Shown here: positions 1-64,000 of the stretch, piece by piece
Numbering within the stretch: position 1 is the stretch's first letter
How the letters are laid out: every line of letters starts with the position of its first letter
Source of the DNA: Squalus acanthias
Taxonomy: Eukaryota
Assembly (NCBI GenBank): GCA_030390025.1
Contig: CM059432.1
Location: forward strand, 65,784,001 to 65,848,000
Direction: 5' to 3'
Length of the DNA: 64,000 bases
Notes under the pieces: generated by a model
What the model saw: only the letters and a program-made list of their open reading frames with translations
What the model was told of the DNA's origin: nothing
The model's database searches: none
Translations under genes and position numbers: made by a program

Positions 1-3000
1 GAACCTACTGCAACAGAGGGAGCATTGGGGGAAAAGTCAAAGGTTGGGCGTTAAAGGGCATTAGGTAGGCAAGGGTACGCACAGTGGGAACAGGGAAAAG
101 TTTAACTGTATTTGTTCTACTAAAGTATTATTTCCTCTGATCATATCTGTTCTGATTGATTAATGGGGAGAAGGGGGTCCAATGTCTGGAAGAATATGGA
201 CATGCTTTTAACATGGTGTTTGTGCTAGAGCTGCTCAAGAGCATGTGGTTGAGATGAAGTCATGGAGGTCAACAGAAAGGTAGCACTATTAATGCATAGT
301 GCTTGGATCTTATTCAGGCAAGGTTGTCCCCGGTGAGCTGCTGCCGCCTCTATGCAGCATTAGGAAGCTGTCTGTCCTCCAGTTCCATGTCTTCAGCCTG
401 TTGAACCCAATTGCCTTTGCCTCCATGCAGAAGCTCTTTGGGATCACAAATGGCATTGTGCAATATACAGCAGACAACTATGATGTGGGAGATCATTGCT
501 GGATATATTAGAGAGCTTCCTCTGATCTAACCAAGCACCCTGAAGTATGCCTTCAGAATACTAAATCTGGACCATCACAATCTGGGTAGTATCACGAGCC
601 TCACTGTACGTTAGCTGCTCGAACATCCTTGGGCTTTATAGTGCCATCAGAAGCCACTGGTATAGGGTAGCCCTAGTCATCGAGTAGTCAGCTGGGTAAG
701 TGCTGCTCATCTGTGAATAGGTGGATTGCCTTAACATTAAGGCATCATAGTGGCTTCCTAGGTAGCATACATTCATATGCACTGATGTTCCTGGCATCAT
801 ACACCAGCTGCTTGTATGGCAATGTGGGCCCCACTGATAGCCCCCTGGACATGGGGAAATCCATCCGGTCTGAAAAAACATATCCCTCTCGATATGCTAG
901 GTCCATAGTCGAATCAGATGTACTGTGCTGATCATGGAAAAAAGGCAGCAAATGGACAATTGACTACTGTTACAAATGGCACCCAAAGCTGCCTGAAAGG
1001 AATATACTGAATAGAACATTAGTGGCGCATTAACTTTTACTGCCACTGGTATTGCAGGGGATCTGATGGAGGTGGATTCCAGGTCTGGGGCAAGCAACTG
1101 GCAGAAATAATTGCTTCTGGTGGGAAGCACAGAATTTATGAGAGGTCAAGTTCAAGTATAATCTCCTGGGTCTGCAGACATGATGCAGAGGGTAACTGTG
1201 CTGAGGGTCCCATGTGACAGATCAGGCATCTTTTTAATTCCTTAGTTGGTCCTACTTGTTCTCTTCCTCATAATGTTAATAAAGATGAATGCCCAAAAGG
1301 AAAGATTGCAGTAAACTGGGAGGGCAATAGCTGCTGCTCTTAAAAATAAAATCACAGAACCACCACTGCAGATATGGCTCCATTAACATCCATGCAGCTC
1401 TGACCAACTGCAGCTATCGGTGGTCACTATTAAAGAAAATGTTTCCACTGGAGCACTCCCGTGAGTTGGGACAGAACAACTGTTTTTTTTTTGGGGGGGG
1501 GGGGGGAGGGAAGAGAGTGGAGGCAAGTAAATGGCAACAGGAGTCAGTAGTGGTGCAGTAGCCCTTAATGCCCAGTTTCCCTCTGTAGCACCAGAAACAA
1601 GCCACAACAAGGGTGTTAAATATAACTTATATTTTTTTTTGATCAGATCAGAAACTACACTGCTGTAAACAAAATATTCAAGTTAATCACAACAAAGATA
1701 TTCAGAAATGCTTTGCTCAAAAATGTTGTTCTGAAAAATACAACATCCAACAGTCTTTAGTGTAAATTATGACATTCACCATCCTCAGAGATCTTCAAAT
1801 CAATAAAAGGCTTGATAACCTTACAATCAACCATTGATAACTTTATAATTAACCAACACAAAAATTCATTATAACTATAAAATTCATGGCATAAGTCACA
1901 ACAACCGCACAGGTTTTTAAAATCACCAGCAAACATAGGGATGCTATATTTGCACCCTTGTGATGTATAAACGGATTTCTTTAAAAAAAACTTACTCCAG
2001 GGATCATAAGAAAAACTTTGCAAAGAGCGAACTGCATTAAGAATGAACAATTGTTTTGGACAAACTATTATTTTTAAATAATCCAGGGCTTTTGTAACAT
2101 AAAAAAAGCTGATTCTGAAGAAATTTATTCCATCCCCATGCATAATCAATCATGCATTAAATATTTTCAGTTACATTGACTGTAGTCTTTGAAGAACTAC
2201 ATCTTGCACAGATCTGTTGTGTGATTTTTTCTTATATAGCTTATTCATAATCCAAATTTTAATACCAAAGAAAATAGTAATAACAGAATTTATCCAATGA
2301 ATGAGCGAGTGAGTGAAGACTGACCAGCTCCCAAATGCTAATGCTGCAAGCAAACAGAATAGGTCTGGCCCATGAGTGGAAGAAATTCACTTAGAATATT
2401 GTTTGTTTTTTGATAGCATATGAAAAATCTGCACATTTATTTTAGCCTGGGCTATTGTAAACATGGAGCATGCTTCAATACACTAGTCTATCCAATAGTT
2501 TTCATCTCTTTTTGGTCTTCCATTTTGAAAAACTCATTAAACTTCAAAATTGTTGGCAGGTACATCACAACTGTAGATGTTAAGCAAGGCATAGAACCAA
2601 TTTAGATTTCTAGCTGCACCATTTTTGGCACTTTAAAATATCACAAGGATATAAAAACTTAGACATTGTAGCATTAGTGGTCCAGTTAATGACCACAGTT
2701 ATGCTTCCATCTTCACTCATTTCACAAACTACCCATTTCAAAATATTATCTTTACACTGCCAATGACTCATGGAGATAACATTTTTTTGAAATGTACTGT
2801 TTGCAGCGTTAACTGGAATAAGAGGAAAGTAAGCCCACCATCTAATTGTACAAACTATGCAAATGCAATTAATGCCTATTAAAATATATTCAACAGTCAG
2901 AACCTAACATGAGCGAAATGAAACTGTACACTACTTTTTGATCAGGACAATGTTATTCTTATACAGCCAATGTTCTTTCCCCTGCTGGGATTAAAATATG

Positions 3001-3563
3001 TTTACAAAAGACTTGCACAGTTATTGCGAGATGGACACTATGGATCAATAAATACATCTGAAGAGTTTTATAGAGGCAGGTTAAAAATGAAAACCTTACT
3101 ATACATGAAAGACAGAGCAAGTTCTGTTCAGATTAATTAGTAGGCATATTAGATGATTCACATTATGAAACAATACTGATCCTACGAACCAGTATCTTCA
3201 CCTTAATGTGAAAAGCTGTATAACTATATAGGATAATCAATGTACGTTTTGGTGAATACGATGAAACCTACCAAGTGCATGAACTCAGTTATTCTATGCT
3301 GAACACCTGTAAATTCTTGCACAACTGTTAACATTGGAATTGCTAGACGAGAAAGACCAAGGTCCATTTAGATTACCTTCTATCACCCCGGTAGTCACAT
3401 GATACAATCACAATAGTTGTTGTCTAATCATAGCAATCAATTTTGATCAATTAGTCTACAACAGATCCAGACACGAGGCGAGGAAACTGCCAGTGGTGGA
3501 AAGCTTTAGGAAACATAGGTCCAAAGTCACTTGTTCCTCCCAAGCATGCCACACTTACCATAT

Positions 3564-4304
3564 GGCCCGTAATTTCCGATAGGAGGCATCCTGCATGCGG
3601 ATGCCTCCTATCGGGAAAAAATCTACGCCCTTACCCAAGGGCTCCCGAGGTCCGGACTATTCCGCTCCTGGGCCTCTCCAGGTGCGCGCGCATGCACACA
3701 AAGGCCCAGGTATCCCGGGGCGCAGGCAGTTCGCAAGCGTCCCTGGGATCACATGGGCCAGGCGAGCCAATGGGAGAAGGGAATCCACCTTCATACTTTT
3801 GACAGGTAGATCTGTCAAAAGTATGAATGGAGATCACTGAAAAAAGACACCACAACATTAAATAAATTTTTCTTTTAAATCATGTTTTTAAAATGAGTTA
3901 AAATTACATTAAATTAAATATTTTAAACAAAAATTAAATTTTTTGAAAAAAATTAAAGTTTTATGGGGCTAAAAATAAACTTACCTTTTTTAAAAGTATT
4001 ATTACATTATAAATGAGTGAAAAAAAATATTTTTTTACTTTTTTTTAAACTCTTATGCTGGTAAAAGCAGGCCTTATGCCTGCTTTTACCAGGCGTAAGA
4101 TTTTTAAGGATTTCAGCGGGCAGAGGTTCTGCAGAAAGCGGAACTCTCCCCCCCGCAGAGGCCCTTCTCCAGTGCAGGTTGCAGTGCGATCGGAAGTGCT
4201 GGTTTTAGTGCAGGCGCTTCGCATGCCTGAAACCGGCACTTGCAAGGTCCCTACGGGTGTGTACACACCTCATACGCATCCGTAGGCATCAGAAATTACA
4301 GGCC
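3564..4304 (+). mobile_element. Non-autonomous TIR element (Harbinger-like MITE), family A copy 1
   Basis: TIR GGCCCGTAATTTCCGAT / ATCAGAAATTACAGGCC; flanks TAT/TTT; co-linear with 9037-9785; right flank 4305-4490 is a decayed minus-strand CR1 3' fragment. Confidence 0.85.
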
Positions 4305-4792
4305 TTTATCTTGTCTCAAATTACCCATATATTGTATCCCAAAATATTATTTTCTGATAGAAAACTATCTAATTTACATTTCAATGAATTAATGCCATCT
4401 GCTTCCACCATCTCCCTCGGGAGCCTGTTCCATAGATTGACCACTTCCTCATAATGTGGAAAAAATGTTTCCGCAGATTCATTTCAAATTTAGCCCACCA
4501 CCCTCCCCTCACTCAAGTGCAGGCTTGTTTGAATATTTTGATTTTTTTTTTTCTATACAGGTGTGGGCTGGGACATGGTCAGCACCTTTGGCTTTAGGCA
4601 AATAGGAGTTTCATTGCGCCAGCAGAGCAGAATACAGCCTGGAAACTCAGGCCCACCTTTCTTTTTAAAAATCGCAAGACTAATCAACATTGTTAAACCG
4701 AGTGACATATTTTAGCACTAGATTTTACAATAAATTATTGCTTCCCAACTTCATATTAGTGGGCAACTCTTTACAATGACAACTTTGAATTA

Positions 4793-5307
<515 letters not shown>

Positions 5308-5492
5308 CTGCAAAAGACAATTACAGTACATGAAAATTAACAATGTAATTAAATGCATTCAATTTACAGTAATTAGAGGTGGGGATAAAAGATGCTGAGC
5401 CTTATACAACAACCTGAATTCCCTCTTAACATCCCCTCTCCCATCTTGTAAGATCTTTTCTTGAAAACCCTCACAGGCTGTTCCTGACCAAC

Positions 5493-5808
5493 AAGGCATT
5501 TGTTGAAAAAGTGTAACATCCCCACCGACACCTGGGAATCCCTGGCCCAAGACCGCACAAAGTGGAGGAGAAGCATCCGGGAAGGCGCCGAACACCTCGA
5601 GTCTCTTCGCCGGGAGCAAGCGGAAGCCAAGCGCAGGCAGCGCAAGGAGCGCACGTCAACCCAAGCACCCCACCCACCTGCCCCTTCAACCACCATCTGC
5701 TCAGACTGTAGGTCCCGCATTGGACTCATCAGTCACCTGCAAACTCATTTTTAATGTGGAAGCAAGTCATCCTCGGTTCCGAGGGACTGCCTAAGAAGAG
5801 AAGAAGAT
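5493..5808 (+). mobile_element. RTE-clade LINE 3' end
   Basis: Peptide IPTDTWESLAQDRTKWRRSIREG...CSDCRSRIGLISHLQTH typical of RTE C-termini, followed by a GAAGA-type tail. Confidence 0.8.
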
Positions 5809-6374
5809 AACAGATATATGAAGGGAATTCCCAAGGCAGCTGAAGACACAGTCATCAATTGGGAGGGGGGGGGGGGCAGGGGGGTGCTGACGCACAAGAG
5901 GCTGAGGGAATGGATAGTTTGGTGGTGCGGGGGTGCTGGGAGTCTAGGAGCCAACGTAGCTCAACAAAGAGGAAGGTTTACAGGCAAAGATGACTTGATG
6001 CAGTTTTACATAAATCATCAATCCCAGGCTGTTTAGCCAGTTTTCCCTTCAAGTTGAATACAGAGGGCTTGGAAACACCAATCTTTTAAAAACTAACTTC
6101 TTTTGGGCCATTCCTGAAACATCTGCAATGCATTGATTTGTACAGAAAGTATAACAGGGAAGGTATTTTACAAAAAAATTCAGCTATATAGGCCACAACT
6201 TAGCATATTAAAAAATCTTGTATAACTTTTCTGTTGGAATCTTAAAAGGCAACACAAAAATAAATTCACAAGCCCATAGGTTTAAATAAAGCATAATGTT
6301 ACAGACTACAACACCATAATGTAAATATAGAAGACCAACCAAATGAGGGTGCTATATCAAAACATGATTCAGGG

Positions 6375-7817
6375 TCATAATGGCACAGGAGGCCGCCATT
6401 CGGCCCATCGAGTCCATGTAGAGCAATCCAGTCAGTCCCATTCCCCTGCTCTATCCCCATAGCCCTGCAAGTTTATTTCCCTCAAGTGCCTATCCAGTCT
6501 CCCCTTGAAAACATTGTGTGTCTCCGCTTCCACCACTTCCGTCGGCAGCGAGTTCCAGGTCCTCACCACTCGCTGCGTAAAATTTTTATCCTCACATCCC
6601 CCCTGTATGGCTTGCCCAAAACCTTAAATCTGTGTCCCTCGTCCTTGTACCATCAACTAGTGGGAACAGCCTTTCCCTATCTAGCCTATCCAAACCCGTC
6701 ATAATCTTGTACCCCTCTATCAAATCACCCCTCAACCTCCTTTGCTCTAATGAAAACAAATCCAGCTTCTCCAACCTGTCCTTGTAGCTAAGAGCCCCCA
6801 TTCCCTGAACCATTCTGGTAAATCTCCTCTGCGCCCTCTCAAGGGCCTTCACATCCTTCCTAAAGTGTGGTGACGAGAACTGGACGCAAACTCGAGTTGT
6901 GGCCTAACCAGTGCTTTATAAAGGTTCAGCATAACTTCTCTACTTTTGTACTCAATACCTCTATTTATGAAGCCCAAGATCCCATATGCTTTGCTAACCA
7001 CTCTCTCAATATGTCCTGCCACCTTCAGGAACCTATGTACATTAACTCCCAGGTCCCTCTGTCCCTGTACACTCTTTAAAACTGTGCCATTAAGTCAGAG
7101 TGTATATTGCCTCTCCCTGTTCCTTCTGCCAAAATGTATCACCTCACACTTCTCTATTAAATTCCATCTGTCACTTGTCTGCCCATTCTGCTAGCCTTTC
7201 TATGTCCTGTTGCAGTCGATTAGTATCATCCTCACAGTTTGCCATACCCCAAGTTTGGGGTCATAGGCAAATTTAGAAATTCTACTCTGTATTCCAATAT
7301 CCAGGTCATTTATATATATCAAAAAAAGCAGTGGCCCCAGCACTGACCCTTGGGGAACACCACTGTCTACCATCCTCCAGTCTGAAAAATAGCCATTTAC
7401 CACAATTCACTGTTTTCTGTCCTTAAGCCAATTCCTTATCCAAGCTGCCACTGACCCACCTATTCCATGAGCCTCAATTTTGTTAACTAGCCTTCTATGT
7501 GGTACATTGTCAAACGCCTTCCTAAAATCCATGTAGACAACATCCATTGCATTCCCTTCATCGATCCTCCGTTACTTCATCAAAAAATTCAATTAGATTA
7601 GTCAAACATGATCTGCCTTTTACAAATCCATGTTGGCTCTCCTTAATTAGCTTAAACCTCTCCAAGGGCCCGTTAATTTTTTCCTTGATTATTGTTTCTA
7701 AAACTTTACCCACCACTGATGTTAAACTGACCGGCCTGTAGTTACTAGGATTGTCCTTACACCCTTTCTTGAACAATGGTGTCATATTTGCCACTTTCCA
7801 ATCCTCAGGCACCTCCC
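6375..7817 (-). mobile_element. CR1 LINE, 5'-truncated, frameshifted RT
   Basis: [49 protein letters not shown] fragments; CR1 3'UTR near 6375. Confidence 0.92.
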
Positions 7818-8656
7818 AACAAAAATCTCCAAGAGAAAGGCATCTCTTATGATCACCCCATCCTCACTAAAGTGAAGTAAATTGGGAACAAAATCTAAAA
7901 GCATACGACACCCAAGTCACAAAGAAAAATTGTATATTCTGGAAATTCTCAAATAAAAACCATGTCCATCAGCATCTGACAAGTGACAGGTTAATCTTTC
8001 GGATGGAGAACCTTTATTAGCCCAGAAAAAAAAAACAAGCCCCTTTATAGAATGGATCAAAATAAAAAAGGGAGGGGAAAACACAACAACTTTGGAGTAA
8101 ACCACAGTGGAGCAAGAGGAAAAAAATTAAAGAATATCTTCTCAAAGCTTACTCATTACCAGAACCAAGTAAATTATAATCAAATAACAACTTGCAATAA
8201 ATATAGCACCTTTAATATAGAAAATAACATCCCAATAAATCATAAAACAGTAAAAAGCTAAAGTTTCATTTAAAAACAATGATGGAAAAAAATCAGCAGA
8301 GGAAACTATCCTACACATTGTTTTCTGCACTGACCTTATCAATTGAAATTAAGCCATTATCAAACGGCATTTATCTAAACCTTTGAGTACTGAATACTTT
8401 CACCACTAATCTATACACTTAGTTAATACAGAAATTAGAGTGGAGATTATAGCAAATACAGGGGCATCAAAGTGAGAGGCATTGGTACTTGAGAATGGAA
8501 CATTTCCCCCTGCACCCCGCCCCCCCCCCCCCCCCCCGGTTTTGTCACCCAGTTTCACCATCACTCAATTTTCATGAGTTATATCATAAGCAAGGTTCAG
8601 AACAAAGTTCAGCAGCTTTTATTGTGCCCAAACAACATCAAACTAGTGTATACATT

Positions 8657-8780
8657 ACTACAACAACAACTTGTATTTATATAGCATCTTTAACGTAGTA
8701 AAAAAAGTCTCAAGGCACTTCACGGGAGTGCTTGCAAACAAAATTTGACACCGAGGCGCAAAAGGAGATATTAGGACACG
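8657..8780 (-). mobile_element. L2 LINE 3' tail fragment
   Basis: ACAACAACTTGTATTTATATAGC...CAAAATTTGACACCGAG, same as the 3' ends of L2 copies at 35070 and 37835. Confidence 0.7.
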
Positions 8781-9036
8781 CATTAGTGCGAACTATGTAC
8801 TTCCCATAATAGCCATCTTTACAGCCTCTCAAATGAGACTACCTATTTACTGCCAAATTATGAATGGTTCACACCTACTCAGGAACTGAGTTGAGAAAGT
8901 TCAAACTTATTTCATATTACAGCCAGAGAGGAGACTTTAATTCCATTAGTCTGAAATAGATTCAAACTCATTACCTAAAGGTAAAAGGTCAGCTAACCCA
9001 CTATGAAGGCCCAATCCCATGAACTTACAACATAAT

Positions 9037-9785
9037 GGGCCGTATTTTCCGATCGGAGGCTTCCCGCGTGCGGAAGCCTCCGATCTGGAAAAAATCTACA
9101 CACTTACCCGAGGGCTCCCGAGGTGCGTATAGTTCCGATGCTGGGCCTCTCGAACTCCAAGTGCACAGGGCCTACGTATCCCAGAGGCGCATGCGGTTCG
9201 CAAGCGTCCCTGGGATCACGTAGGCCATGGGGAGCCAATCAAAGAATGGAATCTCCCTTCATATACTTGACAGATAGACCTGTCAAATATATGAACGGAG
9301 ATCACCCCAAAAACACTTTAAAACATTAAATACATTTTTAAAAAACCATCACATTTTTAAAATTAGTTGAAATTACAATAAATTAAATATTTTAAACAAA
9401 AATTTAATTTTTTGAAAAAAATAATTGAAGTTTTTTACGGGGCTAAAAATAAACTTACCTTTTTTAAAGTATTTTTAAATGATAAATGACTGAAAACATT
9501 TTTTTTTTTACTTTTTTCAACTCTTATCCTGGTAAAAGCAGGCCTTACGCCTGCTTTTACCAGGCGTAAGAATTCTAAGGGTTCTCTGCAGGCGGAGGGT
9601 CTCCAAAAAGCGGAACTCTCCGCCCGCAGAGGCCCTGCTCCAGGGCAGCCGGAGGATCTGTCGAGAGCATTCTTGACAGATCGGAAATGGCGGTTTTCAG
9701 CGCATGCCTGAAACCGGCATTTCCGATGTCCCTACGGGTGGGTACACAGTGCATAACCACCTGTAGGGATCGGAATATCCGGGCC
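9037..9785 (+). mobile_element. Harbinger-like MITE, family A copy 2
   Basis: TIR GGGCCGTATTTTCCGATC / GATCGGAATATCCGGGCC; 3-bp TSD AAT. Confidence 0.88.
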
Positions 9786-9864
9786 AATAAAATTGCTTTT
9801 TTTTGCATTTATTTTTCCCCTTGCATAGTCTATGCGTAGACCAGTACTGCTACTATATGTTCCT

Positions 9865-10160
9865 ACAACAACAGCTTGTATTTATATAGGGCCTTTAATG
9901 TAGTAAAACGTCCCAAAGTGCTTCACAGGAGTATTATAAGACAAAAAATTTGACACCGAACTAGATAAGGAGAAATTAGGGCAGGTGACCAAAAGCTTGG
10001 TCAAAGAGGTAGGTTTTAAGGAGTGTCTTAAAGGAGGAAAGAGAGATAGCGAGGCGGAGAGGTTTAGGCAGGGAATTCCAGAGCTTAGGGCCTAGGCAAC
10101 AGAAGGCGCAGCCACCAATGGTTGAGCAATTAAAATCAGGGATACTGAAGAGGGCAGAAT
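9865..10160 (-). mobile_element. L2 LINE 3' fragment
   Basis: Matches L2 3' end at 37835-38130. Confidence 0.8.
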
Positions 10161-13100
10161 TACCTAAATCAAGTCATATCTAGCCATCACAAATGAGATT
10201 ATTTGTTTGGGCACCATCAAGCTACAGAAGCTGCCAACATCAAATACACATTAGCAGCAACCCTTCCAGATTTCAATGTGTGAAAATACATCAACATAGG
10301 TCAAATGTTCACATTTTCTAGGCTTTTGAATGTATGTAAAAGTCAGCCAATAAAGCCAATTTAAAACAAGACGTCCAAAATAGAGAATGGGCCAGAAAGA
10401 AAAACATACAAACTAAAGCTTTAAAATTAGTTTTTTTTTTTAAAAAGCTACATAATTAGCTGAAAAAAGTAAAATTGAAACTGGTTGGCTCAGGGAGACA
10501 GGAGATTCCTTAGCCTGCTGGCAACCTAAGGATTAAAACTACTATCTAATGTGCGGTCACCTTACAGATAAGCAGTTTGCCATAAAGTTGACAAAGAAAA
10601 TGAGAGAGGATGACATCCTGCACTACACTAAACTCCTTACATTCACAGTCAGCTGAATATAAGCATTAGCAGAGGCCTGTACAGTAGGTCACTGCATTAT
10701 TTCTTTACCACTTTCACCACCAGCTCACAACACAGAAATAGAACAGGATCCACAAATGAAAATCACCTGCCCAATGCTTGTAACTCAATTGGGGATGAAA
10801 ATAAGTAGCAAGTACACAATACCTCACTCAACCAATGGTACTGAAAATCCAACAATTTTAAGCATACAGTGGAACACCACATATACTTTTCAAACCCAAT
10901 GATATTAACTTATCACAAAAAAACTCAAAGCCCAGCAAGTATTTTTTGCTTGGCAGTTATTATTGGTTTTGCTAAATGTGGCTTTATATTCTTAGCACTT
11001 AAATACTTTGCTATCCAGAGTGTGCTGGAACCGGTCATTTACAAGCATTCAATGGCAAATTCTAAATAAATGCTTGAATTTAGATGCAGTAGGCTTCATG
11101 GGCTTTTTCTGTTCAAATTTTAAACTTCACATTATCTAGTACATATGAAATGCAGAATTCTACAGTGCAGAAAGTAAAACTGAAACTTCTATGACAACGA
11201 TTTTTTAAGACTGAAATACATTGCAGGTATTTAGGTTCACTATTTTGCTACCATTTGTAAAATAAAGTAATTTAAATAAGAAACTCCATAGAAATTCAAA
11301 TAAAATAGATAATCTGTTCTGTTTTCAATCAGTTCCATTCCACTTTGGATGCTGGAGGTTAAAAGGCATGGCAATGTTAAGCATATTTCTTAGTTCAAGT
11401 GGAAATCCTCAAGGTTTAGAAATGGTTCCACCTATGCCAAGGTATTAATTGATGCATGCATACATACAAGTGTCTATATAAAAAACACACTATATCATAT
11501 ATACACATAAATGCACACAAAATTTTAAATAGTTTATACTGAAGATAGGCAAAACCCTTGTGTTAATACAAGTCCACCCACCTGAATCAGTGTGCATGCA
11601 TGATAACTTAAAATAACCAAGGAATGAGAAAATAAAAATAAATAAGGATAGATAGAATGGAACGAAACAGGAGCAAGAAATAAAAGTGATGAGAGAGACA
11701 GTCTGGAAAATTGTTTTGCATGCAAATCCAATAATCATTGGTCATTACTGTTCTACATTACTAATCTTACTTTCAAAATTATTTTGGGGATTATTACAGT
11801 TTTACTTCTCACATTTGTCTCTCCTGCTACCTGTTGACCTAATTATGCACATGTTGGCAGTACAGCAATAAACTACAAATTTCAGAAGTACTGGCCGTCA
11901 TTGGGCCAGTTCTGCAACAATTAATTCAAATTGAAGGTTCTAATTGGAACAATCAAAGGCTGAAATTAAACTGGTCAGAGTCAGCAGCTGTAGTTCAGGT
12001 TTCAACCAGGCATTACCCTTTTTACACTGCCTGGCTGTAACCTTAATTCTGCTGTCCGCAAAAGCACCCTACACACGTGGTTACCAGCATTCAGTTTTGG
12101 GCACCTCAGGAAGAACATACTGGCCTTAGAGGGGATGCAACGCAGATTCACCAGAATGAGATCGGAGATGAAATGATTAAATTGATCAGGGAGGCATGCA
12201 AGCTTCAAAGCCTCTTCAAGATCTCACTTGAAGGGGTAGGACAGTGCAGAATTGACTTGCTCTTCAGTTTGTTTTTCCCAAAAGAGAATTGGAACTTACC
12301 AAGTACAGAATCCAAGAGGTGAATTTACATTTTAAAATGCTCAAGGCAAAACATGCATGTGACCAACACATCTGCACAACTGAATTTGTAATTTCTGCTA
12401 ATTAACTAATTAATTGCTCTCAAGTTATTCAGTCAGTCTCACTCACAATAATAGAAAATGTACTAAAGGAGGAGGCATGAACATCACGTTTGAGTAGTTC
12501 ACTGCAGCCATTTTCACAAGTGATGCAGTTTCAAGATCCTGATGAGGCTTCTATGTTTTTAGGTGCATCTTTATAACATTCAGTGTCATGAATCAAAGCA
12601 TATGAAACACTGCATTGTCCCCAACAGCAGAGATTATACATATTGCAAATCTGCCCAGCAAGTTTAATTTGTAGGTACTTTGTAATGTCTGGAGAGCTGC
12701 TTTCTTACCTGTGAAAAAGGTGAGGTCAACCCATCCTTGTGAGCTGCATATAGTGACACCACTATTCCCGGCCAGAATGGAGATGATTGGATAATTTCCC
12801 CCATATATCACACCTGGACACCACGCTGCTGTAAGTGACTGGAATTGACTTTACACACATAATTAGTATTGTGTAACTATCCTCCACTCACTGCATTTTG
12901 CTGGAGAAATTACGTGCTTTTATTAGGAGAAGTTGCTGCAACTTTGGTCACGAGTTCAGTTTGCTCCAGACTCTTTCTAAAGTCTCTGCAAATCGACGTT
13001 GTTTGCTGTAAAATACATTGTTTGTTGCAAGTCCTGCCCCACCTTAAACTCATTGGCTGACACAGTGGTGTCAATAGATACTCTCATCTTTTGAGAGAGA

Positions 13101-14009
13101 CTGCGAATTACAACTTGATAAACCTGCACCGATGATTACAATAAGCCATACAAACCAATAAGATCCTAGATTCAAACACTGGTTTGTGTTGAGTTTGCCT
13201 ATTTTAACCAGGCATCATACTTGCCTTTAGCATTCCTGGGCTACACTTGGCCTTCTTGGCCGGACTAAAGAGGAAATAAATTAGCCAGAGTAGCCAATAT
13301 CCCCCGGCCTTGTTGGTAAGTGTCACAGGCAGTTTGCATGTTGATGTGCCCCTGATGCAGAGTACAAACATGTAAATGTCAGAAGTACTGAATCAAATTC
13401 AATTGTGATGCACGACAAATTGCTGGTCAAAACTTAGTATCGAGCTACATGCATGAAGAATGGTTATTTAAATGAGGTATCAATGGAAAGGAGAAAACTG
13501 GAAAAAAAAGCTTGTGATTAATGACTGATAAAATCTGTTGTGATGAAAGTCATCACACATGCAAAGTGCCTGTGCCACCGACCAACAAAATAAGGCAGGG
13601 GGATATCCAACATATTGTAGCACAAGGAATGTTGGGACAGCAATTCCCAACTTCATGGCATGGAGTAAGGGAATGGGAGTAACACATCAAGGGACTCATC
13701 TTGCAGCAGGCAGGTTAGGAAGGGAAAATCAAAGGTATTAGGCTTGGGAAGAACTTAAGAGGTATTTTGTGGCCACAAAGGGATCCATAGGAAGACCACG
13801 TATGGACTAATTGGAGGCAGTTAGGCAATTTGCATCATTGAGATGGCCATATTGTGTCCAATTTAATTATGCAAATTACTACAGCTATTTTAAGGAAAGC
13901 AGAGTCAGCAAACTAAATTAGAATTAAAATTATTTTGTTGTCTTATTTAATATTGCTTGTTTTGTCAGTTATTGCAGGGGTTTCTTATCATTTATTAAGT
14001 TAATTAACC

Positions 14010-14951
14010 CCTTTTTGGCAGGAAAAATCCTAGAGCAATTTATTATCTTAATGGCAAGAAACTGGAGAGTACTGAAGTGCAAAGGGATCTGGGGGTCCTG
14101 GTGCACGAAACTCAAAAGGTTAGTATGCAGGTGCAGCAAGTGATTAAGAAGGCAAATGGAATGTTGGCTTTCATTGCTAGGGGGATAGAATATAAAAATA
14201 GGGAGGTATTGCTTCAGTTGTACAAGGTATTGGTGAGACCGCACCTGGAATACTGCATACAGTTTTGGTGTCCTTACTTAAGGAAAGACATCCTTGCTCT
14301 CGAAGCAGTGCAAAAAAGGTTCACTCGGTTAATCCCGGGGATGAGGGGGTGGTCATATGAGGAGAGGTTGGGTAGATTGGGACTCTACTCATTGGAGTTC
14401 AGAAGAATGAGAGGCGATCTTATTGAAACATATAAGATTGTGAAGGGGTTGGATCGGGTGGATGCGGGGAGGATGTTCCCGATGACGGGTGAGACGAGAA
14501 CTAGGGGACATAGTCTTAGAATAAGGGGCTGCTCTTTCAAAACTGAGATGAGGAGGAACTACTTCACTCAGAGGGTGGTAGGTCCATGGAATATGCTGCC
14601 ACAAAAAGCTGTAGAAGCTACAACATTAATTAAATTTAAAACAGAAATAGACAGTTTCCTAGAAGTAAAGGGCATTAAGGGTTACGGGGAGCAGGCAGGA
14701 ATTTGGACATGAGTCTAGGTTCGGATCGGTCATGGCCCTGTGGGTAGTGGAGCGGGCCCAGGGACTGTGTAGCCTGATTCTGCTCCTATTTCGTGTGTGC
14801 AATTCTGTTAGATGCAGGAGATGGTTCTGTGATAGATAGTAGATTGGCGGTTAGGATCAGATCAGCCATGATCTTATTGAATGGCGGAGCAGGCTCGAGG
14901 GGCCGATTGGCCTACTCCTGCTCCTATTTCTTATGTTCTTATGTTCTTATG
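14010..14951 (+). mobile_element. CR1 LINE 3' part
   Basis: ORF 14077-14712 (LVRPHLEYCIQFW, LEFRRMRGDLIETYKI); (TTCTTATG)n tail. Confidence 0.95.
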
Positions 14952-15439
14952 TTTGCAAGAGGATCAATATCAGCCACGTGTGCATGATGCCAATCTTTAC
15001 TTTTTTTCCCCCCCAGTTTCTAGCTCAACTGGAAAGCAGAAATAACAAGTGAAAGACAGCACCTGAAGTGCATAAACTCCACATTATTTGCTGTTGCAGA
15101 AACATTAAATCTTAAAAATGATATGGTGTGGAAAATGACTTCCTTACCTCTTATCTGCATGGTAAATGCATTTAACTTGCAATGCCCCACAAACTACCTT
15201 CTGTAATATTGAAGTTACAAGCTAAAATAATTTTGTTCAGAAAAAATAGAAAATCACACAAAGCAGCTCATGCATGATTACAACTTCAATACTGACTGAA
15301 AAATTCACTAATTGAGCATGCTTGTTTTCAAAAACTGCACTTCCACTTGTATCAACACATTTACTTTGCAAGTCCTAACATGCAGGAAAACCGACAATCA
15401 CAGTTACTACTAAAGTTAACCAAATCAGCACCTTTGTAA

Positions 15440-17448
15440 TACCTAGGAAGGGTAAGGGAACCAAAGCAAGGGCTCCTTGGATGACAAGGGAGATAGAGAA
15501 GATGAAGAAACAAAAAGAGGGTGTATAATGCATGTCAGGTGAATTCTTCAAGGGAGAACCAAACCAAATACAATTAAGTTGAGAGGGGGTGTGAAGATGA
15601 AAATAAGATTGGCAAACAGAGAATATGAGAGTAGAATGGCGGTTAACATAAAAGGGAACCCAAAAATCTTCTATCGGCATGTAAACAGTAAGCGGCTAGT
15701 AAGAGGTGGGGTGGGGCCCATTAGAGACAAAGAAGGTGATATATGCTTAGAGGCGCAAGGCAAGGCTAGAATACTGAGTACTTTGTATCGGTATTTACTA
15801 AGGAGGTGGATGCTGCCAAAATATCAGTAGAAGTGGAAAAGGTAGTAGCAATGGAAGGGGTGAAAATTGATAGACAGGATGTACTAGAAAGGCTGGGTAT
15901 TATTAGAGTGGATAAGTCGCCTGGTCCAGATGGCTTGCATCCCAGGTTGCTAAGGGAATTGGGGGAGGAGATAGCGGAAGGGCTTGCCATAATTTTCCAA
16001 TCTTCCCTAGATGCGGGGGAGGTGCCTGAGGATTGGAAAGTGGCAAATGTGACACCATTGTTCAAGAAAGGGTGCAAGGACAATCCTAGTAACTACAGTC
16101 AGTTTAACATCAGTGGTGGGTAAAGTTTTAGAAACAATAATCAAGGAAAAAATTAACAGGCACGTGGAGAGGTTTAAGCTAATTAAGGAGAGCCGACACG
16201 GATTTGTAAAAGGCAGATCGTGTTTGACTAATCGAATTGAATTTTTTGATGAAATAACAGAGAGGATTGATGAAGGGAATGCAATGGATGCTGTCTACAT
16301 GGATTTTAGAAAGGCTTTTGACAAAGTACCACATAGAAGGCTGGTTAACAAAATTGAGGCTTACGGAATAGGTGGGTCAGTGGCAGCTTGGATAAGGAAT
16401 TGGCTTAAGGACAGAAAACAGCGAGTTGTGGTAAATGGCTGTTTTTCAAACTGGAGGATGGTAGACAGTGGTGTTCCCCAAGGGTCAGTGCTGGGGCCAC
16501 TGCTTTTTTTGATATAAATGACCTGGGTATTGGAATACAGAGTAGAATTTCTAAATTTGCCGATGACACCAAACTTGGGGGTGTGGCAAACAGTGAGGAT
16601 GATACCAATCGACTGCAACAGGACATAGAAAGGCTAGCAGAATGGGCAGACAAAATTTAATACAGAGACGTGTGAGGTGATACATTTTGGCAGAAGGAAC
16701 AGGGAGAGGCAATATACACTTAATGGCACAGTTTTAAAGTGTGCAGGGACGGAGGGACCTAGAGTTAATGTGTATAAGTCCCTGAAGGTAGCAGGACATA
16801 TTGAGAGAGTGGTTAGCAAAGCATATGGGATCTTGGGCTTCATAAATAGAGGTATTGAGTACAAAAGTAGAGAAGTTATGCTGAACATTTATAAAGCGCT
16901 GGTTAGGCCACAACTGGAGTATTGCATCCAGTTCTGGTCACCACACTTCAGGAAGGATGTGAAGGCCCTTGAGAGGGTGCAGAGATCTACCAGAATGGTT
17001 CGGGGGATGGGGGATCTTAGCTACAAGAACAGGTTAGAGAAGTTGGATTGTTTTCATTAGAGCAAAGGAGGTTGAGGGGTGATTTGATGGAGGTGTACAA
17101 GATTATGACAGGTTTGGATAGGCTGGACGGGGAAAGGCTGTTCCCACTAGTTGATGGTACGAGGACTAGGGGACACAGGTTTAAGGTTTTGGGCAAGAGA
17201 TACGGGGGTATGTGAGGAAAAACCTTTTTACGCAGCGAGTGGTGATGACCTGGAATTCGCCGACGCAAGTGGTGGAAGCGGAGACACTCAATGTTTTCAA
17301 GGGGAGGCTGGATAGGCACTTGAGGGAAATAAACTTGCAGGGCTACGGGGATAGAGCGGGGGAATGGGACTGACTGGATTGCTCTGCAGAGAGCCAGCGC
17401 GGACTCGATGGGCCGAATGGCTTCCTTCTGTGCCGTTATGACTATGAC
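15440..17448 (+). mobile_element. CR1 LINE, degraded RT region to 3' end
   Basis: [40 protein letters not shown]; same subfamily as 6375-7817. Confidence 0.93.
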
Positions 17449-17498
17449 TTCTTCCTGGTTTAATGTATCTAGTTAATCACTAACCAGGTACATTAAAC

Positions 17499-17721
17499 CA
17501 GGGTGGTAGGGGTCTGGAACCCACTGCCTGAAAGTGTGGTAGAGGCAGAAACCCTCATCGCATTTAAAAAGTACTTGGATATGCCCTTGAAGTGCCGTAA
17601 TCTACAAGGCAACGGACCAAGACCTAGAAAGTGGGATTAGGCTGGATAGCTCTTATTCGGCCGTCACAGACACAGTGGGCCGAATGGCCTCCTTCTATGC
17701 CGTAAATTTCTACAATTCTAT
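17499..17721 (+). mobile_element. CR1 3' end fragment
   Basis: GGGCCGAATGGCCTCCTTCT 3'UTR and ATTTCTA-type tail. Confidence 0.75.
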
Positions 17722-19833
17722 AAACCTCCAATCAGAAATGGTACAAGAGTATGTGGACAACACTACATTACATTGGGCTGTAATTTTGCCAAACACTCCT
17801 GACCCACTTTTTAAGTAATTTAGTAACAAAGCAGCAATTTACAGGCTGGTATTATAAGTGAAGTGCCACCTTTCAACAGTCTTTTTTATTAGGCACAAAA
17901 ATTGAGCTTTCAAACCATTTTAAAATCTTTATGCAGCTTTTTTCATTATCAAAGTTTCATCAAACAAGATATCATCTGCAAGCTGCTCATACTGTCGCAT
18001 CACTACGATAAAGTGTTTTGCATACTGGGGCAGCAACCAGTTTTTTCACTGAAGGTAACGGTGATGGTTATAGTTGACCTGCAGAAGGTGCTATCTGCAG
18101 CAATAACCTCCCAGGCAGTATTTATAAGTGCACACATGTCAACAGCTGACCAACACTTCAAGAAAGCTCACATAGTCCCCCAAAAAACTGTCAACTCAAG
18201 AATGGCCCCAACATGCAAAAACAAGTAGTTGCACAAGCCTGGTAACTCGCTACAGTGTCAGAAGTGCTGTCTTTTAGATGAGATATAAAACTGCTTGTTC
18301 AGGTGGATGTAAATGATCCCATGGCACTTCGAAGATGAGCAGGAGCCTGTACCTATTGTAGGTACAGGTTCTAATCTTCCCGTTTGGAAAAACCACCTAA
18401 AATTGTGGGGCAACGGAAAGGGGGTACAGACCCACCATCACAAGTCCCCAACCCTATATTGAGATCCAGTTCCATAGTGGGGCTCAGCATTTCAGGTTAC
18501 TGCTATTCACAATACATTTGCTGCAATTCCAAACTGGCCAACATCATCCCTGTCCTCCCATCACCTGATCTCCTTTTGTATACATTTGCTTAAGCAATTT
18601 TTTAAAAAATCTACACAAAAAATACATTAGTAGCCTTTGCTACCTTGCTCAAGTGGCTATGTTTCAAGTGTGAGCCTAAATGCATTGGGAAGCTATTAAA
18701 ATAATTTTGTCCTCATTCAACAACATAGCTAGATAGCAGAAAAGAGACCATGACCAATGTTACCCCTCTTTAGCCACCCAGAACTGAATCCAACTGTGGC
18801 TTGTTCATTTGTTTATTTAAAAAGCTTCATTTCTGCTCTGCTTGGCATTTTTCCACCTGTCCTCTCTACTTTCCCTATTCCCTTTGACACTCAGTGGTTT
18901 AACTTATTATTTCCAGCTAACTTTAGTTTTAAAATCCCAGATTGCTCAGTTGATACAGACAGCATACAACGAAGCATGCAGACCGGAAAGTCCCAGGTTT
19001 CATTCCGAACATCTTTACTGGGCCAACATATACATTAGTCATTCATATGCAAGCATCCATATCAACCCAGGATGTGACATACACAAGGTGGATGGGTGCT
19101 GATTGGAGTGTTCAGGTTGTTGGTAGCAGCAAAAGGAGGGTGCATTTCAAAATAGATCTGGATTACTTTTGGTAATGTGGAATCTAATCCACATAGTCAT
19201 AAATGAGAAAAACTATCCACTTACAACACTAACGCTTAGTGAGGCAGAAATATATCAGGTACGCATCAACATTTGATCACTAAAACAAAATAAAGTTGAA
19301 TGGTGAAAATGTCAAAATGTAAGAGGCATTTGCAGTATACCTTGGAGTTGAATCTGCTGTGAAACTTACCCCTGAAGCAGGTTAAGGTTATTGCCAGAAT
19401 TGATATGTAGCACACAGAATTAGGCTAGTATATACTGGCAAACAGGATTTCTATTTAGGCAGACATAGGGCCTGCTCCCACCTCCAAAGGCCAATGCAAG
19501 CGATTCCCAAAAGGGAGCATTTCTACAGCACTGCTACTTGTTTCACTGCAACAAAAAAAAAGTACAATTTTAAGTTCATTCTATTACTAGGAATTAAATA
19601 TCCTTTATTTCTGCACATTTCTCTCTAGATAACAGTCATCTTAAAAAGGGGCGATTTTTAAATACATATCTCATAAATATAGCAAAAATAAAGGGGTTCT
19701 TCTAATGGGAGATTTTAATTTTCACATACACTGGGAGAAACAGAACAGTACAAGTAGTAAAGCCAATGAATTTCCTGAATGCATTCAGGATAGGTTTCTA
19801 GAACAAAATGTTTCAGAACCAACAAGAGAACAG

Positions 19834-21104
19834 ACTCCATTGCTGGGGTGAAGCCTTCAACCAATATCTACTATAAGCCCACCGACTCCCACAGCTACCT
19901 TGATTACACTTTCTCCCACCCTACCTTGATTACACTTCCTCCCAACCCGCTTCCTGTAAAAAGTCTATTCCATTCTCCCAGTTTCTTCATCTCCGTCACA
20001 TCTGTTCTGACAATGCCACCTTCCACACCAGTGCTTCTGATATGTCTTCCTTTTTCTTTAACCGAGGATTCACCTCCACCGTGGTGGACAGGGCCCTCAA
20101 CTGTGTCCATCCCATTTCCCACACTTCTGCTCTCACCCCTTCCCCTCTCTCCCAGAACTACGATGGGGTGGAAAGTGAGGACACGGAACCCTACCAGTCT
20201 CCACATTCAATGGATCATCCTCCGCCATTTCCAGCGCAATGCCACCACCAAACATATCTTTCCCTCCCCTCTACTTTCAGCATTTCGAAGGGACCGTTCC
20301 CTCCGCGACACCCTGGTCTACTCTTCAATCACCCCCAACACCCACTCCCCTTCCCACAGCACCTTCCCGTGCAAGCAGAGGAGATGCAACATCTGTCCTT
20401 TCACCTCCTCCCTTCTCACTGTCCAAGGCCCCAAACACTCCTTCAAAGTGAAACAGCGACTTACTTGTACTTCTTTCAATTGAGTATACTGTATTTGCTG
20501 CTCACAATTGAGACGACCAAACGTAGATTGGATGACGCTTTGCAGACACCTCTGTTTAGTTCGCAAGCATGACCCAGAGCTTCCGGTCGCTTGCCATTTT
20601 AATTCTACGTCCCACTCTCACTCTGACCTCTCCGTCCTCAACCTCCTACACCGTTCCAATGAAGCTCAACAGAAGATCGAGGAACAGCACCTCATCTTTC
20701 GATTAGGCACTTTACAGCCTTCCAGACTCAACATTGAGTTCAACAATTTAAGATCATAACCACTGCTCCCATTTTTTTCGGACAGGTGCTGGTTCCGCTG
20801 TTGCCATTTACAGCTCCTCTAGACTCATCTTTTGTTTCCTTACTTGTCCCATTACTACCCCTTTTTTGCCTTGCACTATCATCCCTTTTGTCATTTAATC
20901 ACTCCTGCCTTCCACCCTATCACAGACCTTCCCTTTTATTCCTTCTTCCCTTTTCCCGGACTCTGTACTTGCTTAAATCTTATTACATCTGTAACTTTTG
21001 CCAGTTCTGACGAAAGGTCACCAACCTGAGATGTTAACTCTGTTGCTCTCTCCACAGATGCTGCCTGACCTGCTGAGTATTTCCAGCATTTTCTGTTTTT
21101 ATTT
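19834..21104 (+). mobile_element. Penelope-like retroelement, truncated, inserted into an old CR1
   Basis: TNIYYKPTDSHSYLDY and EEQHLIFRLGTLQP peptides shared with ORF 40926-42143; 10-bp TSD AAGAGAACAG (19824-19833 / 21105-21114). Confidence 0.9.
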
Positions 21105-22075
21105 AAGAGAACAGGTTATTCTGAATTTAGTGATGAGTAACAAACCAGAATTAGTTAACAACCTGACTGACGGTAAGGGAACATCTTTCAAATAGTGACC
21201 ATAATGAGCCAGAATTTGTTGCAGCATCTGCCATTAGTTAGACTTGCCCTTCACCTGAAGTTGTTGTTGTACCATTTACGCTTAAATAACAGTGAGCGCC
21301 ATAAGCCTCACTGGTAATTTGACAGCAAAATCTGGGCCAATGTGATTACATTTGATATTAGGTTTGAGTGTGAGAAGGGAGAGTCACAAACAAATGTTTT
21401 AAATTTATGTAAGGCAAACTTCAAAGGGGGGGATAGAAAAGAATTGACCGCAGTAAACTGGGCTGAACCGTCAATGGGTAAATCTACAGATAGACACCGG
21501 GAAGTATTCAAAATGTATGTGGTACAATACAAAGCCAGCACACATACCCCTAAAAAGGCAAAGGCTCTACTTGTGTAGTTAAGCAAGCATGGTCAACAAA
21601 TGAAGTAAGAGACAGTATCAAGCTAAAGGAAAAGGCTCACAAATGCAAGGAAAGTGGAAATCCAGCAGACTGGGAGAGATATTAAAAAGCAACAAAGGGA
21701 TACAAAAGTAGTAAGTTCAGAAAGGAATATGAAAAAAATTGCAAGGGATATCAAAGCTAACAGCAAAAGTATTAATAAATATATTAAGAGAGTGGTAAAG
21801 GAGAATGTGTGCTATATAAAGACAGATGCAGGCAAGACTATAATTGATAAAGAAATGGCAGACTTGTTGAATGAGTACTTTGTATCCGTTTTCACAGTGG
21901 AGGTAGAGAACAAAATGGCAGATGGAGTTCAATGCGGTAAAGTTCGAGGTCATTCACTTCGGATCTGAGAAAGACAAATCAGAATATTTTTCTAATAGTG
22001 AGACTAGAAACTGTGGAAGAAAAAAAGGAATTTAGGAGACCATGTACACAAATCACTAAAAGCTAGTGCACAGGT
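21105..22075 (+). mobile_element. Old degraded CR1 fragments (continuing ~19690-19833)
   Basis: KIARDIKANSK, EMADLLNEYFVSVFT peptide remnants. Confidence 0.7.
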
Positions 22076-23055
22076 AGAATCATAGAATGATACAGCACAG
22101 AAGGAGGCCATTCGGCCCATCTTGCCTGTGCCGGCTCTTTGGTAGAGCTATCCAATTAGTCACACTCCCCTGCCCTTTTCCCATAACCCTGTAATTTTTT
22201 TTCCCTTCAAGTATTTATCCAATTCCCTTTTGAATGTTACTATTGAATCTGCTTCCACCACCCTATCAGGCAGTGCATTCCAGATCACAACAACTCGCTG
22301 CGTTAAGAGATTCCTCATCTCGCCTCCGGTTCTTTTGCTAATCAACTTAAATCTGTGCCCTCTGGTTACTGATCCTTCTGCCACTGGATTTCCACTTTCC
22401 TTGCATTTGTGAGCCTTTTCCTTTAGCTTGATACTGTCTCTTACCTCATTTGTTGACCGTGCTTGCTTAACTACACAAGTAGAGCCTTTGCCTTTTAGGG
22501 GTATATGTTCTGGCTTTGTATTGCACCGCATACTTTTTGAATACTTCCCACAGTTTCTCCTTATGCACTCTATCAAAACCCTTCATGATTTTGAACACCT
22601 CTATCAAATCTCCTCTTAACCTTCTCTGTTCCAAGGAGAACAAACCCAGTCCCTCCACATAACTGAAGTCCCTCATCCCATTCTAGTAAATCTCTTCTGT
22701 GCCCAGAATTGAACACAATACTCCAGCTGAGACCTAACCAGTGTTTTATAAAGGTTAGCCTAACTTCCTTGCTTTTGTACTCTATGCTTCTGTAAATAAA
22801 GCCAAGGATCCCATATGCACTTTTAACAGCCTTCTCGATTGTCCTACCACCTTCAAAGATTTGTGTACATACACCCCCAGGTCTCTTTGTTCCTGCAACC
22901 ACTTTAACATTGTGCCATTTAGTTTATATTGCCTCTCCTCATTCTTCCTACCAAAATGTATCACTTCACACTTCTCTGCATTAAATTTCATCTGACATGT
23001 GTCTGCCCATTTCACCAGTCGGTCTATGTCCTCCTGAAGTCTGTTACTATCGTTC

Positions 23056-25360
23056 TCGGTGTCAGCTGTGGCTCAGTGGGTAGCACTCTCGCCTCTGAGT
23101 CAGAAGGTTACATAAGAAATAGGAGCAGGAGTAGGCCATTCGAGCCTGCTCCACCATTCAATGAGATCATGGCTGATCTTCTGCCTCAACTCCATTCACC
23201 AGCCCTATTGCCATATCCCTTGATGCCCTTACTAGTCAGAAATCTATCGACTTCTGTTTTGAATATACCGAATGACTGAGCCTCCACAGCCCTCTGGGGT
23301 AAAGAATTCCAAAGATTCACCACCCTCTGTGTGAAGAAATTTCTTCTCATCTCAGTCCTGAATGGCCTACCCTTTCTCCTGAGGCAGTGGCCCCTGGTTC
23401 TAGACTCGCCAGCCAATGGAAACATTCTCCCAGCATCCACCCTATCAAGCCCTGTAATAATTTTGTATGCTTCAATGAGATCCCCTCTCATTCTTCTGAA
23501 TTCAAGAGAATACAGGCCTAGTTTACTCAATCTCTTCTCATACGACAGTCCCGCCATCCCAGGAATCAATCTCGTGAACCTTCGTTGCACTCCCTCTATG
23601 GCAAGTATATCTTTCCTTAGGTAAGGAGACCAAAATTGTACACAGTACTCCAGGTGTGGTCTCACCAAGGCCCTATATAATTGGAGTAAGACTTCTTTAC
23701 TCCTGTACTCAAATCCTCTTGTAATGAAGGCCAGCATACCATTTGCCTTCCTAATGGCTAGCTGCACCTGCACGTTCACATTCAGTGACTCATGTACAAG
23801 GACACCCAGGCCCCTTTGAGCATCAACATTCCCCAATCTTTCACCATTTAGGAAATACTCTGCCTTTCTGTTTTTTCTACCAAAGTGGATAACTTCACAT
23901 TTATCCACATTGTATTCCATCTGCCATGTTCTCGCCCACTCACTGAGCCTGTCGAGATCCCCTTGAAGCCTCTTCACATCCTCTTCGCAACTCACACTGC
24001 CACCTAGCTTTGTGTCATCAGCAAATTTGGAAATGTTACATTTAGTCCCCTCATCCAAATCATTGATATAGACTGTGAATAGCTGGGGCCCAATCACCGA
24101 CCCTTGCGGTACCACACTAGTCATAGCCTGTCATCCTGAAAAAGACCCGTTTATCCCTACTCTTTGTTTTCTATCTGTTAACCAATTCTCAATCCATGCT
24201 AGTATATTACCCCCAATTCCATGTGCCCTAATTTTGTTCACCAACCTCTTGTGTGGGACCTTATCGAAGGCCTTCTGAAAATCCAAATGCACCACATCTA
24301 CCAGTTCCCTTTTGTCTACTCCACTAGTTACATCCTCAAAGAACTCCAATAGGTTTGTCAAACAGGAGTTTCCTTTCATAAATCCATGTTGACTCTACCC
24401 AATCTTACTATTAGTTTCTAAGTGCCCAGTTATTGCATCCTTTATAATAGATTCCAGCATTTTCCCAACTACTGATGTGAGGCTAACAGGTCTGTAGTTC
24501 CCTGTTTTCTCTCTCCCTCCTTTCTTAAATAGTGGGGTTACATTTGCTATCCTCCAATCAGCAGGAACCGTTCCAGAATCTATAGAATTTTGGAAGATGA
24601 CAACCAATGCGTCCACTATCTCAATGGCCACCTCTTTCAAAACCCTAGGATGTAGGTCATCCGGTCCTTGGGATTTATCGACTTTGTCTCATTAATTTTG
24701 CTAGTACTGTTTTTTTACTAATAATAATCTCTTTAAGTTCCTCATTCTCGCCACACCCTTGGTTTTCTTGTATTTCTGGGAGGTTTTTTGTGTCTTCCTC
24801 CGTGAAGACAGAAACAAAGTATTTATTTAATTTCTCTGCCATTTCCTCATTCCCCATTATAAATTCTCCCATCTCGGACTGTAAAGGACCTACATTTACC
24901 TTTGCCAGTCTTTTCCTTTTCACATACCTATAGAAGGTTGTGGGTTCAAGTCCCACTCCAGGGACTTTAGCACAAAAATCTAGGATGACGCTCCAGTGCA
25001 GTGTTGAAGGAGTGCTGCACTGTCGGAGGTGCTGTCTTTCCGATGAGACATTAAACCGAGAGCCCGTCTGCTCTCTCAGGTGGACGTAAAAGAACCTATG
25101 GCACTATTTCGAAGAAGAGCAGGGGAGTTATCCCCGGTGTCCTGGCCAATATTTATCCCTCAATCAACATAACAAAAACAGATTATCTGGTCATTATCAC
25201 ATTGCTGTTTGTGGGAGCTTGCTGTGCGCAAAATTGGCTGCCGCGTTTCCTACATTACAACAGTGACTACACTCCAAAAGTACTTCATTGGCTGTAAAGC
25301 GCTTTGAGACGTCCGGTGGTCGTGAAAGGCACTATATAAATGCAAGGCTTTCTTTCTTTT
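23056..25360 (+). mobile_element. tRNA-derived Deu-domain SINE (SacSINE1-like), split into 23056-23109 and 24932-25360
   Basis: A-box TGGCTCAGTGG, B-box GGTTCAAGTCC, Deu-like core GATGAGACATTAAACCGAG...CCCGGTGTCCTGGCCAA; intact copy at ~49590. Confidence 0.88.
23110..24931 (-). mobile_element. Young CR1 LINE inserted into the SINE head
   Basis: 312-aa RT ORF 23186-24124 (PQGSVIGPQLF, KFADDTK); 8-bp TSD AGAAGGTT (23102-23109 / 24932-24939). Confidence 0.95.
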
Positions 25361-26234
25361 TCATTGTTTACTACATTTCAGCATGTCATGTCATCTGCAA
25401 TCTTTGAAATTCTGCCCTATATACCCAAGTCTAGGTCATTAATATTCATCAAAAAGCACAGTTGTCCTAATACTGGCCTCTGGGGAACACCACTCTTTAC
25501 TTCCCTCCAGACTGAAACCGTTATCCACACTCTAGGTTTTCTGTGCCTTAACCAGGTTATCCACACTAGCACTGTCCCTTTAATCCCATGGTTTTAATTT
25601 TGCTAACTAGTCTATTATGTGGTACTCTGTCCAACACCTTTTGAAAGTCCATATACACAACATCAACCGCACTACCCTCATCAACCCTCTCCGTTACTAC
25701 TTCTAAGAACTCAATCAAGTTAGTCAAACATAATTTGCCTTTAACAAATCCATGCGGACTTTCTTTTATTAGCCCATACTTTTCCAAATGTCAACTAATT
25801 TTGTACCGGATTATTGTCTCTAAAAGTTTCCCCACTATCGATGTTACGCTGACAGGCCTGTAGTTGTAGGGCTTATCCCTCTCCACTTTAAAAAAAAAAT
25901 AAAAAACAGGGGAGCAGAATTTGCAATCCTCCATTCCTCTGGCACCACCACCATCTCTAAGCAGGATTGGGAGATTAAGGCCACAGCCTCTGCAATTTCC
26001 ACCTTTACTTCTCTCAGTAACCTAGAATGCATCCCATCTGGACCAGGTGACTTTTCCACATTGAGGACTGCCAACTTTTTAAGTACCTCCTGTTTGTCTA
26101 TTTTTAATCCTATCCAATATCACCAATACCTCCTCCTTTACTGCTACATTGACAGCATCCTCTGCTCTCGTGAAGACGGATGCAAAGTACTCACTTAGTG
26201 CCTCTACAAGAATATCTCCTTTTTGGGCCCCAAT

Positions 26235-27557
26235 TACAAAAAGTAATCAAAAAGGCTAATGGAATATTGGCCTTTATGTCAAGATAATTGGAATATAAAA
26301 ATGAGAAAGTGATGCTTCAGTTGTACAGCCTTGCTCAGAACCCATGTGGAGTACTGCATTCAGTTTTGGGCCTCAGGAAAGATATACTGGAATTGGAGGA
26401 GGTACAGCACAGATTCACCAAAATAATACTGAGTTTTAAAGGGTTAAATTACGAGGACAGGTTGCATAAACTTGGTTTGTATTCCCTTGAGTTTAGAAAG
26501 TTGAGGTGTTTAAAATGATAAAGTGATTCGGATAGGGTAGATACTGAGAAACGATTTCCTCTGGCGGAGGAATGCAGACAAGAGGGAATAATCTTAAAAT
26601 TCTAGCCAGGCTATTTAGGAGTGAAATTAGGAAGTACTTTTTCCACACAAAGGGTAGCGGAAATCTGGAATTCAACAACTGCAACAACCTGCAATTATAT
26701 AGCACCTTTAACATAATAAAATGTCCCAAGGCACTTCACTGGACAATTATCAAACAAAATTTGACACCGAGCCACATAAGAAGATATTAGGTCAGTTGAC
26801 AAAAAGCTTGGTCAAAGAGGTAGTTTTGAGGTGTGTCTTAAAGGAGAAGAACTGGAGAGATTTAGGGAGGGAATTCAAAGCTTAGGGCCTAGGCAGAGGA
26901 GGGCACAACCACCAAAGGTGGCACAAGGATGGATGCACAAGAGGCCAGAATTGGAGAAGCACAGAGACCTCAGAGGGTTGTAGGGCTGGTGGTTACAGAG
27001 ATAGGCAAGGCCTTGGAGGGATTTGAAAACAAGCATGAGAAGTTTAAAATCGAAGTGTTGCCAGACAAGCCAATGTAAGTCAGCAAGCACAGGGGTGATG
27101 GGTGAACTGGACTTGTTGCAAGTTAGGATATGGAGAGAATAATTTTAGATGAGCTCAAATTTACAGAAGGTGCAAGATGGGAGGGTGGCCAGGAGAGCAT
27201 TGGAATAGTTGAACCTAGAGGTAACAAAGACAATGGCTTCAGTCTTCCCAATATTTAAATAGGAGGAAATTTCTGCTCAAAAAGAAGCAATGGCAAAGCA
27301 GAGGTAGTGGAAGAGTCGAGAGATGGTGGTGAGGGAGAGCTGGGTGTCATCAGAGTACATGTGGAACCTGATGTGTTTTTGAATGATGTCGCCGAGTGGC
27401 ACATCACCCAAAAGGCTGTGGATCGACAGATTTTTGTTGTGCAAGGGTGTCAGGGGATATGGAACAAAGGCAGGTAAATAGAACTGAGGTACACATCAGT
27501 CATGATCTAACTGAATGACAGAATAGGCTGAAGATGCTGAATGGCCTACTCCTATGT
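26235..27557 (+). mobile_element. Degraded CR1 3' part interrupted by an L2
   Basis: EYKNEKVMLQLY, RGNNLKI remnants; CR1 3'UTR resumes ~27405. Confidence 0.7.
26674..27402 (-). mobile_element. L2 LINE 3' part with internal deletions
   Basis: LADLHWL..FKLLMLVFKSLQGLA peptide; L2 tail at left end. Confidence 0.82.
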
Positions 27558-30049
27558 TGAAAGTTGATAATGAATTATAGTATTCAAAGGTTTTAGTGAC
27601 TCAATGTAGATCTTAAATTTAATTACTACAATGTAACAAATTGTTCCCATTAAAAAAGTTTCTATGTACAATATTTAGTTTTTTCTTGGCCGCCCAAAGA
27701 AACTGTATCTGCCAATTTCTACCCCTTCAGTGTTCAAACTCCAGCTTCTGCCATGATGTATTTTATCCAGATTTTTAGCATGAAATAACTACATGCAACA
27801 GATCTTTTAGATTTTCATGCTCGAATTAAGACTACTTATGAGACACTGTATAATCTATATCCCAAGAGTCTTTGAAATGCATTTCCTTTATGCCATTGAT
27901 TTATTAAAAAAGAGAAAAAAGTTAAAAGCAAAAAGTTTAATAGTGCACTTTTCAAATTTTCACCAGAGCAGGCTACTGCTGTGTAATGAGAATGTTTATT
28001 CTTTTCAATTAGGCTTCCAGAAAGCATTTTGTGATTAGAACGTGATGTCATCATCAGAAAATGTTAAAAATATTTCACGAAAAGCACACGACATAAGATA
28101 ATATATACAGGAGTAAAGCAAAGAAAGAGTTCATACATGCAATGATGTATCAGAATAAAATAAAAAAATCGAGAGTTAATTTGTCTTATTTAAAACATCT
28201 TTGCTTTCATTTTTTAAAAAGTGTGTTTCTGATTTTTGGATATTCTGTATGATGGTACCATGCATATCAATACAAAGCCTTTGACTCAATCCACACTGCT
28301 GAGCTGTCCAAAAATTTATGAATGAATAATAAAGGTTTTTTCCAGTATCACTGCAGACTTTATTTTCTGTAAACTATCATTTCCTGAAGTGCATTCTCCA
28401 TTTATTCCATTGAGTAAAACCTCCTTCTACCCAGCTACAATCTTACCATAATGTTTTAAGCTCCTCACATCACGTGATACAAAACTACATCGGAAAACAT
28501 GACTTAATAGTGAGTAGATACAATGCTCCCTCCAAAAAATTCAAAAATAGATGGATTTGTTTAAAAGCATAAAACCTTTAATCATTTTATTTTCCAGATA
28601 TTAGATATGAATGCAGATTCACTGTATTATTCTTTTTCTCCTTCCATGTTTTTCTCTCTCCATGTTCTGCTATTCTCCCTCAGTGTACTGATGCATGGAA
28701 ACAACTCATTCCAAACTGGAAAAAGCTCTGGTTACAAAAAGGAGAAAACTAAGTAACAAACTTCAAATCCATAAGAGATATTTCTCTACAGTGTGCATAT
28801 ATGGACCAATTTTCTAAATGTCTGCTCCTGATGCAGGCCTTGCTTGTTGAGAGCACACTTCAGGAAGCTGCAGGTACACTGCCCACCATTTTCCAGGAAG
28901 GAAAATCGTGGGAATGGTGCCTGCAATTTTCCAATATGTATGCCAAGCAGGTGAAGCTCCATGGCAGAAATGCTTGTAAAAAATATTGGCCCTTCAGTTT
29001 TTCATTCTACCAATGCCCCTAAAGGCAAGAACTCTGTGGACTTTGGTAGCTTTCAACAAATTTAGCCAAACAATCCTTCTTCATGTGAGTCCTAATAATG
29101 ATTTGTTTACAAGCTGCTTGACTGAAGTAGGAACAACACAGCCAAACACAGTGCACTGTTACCATCAGGGTCACCAGATAACAATCTGAATTCCAAGCTG
29201 AGTATCACCAATAGCATCCCAACTGAGATCAGACAGGGCCTTTCACACCATATGGGGCATTTACCCAACAAATCTGAGGTGCTCTTGCAGTCTTGTTTAT
29301 CAACAAACTAGTGATTATAAAACAGTTTTAAAAAAGTGCATCAGCATGCTAGCTGAAATGTCATGTGTCACATATTTTCAACAACATATGTGAACATAAA
29401 TTCAACAGATTTAGGTGAAAAAGTCCTTATGCATTTCATTTTTTAGAAAAATATATCAATAAATGCAGGTTTGCAAGTGTTGTGTTCTTCCTCAAAAATA
29501 CTCTATGGTTAACAGCAGTCTAACATTGATAAGTATATGCTAGAAGTTTGGAAGCAAGTCTCAAAAACAGTTTTTGAAAAATAATGTCAGCAACATTCCT
29601 CTGCAGGTCTTTCTTCTTGGTCAGCAACAATACCGAAACAAAAAAAAACGATTTTCAGAGCAAAAACAATAGTCCGCGGTTTTTAAAACTTTTTTTCGAA
29701 TGTTTGTTTTGAGTACTTGAACAGTAAAATAAACAAATAAGTCCCTTTAAAGTTTAACTCCCAGTGCGCCACGTTTGAGATCACAAAAAACAATGACGAC
29801 AGTATCAGAGGCCGTGGCAAAGCCATTTTAAATGCAAAGTTTTCCGAACAATTTTAGTGTTAGGAAATTATAATATACAACTCGTTAAAAAAAGTGTTAA
29901 GACTAATATTTGTACCAGATAAAACCAAGTATAAAAAGCAGCCCATTGTAGAACTATTTAAAATAAGAGTGGAAGAGCTGGCCTGTGTGGCCAGAGATAA
30001 TTGGGGCTGGTTATCAGTCTGGAGCATCGTGCAGCAAAGCAGACAAAAG

Positions 30050-30600
30050 CCTGTCTGTCTGCGCCTCTGCCTTTCAGTGCCGAGGGCGCAGTCAGCAGGC
30101 CCCCGGCTGCGGCTGCGTTTTGTTTTTAAACTGCGATGCGCCGACTTCCCTCGGACACAAAATAAAAAGGGGCCGCCCGGCAGCCACCTATTCTTTTCCG
30201 GTACGAGGCCACTGGCTCACTTCCTTTCTTCGATGATCCACGCGAACTCACCGCGCCGACTGCAGAGCAACCCGAAGCCCCAGGGTTAGAAAGAGGGAGA
30301 GGAGCGGGGACTCGGCGCCGCTCTCCGCCCCAACAGGCCGATTCAACAAAGCTGGCCGAGGATAAAGAAAATGCGCAGCACACTTTTTTCCCTGCTCTAT
30401 CTATTTATGTTTCTCTCTCTCTCCCCCCTGTCTGTGTCTGTGTCTCACCCGCTCCTCTCTCTCTCCGCCGTCTCTCTCTGTTTTCCGGACCAGGCCGCTC
30501 GCGAACAGCTGAGGATGTAAACACTGCGTCACGTGACCCCCGCGCCGAACTCGTTCGGCCATACAAAGCCCCGCCCCCTTTACCCAGCACTGCACCGACC
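30050..30600 (-). promoter_or_regulatory. CpG-island promoter with palindromic E-box GTCACGTGAC (30528-30537) and GC box (~30568-30578)
   Basis: High CpG density against an AT-rich, CpG-poor background; USF/MiT-TFE-type motif and GCCCCGCCCC seen directly. Confidence 0.7.
30252..30500 (-). other. PCMTD1: Probable non-coding exon 1 of PCMTD1 (start site approximate)
   Basis: Strong minus-strand donor GCG|GTGAGT at 30252/30251 inside the only non-transposon CpG island, upstream of the coding exon. Confidence 0.6.
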
Positions 30601-31655
30601 TACTCGGTTCATCGCAGCACTGGCGCTGCATGAATAAGCCCCGCCCCCATTACCCTGCACCGCACCGACCCACTCGGTTCATCGCAGCACTGGCGCTGCA
30701 TGAATAAGCCCCGCCCCCATTACCCTGCACTGCACCGACCCACTCTGTTCATCGCAGCACTGGCGCTGCATGAATAAGACCCGCCCCCATTACCCTGCAC
30801 TGCACCGACCCACTCTGTTCATCGCAGCACTGGCGCTGCATGAATAAGCCCCGCCCCCATTACCCTGCACTGCACCGACCCACTCTGTTCATCGCAGCAC
30901 TGGCGCTGCATGAATAAGCCCCGCCCCCATTACCCTGCACCGCACCGACCCACTCTGTTCATCGCAGCGCGGACAGTGCATGAATAACCTCCGCCCCTTT
31001 ACCCAGCATTGCCTGGTCCGCACCGACCCACTCGGTTCATCGCAGCACTGGCGCTGCATGAATAAGACCCGCCCCCATTACCCTGCACTGCACCGACCCA
31101 CTCGGTTCATCGCAGCACTGGCGCTGCATGAATAAGCCCCGCCCCCTTTACCCTGCACCGTACCGACCCACTCGGTTCATCGCAGCACTGGCGCTGCATG
31201 AATAAGACCCGCCCCCATTACCCTGCACTGCACCGACCTACTCTCATCGCAGCACTGGCGCTGCATGAATAAGCCCCGCCCCCATTACCCTGCACTGCAC
31301 CGACCCACTCAGTTCATCGCAGCACTGGCACTGCATGAATAAGCCCCGCCCCCTTTACCCTGCACCGTACCGACCCACTCGGCTCATCGCAACACTGGCG
31401 CTGCATGAATAAGACCCGCCCCCATTACCCTGCACTGCACCGACCTACTCTCATCGCAGCACTGGCGCTGCATGAATAAGACCCGCCCCCATTACCCTGC
31501 ACTGCACCGACCCACTCGGTTCATCGCAGCACTGGCACTGCATGAATAAGCCTCGCCCCTTTACCCAGCACTGCACCGACCCACTCTGCTCATCGCAGCG
31601 CGGACAGTGCATGAATAACCTCCGCCCCTTTACCCAGCATTGCCTGGTCCGCATT
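30560..31655. repeat. 70-bp tandem minisatellite, ~15-16 units
   Basis: Unit CACTCGGTTCATCGCAGCACTGGCGCTGCATGAATAAGCCCCGCCCCCATTACCCTGCACTGCACCGACC recurs at 30601, 30671, 30741, 30811, 30881, 30951 and onward. Confidence 0.97.
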
Positions 31656-32149
31656 TACCTCCAGCAGTACTGGCACCCCATGGATCAGTTCTGCCCCTTG
31701 CTCAGCATTGCACGGACTGCACTTTATCCACCTTTTCCCTAAGCATAGACACTGGCTCTGCCGCCACAGCACCAGCACTTTAAGGATCAGTTGTGCCTCC
31801 TTTTTCTTGCAACGCTGGCACTACATGAACTAGAACTGTACAGAACGGCATCACTCCAACAACACTGGAATGTCACATGATTTCCACTCCAGCAGCAGCA
31901 TTGGCATTCCCCAAACCAGCTGTGTTCCAATAGCACTGGCACTGCTTGGACTCCTTCCATCTCCAGAGCACTGCATGGACTAACTTCGCACCCACAACTC
32001 TGGCAATGGATGGGCCAGGTTTAACCCCGTAGCATTGCATAAACCAGTTTCACCACATGTACACTGGTACTGCATGGACTGGCTCACTTACACCTCTACC
32101 CTGCAGAGCAGTGGCACATCAGAGATTGGTTCTGTCTTTTACACTAGTC

Positions 32150-32704
32150 CGAACACCAGTTCGCCCCAGCTGGAGTACTGAGTCCATATCTGGGCACCAC
32201 ACTTTAGGAAGGACAAGAGGGCTTTGGAGAGGGTACAGAAGAGATTTACTAAAATGGTTCCAGGGATGAGGGAACACAGTTACCTGGATAGACTAGAGAA
32301 GCTGGGGTTGTTCTCCTTGGAGCAGAAAAAGCTAAGAGGAGATTTGATAGAAGTGTTTAAAATCATGACGGATTTAGATAGAGTAAATAAAGAGAAATTG
32401 TTTCCGATGGTTGAAGTTCGATAATGAGAGGGCACAGATTTAAGGTGATTGGCAAAATAACCAGAGGCGACATGAGGAAAAACTTTTTTACGCAACGAAT
32501 GGTTAGGATTTGGAAAGCACTACCTGATAGCCCTACAGATTCAATAGGAGCCTTTGGATAAATACTTGAAGGAGAAAAAATTGCAGGGATATGGGAAAAG
32601 AGCGGGGGAGTGGGACTAACTGGATTGCTCTTTGAAAGAGCTGGCGCAGACTCGATAGGCCGAATGGCCTCCTTCTGTGCTGTACTATTCTATGATTCTA
32701 TGAT
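32150..32704 (+). mobile_element. CR1 LINE 3' end
   Basis: ERVQKRFTKMVPG..LEQKKLRGDLIEVFKIM; (ATTCTATG)n tail. Confidence 0.9.
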
Positions 32705-32871
32705 TTAGCACACTGGTACAGCAAACTCCAACTTAGCCCTGCAGCATAAAGGGAACATACCAGTTTACAAGAAAAACAATGGTTTTCTCAAGGCACAGTT
32801 CCACATTGCTGCCACTGGCATGGCATGACATCGCTGCCAGCACCCAGAGCAGGGAGGATATTAGGTTCTCT

Positions 32872-34003
32872 TGTTAAAGAAGGAAATTTGATTGTCCCAA
32901 GATACGTAATTCCTGTACATCTAACTAAAGTCAACACGTATTATCCGATTGAAATCATATCGGGTGAGTACCCACTTTTCCTCTGTTAGAGATAGGGTTT
33001 AGAGTCTTTTTAAGTAAAAAGTTTCGTAAGGCCCTTGTTGCCGCGAGGTGTCTGATGGTCACTGGAACTGTTGCTCTCGTCTCTTCTTGTGTGTTGACCT
33101 GCTTCTAGAACTGTGAACTTCTTCGAACTCGATGAACTCCTGAGAACTGCTGAACTCCTTAACTTGTTGAACTCCCTTCAACAGCTTCTTGCTGAACTCC
33201 TTGAACAGCTTCTTGCTGAACTCCCTGAACAGCTTCTTGTTTAACTGCTTGCTGAATTCCTTGCTGCTGTGTAACTGTTGAACTGCTTGTCTCCTTGAAC
33301 TGCTGTGTAACTCTTGAACTGTGTACGGTTGTACTGGAGAACTCCTTAACTTCTTGCTGCTTGTCTGTGTAACTCCTGTGCTTAACTTGAGAAAAGCAGG
33401 CCTTCAATTATACTAATTGAAGCTTCCTTATGCGCGCGCCAAATCAAATCCCGGTCATTGTTAGATTTTGGCGGGCTCATTAACAGTAACCTGTTTGTAA
33501 ATGTGTGAAGTGGTTTCAGGATGGCTCCATCCTGTCGATCTGCTTGCTTGATTGTAGCTGATTGTTCTCAGGTTGTGAGTTTCTTGACTGGGTCTGGGAT
33601 TTCTATAGAGTGGGTCAACGTGATCTGTTTTATGCATGTTTTGATGGGTCCTGTAGTTTGAGTGGAGACTGCTCTTTCTCGGGTTTATTGTTAGGATGTT
33701 AATGTCTGATAGGGGCTGATTAACTCCAAGCAAGGTCATGCGGTTCCCCAGACAGTTTGCATTAACTCCAATATCCAAACTGTCTTTACAGAGGTTGAAC
33801 CCACCTTCCTTTACAACCTTTTCACCCTTACAAGTCCAGACATGTCTTTTTAAATACCAAATTTTGTTTTTTGCTCTAAAATGTCCTTCGGTTTTTCCCA
33901 ATGCATTTCACCACCCTGAAATAGTTAGAAAAGAGTCCAAAATCTTTTTCCTTAGGGGTTGTCTTCGAGTTTTGGGGGATCTGTGAATTTTGAGAATCTT
34001 ACA
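32872..34003 (-). mobile_element. Candidate solo LTR
   Basis: TGTTAAAGA...TCTTACA termini, flanks CTCT/CTCG, no recognisable coding content, internal 24-bp tandem repeat; strand tentative. Confidence 0.5.
33160..33275. repeat. 24-bp tandem repeat (TGAACTCCTTGAACAGCTTCTTGC), ~4 units
   Basis: Direct reading; degenerate GAACT units extend to both sides. Confidence 0.8.
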
Positions 34004-34004
34004 C

Positions 34005-35070
34005 TCGACAGCAAGGCAGCATTATGACTGAGTGTGGCATCAAGGAGTCCTAGTAAAACTGAAGTCAATGGGAATCAGAGGGGGGGGGTGGATGCTTGCT
34101 CCACTGGCTGGAGTCATACCTAGCACAAAGGAAGATGATTGTGGTGGTTGAACGACAATCATCACAGCCCCAGGACATCGCTGCAATGTCCTAGGCCCAA
34201 CCATCTTCAGCTGCTTCATCAATGACCTTCCCTCCAATGGGGATGTTTGCTGATGACTGCACAGTGTTCAGCGCAATTCACAACTCCTCACAACAAGACC
34301 TGGATGACGTCCAGGCTTGGGCTGATATTTACCAGGCAATGACGATCTCCAACAAGCAAGAATCTAACCACCACCCCTTGACATTCAACGGCATTACCAT
34401 CCTGGGGTGGGGGGCGGGGGGGGGCGGTCACCATTGACCAGAAACTTACTGGACCAGCCACATAAATACTGTGGCAACAAGTGCATGGTCAGAGGCTAGG
34501 TATTCTGCGGCGAGTGTCTCACCTCCTGACTCCCCAAAGCCTTTCCACCATCTACAAGGCACAAGTAAGGAGTGTGATGGAATACTGTCCACTTGCCTGG
34601 ATGAGTGCAGCCTCAAGAAGCTCGACACCATCCAGGACAAAGCAGTCCGCTTGATTGGCACCCCATCTACCACCTTAAACATTCACTCCCTCCACCACCA
34701 GCATACCGTGGCTGCAGTGTGTACCATCTACAAGATGCACTGCAGCAACTCGCCAAGGCTTCTTCGGCAGCACCTCCCAAACCTGCAACCTCTTCCACCT
34801 AGAAGGACAAGGGCAGTAGGCGCATGGGAACACCACCACCTCCAAGTTACACACCATCCTGACTTAGAAGTATATCGCCGATCCTTCATCGTCGCTGGGT
34901 CAAAATCCTGGAACTCCCTCCCTAACAGCACTATGGGAGTACCTTCATCACATGGACTGCAGAGGTTGAAGAAGGTGGCTCACCACCACCTTCTCAAGGG
35001 CAATTAGGGATGGGCAATAAATGCAGGCCTTGCCAGTGACGCCCACATCCCATAAACGAATTTAAAAAAA
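34005..35070 (+). mobile_element. LINE of the CR1/L2 group (distinct family), RT to 3' end
   Basis: LGPTIFSCFINDL, MFADDCTV, LDTIQDKAVRLIG; same family at 51240-51660 and 61785-62262. Confidence 0.85.
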
Positions 35071-36080
35071 TTACAACAGCAACAACAACTTTGCATTTAT
35101 ATAGTGCCTTTAATGTAGTAAAATGTTCCAAGGTGCTTCACAGGAGCGATGTCAAACAAAACTGGACACTGAGCCATATTAGGACAGATGATAAAAATCT
35201 TGGCCAGAGGTAAGTATTAAAGAGCGTCTTAAAGGAGTGGAGAGGTTTAGGGAGGGAATTCCAAAGCTTTGGGCCTAGGCAGCTGAAGGCTTGGCCACCA
35301 ATAGTGGAGCGATTAAAATTGGGATGTGCAAGAGGCCAGAATTGGAGGAGCGCAGAGATCTCGAAGACTTGTAGGGCTGGAGGAGGTTACAGAAATAGGG
35401 AAGGGCGAGATCATGGAGGGATTTGAAGACAAGGATGAGATTTTAAAATTGAGGCATTTGCCAGATTGGGAGCCAATGTAGGTCAACGAGCATAGGGGTG
35501 GTGGGTGAATGGGACTTGGTGCAAGTTAGGATACAAGCAGCTAAAGTTTATGTAGGGTGGAAGATGGGAGGCCAGATAGGAGAGCATTGGAATAGTTGAG
35601 TCTAGCAGTAACAAAGGCATGGATAAGGGTTTCAGTAGCAGATGAGCTGAGGCAGGGGCAGAGTCAGGCGTTGTTACGGAGGTGGAAGTAGGCGATCTTT
35701 GTGATGGAGCGGATATGTGGTCGGAAGCTCATTTTGGGTCAAACATGACACAAAGGTTGCGAAGAGTCTGGTTCAGCCTCAGATAGTTGCCAGGGAGAGG
35801 GATGACGTTGGTGACTAGGAAATGTGATTTGTGGCGGGGACCAAAGACAATGGCTTCAGTCTTCCCAATATTTAATTGGAGAATATTTCTGCTGTCGGAC
35901 AAGCAGTATGACAAATCAGAGACAGTAGAGGGGTCGAGTCAGGTGGTGGTGACGTAGAGTTGGTTGTCGTCAGCGTAGATGTGGAACCTGATGTGTTTTC
36001 GGATGATGTCGCCGAGTGGCAGCATTTGATGAGAAATAGGAGGGGGCCAATGATAGATCATTGGGGGACTTCAGAAGTAA

Positions 36081-36491
36081 AAAAGTAAAAATTTTCCCAG
36101 TAAAAAAGTAATTTTTTTTTAAAGCTTTTCGTTTTACATACAGACGGCAGCTTTTGACACGTTGGAACCCCTGCGACTACACCTCATTGTCTCAGTTGTA
36201 TCTTGCTATGTCTTTTGATGTGGTACCTTCCTGGCTGACTTAATTAACTTTATCACACCTCGGCAGATAGTCAGGATGATTTAATTTATTGGTCTGCAAT
36301 TGTAAAGTACACATGCTTTTTTTTCCATCTATATATGCTCTGGCGATTCTGTATCCAATTTACTTCACCTGAGGAAGGAGTGATAGCTCCGAAAGCTTGT
36401 GATTTCAAATAAAACTGTTGGACTATAACCTAGTGTTGTGCGACCTCTCAATTTTGTCCACCCCAGTCCAACACCGGCATCTCCGCATCAT
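36081..36491 (+). mobile_element. 3' tail of a second, probably Penelope-like, family inserted into L2
   Basis: 14-bp TSD GACTTCAGA(A/T)GTAA (36067-36080 / 36492-36505); carries hammerhead motif and AATAAA. Confidence 0.75.
36365..36402 (+). ncRNA. Minimal type I hammerhead ribozyme motif
   Basis: TCAC-CTGAGGA-a-GGAG(tgatag)CTCC-GAAA-GCTT-GTGA: stem I TCAC/GTGA, both catalytic boxes, stem II, palindromic AAGCTT in place of stem III. Confidence 0.75.
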
Positions 36492-37834
36492 GACTTCAGA
36501 TGTAACAGTGTGGAAGCTGAAAGAGAAGCCATTGCTGCAGACAGGTTGCGAAGAATGAGCAGGGATAGTTTACTACGGTCACAGTCACATAGGATGTCAT
36601 TTGTGACTTTGATGAGAGCGTTTCGGTACTGTGGCAAGGGCGGAAACCTGACTGGAGGGATTCAAACATGGAGTTGTGGGAAAGATGGGCATGGATTTGG
36701 GAGACGACAACATGTTAAAGGACTTTGGCGAGGAAAGGAAGGTTGGAGAAGGGGCGGCATTTTGCAAGAACAGAGGGGTCAAGGGGTGTTTTTTTGAGGA
36801 GAGGGGTGATGATGGCAGATTTGAGGGAGAGGGGGACAGTACCTGAAGAGAGAGAACCGTTATCAATGCCCGCTAACATAGGAGCCAGAAAAGGAAGTTG
36901 GGTGGACAGCAGTTTGGAGGGAGCAGGAGGTAGGCCTGATGGACAAGATGAGCTTGGAGAGGGCATGATGGGAGATAGGAGAGAAACTAGAGAAAGATGT
37001 TAGGGCAGGGGAAAACCTTAGGGGAAGTTTGGCCCGGTGGGCTAGGGGAAAGGAGGGAAGTAGCTGAACAGATGGTCTCAATCTTAGTGACAAAGAAGTC
37101 CATGAGCTCTTCACACTTGTTGTTGGAGGTGAGGGTGGAGGAGGCAGGGCAGAGGGATTTAAGAAGATGGTTTGTAGTGGAGAAGTGAAGCTTTGCATTC
37201 CAGGATGATCCTGGAATAGTGAGCAGTTTTGGCAGAGGAGAGCAGACCTGAAATTGCTTTATGTGGCCAGCCAGATCTAGTGATGAATGGTTAAACCAGT
37301 TGTCCGCCATAAACGTTCAAGTCTGCATCCCTTGGACATAACGGAGCAGAGATGAGGGCCATACAAGGGGAAATGACCAGGGTGAGAGTGAGTAATGATT
37401 TTAAAGAGAACAAGGGCATCAAAGGTGGATGTGAGGATGTGATTGAGCAGATTGGTAGCTGCAGAAATGTTGTGGTAAACCCATATAGAATGATTTTCTC
37501 CTGTAGAAATTAATTGACATCTGAAAATAAGTACAGTAATCTCCAGTGGTGCTAATAACATCAAAAAAGACAACAGCAAAGCTCAAACACCCGATCTCCA
37601 AGATAAGATTGTGGCCTTGAACTCACTTCCACATGTCCCTTTTATTTTGTGGATTTGTGATGGCACTTTCTTTGAGTTTAGTCTTTTTTAAAATCCTGCT
37701 GCCACATGTCATGTCAGAAAATGGTGGCCAGTCCCCCAGTGTTGCATGATTATGTTTACAATAAGAATTGGTGATGACAACATAATCACATCACAATTTT
37801 CAGATGGCAATCAAAAATTCATTATCAAGAAATA

Positions 37835-39627
37835 CAACAACAACTTAGATTTACATAGTGCCCTTAATGTAATAAATCTTCCCAAGGCGCTTCACAGGAA
37901 TGTTATCAAAAAACAAAATTTGACACCGAGCCACATCAGGAGATGTTAGGGCAGATGACCAAAAGCTTGGTCAAAGATGTAGATTTTAACGAGCATCTTA
38001 GAGGAGGAAAGAAAGGTAGAGAGGTGGAGAGATTTAGGGAGGGAATTCTTGAGCTTAGGACCTAGGCAGCTAAAGGCAAGGCCACCAATGGTGGAGCATT
38101 TCAAATCGGGGATGTTCAAGAGGCCAGAATTGGCGGAGTACAGAGATCTCGGGGATTACAGGGCTGGAGGAGATTACAGAGATAGGGAGGGGCGAGGCCT
38201 TTGAGGGATTTGAAAACAAGGATGAGAATTTTTTAATCGAGGCATTGCTTAACTGGGAGCCAATGTAGATCAGCGAGCACAGGAGCGATGGGTGAGCGGG
38301 ACTTGGTGTGATTTAGGACATGGGCGGAAGAGTTTTGGATGACATCAATTTTATGGAGGGTAGAACTAAAGAGCCCGGCCAGGAGAGCATTGGAATAGTA
38401 AGTCTAGAGGTAACAAAGGCATGGATGAGGGTTTCGGTAGTAGATAAGCTGAGGCAGGGGCAGAGACGGGCGATGTTACGGAGGTGGAAATGGGCGGCCT
38501 TAGTGATGGAACGGATATGAGGTAGAAAGCTCAACTAGTAATCAAATATGACACCAAGGTTGCGAACAGACTTGGTCAGCCTCAGACAGTTGCCAGGCAG
38601 AGGAATGGAATCGGTGGCAAGGGAACGAAGTTTGTGGCGTGAACCAAGGACTTCAGTTTTCCTGATATTTAATTGGAGGAATTTTCTACTCATCCAGTGC
38701 TGGATGCCGGACAAGCAGTCTGATAGTATAGAGATGGTGGAGGGTTCTATAGAGGTGGAGGAGAGGTAGAGCTGGATATCATCAGCACATATGTGAAAAC
38801 TCATATGATGATGTCACCGAGGGGCAGCATGTAGATGAGAAATAGGAGGGGGCCAAAGATAGATCCTTGGGGGACACCAGAGATGACGGTGCGGGATCGG
38901 GAAGAGAAGCCGTTGCAGGTGATTCTCTGGTTACGACTGGAAAGATAAGAATGGAGCCAGACGACTGTAGTCCCATCCAGCTGGATGATGGTGGAGAGGC
39001 GTTGGAGCAGAATCCTGTGGCCAACCATGTCAAAGGCTGCATACAGGTCAAGATGGGATAGTTTACCTTTGTCGCAGTCAACTAGGATGCCATTTGTGAC
39101 CTTGGTAAGAGTCGTTTCGGTATTGTGGCAGGGGCGGAAACATGATTAGAGGGATTCAAACAAGGATTTCTGGGAAAGATGGGCATGGATTTGGGAGGCA
39201 ACAGCACATTCAAGGACTTTGGAGAGGAAAGGGAGGTTGGAGATGGGGTGATAGTTTGCAAGGACGGAGGGGTCAAGGGTTGATTTTTTGAGGAGAGGAG
39301 TGATGAAGGAAGATTTGAAGGAAAGGGGGATAGTACCGGAGGAGAGAGAACCCTTAACAATATCAGCTAACATGGGAGCCATCAAGGAAAATTGGGTGGT
39401 CAGCAGTTTGGTGGCAATAGGGTCAAGCGAGCAGGAGGTCGGTCTCATTGACAAAATGTGCTTTGAAAAGGCGTATGGGAAGATAGGACAGAAACTAGAG
39501 AAATATGCAAATTCAGGGCAGGGGAGAAATTGAGAGGAAGTTAGGCCCGGTGGGCTAGGGGAAGGGAGGCAAGTAGCAGAGGCAGTTGAATGGGTGTTCT
39601 CGATCTTTTTAACAAAAAAGTCCATGA
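37835..39627 (-). mobile_element. L2 LINE RT to 3' end
   Basis: [54 protein letters not shown]. Confidence 0.93.
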
Positions 39628-40352
39628 GTGTAAAAAGGAAAAGATTAGCAAGAGTAAATGTGGGGCCCTTACAGGCTGAGACAGGAGAAATTATAATGGG
39701 GAATAAGGAAATGGCAGAGAAATTAAACAAATACTTTGTGTCTGTCTTCAAGGAAGAAGACGCAAAAAACTTCCCGGAAATAGTGGAGAACCAAGGCTCT
39801 AGCAAGAATGAGGAACTGAAAGAAATTAGTATTCGTAAAAAAATAGTACTGGAGAAATTAATGGGACTGAAAGCCGATAAATCCCCTGGACCTGATGGCC
39901 TACATCCTAGGGTTTTGAAAGAGGTGGCTATAGAGATAGTGGATGCATTGGTTGTCATTTTCCAAAATTCCATAGATTCTAGAACGGTTCCCACAGATTG
40001 GAAGGTAGCAAATGTAACCCCACTATTTAAGAAAGGGAGAGAGAAAACAGAGAACTACAGTCCAGTTAGCCTGACATCAATAGCAGGGAAAATGCTTGAA
40101 TTGATTATTAAAGATGTGGTAACAGGGCACTTAGAAAATAATAATAGGATTGGGCAGAGTCAACATGGATTTATGAAAGGGAAATCGTGTTTGACAAATC
40201 TGTTTTTGAGGTTGTAACTAGATAACTAGATAAGGGGGATGTGGTGTATTTGGATTTTCAGAAGGCATTCGATAAGGTGCCACACAAGAGGTTATTAAAC
40301 AAAATTAGGGCTCATGGTCAGCAGGTCAGGCAGCATCTGTGAAGAGAGAAAC

Positions 40353-40393
40353 AGAGTTAACGTTTCAGGTCAATGACTTTTCGTCAGCACTGG
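40353..40393 (-). ncRNA. Minimal hammerhead motif in inverted Penelope arm
   Basis: Minus strand CAGTG-CTGACGA-AAAGTCATTGACCT-GAAA-CGTT-AACT. Confidence 0.6.
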
Positions 40394-40925
40394 AAATAAG
40401 CAGGAAATGGAACAGATTTTTAAGCAAGAGTAGGAGCTGGGAAAGTGGGGAGGGGATGAAAGAACAAAAGGGAAGGTCTGTGATAGGATAGAAGGCAGGA
40501 GAGGTTAAGAGACATTAAGAGATATTCAAGGAAAAAGGAGATGGTAATGGGACAGGTTAAGAAACAAAAGATGGCTCTAGATGAAGTGTAAATTGCGCTG
40601 GCAGAATGAAAGACAGCTGCCATGTGGAAGAGAAGAAAAGAAAACACAAACAAAAAAAAAGTGTGGGAAAAAAAATATCTATGATAGGGGCCGAGGTTAT
40701 GATCTGAAATTGTTGAACTCTATGTTGAGTCCAGAAGGCTGTAAAGTGCCTAATCGAAAGATGAGGTGCTGTTCCTCGAGCTTACGTTGAGCTTCAGTGG
40801 AACAATGTAAGAGGCCTATGATGGTGAGGTCTGAGTGGGAGTGGAGCGGAGAATTAAAGTGACAGGCGACTGGAAGCTCGGGGTCCCCCTTACGGACTGA
40901 ACGGAGGTGTTCCGCAAAGCGATAT

Positions 40926-42026
40926 GTGGAACATTCTTTGTTCCAGTCCTACTCAGGTCCCCTCCCTCACCTCTTTTCCCAGTACATTGATGACTGTATC
41001 GGTGCCGTTTCCTGCTCTCGCCCTGAACAAGAAAATTTCATTCACTTTGCTTCCAATTTCCACCCTTCCCTCACCTTCACGTGGTCCATCTCCGACTCTT
41101 CCCTTCCCTTCCTCGACTTCTCCATCTCCATCTTTGGGGATAGGTTATTGACAAACATTCACTACAAGCCCACTGACTCCCACAGCTACCTGGACTACAC
41201 TTCCTCCCACCCTGCTTCCTGTAAGGACTCTATTCCATTCTTCCAGTTTCTCCGTCTCTGCCGCATCTGCTCTGACGATGCCACTTTCCATACCAATGCT
41301 TCCGACATGTCTTCCTTTTTCCTCAACCGAGGATTCCCCTCTACTGTGGTTGACACGGCCCTTGACCGTGTCCATTCTATCTCCCACACTTCTGCCCTCG
41401 CCCCTGCCCCTCCCTCCCGGAACCACGATAGGGTTCCCCTTGTCCTCACCTTTCACCCCACCAGCCTCCACATTCAACGGATCATCCTCCGCCATTTCCG
41501 CCACCTCCAGCATGATCCCACCACCAAACACATCTTCCCTTCACCTCCCCTTTCAGCATTCCGAAGGGACCGGTCCCTCCGCAACACCCTGGTCCACTCC
41601 TCTATCACCCCCAACACCCCTTCCCCTTCGCTCGGCACCTTCCCGTGCAAGCGCAGGATATGTAACACATGCCCTTATACCTCCCCCCTTCCCACTGTCC
41701 AGGGCCTCAAACACCCCTTCCAGGTGAAACAGCGATTTACTTGTACTTCTTGCAATTTAGTATACTGTATTCGCTGCTCACGATGCGGTCTCCTCTACAT
41801 TGGGGAGACCAAACGCAGATTGGGTGACTGCTTTGCGGAACACCTCCGTTCAGTCCGTATGGGGGACCCCGAGCTTCCGGTCGCCTGTCACTTTAATTCT
41901 CCGCTACACTCCCACTCAGACCTCACCGTCCTCGGCCTCTTACATTGTTCCACTGAAGCTCAACGTAAGCTTGAGGAACAGCACCTCATCTTTCGATTAG
42001 GCACTTTACAACCTTCTGGACTCAAC
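40926..42026 (+). pseudogene. Penelope RT C-terminal half plus GIY-YIG endonuclease (5'-truncated, end disrupted by MITE)
   Basis: YIDD RT motif; CKRRICNTC zinc-finger-like linker; LVYCIRCSRCGLLYIGETKRRL..EH GIY-YIG; ends GLN where the MITE begins. Confidence 0.92.
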
Positions 42027-42768
42027 GGCCCAAAAATTAGTGCCGCTACGCGAGAGTACGCACTGTGTACTCTCGCGTATTCTGTCTCCAATTGCCGGTT
42101 TTCTGCATGCACTGCGCATGCGCTGAAAACCGGCACTTGGTGAATTCAAAAGGGGGCGGTTCCTAGGTGAACCGCGTGCGCGCTACAGGCTGCGCGCACG
42201 CAGTGCACTTAGTGCTTTGAACGCGCAGGTAAGCATGGAACATTTTAGACATAAAGAAAGGAGGCGTAAGACCCTCTTTTAACAAGGTAAGTAGTTAATT
42301 AAGTATTATTTTGAATTTTTTTTAACAGGTATATCTTTTTTAGAGACTTTAAAGACAGGTAAGTTTATTTTTATAACTTTTTAAAAGATTTTAAATTTTT
42401 TCAAAAATTTAATTTTTTGTTTAAAATGGTTAATTTATTTAACTATACTTATTTTATTAATGTGATGGTTTTTTTTAAAATGTAATTGAGGTTTAGCTGT
42501 TCTTTTGGGGGGGTATAGATTCATAGCTTTCACAGCACTTATGTGAAAGCTATGAATGAAAGATGGTGTGCTGCCATTGGCTCTAACTGAGTCACGTGAT
42601 CCCACAGCTCGCACGAATTAACTGCGCCTGTGGGATACGGAAGCCCTGCACAGCTGCTGTCCAGAACATCAAGTTCGTGCGAGCTCGGACTGAAAAAGCC
42701 AGCGCGCAGTGAGAGATCGCGGGGAAGCCTTACCCTCGCACGAAGGCTCCCTCACGAATTTTTGGGCC
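42027..42768 (-). mobile_element. Harbinger-like MITE, diverged family A member
   Basis: TIR GGCCCAAAAATT / AATTTTTGGGCC; TSD AAC confirmed by empty site in inverted arm; AT-rich core is reverse complement of that in copies 1 and 2. Confidence 0.92.
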
Positions 42769-42957
42769 AACATAGAGTTCAACAATTTCAGATCATAACC
42801 TCGGCCCCTATCATATATATATTTTTTTCCACATTTTTTTTTGTTTGTGTTTTCTTTTCTTCTCTCCCACATGGCAGCTGTCTTTCATTCTGCCAGCACA
42901 ATTTACACTTCATCTAGAGCCATCTTTTATTTCTTAACCTGTCCCATTACCATCTCT

Positions 42958-43183
42958 ACGATAGCAAAATACTGCGGATGCTGGAAATCCGAAATAACAA
43001 CAGAAAACGTTGGAAAAACTCAGCAGGCCAGGCAGCATCCGTGGAGAGAGAAACAGAGTTAACGTTTCAGGTCAAAGACCTTTCGTCAGACGAAGGTCTT
43101 CGACCTGAAACGTTAACTCGGTTTCTCTCTCCACGGATGCTGGCTGGCCTGCTGAGTTTTTCCAGCGTTTTCTGTTGTTATTT
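42958..43183. mobile_element. Palindromic (fold-back) Penelope-tail derivative
   Basis: ~95-bp inverted arms centred on 43088; 15-16-bp TSD (T)CCCATTACCATCTCT at 42942-42957 / 43183-43198. Confidence 0.9.
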
Positions 43184-43343
43184 CCCATTACCATCTCTTT
43201 TTGCCTTGAATATCTCTTAATGTCTCTTAACCTCTCCTGCCTTCTATCCTATCACAGACCTTCCCTTTTGTTCTTTCATCCCCTCCCCCCTTTCCCAGCT
43301 CCTACACTTGCTTAAAAATCTGTTCCATTTCCTGGTTTTTTCC

Positions 43344-43380
43344 AGTTCTGACGAAAGGTTATCGACCTGAAATGTTAACT
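43344..43380 (+). ncRNA. Minimal hammerhead motif in Penelope 3' tail
   Basis: AGTT-CTGACGA-a-AGGT(tatcg)ACCT-GAAA-TGTT-AACT; stem I AGTT/AACT, stem II AGGT/ACCT. Confidence 0.68.
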
Positions 43381-44469
43381 CTGTTTCTCTCTTCACAAAA
43401 GCTGCCTGGCCTGCTGAGTATCTCCAGCATTTTCTGTTTTTATTTCAGATTTCCAGCATCTGCAGTATTTTCTTTTTGTAATATATCCAAGTTTGCTGAT
43501 GATACAAAGCTGGGTGGGAATCTAAGTTGTGAGGAGGGTGCAAGGAGGCTTCAAGGGGATATAGACAGGCTAAGTGAGTGGGCGAGAACATGGCAAATGG
43601 AATATAATGTGGAGAATTGTGAAGTTATCCACTTTGGTAGGTAAAATAGAAAAGCAGCGTATTTTTTAAATGGTGAGAGATTGGGAAATGTTGGTGTTCA
43701 GAGGGACCTGGGTGTCCTTGTACATGAATCGCTTAAAGTTAACATGCAGGTACAGCAAGCAATTAGAAAGCAAATGGTATGTTGACTTTATTACAAGAGG
43801 ATTTGAGTATAAGAGTTAAGACGTCTTACTGCAATTATATAGGGCCGTGGTGAGACCACACCTGGAGTATTGTGTACAGTTTTGATCTCCTTACCTAAGG
43901 AAGGATGTACTTGCCATAGAGGGAGTGCAACAAAGGGTCACTAGACTGGTTCCTGGGATGGGGGGATTGTCCTATGAGGAGAGATTGAGTAGACTAGGCC
44001 TATATTTGCTAGAGTTTAGAAGAATGAAAGGTGATCACATTGAAACATACAAAATTCTTACAGGACTTGACAGGGTAGATGCAGGGAGGATGTTTCCCCT
44101 GGCTGGGGAGTCTAGAACCAGGGTTCACAGTCTCAGAATAAGGGGTCGGCCATTTAGGACTGAGATGAGGAGAAATTTCTTCACTCAGAGGGTGGTGAAT
44201 CTTTGGAATTCTCTACCCCAGAGGGCTGTCGAGGCTCAGTCGTTGAGTATATTCAAGACAGAGATTGATAGACTATTGAATATTAAGGGAATCAAGGGAT
44301 ATGGGGATAGTTCAGGAAAGTGGAGAAGAGGTAGAAGATCAGCCATGATCTGATTGAATGGCGGAGCAGCCTCGAGGGGCCGAATAGCCTACTCCTGCTA
44401 CTATTTCTTATGTTCCTATGTTCAGACTGCTGTACTGTTGAAGGTTTCGTCTTTCAGGTGAGACATTGG

Positions 44470-45749
44470 AGGAGAAATTGGACAGGCACCACAAACTGGG
44501 CACAGGAAACGATCCATGCATGGGAACAGGTGTGTAGAAGCAGGTAGTGAGGGTAGTGAAGTTGATGTTGTGTATATGAATTTTCAAAAGGTGTTTGCTA
44601 AAGTACCACATAATAGACTTGCTCGCAAAATTGAAGCCTGTGGGATTAAAGGGGCAGTGGCTACATGGATCCGAAATTGGCTCAGGGACAGAAAGCAGAG
44701 AGTAGTGGTGAATGGTTGTTTTCAGATTGGATGGAAGTGTGCAGTGGTGTCTCCCAGGGGTCGATGTTGGGACCACTGCTCTTTTTGATATAAATAAACC
44801 TGGACTTGGGCATACAGGTCATAATTTCAAAGTTTGCAGATGACACAAAACTCGGAAAAGTAGCAAACAGTGAGGAGGATAGTAACAGATTTCAGGAGGA
44901 CATAGACAGACTGGTGAAATGGGCAGACACATGGCAGATGAAATTTAACGCAGAGAAATGTGAAGTGATTTATTTTGGTCAGAAGAATGAGGAGAGGCAA
45001 TATAAACTATATGGTACAATGTTAAAGAGGGTGCAGGAACAAAGAGAGCTGGGGGTGTACGTATACAAATCTTTGAAGGTGGCAGGACACATTGAGATGT
45101 TAAAAAGGCATATAAGATACTTGGTTTTATAAATAGAGGCACAGAGTACAAGAGCAAGGAAGTTATGCTAAACCTTTATAAAGCATTGGTTACGCCCCAG
45201 CTGGAGTACTGTGTCCAATTCTGGGCACCACACTTTAGGAAGGATGTCAAGGCCTTGGAGAGGGTGCAGATGAAATTTACTGAAATGGTAGCAGGGATGA
45301 AAGTCTTCAGTTACATGGCGAGATTAGAGAAACCAAGGTTGTTCTCCTTAGAACAGAGAAGGATAAGGGGAGATTTGATAGAGGTGTTCAAAATCATTAA
45401 TGGTTTTGATAGGGTAAATAAGGAGAGAATATTTCCAGTGGCAGAAAGATTGGTAGCCAGAAGACACAGATTAAAGTTAATTGGCAACAGAACCAGAGGG
45501 GAGACGAGGAAAATTTTTTTACACAGCGTGTTGTTATGATCTAGAATGCACTACTTGAAAGGGTGGTTGAAGCAGATTCAATAATAACTTTCAAAAGGGA
45601 ATTGAATAAATACTTGAAGTGGAAAATTTTGTAGAGCTATGGGGAAAGAATAGTTTGATTGGGAGTAATTGGATAGCTCTTTTAAAGAGCCAGCACAGTC
45701 CAATGGGCTGAATGGCCTCCTTCTCTGCTGTATCATTCTATGAGTCTAT
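44470..45749 (+). mobile_element. CR1 LINE RT to 3' end
   Basis: ISKFADDTKLG, PQLEYCVQFWAPH, LEQRRIRGDLIE; ATTCTATG tail. Confidence 0.92.
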
Positions 45750-45750
45750 T

Positions 45751-46637
45751 GGGGAAAAAATCGGTTGCTTTGTGCCTCCCGTTAGCGGCCTAAGAGGGCG
45801 CTAATGGGGCGCAAAGCAACTAGCGCCTGGGCGCGGCGATATTTGCGCTGCTCACGAAATTGACCAGACATTTTGCGGCGGCGCTAAACACTACCGCCAC
45901 GATCTCCTGCGTCTGCAGATTGTGACATCAGTCGAGCATGCAACGCCCTGGTAGTGCCCCGGACCGGATATTGAGTGGCGTCCCCTGCCTTACTGCCTGC
46001 CGCAAACAACGACAGGTTGAGGGGAGCATTTTGCAGTCGGGAAGGGACTGGGGGAGCGCTATTTAAAGGCGACCACTTCCTGCCTTTTTTTGTCGGCGAC
46101 ATTTTTGCACCATGCATTCTGAGAGAGAGAGACTTCTGGAGAGATTCAATGCTGTGTGAAGGAGTTTTGGGTACTGAGCAGCACTTTGCAGTTTCATTTT
46201 GATTTGACCTTCCTTGCATCGATTTAGAAGAGACTTGAGGGGGCTGCACTCTGAGCTCTTTCCCTGGGTCTCTCCATTGTTCTTTCCAGCAAATTTGATG
46301 TACAGGTCTCTTCAGCTGAGATTCAAGGCTGCAATGAGCAGGGTGTGGATGGAGAGCAAGATCAACCCTCCCCATTAAGAACTGGCCGGCGCCATTGTGT
46401 CTGTGTTCCATTGCTGACTGACATCACATGAGCTTCGCCAACGCTCTGAGGTAGCGCCTTGTTCTTCAGCATTAGCGCCTTAAGAGAGGTGTGTAGCACC
46501 TGATTTAGCGCTCCAATCACCTCCAGGGGCGATAGAAGCCAAGTTTGCAGTCGGAGGTGATAATTAGCGTCGGGCGCAAAACTTTGCGTCTGGCTGATAA
46601 TTGCGCCCCAAACGGGGCGATACCGAATTTTTCCCCC
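45751..46637 (+). mobile_element. Harbinger-like MITE, family B, inserted in CR1 tail
   Basis: TIR GGGGAAAAAATCGG / CCGAATTTTTCCCC; shares subterminal GGCGCTAA motifs and right end with 60576-61321. Confidence 0.8.
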
Positions 46638-47354
46638 TTTGATTCTATATTGAGTCAGTGTCCAGCAGCAGGGGCAGTTGTAAAAAGGCCATGAATGATG
46701 TTGCTGTCTCTCTGGATCACAGCACTGATGTACCTTTAAGCTCTCCTCAACTAATCCCTTCAAAGCTGACAAAACAAGTGCAGACATAGACACTCCTGGC
46801 AGCCACCGAAGTGGAGCAGCCTAAACATAGGCCTTCTCAGGCCTATGTTTACAGATATCAACAACTATCCTCATCTCCGGAGTCTTTCAGTGAAACACAG
46901 CAGCCTGCCATATCCCATGCTCCAACCTATAGGGGAACACCTCATAAAAGCACCATGGAGGCAGTGCACACCATGGGTAAACATTGGGGTGGTAAACAAT
47001 AGCAATGTAGGGCAAAATAATCAGTTGCCACTTCATTTGCATTGTGTCCAGAGAGTACAAGAGATTGTTCCCGTTTGTAGATTGAAAGTAAGATAAATGC
47101 TTTGTTTGATAATTATAGAGTAGGTGTTGCTTGTGGTGGAGAGGGCACATATTTGCAGAGATTGGGTAAGGTGGTTAATAAAGAGACCTAGGGGGCATTG
47201 TGTGAAGGACTCATTCATCAAATCTTGCCAGAATGCTCTGGCAGTTGACAACTGTCATTCCTCAGCAGCCTTATCAGTATCCTCAATGCTGCATGAGTCT
47301 TTCCCTTCATAAGGCTGAAGGTTTTTCTTTCTTGGCTGCTCCATGTGTAGTCCT

Positions 47355-47930
47355 CAACAACAGTAACAACAACTTGTATTTATTTCACACCTTTGATATA
47401 GTAAAATGTCCCAAGGTGCTCCACAGGAGTGTTATAAAACAAAATTTGACACTGAGCCACACAAGGAGATATTAGGACGGATGACCAAAAGCTTGGTCAA
47501 AGAGGGAGACGGGCGATGTTATGGAGGTGGAAATAGACAGTCTTAGTTATGGCGTGGATATGTGGTCAGAAGCTCAGTTCAGGGTCAGACAAATATGACA
47601 CTAAGGTTGCGAACAGTCTGGTTCAGCTTCAGACAGATGGTAGGGAGAGGGATGGAGTCGGTGGCTAGGAAATGGAGTTTGTGGCAGGGACCGAAGTCAA
47701 TAGCTTCGGTCTTCCCAATATTTAATTGGAGGACATTTCTGCTCATCCAGTACTGGATATCGGACAAGCAGTCTGACAATTTAACACAGTGGAGGGTTCG
47801 AGTGAAGTGTTGATGAGGTAGTGTTGGGTCTTGTCAGCGTACATGTGGAAACTGACGCTGTGTTTTCGGATGATTCCGCTGAGGGGCAGCATGTAGATGA
47901 GAAATAGGAGGGGGCCAAGGATAAATCCTT
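47355..47930 (-). mobile_element. L2 LINE fragments
   Basis: [33 protein letters not shown]. Confidence 0.85.
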
Positions 47931-48984
47931 GGAATTGCACAACAAAGTTGTACAGCTTGCAGCAAAACATAATGATGCATCACCCTTTGCCTTCTGTATT
48001 GGAGAAATCTCCAGACCAGTCAAGTCATAGGACTTGTTGGTTCACAATTTCTATTGTGTTCTCGATGATGGCTTTCGGAGAAACATGGATCTCACTTGTT
48101 CAGCAAGTGCTGATGTCACACAGACATCACGAGCCAGGACTGCAGTGGGTCGTTTTAGTCTCCAAGAAGTCAACCGTGTACTTTTTATCCAGAGTTAAAC
48201 AATGGGGGATGGGTGACTGGCAAAATCACATCATCATGGCGGCTGCCAAAAGGATTGCGTGCATGATATTGTGCAGGTGTTGCAAAATAGAAATCCTTGC
48301 AATTCATGAAGAATAGAACTTTGTGCTAAGGAGAAAGCAGGGCAACAAGTGTAAAATTTATGATGCCCTGGAATGTGGGAAATCCTACAATCTATGGAAA
48401 CCACAGGGTCCTCTCCTGCTGCTTCAGGATATCCATAAGAAAAGTGATGAAGGTATTTGGTCTTGCAAACAATACACCAGCCATCTGTTTGATATATGTA
48501 TGGACTGCAGATTGACTGATACTATTAATGTTCCCTGTGGCAGATTGGAAGATACTGGAGGCAAAAGAATTCAGTGACCTTTACATCAATGGTAGGGCTG
48601 AAGGAGTCTGTTAGTGCCTCCCTGAAGAAGCATAGCCTCATCATGCATCATTCTTCAGTCAACTCAAGGAATCTTCTTGCTCTGTTCACTCATTAGTAGC
48701 CCACAATATCTATGAGATGCAATATCCACAATCATTATGTGAAAGATGGCACTTCAGCTTAATTGCTTTGCTTTTGAAATTATTTTCTCACTAAAAAATA
48801 CATGGTGGCTAAAAATCCAAATAAATGTTTGGATGCACCTGCTGGTGACCTCCATGCTGACCCCACCAGAGTTTGTGAAGTCAGAGAGAGGTCACCCCAG
48901 TTGCATGGCCCCAGTGGGCACCCGCTCACAAGAGCCGCATCTCAGGCTCCCAGCTTCCCCCTGCAGCTGCACAGTGTGAAAGAA

Positions 48985-49148
48985 TCACATTGCTGTTTGT
49001 GGGAGCTTGCTGAGCACTAATTGGCTGCTGCGTTTCCTACATTACAACAGTGACTACACTTCAAAAAGTACTTCATTGGCTGTAAAGCACTTTGGGACTT
49101 CCGGTGGTTGTGAAAGGCGCTATATAAATGCAAGTCTTTCTTTTCTTT
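48985..49148 (+). mobile_element. Deu-SINE 3' fragment
   Basis: Matches 25195-25358. Confidence 0.85.
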
Positions 49149-49589
49149 CATCTGGAGGCAGGGTGTCAAGCCCATTCCCCCAGAAAGAAGTGAATCTATC
49201 CCCCACCAATCTCATTCTTAGGGAGCCAAAATATCACCCCCAAAATATTGCTCTATCTTCAGGGATCCAGGCTATGATCTTGGCCTGGACCCCCAGGTGG
49301 GGCCCACATGTGCCCTTTGCCAGCTGATATGGTCTTACCAGGCATACCACAAGAATACTGCCACTGATGCTACATTGGGTCCCTCTGAAGGCCAAAGACA
49401 CAGGAACTTCCACCTTTGGGTGTTGCAGCCTCCAACCTTGCATCCTCTTCTGTACATGGCCTTGGTGGGTGGAGGGTCTCCCTTACATGACCCCATGGAA
49501 ATCCTGACGTTTGGCCTGGACCCAGCGTATCCAGGTCCGGCCTAATTTCTGTTCCTCCTGCACCCTCCAGCTGCAGTTATGGCAGTTGA

Positions 49590-50110
49590 AGTCTCAGCTG
49601 TGGCTCAGTTGGTAGCACTCTCACCTCTGAGTCAGAAGGTTGCGGGTTGAAGTCTCGCTCCAGAGACTTGAGCACAAAGATCTAGGCTGACACTCCAGTG
49701 CAGTACTGAGGGAGCGCTGCACTGTCGGAGGTGCCGTCTTTTGGATGAGATGTTAAACCGAGGCCTCGTCTGCTCACTCAAGTGGAGATAAAAGATCCCA
49801 TGGCACTGTGTCGAAGAGATGTAAAAGATCCTTGGCAATATTTTGACGAGCCCATGGCACTATTTCGAAAAGAGCAGGTGAGTTCTCCCCGGTGTCCTGG
49901 CCAATATTTATCCCTCAATCAACATCACCAAAAAACATTATCTGGTCATTATCACATTGCTGTTTGTGGGAGCTTGCTGTGTGCAATTGGCTGCCGCGTT
50001 TCGTACATCACAACAATGATTATGCTTCAAAAGTACTTAATTGGCTGTAAAGCACTTTGGGATGTCCTGAGATTGTGCTACATAAATGCAAGTCTTTCTT
50101 TTTTTCTTTA
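49590..50110 (+). mobile_element. Full-length tRNA/Deu SINE with internal duplication (~49785-49860)
   Basis: Head CAGCTGTGGCTCAGTTGGTAGCACTC, Deu-like core, T-rich tail. Confidence 0.9.
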
Positions 50111-51237
50111 TAGCAGGAGTGTGCTGGAAAGGCCACGGATCTTTGCCTTCCATGGTATTTAATGATCTTATAGATTTTAATTTTTAATACAAAAATTTCT
50201 GGATGCACCTATGGAGTGATGTAAACAAAAACAAATTGAGATTTTGTTGCTGCGCATTAATCCAGTCTTTCTAACTTGTACCAATGGTTATCATATTGCA
50301 CATGATGCATCCTGTTTGTATTCATGTGACAGCAATTTGCATCAATGAGATATATTGATAATCACTTTTGCTAGCACTCTGTACTTAATTTGAAATGAAT
50401 TTGTCATTGTTTGTCTTTCTGATATTTGTGTTAAGTTTGATGACTTGTTGTTTCTGTGCGTTGTGGTTGTGTCACCTTTAACTCTATTTTGCTAGTGTTA
50501 CAGTAAACATTGCAGCAACCGCTGGCTGCTTTCTCTCCCAGTGCTTCTGGAACAAGGTACGAATAATCATTGCTGCAGCTCTATGTTTGTGCTCATTCCT
50601 CCAGTGAAAGGCTGAACAATCTGTTCATGGGTTGACTCCCAACAGTGCGTTTGTAACAGCGCTTCAATCACAAATAGCATTAACCAAAGCTGTTACATGA
50701 AGTAGTAGTCTTGGGTATAAAATGAAAAAAAAAAGTTGATAAAAAGCTGCTGTCACATTGCACAAGACTTGCATAGTGCGGTTGATTCTTGAAGCGCAGT
50801 TCTTGCACAGCCAGCTGTAAGCTGAATGTAAAACTGCTATGACTCCCAAAAACCAGCTGATGGGAAGTCCATATTTAGAAGCTAGTGAGTCTCAGCAGCT
50901 TTACATTCAGTGTGAGTCCTGTACTTTAGAAAAGCAGCTCACAATTATGGTTACTGGGCCCTTGAAATTGTGATATCAGTGTATGAAGTAATGCAATCGT
51001 ATGAAATTCCTTTACCGTTATTTTAAAATAAACAGGATAATGTCTTCTCTAAAATAATAAGCAAGGGAATGTTAAAAGAACATGTTAAGTGTTGATACAC
51101 TATAATTTCAAGGTCAGGAGAGAGAAAAAAATTGGAACATTGAATAACTCAAGGGGTACTTAGTCAGTTGCACTTTTTTGCATCTAAACAAAGGGAAGTG
51201 ATAGTCAAAAGTGCAATTTATTACACAGTCAATTTTT

Positions 51238-51660
51238 AAAAATTTGTTCTCAGGATGTGGGTGATGCTGGCAAGGCCACATTTATTGCCCATCCCTAGTT
51301 GCCCTGTGAATGTGGTGATGGGCCTTTTCCTTGAACCACTGTGGTAATGATGGTCCCACAATAGTGTTTAATAGGGAATTCCAGAATATTAACCCAGCAA
51401 ACTGCTCCGGCCTGGATAGTGGTAAGCTTCTTGAGTGTTGTTGCAGCTGGAGTCATCATACTCCTGACTTGAGCCTTGTAGATGGTGAAGAGCTTTGAAG
51501 AGGCAGGAGATGAATCACTCATCACTGAGTACCCAGCTTCTGCCCTGCTCTTGTAGTCACAGTGTTGATATAGCTGGTCCAGTTCAGCTTCTGGTCAACG
51601 GTGAGCCCCAGGATGTTAATGGTGGGGGACTCGATGATGATGTTGCCATTGAAGATGGTA
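51238..51660 (-). mobile_element. Degraded LINE fragments, family of 34005-35070
   Basis: TIYKAQVRSMM..TTLKKL peptide; matching 3' tail. Confidence 0.75.
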
Positions 51661-52519
51661 TTATGAATCTCTCAGAAGCCGGTTGCCATCATTCTCTCCA
51701 AACGGTCTCCCAAGGCCTGATGTCCAGTGGTCAAAGCAATTATGTGCAATGCACTGGCTGGTCTCAAGGGCTCTCTGTCAGGATGCAGATGTTCCTGGTA
51801 CTGCCACTTGCTCTAGGTAGCACTGTGTAAAATCCTTCTCAGATACTGGTACTAAGGATGGTGTTGAACTCTGCCGTGATCCATGTCGTCAGTCTCAAGT
51901 CTTCTGAGATAGTCCTCAGTGCCTCTATCTTTGTAAAGTAGGCCTCCAGAGGTACGAGTCTATAGGCTTGGCAATGAGGGGCTGACTTCCATGGAGCTTC
52001 CACTCCCCACTGTCAGATCCCATCTTCACCTCTGATTCCTCTGACTCCTCCTGAGAGTAATGAATGAAGGTGTGTCACATATATAAAGAAATTGCAAGGA
52101 AGAGTCAAGGGAGCAGATAGCTTGCTTGCTGCTGCAACAGGTTCATGTATCTCCACCAGGTATTTTTGCCCCCAAAGGTATTTTCCACCCCCTCTCTGCT
52201 CGCTATTCAGTGCTAATTTGGAGCCTAACTTCCTCCTCTGCAGAAAATTTCCACCCCTGGTGTATCTGTGGTGTTGCAGGCTGTATTTACAGTCTGCATG
52301 CCTCTCAGTATTTAGATTAGCTGACCCTCAATTTATGCCAACGTCAATGCCACAACCTCAAGAGTGTTTGAAGTCCCACCCCATGTCAGTTCCACAGTGC
52401 AACAGTGATGTAGAATTTCAAGCCCTCTGTGTGGAGTGCAGTTTTCTGGTGCAGTACTGCAATTTTGTATAAAATGTCACAAATGCAATGAAAATGCTGA
52501 TATCTGATTTTGAATGAAT

Positions 52520-52704
52520 TCTCTCCCTAAACCCCTCCATCTCCTTCTCCTCTTTTAAGATCCTTCTTAAAACCCTCTCTGCCCAAACTTTTGGTCTTCC
52601 CTACTCATTTGTCCTTCTTTGGCTCCTTTTCCCTTATACCTATGTAAAGCATCCTGGGATGTTTTTCTACGTTAAAGGCACTCTATAAATGCAAGTTGTT
52701 GCTG
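52520..52704 (+). mobile_element. L2 3' tail
   Basis: Ends ...TATAAATGCAAGTTGTTG like other L2 copies. Confidence 0.7.
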
Positions 52705-53969
52705 ATAACAAATGACCTGTTGCAGTAAATCACTTGCCCTAGTCGCCATCAGTGACAGGTCAATAACTAGTCACACTCTCCTCTCTACTTCAGTTCCTTT
52801 ACAAACTATCAGTTTTCTTTTTCTTTTTTAATTATTTTCTCATGTTTTATGAACTTTATGTTCATCAAGGTAAGGGATGTCCTTGATGGGGGAGTGGAAC
52901 GGTTTCCTATTTTGGGCAGCCAGTAACAGCATCAGGCATAGCACAGTTAGGTATGCAGTAAAGTTGCGTCTGTTCTGCCCCAATAATAAATATCAACCCC
53001 AACCACAGAAGTGCAGCACATAATGCACTAGTGTGACATTTTACCATTTCACACGTTAACTATCCTGTGACCTATCTGAGTGAAATTGTAATTTCTTGCT
53101 TAACCAGAGGCTATTTTGTGCTGTGGACCTGGTTTGAACTGCTCTAGATTGTTTATGGTAAGTGGAGGATGTGCTGACTTATACTGAGACCACTGTACTA
53201 TGCAACACACAATGCAGTATTCTTCAGCCAGGATGGACCTGTGTTTAGCCCAAGTGTTCCCTTTAAGGCCGCAAAGACTAAAGGGCCAAATTTTCTGAGC
53301 CCCTGCTGCCCAGGTACTAAACAGGACCAATGCACCAGGAATGCACCTATCCAGTCCTGGGATAATCTGGATTTCCTGTCTTGGTCACTCAAATGGCCCT
53401 AGGGCAGCCCTGGCACAGGTGGTAAGGCCTCAAAAGTCAGGGGCAGCTGCAGGATATAGTGTTATTTTTCTGGACATCCCTGTGCTAGGGCACTCAGCAA
53501 GTGTGGAGGACAGGAAATGAAACAGGAGGCTGAGAAATGCCCTCCTATCTCATCACAGCAGGTCATCTGGCCTGTGTTTACTTCAGGCACAGACCACACT
53601 TCATTCCCTCCCCTCCTCCCCAAGGAGAGCCCCGGAAATCCTTGGGCTGTGTTAAAGTGGCAGAGACCCACCGATGCAAGTCTCTGGAATGCTGCTCTAA
53701 TGTAAGTTAACGTAAACCAAGGGTAAAGGTCATGGAAGTGGTACGATGTAATGGCCTGTAGCTGAGAGTATAATAATCATACCATTATAAAGCGAAGTTA
53801 GGAAGATCGAATGTTGGCCACCCCATGACTGAGATCAGCATCTGTAACATGAGATTTTCTGGAGCCTTCGCATTGCCACGTGTGTTGCCTGTGAGTATCA
53901 TTTCCTCTAATAAATCTATAAGCAATAGACTCTGCATTCAAGAACTCTCATTCCTGACACAGAGACAAC

Positions 53970-55329
53970 CGCCGGAATTTTCCCCAGGTAGGCGGGTTCG
54001 GGGCAGGTGGCCTCCGAGGCTGGGTTTTCCGCAGGCCCTGCCGACTTTAACAGCAGGGCCTGATTTGAATGTGAGGCCTCGGATTCTCGCTCACAGCCAG
54101 CCAGCTTGAGAGGCTGGCTGCGGGCGTGTAGGCCTCAGAAGCGAGGGGCTGGTCCAGGGGAGGGATCGTGGGAGGAGGATCAGCATCCGGCAGGGGTCGG
54201 GGATCGGGAGTGGGAGAGAGCATTGGCAGGGGTCAGGGATCGGGAGGGGAGAGAGATCATTGGCAGGGGTCAGGGATCAGGAGTGGGAGAGAGCATTGGC
54301 AGGGGTCAGGGATCGGGAGGGGGGAGAGCATCGGCAGGGGTCGGGGATCATGAGGGGTAGAGCATCGGCAGGGGTCGGGGATCATGGGGGGCAGAGCATC
54401 GGCAGGGGTCGGGGATCAGGAGGGAGAGCATCGGCAGGGGTCGGGGATCATGAGGGGTAGAGCATCGGCAGGGGTCGGGGATCATGGGGGGTAGAGCATC
54501 GGCAGGGGTCGGGGATCGGGGGGAGAGCATCGGCAGGGGTCGGGGATCGGGGGGAGAGCATCGGCAGGGGTCAGGGATCATGGGGGGAGAGCATCGGCAG
54601 GGGTCGGGGATCATGGGGTTAGAGCATCGGCTGGGGTCGGGGATTGGGGGGGAGAGCATCGGCAGGGGTCGGGGATCATGGGGGGAGAGCATCGGCAGGG
54701 GTCGGGGATCGGGGGGGGAGAGCATCGGCAGGGGTCGGGGATCACGGGAGTGGGGAGAGAGTATCGGCAGGGGTCGGGGATCGGTGGGGGGGAGGTGGGG
54801 TCTGCCAGGGATTGGAGAGCGGATCGGCCGGGGATCGGCAGAGTGAGAGAGGATCAGGGCCGGCCACCGGTAGATCGTGGCCGGTCTCAGCATCATCGTT
54901 GGTGGGGGGGGGGAGGCCTGGGAAGGTGATCGGAGGCCTCGTGGGGGGCGGGTCTCCGATCGCCGGGGGTGGGTATGGTCGGAATCCTGGATCCAGGAGG
55001 TAGGTATAAAGCCACTTGTCTCCTGGATGCTGCAGTTCCCGCCTCTGTTTAACTGCCGGGTTTCACAAATCGTGTGAATCCCATCCCCATGCAGTTAGAC
55101 ACAAAATGGAGGGGAAAAAGAGGCTTCCAGCCTCATTACATTATTTAAATTGAGGTAACGCCCCCTGGGAGCGGGTCGGTCACCTGCCCTCCACCCCACC
55201 CCCATTCCGCCTCTGGTAAAACTGGAAGTGGATGGGTTGGAGGCGGGATCAGGTCAGAATCCCATTTTTAACACTTTAACTGCCCCCACGCTCCAAACCC
55301 ACTTGTTCTTTTGGGGGAAAATTTCAGCC
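53970..55329 (+). mobile_element. Harbinger-like MITE, family C, expanded by internal minisatellite
   Basis: TIR CGCCGGAATTTTCCCC / GGGGAAAATTTCAGCC; flanks AAC/ATC; homologous to 59141-59849 in reverse. Confidence 0.8.
54160..54800. repeat. G-rich ~29-35 bp minisatellite, ~20 units
   Basis: Unit GAGAGCATCGGCAGGGGTCGGGGATC(AT)GGGGG. Confidence 0.95.
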
Positions 55330-57689
55330 ATCAACTCCAATCTTGCTTCTCTCGCATTTCCCAACAGTACATTCCACATTATTCAATAGTGATTTGTTGC
55401 TGTTTTAGAAACTTGTTATTTGAGTCAACAATGGATTTTTCAAGTATGAAACTTTCAAGTGAATGACCTGCTAGATTTCTCTTTTCAATTTAGTGAGCAA
55501 GTCAGCAAGAGAGAAATTTCTTAAAACATACTTTTTCCTGAGCATTGGCTAAAGTCAATCTTGGAAAAGAAGTGAATATTTTCAGTTCCCCTCCTTTCTG
55601 AAGCTGAATAAATTATACAAATGAGAGACTTATATAACGAAAACCTTTCAACAGACTGTGTTTCCAAATAATTTATTCTATATTATAGTTTTACATAATA
55701 TCAGCTAAAGATATGGAATCCCATTAATCAATAGATTTTAAAAGCAATGCTGTCGTCATTCATTCCACAGATTTTCATTTACCGCAAGAGAACAGGACTT
55801 TTAATCATCTAGAATTTTTGAATGATGACTTCCAACATTTAATTAAAATATATCACATATTTGCAATACTGTGTTTTCATGTGATTGAATTAATTCCACA
55901 ATATGCTTAATGTTATTGCTACGATTACTTAGATTCTCCTGCAAAGAATTAATCAGTTTTGAAAGGTTTCAGTAGAGTTCCACAATAATACTTTGGTTAG
56001 GAACATAAGACTAAAATGAGATTCAATGAATTAAGTATACTGTGAATCAGAGATTTGGCCTGAAATTGAGGAAATCCATTCAAAATATCACATATTAAGT
56101 ACTCCAAATTGGCCAGTGTAATCAGAGTCCTTGCAGTGACTGGTTTCAAGTGCATCTTGATATAACCTAGAAGCAGACTTGTCAAAGAATTACCCTCGTT
56201 GTTTCTACTGGATCCCTCCATTGTAACCACTGCCACACTGAATCATACCATGCATCACAGTCATCCTAGTCACCTACTGTCAAGTGTGTTTCAATTTAAA
56301 TTGTAAATTATACTCCTCATTTCAGCTGTGGAGCTGTTCTGCTGAGAATTATCAGCATAATTGGGCCAGCTCCACAAATCAACCCATTCATATTAAATAG
56401 ACTAATCCCAGGTTACGCATGAATTCTCATCATATCCATAGCATGAGAGAGAAGCTGAGATGCACAAAACATTTTGCATTATAATACTGGCACAGATATA
56501 TGTATCAATTAGTTTTTTTCTAAAAGCAGTGGGATATGGAACAATGTTGTCCAATGTGTTAGCCACTAGCCAGATGTGGTGACTTGAGAATCTATATGCG
56601 GCCCATTGCATTTCTGATTAGTAAATAAAAATGAGTAATGGACACCGTCATTGGGCATGCAATCAATCTCAATACTCATTATCGCACAGAGTATGCATGT
56701 GCACTTTAACCTTAAGTGCATTTGTTGGTAAAATGGTAAGACAAAAAGCAGAGTGTGTGAGTGTTTTTTGATCATTGTGAGTGCTTTAGTTCCTTGGTTA
56801 CTGAACGGTGGGAGATGTTTGTTAAGTAAATATACACATGAAGTAGATTTACCTGTATTGTGTAAGTGTATCGGAAGTGCTACGTTCAGTTTTGGGCACT
56901 GCAGCTCAGGAAGGATATATTGGCCTTGGAGGGGGTGCAGTACAGATTCACCAGAATGTACTGGGGCTTAGAGGGTTAAATTATCAGGACAGGTTGCGTA
57001 AACTTGGCTTGTATTATATAACGGAAGATTATGACAGAAATTGCTGGGATTTTCCCTTATTTCTTGTGACAAAATTGCAGACTATTGTGGATATTTATTG
57101 ATCATACATTGCCAACAGTCCACATTTGATGCAGACAGAAACCATTTTGAGGGCATTCACATTCGAAAATCAGTATGGACTAGACTCCTCCAACGAGCAT
57201 AAAAGTGTGCAGCATAATCAATCAAAACAAGAGTGTCACTTTGAGAAAGGGGGAGGGCAGAAGAAGTGTTTTTGGAATGGGTGGGGAAGGGGGAGTTGGT
57301 GAGAGAGGAGAAGCCGGGAGCTGCATTTTTGTAGGTTGGGAGAGAGGTGACGAGCTAGGGGACGTGTATTCGTGGGGTGAGAGAGGGAAGAAGTCAAAAG
57401 CAGTGTTTTAGGAGAGAGAGAAACTGGAATGACACTTTGTGAGAGGGAGAGAGACAGGAGAAACTGGGAGCAGCACTTGGGAGGGCGAGAGCACAAAAAA
57501 CTGGAAGCAACATTTTAAGGGGGAGAGAGAGGAGAAAAGCCATGAGGAGTTGTTTGTGGGTGAGAAATTAGGAGCAGCGCTTGGAGGGGGATGAGGAGAG
57601 TACAGCATTAACTGAGGGGATGGGGAGAGATGGAGGAGAGTGCAGCATGAACTGGAGGTGGAAGAAGAATGACATCGTACAAGCGGGGA

Positions 57690-58100
57690 TTGGGATTTCA
57701 AAATTCTCATCCTTGTTTTTAAATCCCTCCATGGCTTCGCCCCTTCCTATCTCTGTAATCTCCTTCATCCCCACAACCCCCCGAGATATCTGCGCTCCTC
57801 TAATTCTGCCCTCTTGAGGATCCCTGATTATAATCGCTCAACCATTGGTGGCCGTGCCTTCTGTTGCCTAGGCCCTAAGCTCTGGAATTCCCTGCCTAAA
57901 CCTGTCCGCCTCGCTACCTCTCTTTCCTCCTTTAAGATGCTCCTTAAAACCTACCTCTTTGGCCAAACTTTTGGTCACCTGCCCTAATTTATCCTTATGT
58001 GGATTGGTGTCAAATTTGTTGTCTTAAAATACTCCTGTGCCGCGCCTTGGGTCGTTTTACTATGTTAAAGGCGCTATATAAATACAAGTTGTTGTTGTTG
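57690..58100 (+). mobile_element. L2 LINE 3' end
   Basis: FKILILVFKSLHGFAP-type sequence; (GTT)n tail; reverse complement of 9865-10160. Confidence 0.88.
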
Positions 58101-59140
58101 ATTGGGGAGGAGAGGCCAACTTCAATTGAGAGTGGCTCTGTGAGCTGGGATTGGAGAGTTAGAATGCTTCTGTGAATCGGGGGTGAGGAGTCAAAAGGAG
58201 TGAGTGACTGTTGAATTAACTTATGGGGAAGTTGGGTCTTGCTGGTCTGTTGAAAATCCAAAAGGTAACTTGTTTTTTTTTAATTAAAAATTGTGTAGTA
58301 TAAAAATATTAAAAATTAATTTAAAATGCACCACTTTTAATGTAAAATTCAAATTGTTCTGGGAAAGCATGCCTCAAACTCCCCCTAGAAATGCACAACT
58401 CGTCAAGGGAGGCACAGCATTTAGAAGGACTGTTACAATTCTAAATTTGCTACCTACAGCACTGCATGGAATGATCCTGTGATTAATCAGAAGCGGATTC
58501 AAATCCGTTCTTTGGTAAAGGGCAATTTTTTTTTAAACAAAGACAATTAAGTAAAACTTTTTTCTTCCAGTAATAGATTATCAGATGCTATAGAGAAGAA
58601 AGAAGTTTTAAAATAAGTAGAAAAAATAATTCAGTCACAAAATAATTTTCAATAAGATTTAAAAAAATGCCCTTCCATTACAGTTCAAAAAAGTAATGGC
58701 GCCAAAAATCCATGGCTATTCTAGCAGATTTCTGGGTAAGTTCAGCAGCTGTCTGAATACCTGGGATAGATCAGGTATTGTCATTAAATGTGAGTAACTG
58801 GAATGGCCTTGTGGGAGTGGAACTATAATTTTATGACTGTGCTTCTGCCTTTGTACAGGGGCTGATAAATTGTTTAGTCTTCAGAGGCCCAGGCCGTGAC
58901 CCAAGCCTGGGGGTAGTTGCCAGTGTGTCTCTTCTCACTAGGCATACTGGCCGGCACTTGAAGGAAGCTCCTAGCCTGGGAGTCTCTGCGCCTGGGCCAT
59001 GGCTCCCTTGCCATGAGTCACCTTTTAAGATTCTGCCTGTTACATGACTGCATGGGTGTTGGCAGCGCAGACTGGGACCTGGTGTATCTGTGTCCCAGCT
59101 TATTTTCCAGTCCTTCCGCTGCACTCTCACTGGAGTTGTG

Positions 59141-59849
59141 GGGGGAAGGTGATTTTAACACCGCCCCCCACTCCCCGCAGAATGGGCAGAGAAGGGGCGG
59201 GACAGGGGGGTTAAAGACTTAAAAATGGGAAACCCGACCCGAACCTGCCGCGAACACGCCTACTTTCGTTTAACTAGGGCAGGTTGAGGGTCGGGTGAGT
59301 AACCTGGTCTCGAGAGGCGAGTCAGGAATTATAAATATTTAAATGAGGATGCGTGTCTCAGATTTTAGCAGCCATGTGGATTTAACAGCTGCGGGCTGGG
59401 TTTCCCAGGGCTTGAGGACTGCCAGATCCAGCAGAGAAGTGGTTTTCCAGCACTGCTTGTGGGCCAGGAGGAGCAGGAATGCTTCCCCCGGCCCCTCAAG
59501 CTTACCTGCTGCGATCTGCTTCCCTCACTAAGATCTGATGTCTCGCCCCCGGCGATCCCTCCCCCGATCTACCCCCACCCCCCACGATCGCTCACTCCGC
59601 GATCTCTCCCTGACTCCCTCCCTCCCTTCTCTCCGGTCACTGGCTGCGGCTTGTATAGCAGGCTTTCCTGCCCGGCAGTCAGCCAGCCTCTCAATCTGGC
59701 TGGCTGCCATACGGGAAACTGAGTAAAAAATTCAAATGAGGTCCTGCTGTTAAATTAAGCAGGACATCTGCCTTTCCCGCATTTCTGGGTTTCCAGGCTG
59801 CTGACAATCGTCCCTGCTCCCTCCCTGCCTTCCCGTAAATATCGGGGCC
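59141..59849 (-). mobile_element. MITE family C, unexpanded copy
   Basis: Both ends are reverse complements of the ends of 53970-55329; flanked by GTG/GTG. Confidence 0.72.
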
Positions 59850-60000
59850 GTGGTGTGTGCCTGCTGAAGGACTATGGAATTTTGGTCTCATACATGGCAA
59901 TTTAGATAATTAGGAAAAACTGACCAACAACTTCACATAATATGACACAGCCCCAGAAAAGCTGACAGCTCAAAAATATCCCTAAATATAGGGTCTTGTG

Positions 60001-60400
60001 AAAAAGAAAGAAGAAAGCCTTCCTTTTATATAGCGCCTTTCACAAGCTCAGGACATCCCAAAGTACTTTACAGCCAATTAAATACTTTTTGGAGTGTAGT
60101 CACTGTTGTAATGTAGGAAATGCAGCAGCCAATTTGCGCACAGCAAGCTCCCACAAACAGCAATGTGATAATGACCAGATAATCTGTTTTAGTGTTGTTG
60201 GTTGAGGGCTAAGTATTGGCCAAAACACTGGGAGAACTCCCCTGCTCTTCTTCAAAATAGTGCCATGGGATCTTTTACGTCTACCTGAGATGGCAGACGG
60301 GGCATCAGTTTAATGTCTCATCTGAAAGATGACTCCTCCCAGAGTGCAGCACTCCCTTGGTACTACACTGAAGTATCGGCCGAGATTTTGTGCTTAATTC
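60001..60400 (-). mobile_element. Deu-SINE lacking head
   Basis: Reverse complement of 24965-25358. Confidence 0.88.
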
Positions 60401-60575
60401 TCTGGCACATGAAAGGGCATTGGCACATGGTGATAATGTAAGCTGTAGGTATACCCAACTTTTGATCACTTTTCTTATAGAAGAAAAACCTAAAGTGCAT
60501 AAAAGTGCAGTTCGCAGCAATAGTGAAATTAGAAATTATTGAAAGGGAATGTGAATGCTGGAAGTGTGAGATTTA

Positions 60576-61321
60576 GGGGGAGAAATTCGGTGGGTTAGCG
60601 CCCCCGGAGGGCAATAACGGGGCGCTAACGACTTACTGCCCGGGTGCGGCGAGATGAACGACTCCCGCTAACTTGGCTGGGAGGTTTGCGGTGATGGTAA
60701 CACTTTGCGCCACGATCTCCTGCGCCCGGACATCGTGACATCATTGCCATGTGCATCGCCCAGTAGCGCCCCGGACCCAAACTTCGGTTCCACCCCCTGC
60801 AGCATCGGCGGGCGACAACACCGACATCTGCAGGAAGCCTTATTCGGGAGGCCGGGCGCTTCAGGGGCAGAAGTTAAAGGGAAGGTTGCCGAGATAAGTA
60901 GGAAAATTTCTAAAATGCTTTAAAAAAAAAAATTTCAAGTCTCCTGGGCCATGATCAATCAGCCTGGCACTCTGCTGGAGTGCATGGGGTTGATCGGGCC
61001 GGATCGCGGCCGCCGTCGGGGACCAGCTAACTGGAACGATGCAGAGCCTGCAGCGATGGCCCTTCCCTTTAAGGGAGGGAAGGAACCTCGGATCACGGCA
61101 GCGCTGCACGGGACATTGTGCAGCGCTGCACCACTACCGCCCCGCCTGCGTCCTTTAGCTCTCCAGGAAGGAAGTGGAGCGCTTGATTTAATGCTCCACT
61201 TCCTTCCTGGAGTGCAAACACCGAATTTAGACAAAGCTGGGAATCATTAGCGCCTGGCGCTAAGTTTCCCAGCTTTCAAAAGTTACCATCCCCAAACGGG
61301 ACGATACCGAATTTCTCCCCC
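60576..61321 (+). mobile_element. Harbinger-like MITE, family B
   Basis: Perfect 15-bp TIR GGGGGAGAAATTCGG / CCGAATTTCTCCCCC with TTA/TTA TSD. Confidence 0.92.
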
Positions 61322-61759
61322 TTATTTTCTGGTGGATTTGGGGACATGCCCCAGCAAGGTTTGATTCTTGATACTTTATTTTGTGCATTGACCAGCACTA
61401 TGGAGCTTACAATAATTCTACCTTTTAAACCAATTTAATTTCTCCTGGAAGAGTTACAGATATTTTAAATTTAAAAAATGGAAGTAGTGTTATGGACTTC
61501 AAAAAGTCAAAATAAATGGGTTTACACCAACCAGTGAAATAACTGCTAGAGGAATGTCATATGAATATATTAAGCACTCGTCCACTAATATCACCTAAGT
61601 AATTTACAGCATTTGTTAAGTCAAAAATGTTTATTTCCTGCTCCTGAAATAGAACCATGAATACACAGAGTAATTATTAAAAATATGTAAAGTGCACCTC
61701 ATGGCATTGATAGTAAGTCATTCAAGTATTTTAAAACAATCTGAAGGAAAGTCATTTTA

Positions 61760-62262
61760 AGATAATGAAGCAGTCCATACCCACATGCAACAAGACCTGG
61801 ACGACGTTTTGGCTGATAAGTGGCAGGAAACATTTGCACCACACAAGTGCCAGGCAATGACTATTTCCAACAAGCGAGAGTTTAACCACCGCCCCTTGAC
61901 ATTCAACGGCATTACCATCACCGAATCCCCCACCATCAACATCCTGGGGGTCACCATTGACCAGAAACTTAACTGGACCAGCCACATAAGTACTGCAGCT
62001 ACAAGAGCAGGCCAGAGGCTAGGGAATCTGTGGTGAGTGTCACCTCCTGACTCCCAAAGCCTTTCCATCATCTACAAGGCACAAGTAAGGAGCGTGATGG
62101 AATACTCGCCACTTGCCTGGATGAGTGCAGCTCCAACAACACTCAAGAAGCTCGACACCATCCAGGACAAACCAGCCCGCTTGATTGGCACCCCATCCAC
62201 AACCTTAAACATTTACTCCCTTCACCACTGGTGTACCATGGCTGCAGTGTGTACCATCTACT
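61760..62262 (+). mobile_element. LINE RT fragment, family of 34005-35070
   Basis: ILGVTIDQKLNWTSHI; YKAQVRSVMEYSPLAW. Confidence 0.88.
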
Positions 62263-62634
62263 GTGAAGGAATATGCCATATACAGAAAAATACACTATCC
62301 TATGAAATAATTCTGATTAATACATGACAAACTAGGCTTGAAAATCTAGAAAACCTAACAATCAGAAGCTGTAAACACCATACAGGCTTTTGAGATAAGA
62401 TAAGTTGTTGACACTGAAACAATAGCTTCGTTGAAACAGAGGGTTAGAGCTTCTAGAAAGTCTGCAGCTTGGAAAAAAGACAATACCATATCTAGTTAAA
62501 GGTGTCTTAAACCAACACTTTGAAATTAATCACATAAATTAAAGAAACATATGCCTTCATAAATATGACATCAATAGTTGCAACAGCCATCACATTGTTT
62601 TTGTGTTGAACTTGGAACACCTAGTAGACACAAA

Positions 62635-63384
62635 GGGCTGGATTTTGTCTTGGGGTCGTGTAATCCGCATTTCGTGTTTTCCCCCCGACTCCAGATTAAT
62701 GTGGATGCCTGATGCAATTTTCACTTAATTGGGCAATTGCGTTGGAGCATGTGGGAACCCATGAACTAATTAGTGTTTTCAGTCTGAAAGTCGCCTCTGA
62801 TGATGTCATCATTGCTGACTGCCTAGTCTCAGAGACTGTTGGTGAGAGAGGACCTGTCTGGCTTACTTTTGTGGACCTGGTTGGGGGGGGAAAGGAGAGA
62901 GAGAGAGAGAGAGAGAGAATGTTTTTTGCATCCAGGTCCTCTCACAGCAAAGGCCAGGCAGTCTCTGAAGACATTCAATGCAGCAGCATCAGAGGCGACA
63001 TTCACACCTAATACTACTACTAACTAACTTCATCACATCTCCGTTGTAATAGTGGACCTGCAGCCGATAGTCTGCTATCCACTTGTGCTCCCGCCAGGTT
63101 TCACTGGACTGTTTCACACCAGGCGTGCTTCACGTCAGAAGAGGGTTAAACTAGCTACAGCGTTTCAAAATGGCATTACAGAGCCAATTTAGAGCTTGTT
63201 AAGGGCTTTAATGGCCTTTCCCGCCTCTTGAAGGTGGGATGGAGTTGGGAACCCCGCGACTGATTATGTCAAAATTGCGTGGAGGCGGGATCGAGTCGGG
63301 ATGGGGTCGGAAACCCCGACCCCGCAAATTTAACCCCCCGCACGCCTCCAAACCCGACTCCATGGGTCATTCAAAATCCAGCCC
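62635..63384. mobile_element. Harbinger-like MITE, family D
   Basis: Perfect 13-bp TIR GGGCTGGATTTTG / CAAAATCCAGCCC; flanks AAA/AAA. Confidence 0.85.
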
Positions 63385-63465
63385 AAAGTCTGCTTACAAC
63401 CAGCTAAGGTGACTTAAGAATTGAATAGAAGACCTTCGTGAGAATGACATCACATAGATACATCT

Positions 63466-64000
63466 GTTACAACCGTTTTTTATGATGAACTTGAAACACC
63501 TAAAGGAGAGACACGAGTTTGAAAGCTACAAGCTGAACTAACTGTAAAAATAGAAGGGGTCAACAGAAAAATGACTAGAGATAATTAGCTTACATCAGCA
63601 GAAAACTTCAAAGGATATACCACTGAGAAAGAGTATAAATATAGAACTTTCAAATAGGAAGACAGAATTCGCTGGAAGGGGCAAAGCGATTCTCAGCTTC
63701 AGAGGCAATCTCAGTAAGCCTACAACTCTTTGAGTCTCGGGTAACAAAGGTATTTGATTTAGATGGATATCCTGGAATAAGACTAAGTAAGAAATGTAAA
63801 AATGTACCGAAGTTAAGATTTGAGAATAAGGATCTCTGATGATAAGAATTGTAAGCTTTTTGTTTTTAGAATTGTTAAAGTTGCGATTGAATCACCAACT
63901 GTAAATTACATGTTGGTTCTTTAATAAATCTTTATATTTTTGGAATTATCTCAAATAGTACTTCTGTATCAAATTTGCAAACTCAATCTCTGTACACTCT
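63466..64000 (+). mobile_element. Possible LTR running off the window end
   Basis: Starts TGTTACA, TATAAATA ~63634, AATAAA ~63923; right end not visible. Confidence 0.3.

Follow-up and report, generated by a model that had tools for sequence, protein, structure and literature searches.

A ribozyme-centred palindrome in the Squalus acanthias genome, a likely by-product of insertion of a Penelope-like element

Introduction

Within a 64,000-bp stretch of Squalus acanthias DNA (hereafter the window), the letters of a hammerhead ribozyme lie at the axis of a short palindrome flanked by direct repeats. The locus raises the question whether such a palindrome is a mobile element in its own right or a product of some other element. 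The first-pass annotation, made from the sequence alone, proposed either a non-autonomous ribozyme-centred hairpin element mobilised in trans or a snap-back of reverse transcription at the RNA end defined by the ribozyme, and kept a one-off twin-priming product in reserve. Here we examine the insert, its parent family and its sister copies. The origin of the inverted repeats and of the one-sided tail in Penelope-like elements (PLEs) is stated to be open in PMC8557442 and is left unresolved in the available text of PMC11167929. Sister copies constrain the PLE insertion mechanism, and the value of the analysis lies there.

Sequence data and samples

The searched genome comprises 3.7 Gb. Positions in the element are numbered in the RNA sense from the C of the CTGA core (+1), located at window position 43089 on the minus strand; the T, T, G and A that precede it in parent copies are numbered 0, −1, −2 and −3, respectively. 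The genome contains 26,995 exact matches to a 30-nt arm motif and 5,973 matches to a 45-nt tail motif. The tail-picked sample consists of the first 100 of the latter, all from one contig. Ends were scored with a limit of about −60; 40 of the 100 copies extend past it, and their far ends are mostly unseen. The search with the junction yielded 1,446 candidates, and all 40 candidates that were scored span the junction. Twelve outward-facing pairs were picked by the arm motif; two of them are also present in the tail-picked sample. This set excludes L179 and L198, which face inward, and the interrupted L166.

Structure of the insert

The insert occupies positions 42958–43182 (225 bp) between direct repeats at 42942–42957 and 43183–43198, both on the plus strand and identical over 16 bp. 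One or two bases at the repeat edges, including the final base of the left copy, match the element too, hence the true stagger is 14–16 bp, in agreement with the 15–16-bp target-site duplication noted initially. The fold-back of about 225 bp was also located correctly: its centre TTCGTC-A-GACGAA occupies 43082–43094 with the A at 43088, and was probably formed by TCAGA microhomology with a central mismatch. The two inverted copies of about 95 bp described in the first-pass annotation are indeed present (42982–43082 and 43093–43193, 93% complementary), but the arms differ in length, the left measuring about 133 nt and the right about 97 nt; the left one is longer by about 33 nt. The long arm (42958–43089, minus strand) covers in the RNA sense the pLTR from +1 to about +133, including the one-sided tail. 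The unpaired part of about 33 nt (42958–42990, minus strand), placed between two putative priming sites, corresponds to the tail as defined in PMC8557442 and PMC11167929. The short arm (43089–43182, plus strand) covers +3 to about +98; it is tail-less and has one base deleted. The suggested check by RNA folding yields one long hairpin with the energy of −165.5 kcal/mol (z −25), and none of 200 shuffled sequences is equally stable.

The filled site aligns with the reverse complement of 40250–40800 with one clean gap. The single empty site lies in the host element's inverted arm (40537–40552, minus strand, bounds approximate), so the insert is a later insertion into another Penelope end, as had been claimed. 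The insert is a real minimal form of the known Penelope insertion with an inverted pLTR and a tail, and this form recurs in the genome.

The hammerhead motif

The minus strand reads from 43089 CTGACGA-stem II-GAAACGTT-AACT. Its letters at 43057–43089 (CTGACGA, stem II, GAAA, CGTT, AACT) follow the minimal hammerhead layout of PMC4209133 without the 5' strand of helix I, and the identification is based on this layout together with the type I core letters (CUGANGA, GAAA, stem II, NUH site). The core had been described as intact on the minus strand, which holds for its letters; the ribozyme itself is incomplete, as TCGT from the opposite arm stands in place of the AGTT that forms the 5' strand of helix I in parent copies, and helix I is down to one pair. 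The plus-strand core reads CAGACGA, with the one change already reported. Rfam at the gathering threshold gave no matches across the window, and at E-values up to 10 it gave generic hairpin families alone, under their cut-offs, and no hammerhead.

The motif shares with minimal hammerheads of metazoan PLEs (PMC4209133) the core letters, the extra base before stem II and the palindromic minimal helix III, and the short helix I of parent copies is also alike. It differs in lacking helix I on both strands, in having one core altered and in the closing pair of stem II, A-U instead of the usual G-C. According to the same paper, even complete minimal PLE hammerheads show no cleavage as monomers, and Schistosoma has oppositely oriented hammerhead pairs 100–700 bp apart. 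The motif of the insert is predicted to be inactive. The insert is likely a dead end, with helix I lost and the core predicted to be buried in the 95-bp hairpin, and is itself probably inert.

The parent family

By sequence, the arms are the end of the pLTR of an abundant Penelope-like family, which supplies thousands of young copies with exact ends. The full layout is found in L191: a tail-less inverted arm, a pLTR, a frameshifted ORF and a pLTR with a tail; that is, the direct and inverted pLTRs with a one-sided 30–40-nt tail that characterize EN+ PLEs. The single ORF with reverse transcriptase followed by C-terminal GIY-YIG, also typical of EN+ PLEs, is represented by the 833-aa frame of L192 and the frameshifted ORF of L191; Pfam similarity to RVT_1 (E-value 7.7e-5) and GIY-YIG (3.8e-4) is weak, both being under the curated cut-offs; the N-terminal parts of the ORF have no match. 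At least three subfamilies, distinct in stem II, are present. In L051 (1390–1956) the ORF frame extends through the hammerhead and the tail, and the core CTGATGA of the second subfamily holds, by eye, an in-frame ATG, much as in the Anolis element. The human repeat UCON13 was considered as a possible Penelope palindrome but not confirmed as one: PMC5753468 in its available part classes it simply as Penelope.

Recurrence of the junction

The junction is not unique. Its exact 32-nt sequence was found at 54 places (100 strand matches), and 40 of 44 distinct junction loci examined have their own duplication of at least 8 bp (14–15 bp in 24 of the 44; the detected duplications span 8–18 bp). The composition of 43 duplications is 66% AT with no strong motif. 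The fold-back points cluster on the 5' half of the hammerhead, as the first-pass annotation anticipated.

Such recurrence would be expected from a non-autonomous palindromic element with a fixed centre, transcribed into a hairpin RNA that the Penelope protein mobilises in trans. On a hairpin template, two cDNAs would also anneal easily and could flip the central base, so that the balance of A and T at the centre (see below) is expected from such an element as well. We nevertheless consider it unlikely. The identical centre is found at 39 places in the second subfamily (73 matches), and neighbouring junctions are as common or commoner, occurring at 140, 43 and 14 places. For 33 of the 100 tail-picked copies an inverted partner lies in the fetched flank, and 23 of these are compact fold-backs with varied junctions; the exact centre is present in two of the 100, L109 and the interrupted L057. 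At +61, three junction copies and two non-junction copies carry the same variant, which points to more than one source lineage. Thus, instead of the one dominant structure with private variants expected of a non-autonomous master copy, the recurring centre looks like one of several microhomology outcomes.

In L033, L065, L081, L089 and L128 the junctions contain short insertions copied from nearby sequence, similar to the signature of end joining by polymerase theta.

Outer ends of the arms

Long arms end at about +128 to +137, and short arms mostly at +91 to +99. A long arm is paired with a short one in 43 of 44 and 14 of 15 junction-picked loci (57 of 59), two long arms in none of the 59. 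The two exceptions are the damaged copy L149 and L216 (1425–1616), a clean and perfect short–short palindrome whose duplication is 14 bp long and whose arms have one private change in common; because of the latter locus the rule is not absolute. The tail is present in none of the 33 partners of tail-picked arms, and the partner ends at +91 to +99 in 27 of these 33 pairs. The 12 outward-facing pairs of the arm-motif sample are long–short without exception. Each outer end also occurs in single-arm insertions with duplications (tail-less L172, L173 and L184, by eye; L236, L243 and L258). The two outer ends match the two start sites of reverse transcription flanking the tail of the Anolis element (PMC11167929), and their spacing matches the one-sided 30–40-bp tail (PMC8557442). 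Contigs of two other organisms have loose ends at about −4 to +7, +91 to +98 and +127, a weak hint that relatives may have the same boundaries.

In the samples and at window position 40318, short arms that do not end at +91 to +99 seem to gather near +64 to +70 and +78 to +81, which are possible minor start sites or results of microhomology trimming.

Two cDNAs or one folded back

Palindromic junctions of this kind have been explained by self-priming, in which one cDNA (or an antisense template, PMC3846280) folds back and the second arm is copied from the first. Seven variants common to both arms in the 44 junction loci and one in L216 agree with the published explanation. It predicts, however, that the second arm is a subset of the first with a random end, whereas the observed end is fixed in 27 of 33 pairs, and this end alone yields single-arm insertions. 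Among the 23 compact fold-backs, the short arm extends further 5' in 12, the long arm in eight, and the two are equal in three; in L031, L088 and L099 the tail-less arm exceeds the tailed one by hundreds of bases. Neither arm is thus contained in its partner. The latter three loci largely refute self-priming; deletions at the hairpin tip could mimic part of the pattern but not the fixed outer end. Self-priming thus appears very improbable here. A snap-back at the ribozyme-defined end, as suggested in the first-pass annotation, fares no better, since simple copying by folding back cannot give inner sequence absent from the long arm, as seen in 12 of 23 cases; moreover, the predicted cut site (after +29, between 43061 and 43060) is about 28 nt from the fold-back centre, and one end of 100 lies near it.

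The central base relative to the long arm is A in 30 cases and T in 29, as expected if two TCAGA ends anneal with an A:A mismatch. Of the 27 minor-allele sites, 25 are concordant between the arms (shuffle mean 0.21; 0 of 2000 shuffles), which indicates the same source element, though not provably one RNA, as concordance cannot separate one RNA from two RNAs of one source. Gene conversion between the arms is unlikely as a general source of their symmetry, given 58 asymmetric versus seven symmetric differences in the 44 junction loci.

Taken at the level of genomic end-points, the data argue that the insert, two short head-to-head copies of the ribozyme-bearing Penelope end, was probably formed afresh at the site, with both cut strands of the target priming reverse transcription. 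The twin-priming product held in reserve at the outset is thus the explanation that fits best, yet as a routine product rather than a one-off.

Inner ends at the hammerhead edge

The 5' edge of the hammerhead is A(−3), the first base of helix I. In the tail-picked sample 41 of 100 copies end within 18 nt around this edge. For the 60 long arms ending between −60 and +90, 41 ends fall in −5 to +12 versus 7.2 expected (p = 3e-24). The upstream edge is sharp, with 13 ends at −5 to −2 and two at −13 to −6. Genome-wide, the match of 682 copies starts at A(−3) with two non-native bases before it. The preceding base, where a cap-derived G would lie, counted by eye in the first 100 of these, is G in about 39, A in 46 and T in 15 copies, the count being confounded by microhomology. 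The edge fits the initiator consensus, YYANWYY, but resembles an initiator and a 3' splice site equally. A small second cluster of inner ends at about −25 to −32 is formed by L031, L073, L094, L097 and L129, and none was seen at −41 to −60.

We favour the reading that A(−3) corresponds to the 5' end of the transcript, as judged from the copied ends. Double-ended priming could also operate with cDNAs that stop for another reason, at folded or protein-bound RNA or as a consequence of splicing at CAG. All three subfamilies have a pyrimidine tract and CAG upstream of the edge; in D. virilis helix I marks the end of the intron (PMC4209133), with transcription beginning about 120 nt upstream (PMC4209133; PMC2377424); and 28 of the 41 clustered ends lie not at the edge but inside the fold, at −1 to +12. 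A stall, however, should sit on the other, 3' side of the fold (+30 to +33), where one end of 100 is found, and copies ending at −5 to −1 join the target or the partner arm directly, with no shared upstream exon sequence (17 cases, by eye). A stall or splicing as the cause of the stop is therefore, in our opinion, an unlikely alternative to a transcript start. In the RNA search, the matches of which are contigs, mostly presumed RNA from other organisms, with the best RNA share of 0.40, no GT..AG joint at the hammerhead edge was found among 15 listed of 38 joints in the four runs aligned.

Proposed mechanism

Under double-ended priming, the protein of the element would cut the target with a stagger of about 14–15 nt, leaving two 3' ends. 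Each end would prime at its own start site, one distal and one proximal, on RNA of the same source, and the 33 nt between the sites would become the one-sided tail. Both cDNAs would halt at or just short of the A of AGUU, likely the 5' end of the transcript. Their 3' ends would then be trimmed and joined on a few matching bases; here TCAGA would pair with TCAGA and the A:A mismatch would be repaired either way. The PLE protein of Anolis is predicted to be a dimer; in vitro it both cuts and extends the two strands, starting at the two sites bounding the tail (PMC11167929). Some palindromes may later have been re-mobilised.

A more general and more tentative proposal, which we would put somewhat below an even chance, is that PLEs integrate by a concerted double-ended reaction: a dimer would make the 14–15-nt stagger, each strand would receive one cDNA from its own start site on mRNA that begins at the first base of helix I, and the run-off cDNAs would meet there. 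If true, the tail, the inverted pLTR and the ribozyme-centred palindromes would have a common explanation. Double-ended priming of PLEs was not found proposed in the open-access literature searched, mostly by title and abstract opening. For the existing in vitro system, the copies of this family predict paired extension: the two strands of a single target molecule would each be extended, from different start sites.

Comparison with known elements

The layout of inverted pLTR, tail and duplication is already published. Insertions of EN+ PLEs such as Pen2a_Av (PMC3846280; PMC8557442) likewise have a head-to-head inverted pLTR, a 30–40-nt tail on one arm, a target duplication and a palindromic junction; the present insert retains just the terminal ~130 and ~95 nt and lacks an ORF, and duplications in the present family are mostly 14–15 bp versus 8–10 bp reported for rotifers. 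The self-priming explanation given for them (PMC3846280) does not fit our data. PAc, a Poseidon element of Anolis carolinensis (PMC11167929), is similar in having two start sites of reverse transcription about 100–150 nt downstream of the hammerhead, bounding the tail, and an ORF frame that passes through the hammerhead, and in neither element are ends seen at the ribozyme cut site. The PAc study reports no strand difference in the start site, whereas in the present family nearly every pair of arms combines the two sites; in its available sections the two strands of one target are not linked and inverted insertions are not discussed.

Two other classes were considered and rejected. Non-LTR retrozymes (bioRxiv 10.64898/2026.07.22.740005) are also non-coding, PLE-derived and hammerhead-bearing, but they are head-to-tail tandem units with complete ribozymes, unlike the single head-to-head pair with an incomplete ribozyme described here. 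A MITE or fold-back DNA transposon should have equal terminal inverted repeats and a duplication of fixed length, while the arms differ by about 33 nt and the duplications span 8–18 bp. In L1 twin priming, too, both target strands prime cDNA synthesis and the products are joined by microhomology, resulting in an inversion; there the second primer anneals at an internal position that varies, and the resulting arms are non-overlapping. In the present family the start sites are fixed 33 nt apart, and the same stretch is copied twice, which produces an inverted duplication.

The insert is thus likely a by-product of an abundant Penelope-type element rather than an independent ribozyme element. In the annotation of such genomes, ribozyme-centred palindromes should be treated as by-products and not as new ribozyme elements.

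Host element and neighbouring features

The host is an older and larger inverted Penelope insertion (40318–43480, plus strand) composed of a short inverted arm (40318–40920), the 3' part of the ORF (to 42026) and a pLTR with a tail (to about 43480); the hammerhead of this pLTR has its core at 43348 and an intact helix I. The host pLTR is interrupted at 42027–42767 by an unrelated insert of about 740 bp with short terminal inverted repeats and internal palindromes, which resembles a non-autonomous DNA transposon. Ends similar to those of the latter break Penelope arms in L034, L165 and L166. The host insertion has no target duplication at its flanks (40318 and 43480). Judging by their motifs, both flanks presumably represent pieces of one LINE reverse transcriptase from which a segment is missing, which suggests insertion with a target deletion.
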